The position numbers were made by a program, and so were the translations under genes. A DNA stretch of 64,000 nucleotides from Octopus vulgaris (taxonomy: Eukaryota), in contig OX597814.1 in the NCBI GenBank assembly GCA_951406725.2, positions 174,716,001 through 174,780,000 of the forward strand, written 5' to 3'. Under the pieces are notes generated by a model. That model was not told where the DNA came from. It did no database searches and saw nothing but the letters and a program-made list of their open reading frames with translations. Below are positions 1 through 64,000 of the stretch, in pieces (within the stretch, counting starts at the first letter, position 1; the number at the start of each line of letters is the position of its first letter).

Positions 1-379
1 TTCTACATTCTCCATTCATTTTTATATAATAAGTAGATTTGATTTGAACATTTGGAAGATGAAAGCATAGTGTTACAAACTCCATAACAACATGCTCAAA
101 TAAATCAAAATATCAGGTAAAGAGAAATGTATTGAAAATTATATGGGCACTTTTTTTTCCATTAATGATTAAAAAGATAAGCATAGAAGCGTTATTATGA
201 GAGATCTTTGGAATAAATATAATAAATGAAAGTGTAGTGGAACCATAAGACATTAGTAATTAATTAGATGGGGTTATCAGTTAATCAACTTAATCACTTA
301 GTGGATTATCCTACAACTGTGCTGCAACAATGTAAACAAATAATACACCCTACCATACTGGAGAAAACCCCTCAGAACC

Positions 380-605
380 AACTGTAGTTATTTTAGCACT
401 GCAACACATGCAAGATGTGTTTATGAAGAAGCCAAACTCTCCCTTATATCATATCCTACCATCTTCAAAAAAGAGTACATTAGATAATGCTATCCTAGAT
501 GCACTATATGCAATATTGAGATGGTTATGACTGGAATGCCTTCGAACATTGATCAGTTTGGTCAGTATTGACCTGGGACTAAAAAAGCACTGACACTCAA
601 CAAAA
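380..605 (+). repeat. Old dispersed SINE-like repeat (family G)
   Basis: The motif string GGATAATG..CTAGAT..GGAATGCCTT..GACCTGGGGCTAAACAAC recurs at ~13380-13580 (+), ~47390-47530 (+), and on the minus strand at ~15085-15150, ~22690-22880, ~29850-29960, ~54675-54870. Boundaries approximate. Confidence 0.5.
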
Positions 606-1074
606 CCTTCACCTCTTTCAGCAGCACAAGGACTCAGTTGCTATACATATCAAGGAAAGGTTTCTTCCTACATTCTCTACTCTTGAACAACATATTATTA
701 AAACTTTGAAAGTCACTACAAATGCTAAGCCTGATCATCTCTGATCTTTCATGGTGGCCTTCCCCATATATTATCAAAACTACATGACAAAAGCTAGGAT
801 TCTTCTTTAGAGAGAGAAATTACTTCAGCCCATATGTTGACTTTACTCTCTAAAGCTCAAGTAAGACTCACATCTGAGTACATTTCACATGTGTGAGATG
901 TGCTGCTACTGTACACTCAAATAACCAAAAGAAACTATTTGAATGACTGGTTAAGATTCCTTCACTAAAGCACAACCACCTGTTGCTCACGTTTGCTGTT
1001 TCTTGTTACCTTCTACTACTGTTATCTCAGCCTCTGCAGCTCTGAAATAGTTTTAGTTGTATACCCCTTATTTA

Positions 1075-1639
1075 TTGGGTTGTCCAGAAAGTTCGTGCCG
1101 ATTTTTAAAGGAAAGAAAAAGGTCAATAAATACTTGCCATTACATTTTTAATCAACCAAATATGAACCATTTTGTTGCACAATGCATCTCCATCTTTCCT
1201 TTAACTTGAAAATACCCTCTTCCCAGAATTGAGGTGGTTCATGGCAAAGAATTCATCAAGGTATCTTTTTACGTCATCCAAGGATTTGAAATTTTTGCCA
1301 TTTAAGACTATTCTGCAGAGACCTGAATAAGTGGAAATTCGAAGGAGCAATATCTGGTGAATATGGAGGGTGGGTAACACATCCCAGCCGAGCTGCAGCA
1401 ATTTTTGTCTGGTTCCCAAAGCATCAAGTGCCGAAAATGAACTTTCTTATCTTCCATTTTAAAGGGTTACAGAATTAACAGAGGTTATAGGAACATAAAT
1501 CTTCCTCCATGAAAAGGTAGCTTAAACTGTGCTCTAAATGGAGGTGTAGTCAAATCCTATTTTATAGACTCAACCGTGTTCTAAAATAAGTCGAAAGGTA
1601 AGCTACTATTAATTGGCATGAACTTTCCAGACAACCCAA
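1075..1639 (-). mobile_element. Internally deleted mariner (Tc1/mariner) transposon with a C-terminal transposase remnant
   Basis: ~30-bp TIRs (TTGGGTTGTCCAGAAAGTTCGTGCCGATT ... AATTGGCATGAACTTTCCAGACAACCCAA) with TA on both sides (1073-74, 1640-41). The minus strand at ~1200-1419 gives, with frameshifts, QKLLQLGWDVL-HPPYSPDIAPSNFHLFRSLQNSLNGKNFKSLDDVKRYLDEFF, the mariner YSPDLAP region. Confidence 0.93.
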
Positions 1640-2219
1640 TACATCCAGCTAACCTAGCAAAATCTCAAATCTCAATCCCTATACTAATCACTGTTCCCAA
1701 TTCCACCTTTAGAACTGCATCTTTCTGAAATTCCATTCCCATCCATGATTTTCCTGCAGACATTTACCAACAGATGTTCAGCCTGAACATCAACCATATC
1801 AAATTTGCCTTCTAGAGATGGCTTTCAAAGGACTAATTTATAATAAATCATCTGTAATAAAAGTATAGGAAATGTACAACAGCTGTTAAAAAAAAAAGTA
1901 ATTACTGAAAAGATTTGAGTAATTAGCAAGGTAGTTATTGTAAAGCTAGTACAAGTTTAGTTAGATTTGGTTGAAATGTAGTTTGAGTTTGAACAAGTAC
2001 ATAGAAATTCAGGTGTTATATTTCTTATAAGAAACTGAGAGTTCTTATCCAAAAACAACTTTATGCTTGTTAACTTTGTGAAAACTTGGGAAATGGAACC
2101 AATATTCTATAATGTAAATGGTACATGACAGCTGTACTAGTTCTATATGAGAATCCTTAACAATCAAAATCAGAATTGGCAGTAACTTTAATGGGAATTG
2201 TCCACCTAGATTCTATTTT

Positions 2220-2930
2220 CCTTTCTTCATAAGGTTTTGCAGAAATCACACAGTATAGCTTATGACTGGTTGTTCTTCAAAATATTTCTAAAAACAAAAA
2301 TGGGTGGGATACATTGAAGATAATTGGAGAAGAATTGAGTTAAACATTTAGGTTATGTGGGGATGGTACTCATTTAGTGGGAATGGTATGTAGTCAGTAA
2401 ATTTAGAAGACTGGAAGTAATTTTTGTAATGTTAGAAGAATTAGAAACACATTAAACTAATGAGTGCTAGGAGAAAAGTTGTTGGGAAGACTACAAACCA
2501 CAAAACTTTTCTGCCAATTGTCAAAAAGTGGTTTAAACGCGTAGTACATCATGATACTCTAGCTCTGGCAAATATGGTCATGTATACCCTACCTCATCTG
2601 TAAAAGAGGTTTAGGTAGACTACAACAAGTCTGGTCGAGTAATGTCAGTTAATGGACAGGGAGGATGATGGTGGAAAAGCTTGATGATGACCAGCAAAGT
2701 TGGAGGAAGATGAGGGTGTCAAATCTGTTATCGTGCTCTTATGGTTTCCTTAGGGTATGGATTTTGATTGATTGTTTGAGAGGAAGAATACAAATGACTA
2801 ATGGGCAAGTGGTTGTAGATTCTATGAGAAAGCTTCTGAATTGTGCAGTTCGGTTTGGGTGGAGGTACAGCCTTGAAAATATGTGTTTACACTATCCCAG
2901 ATGGGTGCTCAGTTACAACTTATAAAATCA
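2220..2930 (-). mobile_element. Possible heavily decayed LINE reverse-transcriptase fragment
   Basis: Higher-GC segment; the minus strand gives ILCDFCKTL*, resembling the RT motif (Y)xDFxKAFD. Very eroded. Confidence 0.3.
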
Positions 2931-3606
2931 ACAATAGTTCAGGGATGAGATATTTTATCTGATTCTGATAAGAAAAATTCAAATTTAAAAGTATTTCCCA
3001 TAATCAGGAGCTAGAATAGCATAAATATATATGATTAAGCCTGTAATAAAATATCTAAACATTGCATCTGTAAATAAGCTATTAAAATTTGGCTGATATT
3101 ACTTAATATTTTAAATTTATTTTAAATTTTTTTTCTTTACACCTACATTTTTGTATTTGAATTTCAGAATATGTTATCTGAAATGAATTATTATTATAAT
3201 GTATTTTAGTAGTTGTATTTTCCCAGATCAAGCAAAATAATGGTTAGGTCTAGTTAGTACTGGAACAACATTTACAATTATCTCTGTTCTACCCATCAAT
3301 TATTATTACCAGGATTTTCATCTTATTGCTATGACTACAACCATAAATCAAATTTTATTCAATTTATATTCACCAATGTAAATTTCAAAATATAATTAAC
3401 ACTTCTCTAGTTATAATAAATGGTTTTGTTAGTGTTAAAATGAATTCATCAGTTCTGTCTTCTTTGTGTAATAGGGAACTGAGAAAACTCCCCTCTTACC
3501 TAGTGTTCTGAAAATTTAAATCTATGAATATCACTTGAAATCTTCACTAAATTCACTTTCCTAACACTGTTAACATTGATTAACTGAAGCAGTTGCCTTC
3601 TCTAAC

Positions 3607-3836
3607 TTAACCCTTTCGTTACCAACCTGGCTGAAACCAGCTCTGGCTCTGTAGTACAAATGTCTTGTTTTCATAAGTTTTGAATTAAAATCTTCCACCA
3701 AACCTTAGTCACAATTTATGTTCCTAACACTAGCTTAATGATAACTTAAGTTATTTCACTAAATTCTTTGTTATATTTAAAATAATTGAAAGAAACACAG
3801 AGCATCTCAAAATAAATATGGCAATGAAAGGGTTAA
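3607..3836 (+). mobile_element. piggyBac-type MITE (family M1)
   Basis: TTAA-CCCTTTCGTTACC ... GGCAATGAAAGGG-TTAA; TTAA duplicated at 3607-3610 and 3833-3836. A second copy lies in reverse at 47527-47755. Confidence 0.9.
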
Positions 3837-4519
3837 TGTTCTGGCAAGAAGAAAACACTTTTTGTTTTTCTTTTTAGGGCTAACTGCCATTAGATAATGA
3901 TGTAGAAGAATTTGATATTATTTCCAAAATGGAGCTAAAGCTAAAATTGATAATCACTCTCCCTTACATTCTTCCTATAATGGATACAAAGTGGAAATTC
4001 TATTCACAGTTTAAATACATCGCTAATTGTAGTTTATTTGTTATAATTTCCAGATTAACATGGGTGGAATGAGATTGGATGGAGCAGTTAATTTTACAGC
4101 AGGATATTTTTCAAATAATTAGCTTCTCAGAGTGAAGTAGTAGTACTGTTTATTGGCAGCTATACTGAGACAAGCTGAGTTATGTGCCTTGCCTAGGGAT
4201 ACAACTTTATAGCTGTACTGGTTAGGTGCTGATCACAGAATCAGTAGGTAGTACAGCATTACAACCTCTCAGCTAATCTCTGTCTTTACACATCTTTATT
4301 TTTCCAATGCGTTATTACTGGAATAGCTTTAGATTTCTGGTCCATTTTACTCTAATTCTGTACAGTAGACAGAAGTACAAAAATGTCATCACCATTCTCC
4401 TCCTCAATATTGCAATGTATTTAGTAACCCCTGAATAAGTCACTCCTGAATAAACAGACCTACAATGAAAGATTTTCCATTCGTGACCACTGTATCTCTT
4501 TATCTTTATTATATGTATA

Positions 4520-4952
4520 CTCTTTTACTTGTTTCAGTCATTTGACTGTGGCCATGCTGGAGTACCGCCCTTAGTCGAGCAAATCGACCCCAGGGCTTAT
4601 TCTTTGTAAGCCTAGTACTTATTCTATCGGTCTCTTTTGCCGAACCGCTAAGTTACGAAGACGTAAGCACACCAGCATCGGTTGTCAAGCGATGTTCAGT
4701 GGGGACAAACGCAGGCATACAAACATATACACACACACATACATACATACATATATATATATACATACACACACATATACATATATATGATGGGCTTCTT
4801 TCAGTTTCCATCTACCAAATCCACTCACAAGGCTTTGGTCGGCCTGAGGCTCTAGTAGAAGACACTTGCCCAGGGTGCCACACAGTGGGACTGAACCCAG
4901 AATCATGTGGTTCGTAAGCAAGCTACTTACCACACAGCCACTCCCACACCTA
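4520..4952 (-). mobile_element. tRNA-derived CORE-type SINE (family A), full length
   Basis: On the minus strand: head GGAGTGGCTGTGTGGTAAG..GGGTTCAGTCCC (A/B boxes), CORE-like CCTGGGCAAGTGTCTT, internal (TA/TG)n, tail ..GACTGAAACAAGTAAAAGAG. Many copies in the window. Confidence 0.88.
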
Positions 4953-4961
4953 TATATAATT

Positions 4962-5205
4962 TTATGCATTTGTAGAAGGATTTTTTTCAAAAGGTTAAGA
5001 TTGGGAGAAGAACTTTTTGGAGAGTGGAATAGTGCTGACCTTTGGGAGGGAATTTCACAAATTGTATGTAGGCTTTAATGAATTATCACAGCCTACACAC
5101 AATTTGTGAGGTTCCTTCCTAGAGGTTGGTACCATTCTGCTCTCTAAAAGATTGTTTTTTTTCTTAATCTTCACTTTTTGAAAATAATCTTTCTCTAAAT
5201 ATTAT
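4962..5205 (+). repeat. Long fold-back inverted repeat (candidate hairpin RNA)
   Basis: 4984-5074 pairs with 5090-5184, with weaker pairing outward and into the loop. Differences between the arms are dominated by G-U pairs on the + strand. Confidence 0.9.
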
Positions 5206-5243
5206 AACTGTATCAAGTAATTTCCTAGACTCTCTCTCTCTCT

Positions 5244-5246
<3 letters not shown>

Positions 5247-5292
<46 letters not shown>
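5247..5292. repeat. (TA)n microsatellite
   Basis: Perfect dinucleotide run. Other long runs: (TG)n ~6964-6996, (TA)n ~19806-19877, (GT)n ~40197-40240, (CT)n ~62231-62303. Confidence 0.95.
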
Positions 5293-5294
<2 letters not shown>

Positions 5295-5795
5295 TGGCTG
5301 ATGACAGTACCGCCTAATTGGCACCCATGCTAGTGGCACGTTAAAAGCACCATTTGAGCATGATCGTTGCCAGTGCCACCTGACTGGTTCCCATGCCGGT
5401 GGCACATAAAAAGCACCATTCAAGCATTGTCGATGATGCCAGTGCCACCTGACTGGTCCTGTGCCGGTGGCATGTAAAAACCATCATTCAATCATGGTCA
5501 TTGTCAGTGCTGCTTGACTGGCTCCTGTGCCGGTGGCACGTAAAAAGCACCATTCACGCATGGTTGATGCCAGTACCGCCTGACTGACCCTCGTGTCGCT
5601 GGCACATAAAAAGCACCCATTACACTCTCAGAGTGGTTGGCATTAGGAAGGGCATCCAGCTGTAGTAACTTTGTGAGATCGGATTGGAGCCTAGTACAGC
5701 CTTCTGGCTTGCCAGCCCTCAGTCAAACCATCCAACCCATGCTAGCATAGCATGGAAAGCGGACGTTAAACGATGACAATGATGATGATGATGAT
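5293..5795 (+). mobile_element. RTE-clade LINE 3' end (tandem ~66-bp units plus (GAT)n tail)
   Basis: Five GTGGCACGTAAAAAGCAC-containing units, then GGAAGGGCATCCAGCTGTAG..CATGGAAAGCGGACGTTAAACGATGA(TGA)n. The same UTR is joined to RTE coding sequence at 44481-45681. Confidence 0.85.
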
Positions 5796-6169
5796 GTATC
5801 AGGTCAATGAAGGAGAATCTCTCTCTGGGGAAAATAATGAAGTGTTTGTTCTCTCAACCTTTGAAAGTTTATGTTCTATCAACTAAGACAGTTCCAATTG
5901 TAGCTAGTCCTTGTATTACAACAACTTTTGAATTGTAGGGGTAGCATAGCTCTGAGTTCATTGGTCTATATAGTCCATTTTATAGAGTGATGTTGTTACA
6001 ATAATTTCTTCCCTGTAATGTAAACTATTTTGACAACTTTTATTTCATTAATTGTAACAATTTTCAGAGCTTTCATTTGGACAGAGTTGAGCTGGCTGAG
6101 TGTATTTTGTGTGGTGCATTTATCTAATATAGACAGGGTTAATCCACATTACTCCATAAAGAGCATAGG

Positions 6170-6380
6170 GTTAGTTTCTTGATTTTTCTGGCATATATAT
6201 TCTTCTGTGGACAGGACACCAGTCATCACTGGATTACTCATTTTTATTAGCTTATTGGACTGGAGCGACATGAAATGAAGTGTTTTTGCTCAAGAACACA
6301 TCACCTGGTCCATGAATTGAAACTACAATCTTATGATCATGAGTCCAACACCCTGACCACTAAACCATGCACCTCCACCT
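6170..6380 (-). mobile_element. tRNA-derived SINE (family E), decayed
   Basis: Reverse complement matches the head GTGCATGGYTTAGTGGT and the CTTGAGCAARACACTT..GCTCCAGTCCA block seen at 41950 and 55509. Another copy at ~20980-21150 (-). Confidence 0.65.
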
Positions 6381-6960
6381 AAGATAGATAGACATGCACC
6401 ATAATGTTTGGGGCTTGTGTTTTGTAGTTGGTGACTTGTCCTCCTGTCTCTAGCTTGCTTATGATTTTGCATAGTGTACCAAACTTCTGAGTATCTTTGT
6501 TACTTATGAAGATGTAAATTCTGCAAATACCTGATTGCTGTCTGTAGCTACACCTAAAATATCTGACCAGATTATCTGATGCAGCTTCCCTTTTTACAAG
6601 AGAGTAGTGTGTGATTTGAGAAACATTTGGCTACTATTTTCAGCAAGTTAAGTAAACATATGGAACCCCCATCTTCACTGGTTCATGAAATCTAAACAGA
6701 TCCTTCTACTTTGGCTGAGTTTTTTCCCCCTTTTTGTGTGTGTATATTTTTATGTTGATAAAGCAAGGAAGTATGGCAGATTGCTACAATTCAACCAAAG
6801 ATATTTTCTGCTGTCAATATATATTAGTAGCATTCATTCACATCACGTTTTTGTCTCCCCTGCATACATCACCAACTGAAGATGTCCTTTAAGACTCGCT
6901 TGTCATTTCAGCTTATTTGTGCTTGCCTTTCATGCAAGTTATTATGCAGGACACTACCAA

Positions 6961-6997
<37 letters not shown>

Positions 6998-7616
6998 TTT
7001 TGTTAATAAAGTGTCTCAATCAGTAAAAGTATCTGATTATTTTAGTGGTGGCTGTCTTTAATTAACATATTGTTAGCTTCTGGGAGAAAAAAGTAAAAGG
7101 AGAAACCAAGGAACATGTTCTTTGTACATTACTTCCTTCATTTCTTTCTCTCTTTTTTTTATTCCTGATATTTTCTATTACAACTTTCTGTCATCAACCA
7201 CATAACGTGACATGAGAAAAGCATCTGTTCAACAATACTGACTGGCCTATCTGTATTTGTAAGGAGAGATAACTTGACAAGTGGCCAGTATCTGATTCTA
7301 GTCATAGGCTTGAAAAACTGCACTGTACTGGTGTAAACATTATAAGCTGCAGTTGTAATGCATAGCTCATTTATCAAAGTTTCGCTATTGATAATAATTG
7401 CATAATCTTTGAAAATATAAAAAAAATAACTGTGTATGATTTTGTGTGTATTTGAATTTATTCAAACTATGAAGTACAACATCAACTTTGGGTTTGCTGA
7501 TGCCTCAGCCTGACAATAGTAATTGTTAATTCCCTTCTAAGCTTTCATTTAAGCACAGTCAAACCTTGTAGAGAAAAAGAATTTTGAATTTTATGCCAGA
7601 TTTGCAAATCTGTATG

Positions 7617-7834
7617 TTAGTTTAAACCGGCCATATCCGGCCCAAATTTTCTACTTCTTTTATGGTCAAACCATCAAGATCTGGCCTCTCACTCATATCC
7701 TACAATGACATCCGCAAAATAAACCATCACATCATCAAATTCTCAGAGCTACAAGATAATGCAGGATTAACTCAAAACAATGTGAATGAAAAAGCATTAT
7801 ATTTGACAGAGTAATCTGAATGCTAAAGGGTTAA
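7617..7834 (+). mobile_element. piggyBac-type MITE (family M2), left end eroded
   Basis: TTTAAACCGGCCATATCCGGCCCAAAT ... GACAGAGTAATCTGAATGCTAAAGGG-TTAA; homologous to ~35255-35710 and 59834-60275. Confidence 0.8.
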
Positions 7835-8242
7835 AGTAGCATAATACTACTACAAGCAATGGCTGATACTGCCATAATGCCTGGTCTTAGTCAAGCCTAT
7901 CAGTTTCACTAGTGACTCAAGTCAATTATAAATATAATTTATTAAGGTGAATAATTTCAATTTAATCTAATGATATTACCCAGACTTGAGAGTAAACTAT
8001 GCAGTTTATAAATTATTTTCAGATTAGTTAGCTCACATCATTAGTCCTCTAGATAGAGAAGTATTAATTCTGATGATGTCAGTTGTTCTAATGCTGTTGA
8101 TATAAACTTCCTAACCCATTGTAAGCATGTATTTTTGAATGTGAGTAAACTCAAAGTTCACCTGTTCTTCTGCATTTCAAAACTCAATGTTTTACATAAG
8201 AATAACTTGACTGGTGTCATAGTTTCACTTAATTATAATAAA

Positions 8243-8938
8243 TAATAATGAAATTATTGTATACAGTGCTCAGGTGCACCACAACTTGTCGAAAAGTGTG
8301 TATAAAGTATATGCAGTAATGTACAAATGTCTGGAAAGTGAACAGTGTATGAGTCAGATACATGCTTGCGTGTGTGTGTGGAGGGGAGAAAATCAGGTGT
8401 AGTGTTGGCGAATCTCAGGAAGCATGGAAGTTTTGAAGGATGCAGTGCTCCGACAACTAACAACTGATGCCGGCAGTCTGTTCCATGCTTCAGCAACTCT
8501 TAGTGTGAAAAATGTTTCCGAAAGTCATGGGAGCTGTGCTGTTTTCTGACTTTGTAAACATGTCCACGGGTGTTCGACAGGTGGAGTTTGAAAAGGTGCT
8601 CAGAGTTATTGTTTGTAAGATGGTTAACAATTTTATGGGTATCTGCTAAGTCAGCTGCCAGACGTCAGAGTTTCAATGTGTCCATGCCCAGGGAAGTAAG
8701 GCGTTCAGAATATGGCAGATGTCTGATGGAGGGTATTCTCTTGGTTGCACGTCACTGAATGGCTTCCAGACGATTAATATCCTGGGCAAGATAGGGGTTC
8801 CAGACCGGTGATGCAAATTCCAGGTGAGGTCGTACCATAGCTATATAAAGCCGCAGATAGATAGCCGGAGAGTGGCTCACAAAGGACTTGGTGAGTGATG
8901 CCTAGACACCCTCAGCCTTCTTGGCAATTTTAGCAATG
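8243..8938 (-). mobile_element. CR1-clade LINE, 5'-truncated 3' end of ORF2 plus UTR
   Basis: Minus strand translates as LYIAMVRPHLEFASPVWNPYLAQDINRLEAIQ*RATKRIPSIRHLPYSERLTSLGMDTLKL*RLAADLADTHKIV, typical of the CR1 ORF2 C-terminus; in-frame stops; (ATT)n-like tail. Confidence 0.9.
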
Positions 8939-9999
8939 TTTTATCAAGCCTTATTTGCAATTATAATATTTTAAAGTAATTTGCTTATGGTAATAGGGGA
9001 AGTGATTGTCTTTACATGCCACCAATATGAACTTGCATTCACAAACTTGATTTGCCCCTTACTTAATTAACACCCAATCAATGTCATGTTTATTCATTGT
9101 GTAGCTTGTGTAATGTCTGTAAAATTCACTGTTTACATTACCTTTTGAAAAAAGGTAAGGCATTAAAATTAAATGGTTTTTGAATGAAAATTGTTTGTAG
9201 CCAGTGATCTTACACCAAGGATTGAACCATCTGTGACTTAATTGAAAATTTAACACTATTACTACTAAAGGAGTCAACATTATACAAGAAATGAATGTAT
9301 CCAAATAATAATTTATTCCAAGCATACATTCTTATGAAAGAGTCAATATATTTTTTTGCTTCTCTACAGACTGGCCTACAGACTGTTATTGTTACAAATA
9401 GACTAAGTCTCTTATCATTCAGGCTTTTACCAGCAGCTCACAATAATACTTTTATCAAGAACTCTAGAGGACTACAGCCCTTAGTAGTTTTTATCCACAA
9501 AGCATCTCAACATTTCAACAATCAGTGACTGTACAGACTAATTATTGCAACTCGTTATATCAGCCATGATAAAGAGCTTGTTTACCATTTATCTAATGAC
9601 TGGTTCTGTAGCCCTGCAAATAGTCATTCTTGGAGAAAGCATTCATACCACAGCTTGATTTGAGTCATATAGCTTATGTATCTTTCATTTCTCTACACCG
9701 ACTAAACCAACTTTGATAAATTGCATGAATATTGAAATATGTACTGTTGTTCAATTTACCTCCATAAGCCATTTTGCACCTATTGCAATCACATGCCGTT
9801 CTTCAGCCTATACAGCTGATAGTTACAAGCCATTGCAGCTTACACATTGTTCAACTTCCATCACATCAGCAGAATATCCTTCATTTAGCTAGTCTTAATA
9901 TGAAGCACATGCTCAATTTAATAGAGGTGTCGGTGCTGATGGTGAAATGGTTCAGTAAGAGACCATACCACATCATATCCCAATCCATATGGTCTGTTT

Positions 10000-10185
10000 C
10001 ATCATCATCATCATTTAACGTCCGTTTTCCATGCTAGCATGGGTTGGATGGTTTTGACTGAGGGCTGGCAACCAGATGGCTGCACCAGGCCTCAATCTTG
10101 ATCTGGCAGAGTTTCTACAGCCGGATGCCCTTCCTAATGCCAATCACTCCGAGAGTGTAGTGGGTGCTTTTTATGTGCCACCTGA
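10000..10185 (-). mobile_element. RTE LINE 3' tail fragment
   Basis: (CAT)n-TTAACGTCCGTTTTCCATGCTAGCATGGG..GGATGCCCTTCCTAATGCC. Confidence 0.85.
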
Positions 10186-10711
10186 CTATCCAAATCAGTA
10201 ATTTCTGCCAGTTCCCATAAGAAAATATATTTATTCTTTCTTATCTTTACCTCTGCAGAATCATGTCCTCCAAAACATGCAAGACTTTCAAAATGAACAT
10301 GTATACCCATATATAAAATTTTACCTGTATCAACATTAATATTTTTTTAACCTGTTCTCACAGTCTTTCACAGTAAACACTTTGAACCATTGTTTATATC
10401 AGTCTGAATTTAACTCACCACTTAAACTGAACAGCTCTAGTGCAAGGTGGGAAAAGTACAAAATCACTGTGTAGCTACCAACTGCATTTTCTCTACAATT
10501 GGTGACCTTCATATGCTTATAGAAAAAAAAGTGTGTTTTTTTTTGTTTTGTTTTTTGTGTGGGTGGGGTGCAGAAGTTGCAGTGCAAAGTTATATACATA
10601 TATTATTTATTTTCCACTTGTTCCATATTCAGTGCAAGCCTTGTCCAATTCTAAGTGGTGCCATATTTATTCAAAGTAATATAAAAAAGAGGATTTTTCA
10701 TTGCCAGCCTC

Positions 10712-10894
10712 GTCTGGCACGTAAAAAGCACCCACTACACTCATGGAATGGTTGGCATTAGGAAGGGCATCCAGCTGTAGAAACACTGCCAGATCAGACT
10801 GGGCCTGGTGCAGCCTCCTGGCTTCCCAGACCCCAGTTGAACCGTCCAACCCATGCTAGCATGGAAAGCGGACGTTAAACGATGATGATGATGA
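10712..10894 (+). mobile_element. RTE LINE 3' tail fragment
   Basis: Same tail in the opposite orientation, ending in (GAT)n. Confidence 0.85.
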
Positions 10895-11490
10895 TTTAAA
10901 GCAATTCAAAATCATATAAGCAGCAGGGTGTTTACATGAAATGTAAGTGGAGATTTGAATTTAATCAGCAATATGGAGTTTAGAGCTGGTTAATTTACTG
11001 TAGTAAAAATGAAAGGCAGTAAACCTTTTTTGTTTACAGGAACTGGCAGAAATGAGTTACTGCATTGGGTATTCATGCAGCTAAGTATTGAGACTAACAG
11101 AATAGAGAGTTTTGGTTTAAAGTAGAAATCCTATTGATGTAATAGAGGTTGAAATATGTGTGAGTATAAGATGCATAAGCTATAAATGGCTTGTGGCTGT
11201 AAATTGTGCAGCTTTTCATGTATCAATATTCTTACAACTTGTCATAGTTAGAAATGCTAGTTGTGTGAGCTGTTTTACTCAAATCAAGCTGTGATATCAA
11301 AAGCTGAATGTGTGAACATTCTCTCTGGGCAACATGACTATCTGCAGGGCCAATATTACTAGTCAACAGAGAAGTGATAAATGAGCTGCACATCATCAAT
11401 CATTGTTTATGGTTCATTTTCCATACTGGCATGGGTTGGATGATTTGACAGGAGCTGGAGAGCTGTCCAGGCTCCATTTATCTGATTTGG

Positions 11491-11793
11491 AGGCACATGG
11501 CCTAGTGGTTAGAGCAGAAGACTCGTGGTCGAGCGATTGCAGGTTCGAATCTCAGACCGGACGATGTGTGTGTTTATGAGCGAAACACCTAAGCTCCACG
11601 CGGCTCCAGCAGAAGGCAATGGCAAAACTTCCGCTGACTCTTTCGCCTCAACTTTCTCTCACTCTTTCCTCCTACATCTTGCAGATCACCTGCGATGGAC
11701 CAGCGTCCCGTCCAGGTGGGGAATCTATACGCCAAGAAATCAGGAAACCGGCCCTTATGAGCCAGGCATGGCTCGAGAAGGAACAAACTACAA
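11491..11793 (+). mobile_element. tRNA-derived SINE with a V-domain-like block (family D), inserted into an older RTE tail
   Basis: A box TGGCCTAGTGG, B box GGTTCGAATCT, CCTGCGATGGACCAGCGTCCCGTCCAGG (resembles the V-SINE domain), (AAC)-type tail. Perfect 16-bp TSD CATTTATCTGATTTGG at 11475-11490 and 11794-11809. Confidence 0.88.
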
Positions 11794-12297
11794 CATTTAT
11801 CTGATTTGGCATGGTTTCTATGACTGGATGCCCTTCCTAATGCCAACTACTACTTTACAGGGTGTGCTGGGTGCTTCCCCCATTCCACTGGCACAGATGC
11901 TTTTACTTGGCACCTAAAATGGGTGCATTTTAATGGGAGAGAGAGTGGGGGCATGGCCATAAAGGACCTGTCTGTATGTATGGATGGCTGTGATTTTACT
12001 TAGCCTGACGTGTCTTCTCAATTACAGCAAATTGCCAGCAGTCTCAATCCCTTGTCATCTGGTAAATTGAGTTGCAATAATTGGTCTGCATCTCTGTTGT
12101 TTGCTGTAATGCAAAGATGTTGTGTGGCCAAGCTTTTTGTATTAAGGCTTTGAAGAGTAAGCGCATTGTCATTCCATTGAGATGTTCTGTGAGGAAATGG
12201 CTGATGATGTTTTGCATAACTCGATGAAAGTACCTTTGTGAGCTGCTGGTAAAAGCTTGAATAAGAGACTTACACTACTTGCAATATGACAACCATC

Positions 12298-12852
12298 CTC
12301 ATCATCATTTTAACGTCTACTTTCCATGCTAGCATGGGTTGGATGATTTGACTGAGGTCTGGCAAAACACATGGCTGCATTAGACTCAAATCTGATCTGG
12401 CAGAGTTTCTACACCTGGATGCCCTTCCTAACTCCAACTACTCCAAGAGTGTAGTGGGTGTTTTTATGTGCCACCGGCACGAGGGCCAGTCAGGCGGTAC
12501 TGGCAATGACCATGCTCAAATGGTGCTTTTTATGTGCCACCTGCACAGGAGCTAGTCCATCAGCACGGAGGCCAGCTTGTTGCTCTGGCAACGATCTCAC
12601 TCATATGGTACTCTTAGCGCTCCACTAGCACAGATGCCAGTCATCAAATTTGATTTTGATTTCACTTGCCTCAACAGATATTCGCAAGCAGAGTTTAGTG
12701 TCCAATGAAGGAAAGGCACGCATAAGTGGATTGGTTACACCTCTGGCATAGGCCACAAGATTATGGTCTCACTTGCGCTTGCCAAATCTTCTCAAGCACA
12801 GCATATTTCCAGAGGTCCCGGTCACTAGTCATTGCCTCGGTGAGGCCCAATG
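12298..12852 (-). mobile_element. RTE LINE 3' end (last codons, UTR with ~3 tandem units, tail)
   Basis: Minus strand ends GLTEAMTSDRDLWKYAVLEK, followed by the UTR and (GAT)n tail shared with the other copies. Confidence 0.85.
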
Positions 12853-15169
12853 GAAAGTCTGTAGAGAATTGAAAGAGCAAATTGGTTCTTTCTCTTATAA
12901 TAATATATATCTAAAATACTCACTTGTTTGAGTTAATTAATTTCATGTATAACAACTTTTGTAGTGGTTGTAGTCAGGAAGGTTCAATCCAGAATGTGGG
13001 TGATTCAAATCCATGGTGTGAGATTGCCATCAGCCAACAATTTTCTTTTAAGAGAAGATAGCAAGTCTTAATGGCATATATTTTTGATAGAAATGTCAGC
13101 AGCCAATTTCACCATTGTCACATTAACAAATTAGGTGATGTAATTGTGCTGGTGCTTGTATTAACAAACAAGCATGTCATTGATTGATTCACAATTAAAT
13201 AAGCTGCAAATCAAATTTGTGGATTCAAGATCATTCTGTTGACATACCATCATTATAGTTTACCTTTTATCATAAGTGAGTCACTATACTTTAAAAATGT
13301 ATTTCTTTCAGCTGTCTTATAATTACAAATGAGTGAAACATTGTTACAATGCCTTTTTAACTTTCTAAATATATACCATGAAAGAGCTACTATGCAGTCA
13401 CTTGATTAGCTGGAAATAGCAGCCAAATTTACCTTGACTCATATCCTATTGTCTTAGAAAAGAAACCATTGGATAATGTGGTTTCAAGTACACTGTGCCT
13501 AAAGAAAAGGCAGATAGTCATGTCCAAAACACTGTTTGATCATGGATCTGCTCAGTCAGGACTGACCTGGGGCTAAACAATATCCTAAATATAGAAATAA
13601 TATACAACATAATAAAAGAAAAATAAAGATTTATATTTAAGAAATAAACAACACTGGGTGAAATGGAAAATATATTTCACTGGCAGAAATGAAAAAAAAA
13701 AAAGATATATTAATAAAAATAGCTAGTTTGTGGTTATTTTATGTATTCTAATTTTCTCCTGAACTGGTTAATTGAATAATTTATAAACTATCATATATAT
13801 TGTGAGTTCAAATCTACAGATTTTGCTTTTTGTATTGGATACTTAGCTATAGCTGCTTCAGTTCATTTAGTTCTCAAGAATAGGTTTCAGGTCTCCTGAG
13901 AACATGCTTAGACATCATATGCACCAAGAGAAATCGCTCTAGTGCGTCATTTAAGAATTTCAACAGATATTTCATCAATAGAATTGCCCAAAGTTATCTC
14001 CTAAGTAATTTTTGTAAATCCTCTAGTGTACCTGAAAGGATAGTAAAGCTAATATTTATTCTGGGTCTCAAAAGTTTTTTGTTTTTTTTCTAGCTAGGGA
14101 TAACTTAAATTGTATAGATTTCTTGTAAGACTTATAAACTTGGCATTTGAATATAAACCTTTAAACTAACTTATTACTTATTAATGTTATGGATGTATGC
14201 ACTGTCATTTAATTGATTTCGTAAATTATGTCTTATGATTTATTGATGTATTATCTCTGTGTATCTTCTGATAGTATTGTATTAAATATAATTGTTCAGA
14301 GTGATTCTGTATATGCAAAAGATAATGTCAGATTCTTTTTTTATTTCTTTCTTCACTCAATGATTGTGCAATTTCTGTTTTGCTGTTTGGATATGCACAT
14401 TAGTAACTAAAACACTTTTATTATGTTTCAACATACACCAACCAATCCAAAACCAACATGGGAAATAAAATGTTGATAATAAGGATAATCTTTTCAATGT
14501 AGAAAATTATGGACCTGTTGTCATGGAAGCATAGTTCCTCACTACTGTAACAAAAATGTTGCTTATAAAGGCCTATTGAACTGGCCACTGAAAATAGCAC
14601 AAAATTTGTTATTATAAATCAATATTTACTATTCTTGAATATTCTAGACCATCAATAACCTTTTATACATTAATGGATTAACTTTGACATTGGGATTTTG
14701 AATCTGTAGCACAGTATCCACCCACCGACTATAACAATCCAGTGCTAAATGCTGGGTTGCCACTGGTGCAGAAATTCACCAATTATAAAAGTGCATATGT
14801 ATGTGTAAACTGATCAATGAATAGTGAACAACTAACTGTGATGAAGAATATATATTTTGGAAATAGAATTAACATCCCAAAGATACCTACAAAAAGTACT
14901 TACTAGTGTTTTCTAAAATCAACGTGAACAAGGTGGAAGATGAATATGAGCAACTTCAGAGAACTATTCAGGCTCTTTAAAAATGGATTTAGAAGCAGAG
15001 ATAGAGAGACAGTTTTAGATTCATAAAAATAACAATCAAGACCTATCCTTCATATCCCTATTATTAGAGCTGTTTTAATGAGAACATAGTTTGTTGTCCC
15101 AGGTTAGCTCTGATTGAGCAGATCTATGACACTCCAGCCATGACCATCCCATCTTTTTATATACCTATC

Positions 15170-15540
15170 TTTTTCTTGTTTCAGTCATTAGATTGCAGCC
15201 ATGTTTTTTAGTTAAACAACTTGACCCCAATTCTTTTTTTTTAAGCCTGGTACTTATTTTATCAGTTCCCTTTTGCCGAACAGCTAAGTTATGGGGATGT
15301 AAGCAAACCAACACTGGTTGTCAGAATAGTGATGATGGGCAAACACACACACACACACACACAAACATACACATATGATGAACTTCTTTCAGCTTCCATC
15401 TACCAAATCCATTCACAAGGCTTTGGTCAGCCCAAAGCTATAGTAGAAGACACTTGCTCAAGGTGTCATGCTTTGGGACTAAACCTGGAACCATGTGGTT
15501 GGTAAGCAAACCTCTTACCTGCACAACCATGCATGTCCCT
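15170..15540 (-). mobile_element. SINE family A, older copy
   Basis: Colinear with 4520-4952 but more diverged. Confidence 0.8.
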
Positions 15541-15896
15541 AAATGCCTATGATGACATTTTTACTTTTTCTTTTAGCTTTTTTCTTATTAGTTCACTGCT
15601 GAGTGGTTGGTGTTAGGAAGGGTATCCAGCTATAAAAATCTTGCCAAACAGTCACAGAAGTCTGGTGCAGGCTTCTACCTTACTGTCTCACACATGGCAG
15701 CATGGAAGGCGGATATTAAATGATGATGATGATGATGATTTAAGACAGTAGGGTGTAATTAGATTTGGCTGCTATTTCTAGCAGGTCAAACAACCATGTA
15801 GAAGTTTCCTAATCAGATTCTTGGATTCTTGGCTTTACTAGACAGCAGTTTTAGAACTGTCAAATGATTACATAGAATGATGAATGGGATCTGTTA

Positions 15897-16955
15897 AGCT
15901 TACCAACCACATGGTTCCGGGTTCAGTCCCACTGCTTGACACTTTGGGCAAGTGTCTTCTACTATAGCCTCAGGCTGACCAAAGCCTTGTGAGTGGATTT
16001 TGTTGACAGAAGCTGAAAGAAACCCATCGTCATTATCATCATCATCATCATTTAACATCCGCTTTCCATGCTAGCATGGGTTGGACTATTTGACTGAGGA
16101 CTGGCAAATCAGATGGCTGCACCAGGCTCCAATCTGATCTGGTAGAGTTTCTACAGCTGGATGCCCTTCCTAACGCCAACCACTCTGAGAGTGTAGTGGG
16201 TACTTTCACGTGCCACCGGCATGAGGGCCAGTCTGGCAGTACTGGCAACAGCCACACTCAAATGGTGTTTTTTACATGCCATCGGCACAGGCAACTACCT
16301 CGCTCGAATGTTTTTTCACGTGCCACCGACGCAAGTGCCAGTAAGGCGATGCTGGTAATGATCACACTCAAATGGTGCTTTTTATGTGCCACTGGCATGG
16401 ACGCCAGTTAGCTGTTCTGGCAACGATCACGCTCGGATGGTGCTCTTTTTATTTTACTTGCCTCAACAGGTCTTCGCAAGCAGAGTTTAGTGTCCAATGA
16501 AGGAAAGGTACACATAAGTGGGCTGGTTACACCCCTGGCATAGGCCATTGGTTATAGTCTTACTTGGCTTGCTGGGTCTTCTCAAGCACAGCATATTTCC
16601 AAAGGTCTCAATCACTAGTCATTGCCTTGGTGAAGCCTAATGTTCGAGGGTCGTGCTTCACCACCTCGTCCCAGGTCTTCCTGGGTCTACCTCTTCCACA
16701 GGTTCCCTCAACTGCTAGAGTGTGGCACTTTTTCACACAGCTAATATATATATATATACATATGTATGCTTCTGTGTGTGTCTTTGTGTTTGTCCCCCAC
16801 CATCGCTTGACAGCTTTGATGATGTCCCTGTGTAACTTGGTGGTTTGACAAAAAAGAGACCAATAGGATAATTTGATTTGTTGATTTGTTTGACTAAGCC
16901 CTTTCAAGGCTGTGCCCCAGTATGTCTGCAGTCCCATGACTGAAACAAGTAAAAG
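15897..16955 (+). mobile_element. SINE family A interrupted by an RTE insertion
   Basis: The 5' half (15897-~16030) and 3' half (~16750-16955) flank the RTE fragment at the position of the SINE's internal microsatellite. Confidence 0.75.
16027..16743 (-). mobile_element. RTE LINE 3' end
   Basis: ORF track 16608-17033 ends SCVKKCHTLAVEGTCGRGRPRKTWDEVVKHDPRTLGFTKAMTSD (RTE GRPRKTW motif), followed by the tandem-unit UTR and tail. Confidence 0.9.
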
Positions 16956-17689
16956 ATACAAGATATAAATGCCCATTCTGCAATAACCAGCACATATTTT
17001 CCTTTGTTGTATACAACAATGTTGTTTAAACATTAAGAAACCTGAAAGATCGCTCTAGTTTTCAAGTTTGTTGTTTTCTTCCCATTGGAGCGTGGTATTC
17101 AAATCACCAAGAATTTTAATCGTAGTCTCACTGAATCAGTTAATAGCTACATATACCATGTAGCTAGGACTAAAACTGCTGAAGAGAAGGATGGTATGTA
17201 TGTGTGTTGATATTATATATAGATGTTTTGTGTGTGTGTTTGTGTATTTATATACATCTGTCTATGCTTATGTTGATGTATAAATACATGTGTGTGAATG
17301 TGTGGGTATATGTGTATGTATATGTCCATATGTTATATGCATGCATACATGTGTATGTATGCATATGTATGTTGATTGTGTGTGTGCGTGCATGCTTATA
17401 GGTACATATAACATGCTTTGCACTGCATTGATAACACCTATTTAAATCTAATGAAGTTTTCCACCCCTCCATCACCACAACTTAATACATACCTATTATA
17501 TAGCATATTATATATTATGTATATAACACGCTCTGTTAACTATTTATAGTTATTCATTGGTGACTGGAGAATAATAGAAGATCAATTAATAGTAGAAAAT
17601 ATCTTGCCACGTGTAAGGACTTCCCAATCATCGTTGAGCAATTGAGCAGACTTTCTTCCTTTCAAGTGCGGAAAGTAAACACCCATCTA

Positions 17690-19340
17690 TTGAATCATCA
17701 CTAGAACACTTCCCCTTCTCCTCTTTAGGACTGTCACCATCAGCACTGGCATGGGGGAAAGATGGGTTATGAGAGATTGTGGCAGTTGTGTGCTGTATGC
17801 AAGATGGAGGATGGGAACCTCAGTCAAAATCCTCATAGGCAAGGAGCACAAGTACAAATTCTTCTGGGTGGATAACAACAACGAAGTTGTTGGAATAAGC
17901 ATATTGTTTGTAGAGAAATAAAGTAATTGATGTAGCCAGAGAATAATTAAGAATAGAATAATTAAGCTTAGAGAGTTATGAACAACATAACAGCAACATT
18001 TATCTCTACATAACACAACTAAAGCAAGCATTTGAAAAGAAGGATTGCTTTTATGAAGCCGTCCTATAGACTACCTTGATAATGAATGGTAGCAACCTCA
18101 ATATCCTGGCTGATAATTTTAATGGACATGTTGGGCAACATCATGATGGCTTCTCTGTGGTGCTATATGGGTACTATAAATATTATATGAAGAATGCAGT
18201 AGAATCAAGGCTCCCGGAAGTTGGTGATGTAAGTAACCTAAACATTTGCATTGCTAACAAGCCAATCTACCAATCAGATGAACACACAGACTCACCAAGA
18301 AATGAGATTTATAGATAGTTGCGAATGCTAAGTTTTTAAGTGAAGAATGTAACACAAAACATAGGCCTGCAGTTAGTGACTTTAGGGTAAGAGCTACATG
18401 AACCCAGAGATACAAGGTAACCTGGAGAAGAAAGATATGGAAGCTGAAAGAACATTCAAAAAGTAAACCATCCGACCCATGTTAGCATGGAAAACAGACA
18501 TTAAACGATGATGATGATGTAGATTTGTTGATTATCTTTGAACATGTAGATTTTTCCAGACATGGAAGCAAAACCTAGAATCAGGATGCCTTAAAGTAAA
18601 GTTAGAAAAGACTAAAGATTTTTGAAATAGGAAAGAAGATAGGGTTCTGCTTAAGAAATGGCTGTACTCAATATGCATGAAAAGAGTAGGTAAAAATTCT
18701 ATATTGTTTACTAAGTGCAAACTGTGGATGCACAAATGTACATGGGGTTGTGGTATCACAGACAAGTTGACAGATAAGGTAGATTTCATATGTAGTTTGC
18801 AGTAAGAGCACATGTTACATCAATTCTGCCAAGTGTTTCAAAGGTATCCAAGAAACATAGTAGTCAGAGTAAGAACAAAATAGAAAAAGTTCAAGGAGCT
18901 CTCACATCTGCTGGTATCAAAGGTTTTCTCCCAGAATAAAACGTAGACTGTATGATGCTTGTGTTCCAAAGTGTGGTCCTGCATAGTGGCATGGTGTAGG
19001 CATTGAGTACAGTTAATATACAAAAGCTAGAAAGAAATAGTGACCATGCTATCATTAACATGCATGAATAACAGTATGAATGAACTATGGAAAGCTGGTT
19101 GTAAGAGGAATTAGATGTATGCGAGCAAGAATACTGAGTTAGTACAGGCTTGTGTTGAGTATGGAAGGGTGTCATCTGAATAAAGAAGTGCTAAGCACTC
19201 AAAATAGATGGAACCTGTGAAAGAGGGTAACCTAGGAAGACATGAGAAAAAATGAAGATTGATCTTAAAAAGCTGTGCCTTACGAAGATGACAACAAAAA
19301 GCTATAAGGAATGGTGACACACTGCGAGAGAGAAAAAGCA
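17690..19340 (+). mobile_element. Old, internally deleted RTE-clade LINE (APE endonuclease to 3' end)
   Basis: + strand remnants ILIGKEHKYKFFWVD..VGISILFVEK and ILADNFNGHVGQHHDGF (the GDFNGHVG motif of RTE APE; ORF 18076-18318); decayed GRPRKT-like end near 19225. Confidence 0.7.
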
Positions 19341-19803
19341 TAGCCAGGTTCTATAGTTAGGGGGGAGTAAGCTTATAAAAATAACAGGTGCCATGACATA
19401 TACCAAACAATTTTTAATTCATTTCTTTTATATTACATAAAATATTTCCTTAGTTATGATATAGATAACTAAAGAGTTAAAGATAATTATTGAAAAGGTG
19501 CCAATTTTGAAAAATGTGCTTGGGGGTTACTTTCCTTTTAGCTATGCCACTGCTAGAGACTTGCCCACTCATGCAAACAGCAAAATGGACATTAAAACAG
19601 TCGCAATCATTATGGTTGGGATATATAATATATCTACATTTTGTCTCTTACCTATTATATTCCTGTAGAACCATTGCCAGATCAGATTGGAGCCTGGTGC
19701 AGCCCACTGGCTTGCTAGACCTCAGTCAAACCGTCCAACTCATGTCGGCATGGCAGGCAGACTTAAATAATGATGATGATTTGATTTATCTTGATAATTT
19801 TTA

Positions 19804-19876
<73 letters not shown>

Positions 19877-19880
<4 letters not shown>

Positions 19881-20260
19881 TGGCTGTGTGGTAAGTAGCT
19901 TGCTTACCAACCACATGGTTCTGAGTTCATTCCCACTGCGTGGAACCTTGGGCAAGTGTCTTCTACTATAGCCTCGGACCAACCAAAGCCTTGTGAGTGG
20001 ATTTGGTAGACGGAAACTGAAAGAAGCCCGTTGTATGTATGTGTGTGTCTGTGTGTGTGTGTGTGTCTGTGTCTGTCCCCCCGCAACATCACTTGCCAAC
20101 CGATGCTGGTGAGTTTATGTCCCCGTAGCCTAGCAGTTCGGCAAAAGAGACTGATAGAATAAGACTAGGCTTCCAAAGAATAAATCCTGCGGTTGATTTG
20201 CTCGACTAAAGGTGGTGCTCTAGCATGGCCACAGTCAAATGATTGAAACAAGTAAAAGAG
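19877..20260 (+). mobile_element. SINE family A, near full length
   Basis: GAGTGGCTGTGTGGTAAG ... GAAACAAGTAAAAGAG; lies directly after a long (TA)n run. Confidence 0.88.
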
Positions 20261-21169
20261 TATATATATTCATCATAGTTTTTATGTATTTATTAACCCA
20301 TTTTTAATCATATATATATTTTAAGACAATTTAAACAGATTACTGAAATGTACCCTGAATTGTAATTTGTTCACATTATTATTGATAGGTCTGCTGTGAA
20401 ATAGTTTCTACTTATGTCCTGATATTACACTAGAGTCCTATTTGGTATAACAGTCTTCTGAACACAATGAAACTGACTCTTATTTATTGATTTCTCTTTC
20501 TCTTTTTATATTTTTCCCTCTTTATTCTATTTTTTTTTTCTTTTCACTCTGAATATTGCTTTTGCATTGAGGTTGTTTAAATGTGATTGATTGGAAAATG
20601 CTACATTGTGTCAATGCATTCCTCCTGAGAACTGTCATCAATAGAAACTAGTCAATTAGTTTCATGTTAGACTTTCATTTCAACTGCAGCTGATGATGTT
20701 TATTCCAAGTTACCGACATGGCTGGCGTTGTCAATGTTCTTGTTTTCTGCTGTGCTGAATTAATAACACTCAGAATCGTTAAATTAAATGAGATGAATAA
20801 AAATTTCCAGAAAAATTTACGAAAAGAAAAAAGAATTAAATAAGTTTTATGTAAAAAGTAAATAAACATGTTTCAGGTTAAAGATATGCAAAATAATGCA
20901 CTATATCAGATAATAGCGTAGCTCCTAGACTTTTCTTTAAATAACTGCTTTTTTGTGCTCCAATAAAGAATAAAGTTCCTTTCCAAGTCATGTAAATTCA
21001 TAGAGCCAGCTTCTTGGAGTCTGTGGTTTATATCCTCCACACTGGACTGGATGGTGGTTTGTCACAAGAATAGTCATTTTCATAAGCTAAGTGGACTGGA
21101 GCAACATGAAATGTTTTAATGAAGATCACATCACCTTGTCCAGTCAAGGTGATGTGATCTTCATATATG

Positions 21170-21340
21170 CATATATACGACGGGCTTCTTTCAGTTTCCG
21201 TCTACCAAATCCACTCTCAAGGCTTTGGTCGGCCTGTGGCTATAGTAGAAGACACTTGCCCAAGGTGCCGTGCAGTGGGACTGAACCCGGAACCATGTGG
21301 TTCGTAAGCAGGCTATTTACCACACAGCCACTCCTAAGCC
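21170..21340 (-). mobile_element. SINE family A, 5' half
   Basis: High-identity head plus CORE block on the minus strand. Confidence 0.82.
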
Positions 21341-23244
21341 TAAATTACTCCTAAATTTTTTTTTTATCATTTTGTGCACATTTCTTTTATTGGTTTCAGT
21401 CATTGCACCGTGGTCATGCTGGTGCATCTTTAATTATATTGGATGCAATATTAAGTCAGGTACTCATTTTGTCAATCTATTTATTGAGTAACTTCAGTTT
21501 ATCTTACATTAGATTTTTTAGGGAATAAATACCACAAGAACAGATGTGGATACAATCATGCATACATATGCATAGACTCACACACACTTGATAGCCTTCT
21601 ACCAAATATCCACCAACTTTATTGACAAGGTATTGGTAAAGTCAAATGCTATAGTAGAAGATACTTATCCAAGATGCTGCTTGGTGTGCTTGAACCCAAA
21701 ACCATATGGTTGCAAAGTGAACATTATAAATATTATTGGTTGGGTTTTGCAGTATTCCTAAATTGTATTTGCAGCACAGCATTGTGACATGTTGCTCATT
21801 TACTAGACAGAAATAAATAACATTAAAAAACTGCTGGCTGTCACATGTATGGAAAAAAAACATTTAAGAACCTGTACACATCACAAAATATATGTGTAGA
21901 ATGGCTTTCTCGTAATATATACATACATATTTTTTAAATATGTACAGAGAGCATCATACATTAGTTTCATAAACATGGATGTCCTGTGATTGAAACACAG
22001 AGCTTTTGGTAGCTTTGTATGTGAGTCAAACTAAATAGTTTCATCAGAGATTCCCTGCCTCTATTTTCCAAGCTGCCAAATGTGTCAAGTAGCATAAACT
22101 ACATCTAGAAATGTAAGCAAATTTATGAGAAGCATATTGAAATTTACATAATAGTATAAGGTTGGTGACCAGGCATCTAATAGTTAGTCTTAGGCATTTA
22201 ATAACTGGAATACCAATATACATAATTATGTATATGGAGTCACATTCATGTTTTCAGTTGTTCTGTTAATCAATGAATTTTCCATCTTTCAAAAAATGTC
22301 CGTTCAATTTTTTTTCCTGATAGGAATAACAATCCATCGTTAAAAGATATATTTATAAAGTGAAGTATACACAAGTGCATAAATACATGTGTTTATAAAT
22401 AGATTCACATTGTTGGTATATAGTTGAGATTTTAACAACTAATCCATGACAAATGGTGTGTAATTAATGAATAAGTGATGAAGGAAAAAAATCATGCTAA
22501 TGGTAGTGCCAGTCTTGTATTAGCCGCTGTGTCAAAAGGTCACCACTGACATAGTGCACTACTAATAATAGGACACTGGTTTATGTCCAGTTTATTGCCA
22601 GGGCACTGTATCACTTGCAGAAATACTTGTTGACTTGTTGTCCCTACTGTGATTAGGTACTTTATGTGTATGTATTGTAAGCAATGATATTGCTTTGTCT
22701 CAAGTTGATCCTGATCAAAGGTATTCCAGCTGATAGTGACCATCTACTATATCTAGGACTACATTATCTAAGGTGCCTTTTCTTTTTCTTTTTCGGTTTT
22801 TTTTTTTTTGGTTTTTTTTTTTGAGATGGAAAGAAATTAATATGCCATTTCTAGTAAGTTGAGCAACAATGTTGAGTTTTCCTCATAAATGATGAAGCTG
22901 TTGTATAGCCTTGGATCATCTCATAACAAGCAGTCTTATAACATTGCAGCATGCAATAACCAAATTTTTATTCCAGTTATGCCATATCTCCACCTCTCTG
23001 ATAACCATACAGTCCACTTCTCATATCTAGTGAGTAATCATATGGAGGTATGCTGTAAGTCTGGGTCTATTGTATTCTCTTTGCTGTCACTTTGCTTCCG
23101 TATGCCCATAGATTCTGATGACACCCACAGTAGGGAGTAGTCAAGATAGATTCAGTCAAGGATGTTCTACATTTATTATTTGGTGGCATGTATCCCTGCA
23201 AAATTTTTAGAATCAGTGAGGCTATTGATGTGTATGTCCCTTAT

Positions 23245-23474
23245 TTCTTTATTGCCCACAAGTTGCTAAATGTAGAGGGGACAAACAAGGACAGACAAAG
23301 GGATTAAGTCGATTACATCGACCCCATTGCATAACTGGTACTTAATTTATCGACCCCGAAAGGATGAAAGGCAAAGTTGACCTCGGTGGCATTTGAACTC
23401 AGTACCAAACGGCAGAAGAAATAGCACTAAGCATTTCGCCCGGTGTGCTAACATTTCTGCCAGCTTGCCGCCTT
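23245..23474 (-). mobile_element. tRNA-derived SINE with a Nin/Deu-like central block (family B)
   Basis: Minus strand: AAGGCGGCAAGCTGGCAGAA..GAGTTCAAAT..GTCAACTTTGCCTTTCATCCTTTCGGGGTCGATAAATTAAGTACC. 19-bp TSD TGATGTGTATGTCCCTTAT at 23226-23244 and 23478-23496. Confidence 0.9.
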
Positions 23475-24404
23475 GAATGATGTGTATGTCCCTTATGCCT
23501 GTCTACCCTGAGTAGTAAACAGAGTTTGTTGGATATATTGTTGTAATATTGCTCCAGGGTGTATTTGTATGTTGGTGCTTGGTGATTGGGTTGTTTTTTT
23601 TATCTTGTGGCTAAGACTGTCAAGGCTGAAGCTTACTATAGCAACAACTGGGCTGCCTGCATATGTTGAAGGTCTGGTATTTTTAATAATGTTTCGTTGT
23701 GTAGAGGGTCTGTAGATGTGGCTAATGTACAACCCTCTATGATGCATAGTGAGTTGTTCTGTATTCTTTATTTTGTATGGTTGGAAGTGGAGAGATTAGG
23801 AAGAGCTGGCATGATCTATGAAGAATATATATTGTTTAAATATCATTGATGTTTCTTTCTGCTGTCCAAATGTGAGTGCTCTATGTTTGTGCATTTGTTC
23901 ACTTTCTTTATTGTCTTCTGTGTTTTGTGAATATTTTAGAGGAATTGTCTGTAACTCCCAGTAATTTTGTCTTCTGTATGTGAGATATGTTTATAAATAC
24001 TACAAGAACAGATGTGCATACAATCATGCATGCATATATGCATAGACTCACACACACGTGATGGCCTTCTACCAAATATTCGTCAACTTAACTTTATTGA
24101 CAATGTATTGGTAAACTCAAATGCTATAGTAGAAGATACCTATCCAAGATGCTGCTTGGTGTGTTTGAACCCAAAACCATGTGGTTGCAAAGTGAACATT
24201 ATAAATATTATTGGTTGGGTTTTGCAGTATTCCTAAATTGTATTTGGAGCACAGCATTGTGACATGTTGCTCATTTACTAGACAGAAATAAATAACATTA
24301 AAAAATTACTGGCTGTCACATGTATGGAAAGAAAACATTTAAGAACCTATACACATCACAAAATATATGTGTAGAATGACTTTCTCATAATATATATATA
24401 CATA

Positions 24405-24576
24405 GGCGCAGGAGTGGCTGTGTGGTAAGTAGTTTCCTAACCAACCACATGGTTCCGGGTTCAGTCCCACTGCGTGGCATCTTGGGCAAGTGTCTTCTGT
24501 TATAGCCCCGGGCCGACCAATGCCTTGTGAGTGGATTTGGTTAGACGGACACTGAAAGAAGCCTGTCGTATATATG

Positions 24577-24627
<51 letters not shown>

Positions 24628-24834
24628 TTGTGTACCTGTGTTTGTCCCCCTAGCATTGCTTGACAACCGATGCTGGTGTGTTTATGTCCCTGTTACTTAG
24701 TGGTTCGGCAAAAGAGACCGATAGAATAAGTACTGGGCTTACAAAGAATAAGTCCCGGGGTCGATTTGCTCGACTAAAGGCGGTGCTCCAGCATGGCCGC
24801 AGTCAAATGACTGAAACAAGTAAAAAAAAACAAA
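24405..24834 (+). mobile_element. SINE family A, young full-length copy
   Basis: Present in the second duplicate only; the empty site is visible in the first copy at ~21915-21930. Confidence 0.93.
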
Positions 24835-27800
24835 ACATATTTTTTAAATATGTACAGAGAGGATCATACATTAGTTTCATAAACATGCATGTCCTGTGAT
24901 TGAACCACAGAGCTTTTGGTAGCTTTGTATGTGCTGTATGTTTGTGCATTTGTTCACTTTCTTTATTGTCTTCTGTGTTTTGTGAATGGTTTACAGAGGA
25001 ATTGTCTGTAACTTCCAGTAATTATGTCTTCTGTATGTGAGATATATTTATGTTGTTGAGTGTAATAATTGGTTATATTTGATGTTCTCTAGTGCTGCTG
25101 ATAAGAATGAGACAATAGGTAACACTTTTAGTTTGTAATTTTGGAGCCAGGTTTGGAGGTGTTTGATGTAGCAATTGAGTGACTTTGCAGCTATATCTGG
25201 AGAACCATGGGGGGATGTCATCTACATATGAGGCTGTGTATATGTTAGGAAAACACATTAGTATAACTTGAAAAAAGTGGATAGAGGACAAATCCTGCAG
25301 TAACACAATTTGGGAAATTTGAAAGTTTTGGAAGTGTGGTCTTTGATATTTGGCTTAGTAATCTAACAGGTATTTTGCTAACAAACATGTTTGTTTGCTT
25401 CTTAAAGTGGTGTTATGTATTTTGTATATAAGTAGATAATAAGAATGAAGTTAAAAGTTTTGTTAATGTTTTTTGGAATTAGAATTGCATCAGAGAGGTC
25501 TTTTGATTTTATTTTTTTTCTGTTGAAAATTTCATGGATATTTTCTGTGTTAGGTTCTTAAGTGTAGTGGTGGCCTGTGTTAAGTTTGTATTGTGGTGGT
25601 CTGCATCTGTGTTACATTTGGTGAGGCATGTATGCAGGTTAGTAATATCAAGCAATGAGCTTTTCTCAAATGTCTGAGGGTGTAATAGGAACATGATGCT
25701 ACATGAATTGCTGTTTAGGGATTTTAGTATTATGGTTTTGCCAACCTTCCACATTCTAAGAATTCGACATTTTGTATAAATTGTTGATCTTGGTTAAGTG
25801 CAGTGATTCCTTCAGGTCCTATGTGCTTTAGATGTATGTCTGATTTCCGTAAAACCCTGAAACTTCAGAGTTTTTCAATTTCTATATTACTTTTCGGTGT
25901 TTGATGGAAGGAAAAGGTCAAGATCGTAGCTGAGCTGGAAGATACATTTTCCTTCCTTTCATATTCCTCTTTGTATGGTATTTGTCTCAAAGCATTTGCT
26001 TGTTATTGAAGTATTGCTGTATTATTCAAGGTAATTATTGTAATCTGATCACAGTAGTTGTATAGTTGTTGATGTTGCAAATTTATCTACAGCATTTTAC
26101 TATTTTGTGATTTGTTGGATACAAATGTTAACCAGTTTTCTGTTTTTTCTATGGTATATTTCTTTATTTAGTCATTTGATGATGAATTTTATTCCTATTG
26201 TGTGTGGTGTTGGTGCATTGTGTTTGAGATTGTCTTTAGTTTTAATCAGGATGGCTATTTATGTTTGAGTAATTGGGGTTCTATTTTTTATGCTGCCTTG
26301 TTTTTAAAAAAAAATTTTTTTTTTTATACGAGTGTCTATAATTAATTTGTTGAATGTATGTACTGCAGTCTCTGTGTTGGTGATTCTGTTTTTATATTCC
26401 ACGAATCTTAATCCAGTTTGCTGGTGGAACTGGTTTTACTGTGCATTTTTGTTTCCGAAGTTTGTAAAAGTGTTTTTGCTTTTTATTATTGATGCGTGAC
26501 TGTATTGTGATGGCAATGGATAAATGAACAGAGGAGAGTTTGGATCTTTTTGGCATGTGGTTGTAGAAGAAGGTGATGCTTAAGGAAAGAGTTATTGTAG
26601 TTGGCTTCACGAGGTGTGTGGGGGTGTTGAAGTTGTTTAGGATGTAAAGAGGGTCTAATTCTACTGCTACTGCTTTACCTCTTGCAGTACCAGTTTTTTT
26701 TCTGGAAGCCAGAATGTGTTGTACATGATATTTCTTCCAACTTTGATGTTTTATGTATTAATGTTATAGGTTCATTGGGGTTGTTTGTTTAGATCAGTGG
26801 CAGCATATTCTTTTATTCTTGTACTTGTTTTAGTCACTGGACTCTGGTAATGTTGCAGCACTGTTTTGAAGGGTTTAGTCAAACAAATTGAACCCTACAA
26901 ATTTGTTCAATTAAACCCTTCAAAGTGGTGCCGCAGTATTTAAATCTGGTATTTACTCTCTGATCTCTTTTTGCTGAACTGCTTAGTAGCATTTCTTCTA
27001 GATTTACATTCCGAGTTGAAATTTGTAGTAGGGCACAAGAAGCCATTTTGTATGAGATCTCACTGGTAGCCATTACCATGTTTGAGACAGGAGCAAGATC
27101 TTGCCTGCAACCATTTGCCATGCGTGAGACAACAGCAAGACTCTCGTCAGCAACAACAATTTAAGCAGGAGAATTAAGACATTCTTTCTCTTTCTTCCTT
27201 CTCACTTACGCTGAGAAACACTGCAAAGCTGGCAGCTCACAGAAGACTCTTATCCTGCTCTAACTTCACCTGTCTCCAGAGCTAATGAACCTCACATGAA
27301 CGGAGTATAACGAACCATGTGCTGCCATAAAGATGGCACTGGGAGCAAGCCACATGAATGACTATCTAATTGCACTCCGCTTGTAAACTTCTTCATGTTC
27401 CAGATCCTTAAGACTACAGAAATAATTGTAATGGGAGAAGAAGATACTCCACAGATATCACAAGCCTTCAATTCCATTATAAATTCATCTAAGGTTGACA
27501 TCATCTTTCTTCCTTTCAGAGTTCATAAAATAAGTGGGCTCAATGTAATCAACTAACCCCTCCTTACAAATTTCAGGCTTTGTGCCTTTAGCAGAAAAGT
27601 TTATATTTTGAAAAACATACATTTCTTAGTGGAAAAATACTTCACCATGACAAACCTACATCATTCAACTCAATGTAACCATCTCATTTTTTCTGAAATA
27701 TATTCAGGATTAATTTAAATTGCAGAGTAAGAATGAAGATTTGGCTGCCAATTATAATAGTCTGAGTAACTTCTTAGAAGTTCTTTTGCATTTGAATCCA

Positions 27801-29994
27801 GCACAGGCTTGTGCTTGTTTCAAATGTTCCTGTGAATATAGACCTGCAGTAGTCTCAATTGTGGCAGTTGGTATATTGTAACATCTGGTATAAATGGTAG
27901 AGATCAAATAAATAGTATAACAACACAAAGTTAACTAAATATAATTGTTTCCCCGCAATACATTGCAATAGCAGCTATAATAAGATGGCAGGGACCAACA
28001 CATACTCACTCCTTCATAGTTTTCATATGCAACCTTCAAATAAAGTGATTGTTACATAGCAAAAGTTTTACCTTTGAATCCCCTGCCTTGCTGACAAATT
28101 ATGTCAAATGTGGAAGATGTTCATTATGCATAACACTACACAGTATGTGATATGATCCATTCTGTTTATATAAATTTATTTAGTCCTGATATGAAGATTG
28201 CATTGGATAATAAGAACATGTGATTAGCTTTTGAACTTCATTTCACCTCATCCTCATCAAAGAAGTGTAGAACTGAAACATGTCCAAAGTTGTCTCCCTT
28301 ACAAGCTGAACACATGAATATATTAGTCATTGACTGATAGTGTTTTCTTTTCCCCTCACTTCATATTGATTTCTAGTTAGCTGTCAGATATTCCTTGTAT
28401 CAGATGCCAGTAATACTTGAGTATTGTGATAGGTGAATAAATAATACTTACCTATCACAATATAACTGCGTTAGTTTTTAAAGTGGAAGGAAATTGTCCA
28501 AGGCTCCTGGCGGCAGAAAGAGTTGGATAAATGAGAATTGAGACCATTTATCTTAAACTTTAAAGTTTTAGAAATGATAAAAAATCCTCTCATTTTTAAA
28601 GTGTTAATATTTAAGAAAAAAAAACATTCATCCATAACAATATTATATATGGCCTTTTGTTGTGTTTCAAACACACAGTTTAATAAAGGAAAAGGTTGTT
28701 TTACTTAATCTTGCACAAGTCTTGATTACTTTTCAATTGTAACTCATATGTGATATATTTTATTAGAAATATGTCCCAGAAGAATTAAAGACAGTAGCCC
28801 CATGTCACATAGTCTTTTCGCTTTATTTTTTCTGAAATTTTCTATGCTAGTAGATCTTTATTGTTTTTTTTCTATTAGATCTTGATAGTAGAAGTATCAG
28901 GTCATACTGTTCTATGTATGTACTGTTGTGCCTGTGTACACACTCACTCTCTGTCTCCTATATTGGGTGCCAGGCACTGGATAAGTTCAAAGCTAACCAA
29001 TGTTAGCTTTGATTTTTCATTTTATTTTAAGTCAATAAAATAAGTATGTGTAATATACATCACTGTAGTTCAATCAACTATACTTCTTCCTGTTACATGT
29101 GCAAGCGTTCGTGTATAGTCATATGCACACATGGATACACAAGTTCACACTCATATATGCACTTGAATAAGCAGCTGCACACACTTTTACACACGTGCAC
29201 ATACTCTCACACATCAACACACACACTCAAACACACTCACTCATGCATGCTCTTTTCCACTCATGTATACTTGCACTCTCTCATATACACTTGTAATCAC
29301 TCATGCACACCATCTCTGATGTACACTCATACACTTTCTCTTATATGCACTCTCTCCCTCTCTCATGCATGCTCACATCCTCTTGCTCTCTGTCTGTCTC
29401 TCCCTCTCTCACATACACACAATCACATACACACAAGAATGTTGATCGTACTATTTCTATAAACCAATAATACACATAAGCTACAAAAAAAAAGTTCATT
29501 TATCTGTCTAATGTAAGATGTGTTGAAGTGGTTTTAAAAGCATCCACTTCAAATGATGCACAACTACTGTCTGTGATCATATTAGCATCAAAAACCATTT
29601 ACTAACACGCACGGCAGCACTATAAATATCTTGGTAAACTTATGTGATGCTGTATACTTTGTCTTTGAGTGCTTTTACATGGTTTTCTTTCATACCATGA
29701 AAACATTATTGTCTCTAAGTCAGTAATAGAAATTGTAACCTATTTCATATTTATTGATGCTTAAAGAGTAACATATTTTCACCCATCGTCTTGAATGATG
29801 CCACACCTAGAATAGAGATAGACCCAAAAAAGAATTGAACAAAATGGTAATGGTGTTGTTTAGCTGCAAGTTAGTCCTAATTGAGCAGACTTATGATTGA
29901 AGGCATACCAGCTGTGATTATCTTGAGGGAGGTTTAGCTGCTATTTCTAGCAGGTCTAGTGACCACAAATAAGCACATGCCTGTGTGTGTGTGT

Positions 29995-30372
29995 GCAGGT
30001 GTGGCTATGGGGCTGAGAAGCTGGCTTTCTTACTATGTTGTTTTGGTTGCAGTCTCACTGTGTGGTACTTTGAGCAAGTGCCTTCTATCACAACCCTGGG
30101 CCAACCAAAGTGCATGTATGTGTGCATGCATGCACCCTTAATCTTCACAAACATCATGTGATAGTTGTAAACGAGCATCATCATCATACACATGAGTTTG
30201 TTTGTTTCTAGTCTTCTGTAAAGAACATGTTTAGCTATGGGAAAATATTGCCTTGCTTGGAAACAGGTGAGGGTTGATGGCAGGAAAGGTACATGACCAT
30301 AGAAAATCTGCCTCGACAAATTCTGTCAGACCCATTGAAGCATGGAAACATGGACATTACATTATGATGATG
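29995..30372 (+). mobile_element. SINE family A variant ending in an RTE-type tail
   Basis: Family A head, then CTTGCTTGGAAACAGGTGAGGGTTG..CAGGAA..AGAAAATCTGCCTC..(GAT)n. Related pieces at ~31935-32170, ~37185-37310 and ~40245-40490. Confidence 0.7.
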
Positions 30373-30949
30373 GTATAGTGTAACATTGAGCAAAGAATGT
30401 AACTGTTTGGTTTCAATCTGCCTGACTAAAAACTGGTTTTGGTCTTAGGTGATGAGTCAATGCTTTAATTGTATTAAGTGTATATTAAACTGTAATTGTT
30501 CTATTAATATGCATGTTTGAATTTTCAAATATCTTAATCATGCTAGCTTAATGAGACTGGTTGTAGAATAACAAAAAATAGATATTTCTATTTCTAGTAT
30601 AGGCAACAAATATTTAGGGAGGTGTCCTCATCATCATCTTTATCATTTAATATCTGTTTTCCATGCTGGAATGAGGTGGATGGTTTGACAGGATCCCATG
30701 TGTTGCAGGGCTGCATCAAGCTCCAGCGTCTATTTTGGCATAGTTTCTATGGCTGGATGCCCTTTTCTAACACCAACCACTTTACAGTGTGAACTGGGTA
30801 CCATTTTTCATGCAGCCAGCACCAGTGAGGTTGCCAAGTAATTTGCATGACACAAAATGAACGGGGAAAAGAGTAAAAGAAACTAAGTGGGAGGAGTATT
30901 TGGGAGGGAGGGGTGGTATGATAGAGGGACAAGCACAGGTGTCATGCTA

Positions 30950-31552
30950 TAAGACCTTTGTCAGCCACTCTCCAACTATCTATTTAAAGCTGTATAAGGC
31001 TATGCATCACCAGTCTGGAACCTCTATCTCACTCAACATATCAATTCCTGGAAACTGTTGAGAAACATACAATCAGATGAAGACCCGCTGTCAGGCATCT
31101 ACCATACACTGAATATCTTGCTTCTTTGGGCATGGACACATTAAAGCTCTGATATCTGACAACTGACTTAGTAGACACCCACAAGATTATCCACCATCTG
31201 TCCAACAACAACCTTGGACACCTTTTTTAATTCTATATGTTTAACACTCATTGACATGCTTACAAAATCAAAATACAACACAGCACCCATGACTTTCAGA
31301 AACATTTTTTTCGTGCTCAGAATTGCTGAAGTATGGAATAATCTACCAGCATCAGTAGTTGGCTATTGAGACATTATAACCTTCAAAACTTCTAAGCTTC
31401 CTGAAATTTGGCAGTGCACTTGATGTCCCGCCACTCTTGTTTTTTTGACAATTCATTCATTGTTCACTTCCTGTGCATTATGATGCACTTTTGGCTACTT
31501 TTTCTGATAAGTTAGAGTGCACCTGAGCACTGTATACAATGAGTTCATTATT
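30950..31552 (+). mobile_element. CR1 LINE 3' end, older copy
   Basis: Homologous to 8243-8938 (GCATCACCAGTCTGGAACC.., GGGCATGGACACATT.., GTGCACCTGAGCACTGTATACAAT). Confidence 0.82.
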
Positions 31553-32169
31553 GTGTTGGAGGTAATAACAGAGGTGATACATGGCTGTCTCCCATTATAT
31601 CAGTGGATGAAAGATATAGGAAAGGGCAAGTGGAGAGCAATTAAAGTAAACCCAGTACTTGATTCGTATTTATTTTATTGGGCCCATCCCCCCAAGAGAT
31701 GAAAGACAAAATATAATTTACTTAGAAATTAACAAATGCATATGTTTTGGATATTTGTCAAAACAGGTGTTAGATTTCCTTTTAACTGTAGTAAATCATC
31801 AACCAGGTATATAGTAATGTGTGTGTCTGTGTGTGTATACATGTTTATATTTATGTATGCAGCTTATGTGTTTGTACAAACATGTGTATGTATGCATGCA
31901 TATATGTATGCACATGCGTGTGTTTGTAAGTACCCTTATCTTGACTTCATGGTTGTACACAAGCATCATTGTCATACAAGTGATGTTGTTAATTTCCAGG
32001 CTTCTGTGAAAAGACATGTCTGACCATCAAGAAATATTATCTTGCTTGGAAACTGGAGAAACTTGGTGACAGGAAGGGCATCCAACTGTAGAAAATCTGC
32101 CTCAACAAATTCCATCTGACCCATGCAGGGATAAAAAGTGGATATTAAATGACAATGATGATGATGATG

Positions 32170-32470
32170 ATCATCATCATCATCATCATTTAGCGTCCAC
32201 TTTCCATGCTAGCATGGGTTGGACGATTTGATTGAGGACTGGCGAACCAGATGGCTGCACCAGGCTCCAATCTGATCTGGCAGAGTTTCTACAGCTGGAT
32301 GCCCTTCCTAACGCCAACCACTCTGAGAATGTAGTGGGTGCTTTTAGGTTCCACTGGCACGAGGGCCAGTCTGGCAATACTGGCAACAGCCACGCTCAAA
32401 TGGTATTTTTTACGTGCCACCTGCACAGGAGCCACTCCAACTGCACTGGCAACGACCTCGCTTGAATGTT
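32170..32470 (-). mobile_element. RTE LINE 3' tail fragment
   Basis: (CAT)n tail abuts the (GAT)n tail of the + strand element ending at ~32170. Confidence 0.85.
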
Positions 32471-33334
32471 TTCTTTGTGGTGATATTATAATTCACATCA
32501 TTCTACAAATGTCATATTCAAAAGGACTCTGCGTATTCACATAACTTTCTCAATATATACTTGTCACCCTTTAAACCATTTTCCCCTGTGTTCACATAAC
32601 ATATTACATGCAACATGAGTATGAACTGTGTATGTAAATCCATGCAAAAGCAGAATACTCTCTCACTTCAAACTTGTAGTGTGTTTGTAGTCTCTGGTCA
32701 TCTCGTCTGTTTTCACTTTGTCGCTAGTTTAATGACTTCAAACATTTAGAAAGTGGCATTCATGTTACACAAGCGTTTGATGTGCGGATATCTTCTGCAG
32801 TCTTGTACAAATGAGCCATTTATATATATTTGATGCACTTTTGTGTATATTACATGTGTCGATGTGAATTGTTGTGTACATTACTTTGAACTGCTATTTT
32901 GATACTACTTTGAGCTATTGTATATTAATAAATAATCCCACTCTATAGACCAGCACAACAATAAACTACTGGTGAGAAAATGCCGAAATAAGCATTTGTA
33001 TGTATGCAAATACAATTACTACATTTGTTGCCTTCTCTGACAACATATACATGTATTTATAAATATTTAACCTTACAACGTATACATTATCATCAACGTT
33101 TAATGTCCATCTTCTATGCTAGCATGGGTGGGACTCATCATCACCGTTTGTATATATATAAATTTGTGAGAGGCAATATTTATCCCAACTTAAACATGGA
33201 TGTTCTGTTGGAACAAACTATACTGTGGTAGATGCCACAAGAGAAGTGCATTTTGCACCAATTGCCAATTTGTAAGTTTCTGTCATGGTATCTGCTGCAA
33301 TATAGTTTGTTCTAACAGAACATCCATGTTTAAA

Positions 33335-33713
33335 TTCTTTTATTCTTTTACTTGTTTCAGTCATTTGACTGTGGCCATGCTGGGGCACTGCCTTTAATTG
33401 AACAAATTGGCCCCCAGGACTTATTCTTTGTAAGCCTAGTACTTTTTCTATTGGTCTCTTTTGCCGAACTGCTAAATTACGGAGATGTAAGCACACCAAC
33501 ATCAGCCAAGTGATGGTGGTGGGGGGGACAAACACAGACACATATATATGACAGGCTTCTTTCAGTTTCCATCTACCAAATCCACTCACAAGACTTTGGT
33601 CAGCCCAAGGCTATAGTAGAAGACACTTGCCCAAGGTTCCACGCAGTGGGACTGAATCTGGAACCATGTGGCTGGGAAGCAAGCTTCTTACCACACAGCC
33701 ACTCCTGCTCCTA
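33335..33713 (-). mobile_element. SINE family A, full length
   Basis: Colinear with the other family A copies. Confidence 0.88.
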
Positions 33714-33729
33714 TAAATGGGGCTAAATA

Positions 33730-34586
33730 TTAACCCCTTATTGGATCAATTATTTTGACATGGCGTTTCATTTCAGAGCATATTTTTTAATTTCCTTTTT
33801 TAATTATATACACTGTGTTAATTACAAAAAAAAAAGTTTTTTATCTTGTTTCCTTTATGTTTTATTATAGAAATTAAAATGTACTTTTACTCATTTGGAT
33901 TTAAACAAGTTAACTCGGGCATTGAAAAAATACATATATATTAACTATCTTCAATTTTTTTATAAAATGTATTGCTTTTAAATCAAAGGGAAATTTTTTT
34001 TAAATGAGATAGTTTATATAGAATGATAATTTTTAAAACAAGGAGTTACTCACAAAGTTATCTTGTAGACATCACACATGTATTTGCTTTCTCTTTGAAT
34101 CTTCTTTCCTTTAGCGTCTCTCTTCTCTGCGCATTTTGCACACTGTCTTGTAGGGTTCTTTTTCTTATCACTTGATGGTATTTCCATGGGAAAGTAACCA
34201 GCTGGGGCAAATCTTGTTGGTTGTGGGATCAATGATGGTCTTCCTGGTTTCGTTGGAGGCAATAAGGGTCTATATTTTTCAATAACCTTGGTGATTATTT
34301 GCATTCTAAATTTCAGTGCTTTCATAGCAGAAGCTGAAGTTTCCAAAGATGCTTTATGCAAAACATAAGCATTCTAGATAGCTAAATCCATCAAATGAAA
34401 AAATACTTATTTTTTTCAACAACGAGAGTAAATTCATGATTGCTCAAAAATGAAACGACACAAAACAAATAAACTCATTTGAGTGCTAAAATTAAAAGTT
34501 AATTTTGACTTATTATACTCATCTGGTTCTAAAAAGATACATTTGCGATGCACGAGTAAACTCGGGATAATCCATTAAGGGGTTAA
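33730..34586 (-). mobile_element. Internally deleted piggyBac retaining the transposase C-terminus
   Basis: TTAA-CCCCTTATTGGA ... TCCATTAAGGGG-TTAA. Minus strand: VFFHLMDLAI*NAYVLHK..FRMQII..NPTRQCAKCAEK..RESKYMCDV, the end of the DDD domain and the Cys-rich domain (ORF 34050-34361). Confidence 0.9.
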
Positions 34587-35254
34587 CTCTCAGTATATTG
34601 CTAATATATATTTTTTAACACAACACCAACACCTATTCTGGCACTGTTTTTATATATATTGCTATCTTTTGTGGTCGAACATCCATCATTGACATGACCA
34701 AGGAAGGTTGAAATCATGTGATCTGGTGGTTTCAGCATTGGAGGTGGCAGGGTTTATCTCCAGACTAGCAATATAAACAAGAGTGCATTTTGCACCAAAA
34801 AGCCAATATGAAAGTTTCTCTCGTGGTATCTACCACAGTATAGTTTGTTCTAACAGAACATCTGTTTGAGATAAATATTACTTCTTGGTATTATTACTGC
34901 CTCTGTCACAAACATATATATATATAAATTTGTGTTTGCTTTTCTTTTTCAGTTTCTACATCAATCACAATACCAAGAAGACTCAGTGGGAACCTCCACA
35001 ATGGGAGACAGCAGATTCTACCACACACCAATCTGCTTCAACAGTGAGTGTCTCTTTTTTAATTGAAAATTTATGATTTGTAAACATTAAATAATTTTCT
35101 CTAATGGGCACGTTGGGTTTGCCGGTTGTTATGATAGGGATTCCTTTATTTCTCTTTCTTACTCTCTGCCATAACTTCTTTTGGGTACACCAATTCCACA
35201 GATTGCTCTCATGCTTGCAGATAGCTAGTCAGTGTTATTTTCATTCATTATATT

Positions 35255-35710
35255 TAATACTTTAGCTTTTAAACCAGCCTTATTTGGCCCAAATATTCTT
35301 ATTTCTTTACTACCCACAAGAGGCTACACACACAGGGGACAAACAAGGACAGACAAACGGATTAAGTCGATTATATTGACCCCCAGTGCTTAACTGGTAC
35401 TTATTTAATCGACCCCGAAAGGATGAAAGGCAAAGTCAACCTCAGCGGAATTTGAACTCTGAACGTAGCGGCAGACAAAATACCGCTAAGTATTTTGCCT
35501 GGCGTGCTAACATTTCTGCCAGCTCACCGCCCAAATATTCTGTTTGCTTTATATTCAAACTAGCCAGATCTGGCCTCTTACACTTACCCAATGATGTCAT
35601 TCTGAAAATAATCACATTAACAAAATATTGACCCTACAAAATGATGCATGATTAATTCAAGACAAATAAGCATTACATTTGACAGAGTAATCTGAATGCT
35701 AAAGGGTTAA
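35255..35710 (+). mobile_element. piggyBac MITE M2 containing a family B SINE (35300-35528, minus)
   Basis: M2 sequence on both sides, ending AATGCTAAAGGG-TTAA; SINE TSD GCCCAAATATTCT at 35287-35299 and 35529-35541. Confidence 0.85.
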
Positions 35711-38438
35711 TATTGTTCAGTATGAGCTGATGATCATACTGATGTGCTTGCATGGGCTCCTTCAGGCATGCTTACCTGAGGGCAGCCATTTCTCTTCATG
35801 GACACCTGCTCTTAAATCTTGTCATAAATCATCACACACAAACTTATCAGTTAAAGAAATTTCAGAGTTTTATCTATCTATCTGTCTGGTCAAGTTACTT
35901 GCCTAGTCCAATACAACTCTTCCACACCAGATGTCCTGATCTTCAATAGCAATCTTCATAACCTCAACCTGATATCCAGTGTCTTCCACAAGTTGATCAA
36001 TATGATCTTCTTTGTCTGCTGTTTCTTGGCTCTTTGACTCAAATCAAAGAGTAGTGTCTTCTCATCAGCTTAATATCTGACACAATCCTTATTTGGGGCC
36101 ATCAGTGTTAAACTGGTTTTTAGAATTAGGAGATGAGTGAGGGACTTCTTTCACTTTGCCATGAGTTGGCCTGGTATTTCAGTGCTTCCAGGATTCATAA
36201 GAACACAAATAATTCCTTAAAGTGAGTCTATGATAATGCTTTGAGTCATAAAATGCTTCGTTTCTATTATCTAATGTTGATTGTGGTATGTAACTTTTTA
36301 TAAAAACATTAAGCTTATTAGAGTATGAATTGGGTTTTGTTTGAAACTGTTTTGAAACATAACTTGGCATTTTCCTTTCTATTTTTTTCTTTTTCATTTT
36401 GTGTGTGTTGTCCTAAAGAATTAATTAATTTTGTTAGCTAACAATCTAAGAAGAGGGTGGGGAGTAAAAGTTGTTCATCAAGAAATACAGGAATATTGGA
36501 AGCTATTTGTTGCTGAGATACGTAAACAGATTTATGGATTTTTCACCAATGATTTTGTAATTCTTGTGTGCTGCACAAAGGCATCCAATTTTACTAGTGT
36601 ATTGCCTGTGGCTAGATTACATGACTGTCTTTCAAAGTATCAACATCAATTTCAATATTTTAGCTTCCACACAAATTCTTTGCATAGGATTTATTGAGCC
36701 ATTGCTGAAGCTACAAACATTCAGTTTGTCTTGTGTCTACAAAATTTCTGTTTCTTCTCATGAATCTTGTCAGTATTTCATTCTGAATGAATTTCTTGTT
36801 TATATCCTATCACACTAAATACACAAAGGAAAATATTTTATTTAGATTTTTGTTGCATTTACTGATTGCTGTTTTTATCTATGGATGTGAAGAACAGCTC
36901 TAAAATGCCAGTTTTTTTTGGTGTAATTAGTTTTTCTGTGTACCAGTTTAGAGAATTATATATCTATTTGTTCATTTCATTATAACAATTGGGAAATGAT
37001 ACCATCCTTGGTTACAAGTTTCTAGTGAGCCAGTCACTCATTCACTGTATTCCTAATGGTCAGAGGAATAAAGGAGAGTCTGTAACTCAATGAAGAACAA
37101 ATATTCCAGAATACTTTTAACAAGCACCAGTTTTTCAGTTTTCTCACCAGTCCTTATACCTTCTCCAAAACACACACACATATATTACCTTGCATGGAAA
37201 CAAGTGAGGATTGGCAACAGGAAGGGCATCCAACAGAAGAAAACCTGCTTCAGCGAATTCCATCTAACCATGCAAAGACGAAAAAGTGGATGATAAAATG
37301 ATGATGATGATAAATACAAAGAAATATGATGGGCTTCTGTATAGTTTTCCTTTATAAAATTTCATGGACAAGGTATTGGCCAACCTTAGGTTATGATAGG
37401 AGTTACTTGCACAAATTGCCATGCAGTGAGATAGAACCTGGAATCACATGATTGGAAGGTGAGCCTCTTAGTTACACAACCATACTACATCTATTGTAAA
37501 AGTTTTAGAGGCATACATTTTTATTGAGTGATTTTTCTTCATAATTATTCCAACATAAATTACAAAATTCAGCTAATTAATTATATGTTTATATCTAAAC
37601 GAATGAGCAACTAATGATCTCATGATTTTGATTACTGATATTATTCTCTGAGAGGTAAGCTGGCAGAATCATTAGCATGTCTGACAAAATGCTTAGCAGC
37701 ATTTCTTTCATCTCTTTATGTTCTGAGTTCAAATCCTGCCAAGATCAACTTTGGTTTTCATCCTCTCAGTACTGGTGTTGATGTAATTGACTTGCTCTCC
37801 CCATCTCATAATTGTGCCAAAATTAGAAAGGTTGTTATTTTCTCATTCTAACTTGAGTATTTAGCTTCCCTTCCTCAAAGTTCCTTTAAAACATCATCAT
37901 TTTACATTTGCTTTCCAGGTTGGCATAGGTTTCATGGATCATCAGAATTCAAGTCAATTCTCTATATACCTAGAGAAAAATACATTCATACATGTTGAAA
38001 TAACATGCTAACACTGTGTTAAGAATGGCTTAATGAAATATAATTAAAAATTAATCTGGTCATTTGTAGAAGATTCTTCAGACATTTTATTTTTGATTTT
38101 TGTCTTTTATTAATTATGGTAATGTGAATCAAATTCTTAATTTGTTGAAACTTCCTCTCGCACAAAAGGCAGAGATATTCTTAAAAGAACACTTGAGCAA
38201 AAAAAAAAAAGAAAAAAGGTAATTTAAATCTCCTATTAGATAGATGTAATCTAAATCATCTCAAGATTTTTTTTTTTTTTTTTTTGAGAAGCAGAAAATT
38301 ATTTTAGGGAAAAAAAAAAACAGTGAAAGGACTCTTTGAGTCTGTGTTTCTGTGTTATTGGCATGATGATGTTTTATAATTGTAACCACAAAGTATTTAT
38401 TGCAGCTTTGAAACTTCTCTAATTTCTGTTTGTTTCAG

Positions 38439-38558
38439 CTCCTGAATCAACCAAACCAAGAATCAACAAGTACTCGATTAGATAACCAACAAGTTGAAAT
38501 TCCATTACACTCTTTGGATGCTAATGGACATGTCCAGATCAATGAGCATGAAACTGAG
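38439..38558 (+). CDS. Internal coding exon (120 bp, phase 0/0) of an unidentified host gene
   Basis: Acceptor ctctaatttctgtttgtttcag| and consensus donor GAG|gtaagt; open frame LLNQPNQESTSTRLDNQQVEIPLHSLDANGHVQINEHETE; non-repetitive; phase-compatible with the next exon. Confidence 0.8.
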
Positions 38559-38586
38559 GTAAGTTGTTACATGATAAAAGTTGACT

Positions 38587-39632
38587 TTAACCCTTTTGTT
38601 ACCAAACCACCCAAAGCCGCCCGAATTTACCTATTCATATTTAAATGAGAATATCAGAGCAAATCTCTTCAGTACATTCGTGAAAACACGTATTATACTT
38701 CGTAAACAGTTCAACTACAGTTTTGTACAATAATCGAAGTGTAATTTTAATTCCGTGAATTTCGGGAGATTTTTTTCCGAAATTTGTTCCTATTGTGTTT
38801 TCAAAATTTGTAATTCTGACAAAAAATGGATACGAATTTCATTATATCAAGCAGCGAGTCAGAATTCAAAGGATTTTCTACTGAAGACCTTCATAAATCT
38901 AACTCTATGACTGAAAAAAAAAAGCACATGGTATTTGATAATGAATTTGATGTTTCATTTTCCGAAAGTGAAAACAGTGAATCTGAGATCTCCGATAGCG
39001 ATAAAGAAAACGAATTGGCACCTGAATGGAGTGAAAATTTAAAAACTGTTTCTTTCGGTGATTTTTCTGCAGAAACTGGACCAAGCCACAGACTTTCCCA
39101 GAAGGGTAAAGCCTTAGGCTATTTCTATTTACTTTTTCGAATGAGCCTATTTGAAATCATTACAGTGAAAACGAACCGTTACGCTAAACGTAAACAAAAC
39201 GAAAGAAAGGATAGTTTGTTATTTCCCACAACCTTAAATGAAATTAAGGCCTATTTTGCCATAAATATTATTATGGGTATCAGAAAGTTACCCAGAATAA
39301 CAAATTCTATCGTAAAATTTTGTTGTATACCCAATTGAATATTAGCTAATATTTTCTATAGTGATGTTTGAACAAAATTTTAATAATTTTATATTTTGTG
39401 GAATTTACCTGTATCTACCTGCAAATAGAGTCACTTTGTGACAAAAATTATAGTATAGAATTGGTTGAGAATATTTCATTAAATTATCTTCCAAAAATCA
39501 GATTAATATATCGATAAATAAAAAAGTTATAGTTGTTTAATGAAACCAGACTAAATTTATGATTACGTTAGAAATTAATTGAAACACATAAGGGGTGTAA
39601 TTTGGTCAGAAATATAGTAACGAAAGGGTTAA
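38587..39632 (+). mobile_element. Internally deleted piggyBac retaining the transposase N-terminus
   Basis: TTAA-CCCTTTTGTTAC ... GTAACGAAAGGG-TTAA; termini related to MITE M1; contains ORF 38826-39338. Confidence 0.92.
38826..39338 (+). pseudogene. Truncated piggyBac (PGBD-like) transposase ORF, 170 aa
   Basis: Acidic Ser-rich N-terminus, then W..FSAETGP..ALGYFYLLF..EIITVKTNRYA..TTLNEIKAYFAINIIMGIRKLP, the start of the piggyBac DDE_Tnp_1_7 domain; ends before the catalytic Asp residues. Confidence 0.85.
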
Positions 39633-39805
39633 GAAATAATAGAAATTTCTTTGATTTCTTCCCTCTCTTGTCCTTCTAAATTTGTTTTGCCTTTAATTAT
39701 GATTGATTGTTTTTAGGATCTGGAAATCATCTAGTTCTTCTTATCCCAAATGCAGGGGTGAGATATGGCAGAAATTATATTGTTGTTTAATAAAGAGTAA
39801 TTAAC

Positions 39806-40193
39806 AGGAGTAGCTATGTAATAAGAAGTTTGCTTCCAAACCAGATGGTTTTTTATTCAGTCCCACTGCATGGCACCTTAGGCATGTGTCTTTTACTATA
39901 GTCCAAGATCAACCAAGGCTTTGTGAGTGGATTTGGTAGATAGAAACTAAAAGGCGGCGAGCTGGCAGAAATGTTAGCATGCCGTGTGAAATGCTTAGCG
40001 GTATTTCGTCTGCTGCTACGTTCTGAGTTCAAATTCCACCGAGGTCGACTTTGCCTTTCATCCTTTCGGGGTGGATTAAATAAGTACCAGTTATGCATTG
40101 GGGTCGATATATTCAACTTAATCCGTTTGTTTGTCCCCTCTGTGTGTATCCCCTTGTGGGCAGTAAAGAAGTAAGAAACTAAAAGAAGCCCAT

Positions 40194-40242
<49 letters not shown>

Positions 40243-40490
40243 ACCTGCCTGCCTCTTCATCATCTTTGATATCTCATGTGATAGTTGTAAATGAGTGTCA
40301 CCATTATGCAAGTGGTGTCCTTTGTTTCCAATCTTCCATGTAAACATAACTGATCTTGGGGAAATATTACCTTACCTGGAAACAGGTGAAGGTCAGCAAC
40401 AGGAAGAACAGCCAGCTATCAAAACTCTGCCCAACTCATGTGAGTATGAGTGGGCATTAAAACAGTGATGGTGATGAAGATAATGATATA
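39806..40490 (+). mobile_element. SINE family A variant containing a nested family B SINE (39954-40173)
   Basis: 12-bp TSD AGAAACTAAAAG at 39942-39953 and 40174-40185. Confidence 0.87.
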
Positions 40491-40784
40491 AGGTTCTGCT
40501 TTTATGAGAGTGTCTTAGAATATCTTGAAATATCCTTTCCTCATAGATCTCAATTTTTCATCTGATCTAGTTCTCCTAAGAGTTTTTTGGTTTTTTTAAC
40601 TGATAATGAAACAAACAACATTGTTCTGTATAATGTTTCTGGTGATATGTTAGAGTACATTTGGTTTAATTAAGCTTTACTTTTATATTTAACAGTGGTT
40701 TAGATAAAATTAATTCATCGTAGCATTTGATTCCCATTTCAAAAAATTATAACACCCAAGTAGTTTATGGTATTGTAACATGTA

Positions 40785-41016
40785 AGGCGGCGAGCTGGCA
40801 GAATCGTTAGGACAGTGGGCGAAATGCTTAGCGGTATTTCGTCTGCCATTACGTTGTGAGTTCAAATCCCGCCGAGGTCGACTTTGCCTTTCATCCTTTC
40901 GGGGTCGATAAATTAAGTACCAGTTACACACTGGGGTCGATGTAATCGACTTAATATCTATGTCTGTCCTTGTTTGTCCCCTCTATGTTTAGCCCCTTGT
41001 GGGTAATAAAGAAATA
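40785..41016 (+). mobile_element. SINE family B, young
   Basis: 16-bp TSD GGTATTGTAACATGTA at 40769-40784 and 41017-41032. Confidence 0.93.
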
Positions 41017-41286
41017 GGTATTGTAACATGTACTTTTACTTCAAAGTAATGGGAGCATGTGTTTGTTTACATTTTACTAATTTTACTTACAAGTAAGCTT
41101 TAATAATCTTATATAGTTGTTTCATTGATAAATTGAATAGATAAGTGTTTATATTTATGAGTCCTTCTTTCAGTGAATGCACAACATTGAAGTATCAAGT
41201 TTTTAAGTCAAATTATTTGTTCCAGTTGTTGAAGTTTAATGTTTCCTGGGTTTTTTTTTTATTCATTTAATTTTTTTTTTTCTCAG

Positions 41287-41375
41287 ACAATTATTGACAA
41301 AGAAGAAATGTTAAACCAATTGAAGGCACAGTTTCCAAGTTGCAAAGGGTTCATAGTCAAAAATGTTCTGCAAAA
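41287..41375 (+). CDS. Internal coding exon (89 bp, phase 0/2) encoding the start of a CUE/UBA-like ubiquitin-binding domain
   Basis: Acceptor (t)n-ctcag|, donor AA|gtaagt; frame TIIDKEEMLNQLKAQFPSCKGFIVKNVLQ(K/N) fits the CUE pattern e.l..L...FP......i..vL. The domain call is motif recognition only. Confidence 0.8.
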
Positions 41376-41949
41376 GTAAGTAAAAAGATACCTTAAAATT
41401 TTCTTGATAGTTAGTTTTTGAAATTTTATTCAGTATACAATGTTACGCAACTTTTAACATTTCAGTTTTGAAATCATTTTATAGAATCCAGACCCTATAA
41501 AAAAATGAAAAAGAAAAGACTAGGTTACTTGGATAATTATTTAGTCCTAGATTTTAATATAGGAATTGAAAAAGTAAGTTTGAAATGTATCAATTCATTC
41601 TTTTTTCTTCTGTCTAAGCTTAGTCAGAGGAGAAACACACATGGTATACATTTACAGTGCTCTAAGTCTAATGGGGAAAATACTATAACAGTAGATCTGA
41701 ACTGAATGCTTAAAACTCTGCTAGAAGCATTGAAGGGCTAGGTAGGCATATTAAATTAGTCAGTAGATTGAGCCTGACACCCAAGAAAAGGCCTGTCCAT
41801 CAAAAGGATTTTGCAGTTTCGATCTATCCAAATTCAACCAGAAGGCTTGGGTTGACCCAAGATCATGGTAAAAATTATTTGCCTAAAAGGACCATGTGAT
41901 TGTGAAATGAACTTCAAAATTCATGGATACAGGCTTGTATGTGTGCAGT

Positions 41950-42495
41950 GAGGGTGCATGGCTTAGTTGTTAGGGTATTCGGTTCATGATTATAAGGTGA
42001 TGAGTTTGATTCCTGGCAGTGCACTGTGTCTTTGAGCAAGACACTTTATTTTACATTGCTCCAGTCCACTCAGCTGGCAAGAATGAGTATTACCGGTATT
42101 TCAAATGGCCAGCCTTGTTATATTCTGTGCCGTGCTGAATTTCCTTGAGAATTAAATTAAATTAAAAGTGGTGAGCTGGCAGAAACGTTAGCACGCCGGG
42201 TGAAATGCTTAGTGGTATTTCGTCTGCCCCTATGTTCTGAGTTCAAATTCCGCCGAGGTTGACTTTGCCTTTCATCCTTTCGGGGTCAATTAAATAAGTA
42301 GCAGTTACGCACTGGGGTCGATGTAATCGACTTAATCCGTCTGTCTGTCCTTGTGTCTCCTCTCTGTGTTTAGCCCCTTGTGGGTAGTAAAGAAATAGGT
42401 ATGAATGTCTGTGGAGTGCTCTGCCACTTTCGTTAATTTTACAAGTAGGCCGTTCCATTGATCGGATCAACTGGAACCCTCATCATTGTAACCAT
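41950..42495 (+). mobile_element. SINE family E with a nested family B SINE (~42165-42397)
   Basis: tRNA-like head GTGCATGGCTTAGTTGTTAG..GAGTTTGATTCC and TTTGAGCAAGACACTTTAT..GCTCCAGTCCACTCAGCTG, with family B sequence inside. Confidence 0.78.
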
Positions 42496-43034
42496 CAGAA
42501 TGCTGTTTGTTTGTGTGTGTGTGTGTGTATACATATATAGTAAACTTTCACTTTGCTTTCAGTTCGAACTGTTTGGTAATACTTAAATATATTGTGTGTC
42601 ATAAACAGAAACAAAAAGAAATCTTCACACTATGCAAGTTAAATATAATAATAATACTAATAATGATAATAATAATACATATATTCTTCAGGTTTTACCA
42701 ACCTGAAAATTTCTTATCCAAATATGTTACTCTCCCTGTTCTGCTGGGATGCCATTATCCAAAGCTATAATCTCATTAGTTCTATACAAAACTGATTTTT
42801 CCCTTTGTTAGCTAAGAGCTTTTAGCAACTTTATAAAATCAAACACTATATTCATTGTTTTATAATCTAAATCTGCTATGTTACTGTTGATTATTTCTTT
42901 ATTCTTTTACACTTTGTACCATTCTGTTATATATGTACCATCACAAGGAAGGTGCTTGTATGTGATCACTGAATCTGCAGGAAGTAGTAGGCAAATTTCT
43001 CTCTCTCATATATATATATACATATATATATATA

Positions 43035-43287
43035 TAATTAGAAAAAAAACCACCTTTTATCAATTCAAAATGAACAATTAAATTACACCATCTAGAAAAT
43101 TACATATAATAGAAATATTAAATATAAAATAACAATACTATACCAATTATTTATTATTTTGCACATTACTTAATCATCGGTATATCATTGCTATTTTATA
43201 TTTAATATTTCTATTATATGTAATTTTCTAGATGGTGTAATTTAATTGTTCATTTTGAATTGATAAAAGGTTGTTTTTTTCTAATTA
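43035..43287. repeat. Near-perfect palindromic element inside (TA)n
   Basis: ~110-bp arms (TAATTAGAAAAAAAAC..ATACC / GGTAT..GTTTTTTTCTAATTA), ~35-nt spacer, (TA)n on both sides. Confidence 0.92.
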
Positions 43288-43389
43288 TTATATATATATA
43301 TATATATATATATTTATTTTGTGAAATTTGATTTAGTATTTCTAAATTGAATTTTTCCCTGTAAGTTAGGAATAATATTCCCTCAAATT

Positions 43390-43428
<39 letters not shown>

Positions 43429-43519
43429 GGAAAGTTTACGAAAATAAACAAAAGACGAAGGCAGGTGGAGTACAAACAAACAAATGTATTAGTATATATA
43501 TATATATGTGTGTGTGTGT

Positions 43520-43958
43520 GATATAGAAATAATTTATTCTCAAATGCATAATAATGATAATACAATAGCATAAACAGGATAAACTATCCATATATTGCAG
43601 AAAAATTCGTTACCAGCCAGCCATGATACTCAAATTCACATGCCTGTGATTGCGTGTCAAGTGCTTTACCTTTAAGCTGAACTATCCAGTAATGTATTTT
43701 TCTGTAATTTTAGGATTTATCAATTGATTACTGGGCAGTTTAGCTTAAAAGTAAAGCATTTGACGTGTAATCACATGGATGTGAGTTTGAATCTCATGAC
43801 TATAATCTCATTTTTCTGCAATATATGGATAGTTTATCCTGTTCATGCTATTGCATTAGTATTATCATGTGTTTGAGAATAAATTATTTCTGTATCTTTC
43901 AGTACATCTCAACGCTTCTAAAACAAACTTTGTTTACTGTCATCAAAGTTGAATTTAT
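43520..43958. repeat. Palindromic element whose arms each carry a tRNA-like sequence, plus a one-sided tail
   Basis: Arms 43520-~43692 and ~43727-43896; tRNA-like units at ~43615-43688 (-) and ~43733-43803 (+); unpaired tail to ~43958, then (TA)n. Confidence 0.85.
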
Positions 43959-43986
43959 ATATATATATTTATATAAGAATTTTTTG

Positions 43987-44286
43987 CGTATAGTATATAG
44001 CTTATGATATTCTAAGGGATGGTGCAGAAATATGACAACTACCTACATTTGAGAGACTGCACGTAGCATAGGAGAGCGTATAGGTGGACATTGGTGAGAG
44101 CTCAAAGAAGGGAAGAGCTTGTCAGTGCTCTACCAACATACCCAGGCAGAACATGGAGGCTCGATTAATAGCATAGAGGTTAAAGTATTATCAACACATA
44201 GAACTGACAGGAAACATAGACAGATCACAGAGGCTACACACAATGCAGTAGACAGACCGAGCCTCAATAGAAAACATGAATAGAAC
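43987..44286 (+). pseudogene. GIY-YIG endonuclease remnant of a Penelope-like retroelement
   Basis: One frame, absent from the ORF track because of stops: RIVYSL*YSKGWCRNMTTTYI*ETARSIGERIGGHW*ELKEGKSLSVLYQHTQAEHGG..EVKVL..RQITEATHNAVDRPSLNRKHE*N, matching VY..C..YIGET.R..ER..H..H..H..RQI.EA..P.LN.K.EW. The probable 3' region continues past the RTE insertion to CTGATGA at 46342. Confidence 0.85.
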
Positions 44287-44480
44287 AGTAACACCCATCA
44301 CAACACCACATGACTAAAGACAGAAAGGATGAGAAGTGAGAGGGAAAGAAGAAAAAATCGTAAATAATATACAGAAACATACAGAATAATATACACACAA
44401 TAGACATATATACACTTATAAGAAATAGAGGTAGATGTATAAAAAAATAAATAATTGATAAATAGATAAATAAATAATTA

Positions 44481-45681
44481 TCATCATTATCATTTAACGT
44501 CTGCTTTTCATGCTGGCATGGGTTGGATGGTTTAACTGACAACTGGCAAGCCAGGAGGCTGCGCCAGGCTCCAATCTGATCTGGCAAGGTTTCTGTAGCT
44601 GGATGCCCCTCCTAACACCAACCACTCTGAGAGTGTAGTGGGTGCTTTTTATGTGCCTCTGGCATGGGGGCCAGTCAGGCGGTACTGGCATCGGCCATGC
44701 TCAAATGGTGCTTTTTACATGCCACCTGCACGGGAGCCAGTCAGGCGGCACTGGCATTGACCATGCTTGATTGGTGCTATTTTTGTGCCACCAGCATGGG
44801 TGCCAGTGAGGCAGCACTGGCAATAACCACACTCAAATGGTGCCTTTCAGGTTCCACAGGCACAGGACCAGTCGGGTGGGATTGGCATCGACCATGCTTA
44901 TATAATAATTTTTACGTGCCACTGGCATGGGAGCCAGTAAGGCGGTTCTGGCGTCGGCCATGACAATGATTTCACTTGACTCAACAGGTCTCAAGCACAG
45001 CATATAACCCAATGATTAAAGGGTATTCTTAAAAGGGCCGGTTATGTGCCACTGGTATAAACCACTGTTACAGTATCATTTGGCTTGCTGGATCTTCTCA
45101 AGCACAGCATATTTCTAAAGGTCTCAGTCGCTCATCATTGCCTCCATGAGGACCAATGTTCGAAGGTTGCACTTCACCACCTCATCCCAGGTCTTCCTGG
45201 GTCTACCTCTCCCACAGGTTTCCTCTTCTGTTAGGGTGTGACACTTATTCATGCAGCTGTCCTTATCCATACATAAGACATGACCATACCAGCGAAGTCG
45301 TCTCTCTTGCACATCATATCTGATGCTTCTTAAGTCCAGCTTTTCTCTCAGAGTGCTTACACTCTGTTGTGTATGCACATTGACATTACACATCCAGCGG
45401 AGAATACTAGCTCCATTTCTTGCAAACTTACACATGTCCTCAGCAGCCACAGCCCATGTTTCACTTTCATGTAGCATGCCTGTTCGCACACGTGTCGTAC
45501 AGTCTACCTTTCATTCTGAGCAAGAGGCCCTTTGTCACCAGCAAAGGTAGGGACTCTCTGAACTTTGCCCAGACAATTTTTATTCTAGCAGCTACACTCT
45601 CAGAGCATCCCACTCCCGCAACTGACTGGGTCACCTAGGTAAGGGAAGCTACCAACTATGTCTAGTTTTCCCCCTTGGCAT
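44481..45681 (-). mobile_element. RTE LINE, 5'-truncated 1.2-kb 3' end
   Basis: ORFs 45600-45971 (VGSFPYLGD) and 45124-45489 (MLHESETWA..ILRWMCNV..RRLRWYGHV..GRGRPRKTW), five UTR tandem units, (GAT)n tail. Confidence 0.93.
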
Positions 45682-46395
45682 GTGATGGATATATAATAAA
45701 GATATAAAGAAATATATAAATAGATACATAAATACATATATACATCACATACCTGGGATAAATATAAGGTATAGAGATTGCTAAAATAAATAAATAAATC
45801 TGTATAAAGAGCATGGATACATACAACATACAAAGTGAACCCACACACACACACACACACAAACACACTCACAAGAAATTTCACAGATGGCCACAACAAT
45901 GTGAACAACACGATTAACAACAACAGTGGCGGTAACAACGATAGCAATAAAAACAACAAGAGGGTGAACACACATACACAGAGGAATACAGGAACTGTAT
46001 CATAGTGTAATACACTATTATAACAACTTTACGGATATGTTTTTGGATAAGTATTAATTAAAAATCATAAGTATTATTCTTTTTCTAGACTTAATGGCAA
46101 ATCCTGTTATACTTAAGTACTAGTATTATTTTCTTACTATTTATACACCCTGGTACCCCTAACAACAGATTAACTCATGAATTATTTTTCTCAGTTATTT
46201 GCTAGTTTACTCATTTGCTCATTGACTTCGAGCTTTACACTACAAAACGGAATGATTCTAATTTATTAAGCCTTCTTTCCTCATCTTGAGGTCCTGCTCT
46301 TTCCTCTTCTCTCTTCTCTTCTTTTATTTTATGTATTCACTCTGATGAAGCTCCAAGCACTAGATCAGATGTGCTATAAACATGACAAATATTTT

Positions 46396-46735
46396 GCAGT
46401 CCCACTGCATGACAACTTGGGCAACTGTCTTCTACTATAACCTTGGGCTGACCAAAGTCTTGTGAGTGGATTTGGTAGATGGAAACTGAAAGAAGCCCAT
46501 CATATATATATGTGTGTGTGTGTGTGTGCGTGTTTTTGTATGCCTGTGTTGTCCCCCACCATCACTTGACAACTGATGTTGGTGTGTTTATGTCCCTGTA
46601 AATTAGAAGTTCTGCAAAAGAGACCGATGGAATAAGTACCAGGCTTGCGAAGAATAAGTCTTGGGGTCAGTTTGTTCATCTAACGACAGTGCTCCAGCAT
46701 GGCCACAGTCGCATGACGGAGACAAACAAAATAAA
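46396..46735 (+). mobile_element. SINE family A, 5'-truncated
   Basis: Colinear with other copies from CAGTCCCACTGC onward. Further decayed copies at ~47230-47350, ~55135-55480 and ~61470-61650 (all minus). Confidence 0.8.
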
Positions 46736-47526
46736 AGAATACACACACACACACACACACATACAATCAAATAGAATCCAAACAGACTGGTGTTAGTCTG
46801 CATTGGCATCACTTGTTTTACTTAGTAAAATTGACAAAAAAAGTATTGTGAACTTTCTGTGGAGAGTGAAAAATCCAATGTTCCAGACAGTTCCTGTCTT
46901 CGAGGAAAAGTTGACAGGAAAAAACTAAACTAAAGACACAGCAGGTTTTTACATCGTCTAAGTTAGAAAAACTGGCTGCAAGTGATAAGGAATGCAAGAA
47001 GGTTCATATATAGACAGGAAGTAGAAAGAAGATAAACTGAGTGAGAGAGGTGGAAAGAAAGAGGAATTGTGTGAGGAGAAGTGGGAAAATAATCATTTTG
47101 CAAGCCTTCAAGGCTTTATCTGAAGGCTTTCAATAGAATAGAATCTGCTAAAAGTGCTTAAGTATCCATGTTAAAAGAAGTCTACCACCCAATTACAGGT
47201 ACAATCCATCCAATAGGTTCCTATTTAGCCAATAACATTTGCAAAGCTTAGGTTAACCTGAGGCTTTTGGAGAGGGCACAAGTTGTCATGCAGTGGGACT
47301 GAACCTGGAGCCATGTAGTTGGGAAGCAAGCTTCTTACCACACAGCCACATAGATATAGATATTTAATCTAGAGTTGTGTGATGCAAAGAAACCTTAACA
47401 TACAAAGCCATGCTCATGCTCAGATATACTGTGCCTGCAACAACAACAACAACAAAAGAGAGAACGGGGGTCAGGATGGTGAAGGGTAGAATGCTTTTGA
47501 TCCTAGGTTTTTTAAATAAGAATGCC

Positions 47527-47755
47527 TTAACCCTTTCGTTATTACATTTATTTTGAGATGCTCTGTGTTTCTTTCAAATATTTTAAATATAACAAAGACT
47601 TTAGTAAAATAACTTAGTTATCATTAAACTAATGTTAGGAACATAAATTGTGACTAAGGTTTGGTGGAAGATTTTAATTCAAAACTTATGAAAGCAAAAC
47701 ATTTGTACTATAGAGCCAGAGGCAGTTTCAGCTGGGTTGGTATCAAAAGGGTTAA
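47527..47755 (-). mobile_element. piggyBac MITE M1
   Basis: Reverse complement of 3607-3836 with TTAA at both ends. Confidence 0.9.
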
Positions 47756-48359
47756 GAGTAAATATTCACAACTCGGCAATATATTTTTACAGTTACAATG
47801 TAAAATAGAATTTATAGAAATTGAACGAGTTTCTAAATAGTGAAAATCGGTGAATTCTGAAGCTGCTGCAAGGCAATGTAAAATATTTCTTTTTCTTCTT
47901 TATATATAGGTTCTATAATGGTTCAACTTGTGCACCTGTAAACTGTTTTGTTTCAGTTATTTAATCATCTCTTTGTTCTCAAAAATAAATATATAATAAC
48001 TAAATGATAAAAAAGAAAACATTCATATGTATGTATGTATGAGAATTTGTATGTATAAATGTCTATTTATGTGTGTATGTATGTGTGCATGTGTATATGC
48101 ATTAAATTTTTATATGCATATAATGTTTTTGTTTAAATAAAATGATTTTTATATTTCACCATAAAGAGTAAAATATCTTTTTTCATATAATAGTTTTACT
48201 GAAAATATATTAGTATATCTTTTTACAAGGTGAGTTTTATACACACAACACAATAAAAAGGAGAGAGAGAGAGAGGGAAAAGATCACATATTACTTAAAG
48301 ATTCTTGTATAGAAAATTGGTTTTCATGTGAAAAAAGTTTTAGTGAATAAATTTTATGT

Positions 48360-48697
48360 ATTTTGTGTTTATTGGGGAGAGTCATACTGCCTTAATGCCT
48401 TAATATGTAACACACACACTGGTTCAATTTCCATTCATTATTTATATTTTTTCTTGCAAAATTTTTGTTGCTTTAACAACCTTGTCAATAGATGTTGACT
48501 ATCCATTATTGGAGCTGCATTCCTTGTTTCCAATAGGTATGTTCCATTAACAGACAGTTAACATCCATTGACAAGGTTGCAAAAGCAATGAAAATTTTGC
48601 AAGAAAAAAATATAAACAATGAGTGGAAATTGAACCAGTGGGTGTGTTACATATTAAGGCATTAAGTCAGTATGACTCTCTTCAAACAACACAAAAT
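48360..48697. repeat. Long palindromic element (~155-bp arms)
   Basis: GAGAGTCATACTG..CTTGCAAAATTTT..CCTTGTCAAT pairs with ATTGACAAGG..AAAATTTTGCAAG..CAGTATGACTCTC; ~25-nt spacer. Confidence 0.92.
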
Positions 48698-49344
48698 TTG
48701 CTTCCACTCAGGAATTCACATAAAGAATCTTGCAAACCAAATAAAAAAAAAATGAAATTTTATGTATGTTGTAGTTTAAAATCAAACTTCACTGACCAAG
48801 TCCAATTTTTGCTATCATTCATCTTATCAAAGTTCAAGGTGTTCTTGCATTATATTTAAAGACCTTTTGTGTACTTATATGCAAAGGTACATGAAGCCCA
48901 GTTACAACTACAGCCGGCTATTACTAGTAAAGGTTTTAGTTGCCAATTTTGTACAAGACATTGTAGATCTTTAGCTGGGCTAAAAAGTCACATTTGATCA
49001 CAGCACCAGTAACAGTTAAGCTTCGTGCAATGGCCATACTCAATAACGAGGGGGCAGCCATAATATATATATATATATATATTGTATTTATATTCGTGTA
49101 ACATCGTCCATTTTTCTGTCCTTGTTTCCTATACATTCGATCCTTTTTTTCTAAGAAATCTAATGCTCGTAGCTTAGTTTTTCCTTGGTGCTGGCCAGAT
49201 TGGAGCAATCTCAAGATTAATCAGCCAAAATTGCAAGGATGATTCGGTTCTTGACTGAAGATTAGAGGCTTCGAATGACCCATCCGTATTTTTTGTTTCG
49301 TCTATTTGAATGTTTTGTGTTCTTGTCCCTTTTGTATTTTTATA

Positions 49345-49391
<47 letters not shown>

Positions 49392-49411
49392 TATATACAC
49401 ATATATATAAG

Positions 49412-49574
49412 AAAATAAGATGACAAAGTAATAAATGATTATCTTATGAACTCCATTAGCTTACAAGTGTTTCTGCTATGAGATGCAACAGACTCATAGT
49501 TGAGCGCTTGAGAAACAGCTGTAAGCTAATGAAGGTCATAAGATAATCATTTATTCTTTTTGTCATCTTATTTT
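49412..49574. repeat. Palindromic element in (TA)n with a hammerhead 3' half and a one-sided tail to ~49668
   Basis: ~60-bp arms; GAAACAGCTGTA at 49512-49523; inner small hairpin CTATGAG..CTCATAG. Confidence 0.85.
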
Positions 49575-51036
49575 TTTTTTATTACCGCTCTCTACACAAC
49601 TAACACTTTGTTCTAAAACATTTGTATATTGGGTTCTACACTAGGTCTCACAATGCCTAAGCGAAATTATATATATATACACTAGCTGAGATATCTAACT
49701 TAACATGGGTTTTGAAATTTGGCTCTTTATTATGTGAGGGCAAAAAGAGGGAACCAGTCCAATAATAAACCTGCCTTCAAATATTAAAATCCTTCTTGCA
49801 CAATACATGTATTACCAAATGAGGTAACTGGAGTTGTACTTTCAAACATAAAAGTTAACAATCTGATTAACAGAGCATAACACATGAATATTTTATGAGT
49901 ATAAACACATTAAATGCAAAGCAAAGAATAAATTATATTATGTTCTGCTTTCTCCAGATTACATCATTAGTTTATTGTTATAATTTATTTCAGCCTCACT
50001 CCATACCACCATCACTGCATATAGTATCATCAACACTATGACCAAAATGTCTAGGATCACTCTCACCATCACTACTTCTAGTACCTTGATATTAGTGGAT
50101 TCTCCTGTCAGGTTTCACATATGAAGGTTTAACAGCTAATATTATAGCTGCTAGACTACCCACACAAATGATGTTTGCAGTGGCTTGTGTAGAACTGGCC
50201 ACACGTTTTGGAAATACTGATAGCAGAATGTTAGTGCAAATGTTTGCTACAAACTCAATGAACAATGCATTTCAGGTTGTTCTATTAGAGTTCTCCATCT
50301 TCTGAGGTAGTTGCTTTAGTCCAACCTATCCTAGTTGGCTAAATGTACACTTGGGCACCAAACCAGAAAATTCTAAATCCTTGCACATACCTTAATATTG
50401 CTCCTCTACTAAATGAACTCAAAATTAAGTCCTCCCTTAAGAAGAGACAACTATAAAAATTACATATCTAACATTAAAAAAATCAAGGAAGATTCACAAA
50501 ATATATTTTGGTTTGTAAGTTTAAATACAAAGTTTTTAAATTATCACGGAATAAGCAAAGAAGAGATCTCAACATTCTAGTTTCCAATGGATAAACTCTG
50601 ATTGTTCTATTGTCATAAGATAAAAATCAAAGAAGTAGCTAATTGTAATTTATTTTCTTTTTAATAGTTTTAGTTAAATGAGATGAGATGGCAACCAAAA
50701 TAATTTTTTGCAGGTTTTCTGAGAGTGGTGGAAAGAAACAGCCACCCTAGGTTATATTCTGCTTTCTCTAGATTACATCATTAGTTTAAGAAGTTCATTA
50801 TAGATTTTATGAATTATCTTCAGATCACAGACCTGATCTTTATACTTGCAATAGTGGACACCATTAAAGTGGTGGTGTTAAACCAGATTACTGGTTAAGT
50901 CTACCACTAAAAGACTGGCACAATGTATCTGACAGTGTATATAGCTTTTATCTACTTAGTTTCACTCACAGTTGATCCTTGAGAATGTTAAATAAAACAA
51001 ATGAAAGGAAATTCATTTTTGCAGCTGCGAATCAAA

Positions 51037-51281
51037 TTTCTTGCCAAATGGGATACATGATACCTGATTTCTTTGCCAAACAACTATATATCACCCTTTC
51101 TTTTTCTGATGGCTATATAATATACTTTCTTGCCAAGTAGGTGTATAATTTCTCACTTCCTTGCCAAATAGGTATATAATATTACACTTGCATGCCAGAT
51201 TGGTATAATATCCCACTTTGTTGCCAAATAGTTGTATGATATCCTGCTTCCTTGCCAGATAGGTATATATTATCCCACTTC
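51037..51281. repeat. Degenerate ~30-bp minisatellite, ~8 units
   Basis: Consensus approximately TTYCTTGCCAAATAGGTATATAATATCCCAC. Confidence 0.85.
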
Positions 51282-51627
51282 TTTTGAATTAGGGAGCTGA
51301 AATATCAGTGAATAATTGAAAGTAGATTTCCTTTTGTAGTACTATAGAAACAGCAATAATAAAAATTAGTTACTTTAGTTGAATCAAATTTCTTTTTATT
51401 CATTTATGCTTTTATACTCTTATTTTGGAGGTGTACTTGTCTGGCAAGTGATTTGATCTGAGATAGTTTTATTGAAACTAAAACACTTACAGCATAGAAG
51501 ACACATGTTAGTCATTCAAAAACAGGAAACAGAAACTCTTGACTTAAACATTTATTATTGGTGTCCAAATTTTTGTTGGTCATCTGCAACCTGGTCACTA
51601 ACATGGTTCCACTGCAACATCAAATAA

Positions 51628-51854
51628 TATATTTCTTTACTGCCCACAAGGGGCTAAACATAGAGGGGACAAATAAGCACAGACTAAGGGATTAAGTCAA
51701 TTACACTGACCCCAGTGCGAAACTGGTACTTTATTTAATCGACCCCGAAAGGATGAAAGGCAAAGTCGACCTCGGCAGAATTTGAACTCAGAATGTAACG
51801 ACAGACGAAATACAGCTACGCATTTCGCCCGTTGTGCTAACGTTTCTGCCAGCT
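51628..51854 (-). mobile_element. SINE family B
   Basis: Colinear with 40785-41016 in reverse. Confidence 0.87.
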
Positions 51855-52671
51855 AAATAGTTAACAGTTTTTGTCTGGTTTTGAATGACTAATTTGTGTC
51901 TTTTACATTGTAATTGTTTATGCTTTTACTTATACTTTTATTTATATATATTTTTATACTTTGACTTTTCTTCTTTATGATTGTGGTGTTTCAATTCACC
52001 CTTTTTATCATACCAGAATAATGATATGCATTATGGTAAAGTGTATCAAGTTAATCTGGAGTGTTAGTAGTGTTGACATTAATAGGAACTGATAAACTGA
52101 TTAGAAAACACCAGTCACAGCTAATCCATTTGTAATCATATTTCTAACGAAATATAACTGCTTTAATTGGTATTGGAAATAATCAGTAATTTGGAAGGAT
52201 TTAATAAAATAACTAACTTCTTCATTATTAAATAACTCATCTCTCTGACAAAATGTTTGGCAAGTAGGCACCTATCACTGAGGATGTACAGTACACTGAA
52301 ATCACATGATTTGACAGTTTCAGTGCTCATACCAGATGATTCTTGTCTGTTAATGATATATGTATGTATGCTCTTAACGTGGTGCATCTCTATGAAAGGT
52401 TCTCTCTGAACAAATACTGCAGTATTTGGCATTCTAACAATGCTTCTACATTGAGTAAGATATAAAGATTGCCATTAGAATTCTCTTCTTCCTCACAGCA
52501 TAAACACTTATTCCACTATTTGAACCTTTTGTCATTAGTAAGCTTGTGGTTTAGGTTGTAGACTGGCGGAATTGTTAAAGTGTTATTTAGCTACAACACT
52601 TTATATTCTGAATTTGAATCCTTTGATGGCATCTTAGATTTTTATCCCTCTAAAGTAGATAAAATATGCCT

Positions 52672-52945
52672 GGGAATATGGCGTAGTGGTTAAGAGTGTG
52701 GGCTACTAACCCCAAGATTCTGAGTTCGATTCCAAGCAGTGACCTTCAATAATAATAATAATAATTAATAATATCGAAAAATACCTTAGGAATGAGAACC
52801 CAGATTTGAAATTTCCCCAAGACACCTGACGAAGACTGGAGGGTATATCAGCTGAAATGTTGTGTTAACAACAAACAAGATGAGTACAAATATCCATCAA
52901 ATGTAAATAATGTACATAATTCCTCATCTCTTAAATATAGAACTG
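52672..52945 (+). mobile_element. tRNA-headed SINE carrying a minimal hammerhead-ribozyme motif
   Basis: A box TGGCGTAGTGG, B box GAGTTCGATTCC, (AAT)n linker, then GACAC-CTGACGA-A-GACTGG..TCAGCT-GAAA-TGTT-GTGTT at 52821-52866. Confidence 0.75.
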
Positions 52946-53057
52946 TGTCAAAAAAATACATAAAAAAAAAGACCAACAAATTATCAGTATGCAGACAAAA
53001 TCATTGATGCACTCCAGTATAATCTTATTCTGTGGAATGGACAAGATGGGTATTGTA

Positions 53058-53630
53058 GTCAGGCAGTCCTGGCAACAACTATGCTCAAAAGGTGTTTTTT
53101 ACATGCCACCTGCATGGGAGTCAGTCCGGCAGCACTGGCAACGACCATGCTCGAATGTTGTTTTTCACATGCTGCCGACACATGTGCCAGTAAGGCAATG
53201 CTGGCAACGATCATGCTTGGATGGAGCATTTTACATTTCACCGGCACGGGTGCCAGTCAGTGGCCCTGGCAGCGATCATGCCCAGATGGTGCTTTTAACG
53301 TTCCACTGGCACAAGTGCCAATCAGGCGGTACTGTCATTGGCCATGTCAGTGATTTTGATTTCACTTGCCATAACAGGTCTTCGCAAGCAAAGTTTATTG
53401 TCCAATAAACAAAGGGTACTCATAAGTAAGCTGGTTATACGCCACTGGCATAGACCACGAGTTATGGTCTCACTTGGCTTGTCGGGTCTTCTCAAGCACA
53501 GCATATCTCCAAAGGTTTCGGTCACTAGTCATTGCCTCGGTGATGCCCAATGGTCGAAGGTTGTGCTTCACCACCTCATCCCAGGTCTTACTGGGTCTAC
53601 CTCTTCCCCAGATTCTCTCAACTGCTAGAG
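53058..53630 (-). mobile_element. RTE LINE 3' fragment (tail lost)
   Basis: GRGRPSKTWDEVVKH-type coding end plus at least 4 UTR tandem units. Confidence 0.85.
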
Positions 53631-55508
53631 TTCTTCTCTAGCACCTTTGTTTGAGAGAAGTATGCTTACAATATAGCTTATTAACAAAAATATTTGATTC
53701 CTACTTTAAAATTATTATGCTTTCATATGTGAGCAACATAAACTGAAATTCATGTCTACATTTAAAAAGAAAAATCTTTTAATGATACCATTCTTTGATA
53801 CAAAGAGCCGATATTGTAAGAGATAGGACCAGCACAAACAGCCAATGTTGTCAGAGAAAGTATTATATTCAAGTGATTCAATCCCAGAATTGAATTGAAC
53901 TGTAGCGATGGCTTAGAGTTCAGTGTAAGCCCTAATTCATTATTCAAAGTAGAATGATTACTAATCAAAGTCAGAGGATTTTTATACTGTTTACTAATTC
54001 AAATCTTTATTTGCTTTAGATATAAAGGTTTAGCCATAATCTTTAAAATAATCTTATGAAAGTGCAAATGGGGCAGTTTAGATGAAATTAATGTCATGGG
54101 CTTAATTCACCTAGAAATTTGTTTGGTGGTAAATTGTTGCACATTTAAGCACCAAGAGGATATCCATGTACAATAATAGATATCCATCTACAGTAAGGAA
54201 TTTTGCTTGGATAGAGAAATAGAGGACTAATCTAGACAGATCAGCCAATGTGTGTACGTGTGTGTAAAAGCGGTCAGCTTACAATAAAATTGGAAGAATG
54301 GTAAGTGGTAATTAGCTGAGTGAATTATAGAATTTTGAAATTGTAGCCAAAGTTATTGCAATCCTAATAATATATATTGATAATATACCTTAGAGAACTG
54401 GATCTAAATATTGAATTACTGATCTGTTCATTTCCAGTTGATGCCTGCATCAGAAATATAACTTCAGAATATTGAACATGATGAAAACTGTTTGCTGTCT
54501 ATGTGAATTATAGCTTCAAAATGCAGTGTGTGTGTGTGTGTGTGTGTCTGTGTTCCTACTATTGTTTTCTTATCTAAATGTAATATTGACTGAATTTAGC
54601 TTACACGTCTTCACATTTATGTTCAAATCTGTCTGTCTCGGACACCTTTACTGTTTGGCCTTCCAAGGACCAACTGTTGTTTTGCTCCAGGTCAAGTCTT
54701 GTCAAACAGGTTTAAGATCAATGGCATTCCAAGCTGGACCACCTAGTATTTAACTCAAACATAATGTACTTAGGGCTACATTATCCCATATGTCTTTCTT
54801 TTTTAAGATGATAATGAATGAGGGCAATTCGTTTTTTATTTTTATCAATTTGAGTGACCACTTAGAGGCTCCTGCAATAGCTTGATAATTACTTGTTAAT
54901 CAACTGAATCACTTCCCCAATAAATGTGACCTTATACCACAAATTTATTGGGAAAGGCAGTGAGCTGGCAGAATCATTAGTACAGTGGACAAAATTCTTA
55001 GTAACTTTAATTGTCCTTTATTTTTGCAGGATTTGTAAAAATAAGTACCAGTTATAATCTAAGATTGTTTCAGTTGTTTTTGCCTTTAAAATATTCTGCT
55101 TTCTGCTTGATTAAAAGAAATAGTCTCTAACATGTACTCTTTTACTTTATCATCGGACCATGACCACACCAACTTGAAAGATTTAGTCAGTCATATTGAC
55201 CCCATCACTTATTTTAAGTCAGTTATTTATCTAATCATTTTCTATTTGCCAAACCAGTAACTTACAGGACATGAGAGCTCCAGTTCTTAATCAATGCTAA
55301 CACACACACACACACACACACCAGGTTTCCGTATTGTTTCCATCTACCAAATTTCACTTGCAAGGTATTGGGTCATCTGAGCCTATAGTTGAAGATGCTT
55401 GCTCATGATGCAACACAGTGGGATTGAACCTGAAACCATGTGGTTACAAAGCTAATTTTTTAATCACATAGCCATATTCATACCTGTATGTATAAATAAC
55501 ATTGTGTA

Positions 55509-55838
55509 TAGGTGCATGGCTCAGTGATTAGAACGGTGGGCTCACAATCATGGAATAGTGAGTTTAATTCCTGGACCAGGCTGTGTATTGTGTTTTTGAA
55601 CAAGACACTTTATTTCACATTGCTCCAGTTCACTCAGCTGTAGAAATGAGTTGTGATGTCACTGGTGTCAAGCTGTATCAGCCTTTGTCTTTCCCTTGGA
55701 TAATATTGGTGATATGGAGAGGGGAGGCTGGTATGCATGGGTGACTGTAAGTCTTTCATAGACCTTGCCTGGACTTGTGCCTCAGAGGGGAACTTTCTAG
55801 ATACAATCTCATGGTCATTCATGACTGAAGGGGATCTT
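55509..55838 (+). mobile_element. SINE family E-related
   Basis: Head GTGCATGGCTCAGTGATTAG..GAGTTTAATTCC and CAAGACACTTTATTTCACATTGCTCCAGTTCACTCAGCTG; 3' part differs from the 41950 copy. Confidence 0.75.
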
Positions 55839-56058
55839 TCAATAAAAAATATTGCTTTATGTATTAGATTCACGTCTTTGAAAGTTTTTAAAAATATTTA
55901 CATCCAGTTTTCTAGCATCAGTGATGTAACAACTACATTTGGCTCCATATCATAAATAAAAGAGTGTTTAAATTTTTTGGAACTTTGCTTTTTGTGTTTC
56001 TTTAAAGGATTTCTGTTACTAAATCGAATGTAAAAGAAACAACTAAAGTCTCCCAGTA

Positions 56059-56199
56059 TCTATCTATCTCTCTATATCAATATATCTCTCTATCCATGTC
56101 TCTCTATCTGTATCTCTCTATCCATTTCTCTCTATATCTATCTATTCCTCTGTATCTGTCTGTCTATATCTTATCTATCTTATTTGTTTGTCTAACTAG

Positions 56200-56263
<64 letters not shown>

Positions 56264-57246
56264 TCACTCTCTATTGTTTTCACTTTCCTTTTACAGATGC
56301 TATTGTTTTCACTTTAAATTTTCAGATGCCATTGTTTCACTTTAAGTTCATTCGCTATTCTTTTCACTGTAAATTTTCAATCGCTATTTACAAACAACAG
56401 ACAAATTTCTGACAGAACGTTCACAATTACTAATGAAAGTAATTTCATAATTTGCTAACAGAAGTAACAAAAATTTCACTTAAATCCATACTCTTAGTTA
56501 ATTTCCTTAAAAATTTCTTATTTACTTTTGCAACAGTTTTGTTTTGATTTTTTTCCTGTTGTTGATGTTTTTTTTTCTGGTTCCTTCGATACTGGCTCTT
56601 TGGTTCACTGAGTGACAAATTTTACTTCAAACCGTACAATTCTTTATTTTCCAAAAAAATTTCTTATCTACTTTCTGCTTATCATATTAAGAAACATAAT
56701 TTTTATTCATAAGTTATTTTCATTGTTTACTATCTTCTGCAATGGTGTATTTCTGTATACATATATAACCATGCATAGAAGAAAAGTCTCAAAATTGTCT
56801 ACAATGTCAAGGTCAGCCAAAAGAATGTCCCTGTCCAGGGAAAGAGTGACAGCTGCAGAAAGGGAAGCATGCCAAGAAACGAACAGACTGCACTACAAAA
56901 CCCAGAGCATCTCAAAGTGATGAACAGAGGTATGCACGGCAGACAAGGAACAGGATTTCCATTGTAGAACAAAGAGCAGTTGCAACAGCTCAGAGAAGCA
57001 ATTTCTATGAAGTATCTTTCAATTATGATCCAACAGTTAGTTCATTATGCAGATGACACTAGAGTTTCCATTGGTGCAATGACAGAGTGCATTTATTGTA
57101 AAGTGAGGAAGTGGTCTGGTAAAACACCTGTACTGTGCTGCAGTGGTGGAAAGGTTAAACCCCCTGCAATCTCCCAACCTCTAAATCCGGCATTTTTAAA
57201 TTTCATTATTTTCTTTAACCTGAGCAATGCCAGGTATTTCTGCTAG
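56059..57246 (+). mobile_element. Non-autonomous Helitron with a Rep/Hel N-terminal remnant
   Basis: Probable 5' A|TC start. From ATG 56771: MHRRKVSKLS..SRSAKRM..R..EREA, then VSIGAMTECIYCKVRKWSGKTPVLCCSGGKVKPP (Helitron CxxC..W..CC..GKV zinc motif). 3' hairpin ACCTG-AGCAATGC-CAGGT (~57218-57235) followed by CTAG at 57243-57246. The 5' boundary is uncertain within the microsatellite. Confidence 0.87.
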
Positions 57247-57500
57247 GTGTGCAGGTGACATGTAAAAAAAAAAACATGATTTTTTTCGTGGCTGTAGCCA
57301 GTACCACCTGATTGGCCCACGTGCATGTAAAAGCGCCCACTACACTCTCGGAGTGGTTGGCGTTAGGAAGGGCATCCAGCTGTAGAAACTCTGCCAGATC
57401 AAGATTGGAGCCTGGTACAGCCATCTGGTTCGCCAACCCTCAGTCAAATCGTCCAACCCATGCTAGCATGGAAAGCGGACGTTAAACGATAATGATGATG
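57247..57500 (+). mobile_element. RTE LINE 3' tail fragment
   Basis: Standard RTE tail ending in (GAT)n, directly after the Helitron CTAG. Confidence 0.85.
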
Positions 57501-57813
57501 CAACCTTAATGTCTGAAGCTCCTATGAAGCTACAGGGTGACACTCAAGCATTCATCTATGAGTGCACTGCATCTCATTGCAGAAACAACTGCAAGCTAAT
57601 GAAGTTCATAATGTAGTTGTTTATTCCTTTGTTGTTTAAATTTCTTATTACCACTCTGTACTAACTGGCACTTTATTCTGAAGCACACATATATTGACTT
57701 CTTACAACAAGGTTATTAGTATCACATTGCCTAAGCAAAATATTAAAATACATACAACTTATATATATATATATATATATATATACACAACCAAAATATA
57801 TACACAACCTGTA

Positions 57814-57869
<56 letters not shown>

Positions 57870-59496
57870 CACACACACACATACACTATATATGTACAAC
57901 CTGTGCATATATATAGTCAATTAAAACTAAAAATATAGTGCATATGGAAATTCTTTTATAAAACAAAATATAATGTTCAGTGTGATGGTGATTCTTTTAT
58001 GGATTTCAAAAAAGAAAAAAAATTTAAATGCAGTAATTAGCTTTCTTTGCATTAATTATTTTAGCAAAGGAAACAATGCCACTGAATTCACTATTGTGAT
58101 AAAAATTCTTTTGATAATCTCAGAGAAATAAATAAATAAATGAAATAAAATAAAATGAATAAATAAATAATTTTATTCCATGCGTAGTTTAAATGAACTG
58201 TTGAGAATTCGGTGCTTGTATGCTGAACAGAGTAGCATGTCAATCAATAGGTGTTCAATGTACCTGTATTTGTTCAGATCATAACCAGTAGTAGTAGCAG
58301 CAACAGCAGTTGTAGTTGTTGTTACCACTGTTGCCTAATTAAGCTCTATCAATAAGGCACACTTCTCTTAGAATGATTGCATTGATTTGTCTTCTAGTGA
58401 AAATGTGTTTAAACCAAGCCTAGTTATTGAAAACATTTTTTTCTTTCTTTTCCTTTGCCTTTTTAATATTAAAATAAGGCTCATCTTGAAAGGAAAGTAA
58501 TTGAAAGAAAAGGCTAATGGAAAATAACTTGGTTAATTATAATTTAAACACTGCTTTTGGTATCTTTTGTTATATTTGGGAGGGCTGAGGTAGAAAATAA
58601 AAATAGAAAACTGCCAAACAAACAAGCAAAAAAAAAAGTAATAGTTTTCTGTGCATGGATAGAATTAATTGAAAGTTGTAGTTGGTGTTAGTTAGACTGC
58701 ATGTCAGTTCATCATCATGATCATTATCATGTGTCCATTTTTCCATGTTGGCATGCATTGATTGGATGGATCTAACAGCATCTGGTTGAGGTCTGCATCA
58801 TCTAGCGTACACAGCAAGAGAAAAATCACCCAACAGTGTTGTATGTATCTTATAGTGTGGAGTGTGTGTATTTTAATGTCCCACTAGCAGTGGAAATGTT
58901 ATCAACAACAATACTACAGAGCTTATTCAATGATGTAATAGTTCTGGTTTAGAGTTGTTGGCTTGCTAGACAGATAACCTGCTATGCGACTTGTGAGGCC
59001 AACATCTTGTTCATATATTCTATTTTTTTGATATGGTTTCTATAGCTGGATGCCCTTCATATCAGCAACTACTTTACAGCACATCAGCCAGCCAGATACT
59101 TTCCCTGTGTCTTGGTGTCAGCTTGCAAAGACTCTCCAGTTCCCTCTGTGTTGTGCTGCATGCATACAATCATCGAGGCTTTTGTTTCCAGCCCATTCTT
59201 TGATATCAACTGTCTGCAAGTGTCTTTAACAGCCTCTTGCTCTCTTTCTTTCAAGATTTCTTACAAGAATAGCCATGGGTAGTGACTCATGACACATTGT
59301 ATGTCCAAAAGATGATAGCTTTGTGGACTTGATTCTTGACATTAGGTATCTTTTGACTTGTAGTTTAGCTTTTCTACTACTGCTTTATTTGTTACTACAG
59401 CATTTTTACCTTATCATGCTCAAGCTGTGAAAAAGATTCACGTCTCAAAAGCTTCTATCTTGCAGATGAAAATTTACTTAATACTATAGTTTATTA

Positions 59497-59711
59497 ATAA
59501 TAAATCTCTGAATGGGGTATAAACAGAAGCTGCACGACAATGTGAAGTATATTTGCCACTTAAACGTGGCTAACCACTAAAGGTGGATGCTACTGTAGCT
59601 TGTAGCCCTAGGGGAACATCTTCTCCAGCTGGCTGGAGATGTTCTCCTGGGGCTACAATATCATCCACCCTTAGTGGTTAGCCACATTTAAGTGGCAAAT
59701 ATACTTCACAT
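59497..59711 (-). mobile_element. Fold-back insertion with a 12-bp TSD
   Basis: Palindrome 59539-59712 with almost no loop (TCCAGC-TG-GCTGGA), one-sided unique segment 59497-59538, and direct repeat TATAGTTTATTA at 59485-59496 and 59712-59723. Confidence 0.85.
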
Positions 59712-59833
59712 TATAGTTTATTAGTCTCAGTTTTATATGCAGCATTATGTTTCTTGAAGTGAAGATTTTTTTCCATTTTTACAAATGTTGTTTTAGAATT
59801 ATTCTTTAAATAATTTCTTCTTTGCAGCATTAT

Positions 59834-60275
59834 TTAGCCCCTTAGCATATACATTATTTACAAATGTAATGGTTATTATTCACATTATTTTGAATCAATC
59901 ATGCATTATCTTGTAGCTTCAAGATTTCAATAATGTGATTATTCATTTTTAAAATGACATTGTATGGTAGGTATGAAAGATCAGATCTGGTCAGTTTGTC
60001 ATAAAACAGGTAGAATATTTGGGCCAGATATAGTCAGTTTAACCCTTAGTATTTAAACCGGACATTTCCGGCCCAAATAGTCTACTTGTTTTATGTTCAG
60101 ACTGGCCATATTCAGCCTCTCACACCTACCATCCAATGTCATTCTAAAAATAAGCAACCACATCATCAAAATCTTAAAGCTACAAGATAATGCATGATCA
60201 CTTCAAAACAGTGTGAATCAAAAAGCATTAAATTTGATGGAGTACTCTGAATATTAAAGGGTTAAATGCTGCAGG
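59834..60275. mobile_element. Two piggyBac M2 MITEs, one nested inside the other in opposite orientation
   Basis: The inner copy is bounded by TTAA at 60039-60042 and 60262-60265; the outer copy resumes afterwards (TTAAATGCT..GG). Confidence 0.82.
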
Positions 60276-61518
60276 ACCAGTGAGAAGTGATATCTTTGGT
60301 GGGCCATAGAGACTCATCTCTCCATAATGCTGCTAAAACTACCACACAGACCATTACATGGTGTTATATACAGTGTAATCCTGACGTTTGACCAGCTAAC
60401 CATTGATTGTAATAGACAGTGATGCAGGCATTGCTCTTGTTCACATTTTCCATATATGCTTATTTAATGTTCCCCACTTTGCCTCTGCAAACCACAGTCA
60501 GTCGTAGCTTATATTTTGTAACAGTCATATTTGAAAGTCATTGCCATCTCTCACTAGCAATATTTTTTTTTTCTTTAGGTATTTCTTTTTTACTTCATAT
60601 GGCTTTCACTGCTAATAACCGTAGGCTTATATATTTAAATTTTATATATAATATGTTTTATGAATAGTAGCATCATCAGTTATAGGTTTTCAGGAGGCTA
60701 ATCTGGTTCATTGTATAACCAATGGCAGAGTGACAAGAGAGTTTTAGTATTACTCAAGTGGAATAAATATCACAAGAAAAATTTTTTTCATCATGCTAGT
60801 TTATTGGCAATTTCTCACCAATGGGCATGTGTGTGTGTATGTGTGTAAAAAGAAAACAAGCAAAGAGTGGCTACTGGTATGTATTTGAGCAACAAAGATG
60901 AATAAGATCATGTTAAATAACTTACAATTGAAATTATCTCCATTTTCAGAGAAGACGAATCATTTAGTGGGAAAATTAATACCAATTGTAATTTCAAAAA
61001 GGGGAGATAATCTCAAGAATTTCTCCAAAATTGACTTGCTTTTAAGAAAAACATAGTTTGGTTGTTTGAAGACAAAAGAACAGCTGTCAACATGTTTCTG
61101 TCTCAATAGGCATCATCTAATGCAGTTGTCCTACCTTATTTCCAGCAGTTAGGATACTTGGACATATCACAATAAAAAAAAAAGAGTATAACACATATAT
61201 GGCCTACGTAATTTGCATAAATGAAATGAAAATGCGCTAAAAGAAATGCTATAGTGGCTAGTGACAGGTATTTGAACAACAAACACAAGTAATGTTACAT
61301 TAAATAACATGCAAGATAAATTTTATTGTTTTGTGAAATATTTTTGCCCCTACAGAGGATGCACAAATCAGTACTTAGATTTTTTCTTTCTTCTTTCTCT
61401 TTTTAAGTTTCATACTTCACACTTATTATATAGGATTCTTTTGCTTAACCACTACACTACATGCATCTAAACAAAACACTTGCTGTCAAGCAGTGGCAAG
61501 ACACACAGACATTTGTAT

Positions 61519-61551
<33 letters not shown>

Positions 61552-62075
61552 CACACACACAATGGTCTTCCACACAGTTTCCGCCTACCAAATTCACTCA
61601 CAGTGCATTGGTCAGCTTTGGGTTATAGTAGACATTTGCCCAGTGTGTTGGCCAGATTTAGTTGCACAGCGAGTCTGTACCTACACATAATCATATTATC
61701 TAATATGTCCTGCTATTTCTTAGTAAACTGAAAAGCTACATATTGGCTTCCTTATTTTTTTTTTTATCTTAAAATGGTAATTCACTGTAGCTGAAGCTCA
61801 TGAAAATTATTTCAAATTTGAAGAATAAATAAACTTTGTGAAACCAGATTGTTATGGTGTTTTAATATAGCTAGAATATCGGCAATTGATGCTAAAATCC
61901 AATAGTAAGCTATAAAGAATACAATGAGCATTTATAATTTATTTATAGAAATGGTGTTGATAGCCATTTGAACAATAGTGGTTGCTGTCCTTGGTACGCC
62001 TATAATCTAGACAACAGGAAAAACATACTCTTTTATGCTTTCCATGGTTTTTATTGTAATGAAACTAGGAAAGTG

Positions 62076-62229
62076 CTAAGGTAGTGAACTGACAGAATCT
62101 GAACATGCTAACATGTCCAGATAAAGTGCCTTGTGGTATTTTAGTTCAATTTCACTTTCATCCTTTCTGGATTGGCAAATAAAGTGCCAGTTTGCACAGG
62201 GATCAATTCCACAATCCACCCCCACCATT

Positions 62230-62277
<48 letters not shown>

Positions 62278-64000
62278 TCTCTCTCTCTCTCCCTCTCTCT
62301 CTCAATTAGCTGTAGATGACAAGATAGTGTCATGTAAAAATAATAACCAAAGGAAGGCAGCAGGAAACCTTTATATTCTCGTGTGAAAATTCCATGACAT
62401 ACACTGTGTATTTGCCAAAGAAGTCAACAGGGGCCGGTCATTAATTTAATGGCACAAGGAAGGAAAGTAGTGGAGTGACTAAAATAGTATAAGCCTTGAA
62501 CTAAATCCACTGCAGCACTTCATTATTTTAAAACATGATTTAAGTAAGTACCACAAAGCATTTTGTACAGAGCTCTTGAACTGATACTGCTTTGCAGCCC
62601 TTTACATTCTGAGTTCAAACCCTGCTAAATGAATTTTACCTTACATCCTTTGTACCAATCACACTCTAGGTTTGATATAATGAGCTATGCCTTCTCAAAT
62701 TTCTGTCCTTGCACCTATTTAAGTTGTTGTGGATGGCAGAATTGGAAGAGAACTGGGCAAAATAATTGTTGTATTTAATTTTTTTCATTTGATGTTCTTA
62801 GTTCAAATCTTTCTAGAGTTGATAAAATAAACATCAGTCAACTTATTATTATTATTATTATCATCATCATCTTCAATATGGTTGTAGAATGGCAGAAATG
62901 ATAATGTGCTGGAATAAACGCTTAGTAGTATTTATTTACATTCTTCCATATGCTGAGCTCAGTCCTACTGAAGTCATCTTTGTCTTTCATTATTCATAAA
63001 TTAAACACCAGTAAAGTACTTGGATCAAATCAATTTAACTTCTTCCCTAAAGTTAGAAATAATTTATTATTATAAATAATAATAATAATCCTTTCTACTA
63101 TAGACACAAAGCCTGAAATTTCAGGGGAGGGGTAAGTCAATTACATCAGCCCCAGTTTTCAACTGGTACTTATTTTATGAACCTCTAAAGAATGAAAGGC
63201 AAAGTTGACCTCAGCAGAATTTGAACTCAGAATGTAAAGATGTAAAATGACATTAAATAATAATGCTTAGCAGCACTTTCTCTGGCATACTAATGATTCC
63301 AGCAGCTTGCCATCTTATCATAATAATAATAATAATAATAACAACAATCCTTTCTACTATAGGCACAAGGCCTGGATTTTTGTGGGGAGGGGGACAGGTG
63401 ATTACATCGACCCCAGTACTTGACTGGTACTTAATTTATCAACCCCAGAAGGATGAAAGGCAAATTTGACCTCAGTGGAATTTGAACTCAGAATGTAGTG
63501 ACAGATGGAATACCCTAAGCATTTTGCACAGCATGCTAACAATTCCACCAGCTTACCACCTTTCTATTATAGGCACAGGGCTTGAGATTTTGTGGAAGAG
63601 GACTAGTCAGTGGCATTAACCTCAATACTTGTCAGGTATGTATTTTATCAACCCTGAAATGATGAAGGACTAAGTCACCCTCAGTGTAATTTGAGTTTAG
63701 AACGGTTTCAAATTTTGGTACAGGGACAACAGTACTTATTTGATCAATCCTGGAAGGATGAAAAGCAAAGTTGACCGCAGCAGAATTTGAACTTGGGACA
63801 TAAAGAGTCAGAAGAAATGCCATGAAGAATTATGTCCGAAAGTCTAATGGTTCTGCCAGTTCGCCACCTTAATAATAATATCTAACTTAGACATAAAGAC
63901 CATACTATGAGGAGGAGGAGAAGAATATGCTAATTTAATTCATCCCAGTTCTTGAATAGTACTTATTTTATTGACCCTGGAAGAATGAAGGGCAAAATCC
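62076..64000. mobile_element. Cluster of about nine family B-related SINEs
   Basis: Decayed + copies at ~62076, ~62560, ~62730, ~62885, then minus copies at ~63085-63315, ~63345-63560, ~63560-63700, ~63730-63870 and ~63880-64000, separated by (AAT)n tracts. Confidence 0.78.

What the first reader, a model, noticed from the sequence alone, without database searches (positions are those of the whole stretch)
4962..5205. Long hairpin whose arms diverged almost only into G-U wobble pairs on the + strand
Seen: hand-pairing the gap-free core (5014-5074 with 5090-5150) gives 47 Watson-Crick, 12 G-U, 2 A-C and no transversion mismatches. Extending to 4984/5184 (two small bulges) gives about 17 G-U, 2 A-C and 1 U-C. 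Neutral transitions in a DNA palindrome should give G-U and A-C about equally; 17:2 has a two-sided binomial p near 7e-4. Caveats: four of the G-U pairs could be two CpG-decay events, and this is the most extreme of about seven hairpins examined. The palindromes at 43520, 48360 and 59539 show mixed mismatch types. The + strand is also the sense strand of the two host exons. Inference: either (a) the duplex is kept by selection at RNA level (hpRNA/endo-siRNA precursor or ADAR substrate), or (b) it is a genomic fossil of an A-to-I hyper-edited hairpin RNA that was reverse-transcribed back, since every G-U here is explained by a + strand A>G change. Extensive ADAR editing in coleoid cephalopods is established, which makes (b) plausible.
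Basis: partly seen in the sequence, partly recalled or inferred. Interest (0 to 1): 0.85.

Follow-up and report, generated by a model that had tools for sequence, protein, structure and literature searches.

The report
RNA editing fossilised in octopus DNA
A small transposon hairpin in an octopus intron has a quarter of its adenosines changed to guanosine on one strand, in the sequence pattern of the RNA-editing enzyme ADAR, so it is likely an edited RNA that was copied back into inherited DNA, and seven similarly marked retrotransposon copies elsewhere in the genome suggest that this happens repeatedly.

Summary
The hairpin and its G-U bias are real. It is one copy of a small dispersed foldback repeat. 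Against the family majority, 20 of 80 + strand A's read G, against 1 of 84 T>C and 0 of 29 C>T. No changed A follows G or C, and 5 of 6 UAG sites changed: the ADAR signature. The flanks are unaffected. None of 50 other family loci or 204 other inverted repeats is like it. This refutes selection and CpG decay. A genome-scale run holds the G's, so an RNA-polishing artefact is unlikely. The hairpin lies on the sense strand of an intron and has an unedited sister copy. A genome-wide motif test found 7 hyper-edited SINE copies on the inferred SINE sense strand and none antisense. So edited RNA likely is retroposed in this germline. Best reading: an ADAR-edited read-through RNA, reverse-transcribed from the neighbouring SINE tail. 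The route for this copy is inferred; in-place rewriting is not excluded.

The parts
4969..5083 (+). Left arm and loop of the foldback repeat; 14 of 45 ancestral A's read G (4972, 4978, 4993, 5003, 5004, 5007, 5010, 5019, 5026, 5034, 5037, 5044, 5048, 5080); one more A>G at 4966 just outside
   Evidence: 5007 and 5010 lie in an A-run whose alignment is less sure, 5080 at the loop edge
5084..5200 (+). Right arm; 6 of 35 ancestral A's read G (5110, 5111, 5122, 5128, 5139, 5150), none of 12 in 5151-5200
   Evidence: 5150 lies beside an indel
5201..5228 (+). Unpaired terminal extension of the repeat family (present on one end of most copies)
5229..5292 (.). (CT)n(AT)n microsatellite between the hairpin and the SINE-like repeat
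5293..5797 (+). 5'-truncated SINE-like retroposon with 66-nt tandem units and an intact (GAT)n tail; proposed primer site and carrier of the edited RNA (inferred); shows CpG decay, not A>G (1 of 104 A)
   Evidence: the sister copy has the same subfamily cut at the same point
4516..4955 (-). High-copy SINE with a tRNA-like head at 4955 (head and strand inferred from A/B-box-like motifs and a tandem tail; label recalled, not from a call). This copy is not hyper-edited (4 of 85 A on +), but its family holds the hyper-edited copies L174-L183
34953..35043 (+). Second coding exon of the host gene (WW domain, P0001); the first coding exon is at G000:C1:174711363-174711442, so the hairpin lies in a 39.5-kb intron on the sense strand
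38439..38558 (+). Third coding exon of the host gene

Best explanation
The hairpin is a copy of a small foldback repeat whose + strand carries 20 A-to-G changes in the ADAR pattern, likely because one folded RNA molecule was hyper-edited and then reverse-transcribed into germline DNA, probably by retroposition primed at the neighbouring SINE tail. Steps: (1) shown: the ancestral state was A at these sites and the hairpin was a near-perfect palindrome; (2) shown: the changes are one-stranded, confined to the stem and follow ADAR neighbour preference; (3) inferred: a read-through RNA carrying hairpin + microsatellite + truncated SINE (from the sister locus L002 or its ancestor) folded and had about 25% of its stem A's deaminated to inosine; (4) inferred: LINE-type reverse transcriptase started at the (GAT)n tail, read inosine as G, stopped at the foot of the hairpin, and the copy landed in the intron; (5) shown for another SINE family, inferred for this copy: hyper-edited RNA does get retroposed in this germline. 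The result is a passive fossil: a still-foldable, partly pre-edited G-U duplex with no shown function. Edited RNA copied back by any reverse-transcription route: about 0.77; this particular route: 0.62.
For: 20 of 80 A>G vs 1 of 84 T>C (Fisher p 2e-6), 0 of 29 C>T; 5' neighbour U 10/21, A 10/40, C 0/7, G 0/12; 3' G 10/17 (p 8e-4). UAG 5/6, AAG 5/8, GAN 0/12; ordinary A>G in the other family arms shows no such context (5' G rate 0.037, 5' U 0.022). A second, BLAST-based count gives 19:1. Only outlier of 51 family loci, next 5:0, and of 7,379 windows over 152,380 polarised repeat sites. Flanks: 4 of 85 and 1 of 104 A>G. Sister copy L002: same core-to-core distance (53) and the only other carrier of a private A>C (the window's distance read), A at 16 of 17 alignable edited sites, no shared outer flank, so the unit runs from the hairpin foot into the SINE. 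Run X1 holds a 292-nt contig over 4924-5215 with 2 differences. Genome-wide motif test in the left SINE's family: 10 hits where about 1.5 were expected by chance, 9 with further G's; outside the motif A>G 49/372 vs T>C 10/337 (p 5e-7), 5' U 18/56, A 23/132, C 6/84, G 2/97; 7 of 10 carry 8-14 extra A>G, with different patterns (median overlap 0.19) on different subfamily backgrounds; one has a target-site-like direct repeat of 37 nt or more. Antisense motifs: 0 hits and 1 hit without extra G. Octopus has the highest hyper-editing signal of the species surveyed, with 5' G depletion in all groups (PMC5625713, passages); squid editing of repeats is widespread and ADARs are broadly transcribed (PMC9068888, passages).
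Against: No clear target-site duplication bounds the unit. The SINE family next to the hairpin gave no hyper-edited copy at the one motif tested: 1 hit, about 1 expected, not hyper-edited. The sister's SINE is only 81% identical to ours, no closer than other subfamily copies, and its 3' part is interrupted and differs, so L002 as it stands is not the direct donor. The 3' G share here (10 of 20) is higher than the 20-25% reported for bulk octopus hyper-editing (PMC5625713). The + strand is also the host pre-mRNA strand, which fits in-place rewriting equally well. Runs X4, X8 and X10 show no cover over 4977-5015, which is odd if the insertion is as old as its 4% other divergence suggests. In the hyper-edited SINEs the edited A's are not predicted paired in a lone SINE RNA (0.22 vs 0.40), so their partner strand is unknown. 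Human ADAR1 was reported not to edit L1 RNA (PMC5224506, passages).
Confidence: 0.62

Rival explanations
1. In-place rewriting: the hairpin was already in the intron, the host pre-mRNA was hyper-edited, and a cDNA or the RNA itself served as template for repair or gene conversion over about 185 nt (4966-5150).
For: The edited strand is the host gene's sense strand. Edits stop at 5150 (0 of 12 A's beyond). Other runs that hold much of the flank lack the edited left arm, as an unedited allele might. Partial-gene retroprocessing is described in plant mitochondria (PMC4987113, abstract).
Against: In-place rewriting should hit SINEs of either orientation, yet hyper-edited copies were found on the sense strand only. 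The 17 other inverted repeats of the window show no G-U excess. No contig with an unedited loop was listed in three other runs, though short contigs are not listed.
Confidence: 0.15
2. Direct deamination of DNA: ADAR acted on the + DNA strand while it was paired with RNA, either in an R-loop where the palindromic transcript pairs with the displaced strand, or on a single-stranded rolling-circle intermediate of this Helitron-associated repeat.
For: ADAR2 edits the DNA strand of long DNA/RNA hybrids with the same neighbour preference (PMC5389660, passages); ADAR1 was proposed as a DNA mutator at edited loci (10.1101/2020.02.11.943845, abstract). A longer relative of the repeat lies just upstream of PIF1-helicase frames in the orientation that equals the window's + strand.
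Against: A gradual process should mark other transcribed hairpins and other family copies; none is marked. Two A's facing C in good contexts (5031, 5066) are still A, against a process still running. The SINE fossils are strand-specific for the RNA. Deoxyinosine in duplex DNA is normally repaired (recalled).
Confidence: 0.12
3. Assembly or data artefact: edited RNA reads or a systematic error put G's into the assembly.
For: Only 1 of 4 runs laid covers the edited left arm; its library is not on record, its depth is about 4, and it may be the assembly's own source. The SINE hits were not checked in reads.
Against: That run has 1,503 million letters of contigs and 27,464 pieces laid, like the genomic runs beside it; its contig agrees at 290 of 292 letters. 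The SINE hits lie on 9 chromosomes-scale contigs plus C1 with different patterns and carry ordinary decay as well.
Confidence: 0.04
4. Selection for an RNA duplex (hairpin-RNA or endo-siRNA precursor, ADAR substrate) that tolerates only G-U changes.
For: The + strand still folds very stably and is transcribed as intron.
Against: G-U can arise from A>G or C>T; observed 20:0 where about 52:48 was expected, and A>G is nine times the family rate, which purifying selection cannot give. Selection does not explain the 5' U/A, 3' G context.
Confidence: 0.02
5. Ordinary or transcription-biased mutation, CpG decay, or another mutator.
Against: Flanks in the same intron are at the background rate of about 2.5% of A; P 4e-13 for the count; ancestral bases are A, not CpG.
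Confidence: 0.05

Closest known systems
ADAR hyper-editing fixed in avian retroviral DNA (Felder et al. 1994; Hajjar and Linial 1995; seen only as cited in PMC8586724, passages)
   Same: Clustered A>G with ADAR context that reached DNA through reverse transcription.
   Different: Those are viral genomes in infected cells; this is a cellular, non-viral repeat in a nuclear intron, and SINE copies, in an assembled animal genome.
APOBEC-edited LTR retrotransposons in vertebrate genomes (PMC4866542, passages; PMC2873906, passages)
   Same: Hypermutated retro-copies that integrated and were inherited; detected by one-strand clusters against a family consensus with a neighbour motif.
   Different: G>A from C-to-U on cDNA, vertebrates only; invertebrates and DNA transposons were negative controls there, and the main text has no mention of ADAR. 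Here it is A>G, at the RNA stage, in an invertebrate.
Retroprocessing of edited transcripts in plant mitochondria (PMC4987113, abstract)
   Same: Edited RNA reverse-transcribed and written into the genome, often over part of a gene.
   Different: C-to-U, organellar, in place and with intron loss; here A-to-I, nuclear, in a repeat, route probably a new insertion.
A-to-I hyper-editing of repeat hairpins in RNA, very high in octopus (PMC5625713, passages; PMC9068888, passages)
   Same: Substrate type (long inverted repeat in a transcript), density of changes, 5' G depletion.
   Different: There the DNA keeps A; here the DNA has G. The 3' G preference is stronger here than in bulk octopus data.
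Non-autonomous foldback / MITE-like repeats associated with Helitron-type elements
   Same: Short, palindromic, at least 51 dispersed loci, ends in microsatellites; a longer relative lies beside PIF1 helicase frames.
   Different: DNA transposons have no RNA step, so the edits need a separate route; the family's own transposition mechanism was not established.

Membership tests
Genomic fossil of ADAR-edited RNA | Cluster of A>G on one strand against the ancestral state | tested here: met
   20 of 80 vs 1 of 84 T>C; 19:1; sister has A at 16 of 17
Genomic fossil of ADAR-edited RNA | Confined to a region that is double-stranded as RNA | tested here: met
   stem edited, flanks 4/85 and 1/104; not shown for the SINE copies
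Genomic fossil of ADAR-edited RNA | ADAR neighbour preference (5' G depleted, 5' U/A favoured) | tested here: met
   motif per PMC2873906 and PMC5625713 passages
Genomic fossil of ADAR-edited RNA | The changed strand is the RNA strand | tested here: inconclusive
   sense of the host intron and of the adjacent tail-bearing SINE; no RNA reads laid
Genomic fossil of ADAR-edited RNA | G's are in DNA, not only in the assembly | tested here: met
   contig of run X1, 290 of 292 letters; library not on record, judged genomic by size
Retroposed copy (target-primed reverse transcription) | 3' tail, 5' truncation, target-site duplication | tested here: inconclusive
   intact (GAT)n tail and a unit shared with the sister without outer flanks; no clear duplication
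Retroposed copy (target-primed reverse transcription) | Empty site in an orthologous locus | not testable with these tools
   no related genome held; contigs of other runs do not settle it
Selected hairpin RNA / endo-siRNA precursor | Structure kept by mixed A>G and C>T or compensatory changes at or below neutral rate | tested here: not met
   20:0, nine times the family rate
Selected hairpin RNA / endo-siRNA precursor | Small RNAs from the stem | not tested
   the one read-laying run went to DNA runs; no Rfam match over the hairpin
APOBEC-edited retroelement | G>A cluster on the sense strand | tested here: not met
   G>A 3 of 29
Foldback / MITE-like repeat | Long inverted arms, dispersed copies, no coding capacity | tested here: met
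   78 arms in 51 loci
Helitron-derived element | Link to a Rep/PIF1 helicase element and Helitron termini | tested here: inconclusive
   PIF1 and Pif1 2B matches beside the arm in L088; termini not established

The most novel reading that the evidence does not exclude
The octopus germline rewrites its own DNA from edited transcripts: this intron was converted in place by its own ADAR-edited pre-mRNA, recently enough that other animals still carry the unedited allele, and together with some hundreds of retroposed edited SINEs this makes A-to-I editing a heritable mutational process in cephalopods.
Probability: 0.15. Interest if true: 0.92.

Novelty: new variant of a known kind. Interest (0 to 1): 0.74.

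Why it matters
A-to-I editing is taken to leave DNA untouched. Here it has left an inherited mark in the animal group that edits most. The fossils are direct records that ADAR edits repeat RNA in cells that contribute to the germline and that edited molecules can still be reverse-transcribed, which bears on the open question whether ADAR restrains retrotransposons by editing them. They can be counted, dated and typed by motif from genomes alone: a rough scale is 7 clear cases among about 98,000 copies at one three-site motif, so of the order of a hundred or more copies in that family (inferred). They also matter in practice: such copies can be misread as editing sites or distort repeat ages. 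Ten library searches listed no paper that reports inherited ADAR-edited SINE or hairpin copies in an animal nuclear genome; the library lacks most subscription papers, so this is not proof of novelty.

Tried and rejected
A first, unmasked scan seemed to give a second extreme hairpin (L138, 28:1) and a third (L130, 27:8); the first is a (TA)n/(TATG)n microsatellite, the second two head-to-head SINEs with CpG decay. Both were dropped and the scan was rerun with simple repeats masked and overlapping loci removed (129 sequences, 817 kb). Motif searches for other edited copies of the hairpin family found only this copy. L035/L017 has 6 A>G in each arm, mirrored, so 7:8 by strand: not a one-strand cluster. 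L166:6101 (8 of 22 A>G among 19 differences) is within what some thousand windows give by chance (my estimate). The idea that shared SINE bases prove L002 to be the donor failed: they mark a subfamily of at least 257 copies. No homology was found between the unique flanks of the two sister loci. A contig joint in run X8 that skips 4961-5199 could be a deletion allele or a paralogue and was not used. Missing cover in runs X4, X8, X10 is not proof of absence. Target-site duplication for the unit: only a 6-nt word in AT-rich sequence, not accepted. Pfam scan of 31 long frames did not find the host gene; a splice-site scan did.

Full report
Observation. With simple repeats masked, it is the most skewed of 205 inverted repeats in 817 kb and the only 1 of 102 informative ones with 85% or more of one mismatch type; the 17 others of the window total 104 G-U to 95 A-C.

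What the sequence is. A search of the window's own genome (G000, 2.8 Gb) gave 98 matches. With further motif searches and fetches I held 78 arms in 51 loci. It is a small dispersed foldback family, about 7% diverged from its majority (343 differences in 4,774 sites of 38 arms; these 38 include near-identical duplicates), with ends in microsatellites. A longer relative lies upstream of frames that match PIF1 helicase families, so the family is probably Helitron-associated; its own mode of movement was not established. The copy lies in the 39.5-kb intron between the first and second coding exons of a WW-domain gene on the + strand; the protein P0001 is named by its source as from Octopus vulgaris and sits on a contig of the same length as C1.

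Direction of the changes. Against the majority of the other arms, the stem 4969-5200 has 20 A>G of 80 A, 1 T>C of 84 T, 0 C>T of 29 C, 3 G>A of 29 G and 5 transversions on the + strand. Three or four of the 20 (5007, 5010, 5150, 5080) sit where alignment is less sure; an independent BLAST count gives 19:1. Both arms are hit on the same strand (14 of 45 and 6 of 35). At family rates 2.2 A>G were expected (P 4e-13), and G-U pairs should come about equally from A>G and C>T (P of 20:0 is 2e-6). This removes selection for pairing and CpG decay as the origin.

Signature. Edited A's follow U (10 of 21) or A (10 of 40), never C (0 of 7) or G (0 of 12), and often precede G (10 of 17); UAG 5 of 6, AAG 5 of 8. 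Ordinary A>G changes in the other arms show no such pattern. Depletion of 5' G is the ADAR motif in all animal groups surveyed (PMC5625713, passages; PMC2873906, passages). Against the reading: that survey gives octopus a weak 3' G preference (20-25% of sites), while here it is 50%. The changes stop at the hairpin: the left SINE has 4 A>G of 85 A and the right one 1 of 104, with C>T and G>A decay instead, against a background of 1,022 of 40,949. No other family locus is like it (next 5:0), nor any other 120-nt window of polarised repeat DNA. So this looks like one burst on one molecule, not a slow bias.

Is it in DNA? Four runs were laid on 4860-5240, all as contigs. Run X1 has one 292-nt contig over 4924-5215 with 2 other letters, one a further A>G at 4977, at depth 4. 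Its library is not on record; its size and repeat content match the genomic runs. It may be the assembly's own source, which would still exclude RNA polishing if it is DNA. Runs X4, X8 and X10 have no cover over 4977-5015. That could mean an empty site, a deletion, an unedited allele broken into short contigs, or dropped contigs; it cannot be told.

The sister copy. L002, 2.1 Mb away on C1, shares the core-to-core distance of 53 nt and a private A>C found in no other copy held, and is followed by a microsatellite and the same SINE-like subfamily cut at the same point. It has A at 16 of 17 alignable edited sites and folds alike on both strands. Homology covers hairpin, microsatellite and SINE but no outer flank. 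A unit that begins at the foot of the hairpin and ends in a retroposon tail on the + strand is what retroposition of a read-through RNA would leave. Against: no clear target-site duplication, the two SINEs are only 81% alike, and the sister's 3' part is now different.

Does edited RNA get retroposed in this genome? I searched the genome for a 32-nt motif of the high-copy SINE family that also flanks the hairpin on the left, asking for G at three ADAR-favoured A's. About 98,000 copies carry the motif and about 1.5 triple changes are expected by chance (6 at a higher rate). Ten were found, nine with further G's at optional sites (33 of 70). All ten were fetched. Outside the motif they have 49 A>G of 372 A against 10 T>C of 337 T (p 5e-7), with 5' U 18/56, A 23/132, C 6/84, G 2/97, and only 1 of 270 in the 5' half. 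Seven carry 8-14 extra A>G, two carry 3, one carries 1; patterns differ between copies and the copies belong to different subfamilies. Two motifs for the opposite strand gave 0 hits and 1 hit with no extra G. The edited strand is the one with the tRNA-like head and the tandem tail, which I take as the RNA strand (inferred; the head label is recalled). A sense-only pattern is what retroposition predicts and what in-place rewriting or DNA editing does not. Limits: the motifs are not matched exactly in sensitivity, the hits were not checked in reads, the edited A's are not predicted paired in a lone SINE RNA, and the (GAT)n-tailed family beside the hairpin gave no hyper-edited copy at its one motif. 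The left SINE itself cannot be the carrier, as it faces the other way.

Mechanism. Shown: ancestral A's, one-strand stem-limited A>G, ADAR context, presence in a genome-scale run, hyper-edited SINE copies elsewhere. Inferred: editing of a folded + strand RNA, reverse transcription, germline insertion, and the route. I put 0.62 on retroposition from the adjacent tail, 0.15 on in-place conversion by the host pre-mRNA, 0.12 on direct editing of DNA in an RNA-DNA hybrid (possible in vitro: PMC5389660, passages), 0.05 on other mutation, 0.04 on artefact, 0.02 on selection. Two A's that now face C in good contexts (5031, 5066) are still A, which weakly favours an old, single event.

Comparison and novelty. 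The nearest cases are ADAR-hypermutated avian retroviruses (as cited in PMC8586724, passages), APOBEC-edited LTR elements in vertebrate genomes, where invertebrates served as a negative control (PMC4866542, passages; one supplementary file not searchable), and retroprocessing in plant mitochondria (PMC4987113, abstract). Human ADAR1 was reported to restrict L1 without editing it (PMC5224506, passages). Ten searches (listings only, except the papers named) showed no report of inherited ADAR-edited SINEs or hairpins in an animal nuclear genome. Verdict: a real feature, a new variant of a known kind, with a genome-wide extension that can be tested at once.

Noticed in passing
L174-L183 (G000 C1, C10, C12, C16, C18, C22, C23, C24, C27, C28), around 900-1120 of each in SINE orientation: SINE copies with A>G clusters in ADAR context on one strand, limited to the 3' half; 7 of 10 heavily changed; the pairing partner of that half is unexplained.
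   Followed up: partly
L179: A hyper-edited SINE copy flanked by a direct repeat of at least 37 nt, like a long target-site duplication.
   Followed up: partly
L002 (G000:C1:176829950-176830600): Unedited sister copy of the hairpin between two SINE-like repeats of one orientation; candidate donor lineage.
   Followed up: yes
L035:5378-5635 (also L083, L092): A sub-lineage of the family in which both arms share several A>G changes in mirror image, as after arm-to-arm copying; could descend from one edited arm.
   Followed up: no
L088:3-853, minus strand: Broken PIF1-type helicase frames next to a longer form of the repeat with several arm-like modules; L089, L091, L095, L097 share the longer form.
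   Followed up: partly
window 34953-41391 and G000:C1:174711363-174711442: Host gene with an N-terminal WW domain split across a 39.5-kb intron; its source calls it mucin-5AC, which the Pfam scan does not support (only WW found).
   Followed up: partly
window 36018-36208 +: U2 snRNA-like copy (63.5 bits) inside the host gene's second intron.
   Followed up: no
window 38820-39338 + and 34050-34373 -: piggyBac-like transposase fragment (PF13843) and a second transposon-like frame without a Pfam match.
   Followed up: no
window 56612-57246 +: Frames that resemble a Helitron N-terminal region (recalled likeness; Pfam gave only a weak Reticulon match below its cut-off).
   Followed up: partly
window 43010-43313; L140:8552-8877; L157:9707-10000: Near-perfect palindromes with no loop, some made of a whole SINE part; common in this genome (70 tight hairpins in 817 kb).
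   Followed up: no
window 4960/5200, run X8: One contig joins 4960 to 5200, skipping the whole palindrome; deletion allele or paralogue.
   Followed up: no
window 4977, run X1: One further A>G beside an edited site in the second haplotype-like contig (depth 4; may be an error).
   Followed up: no
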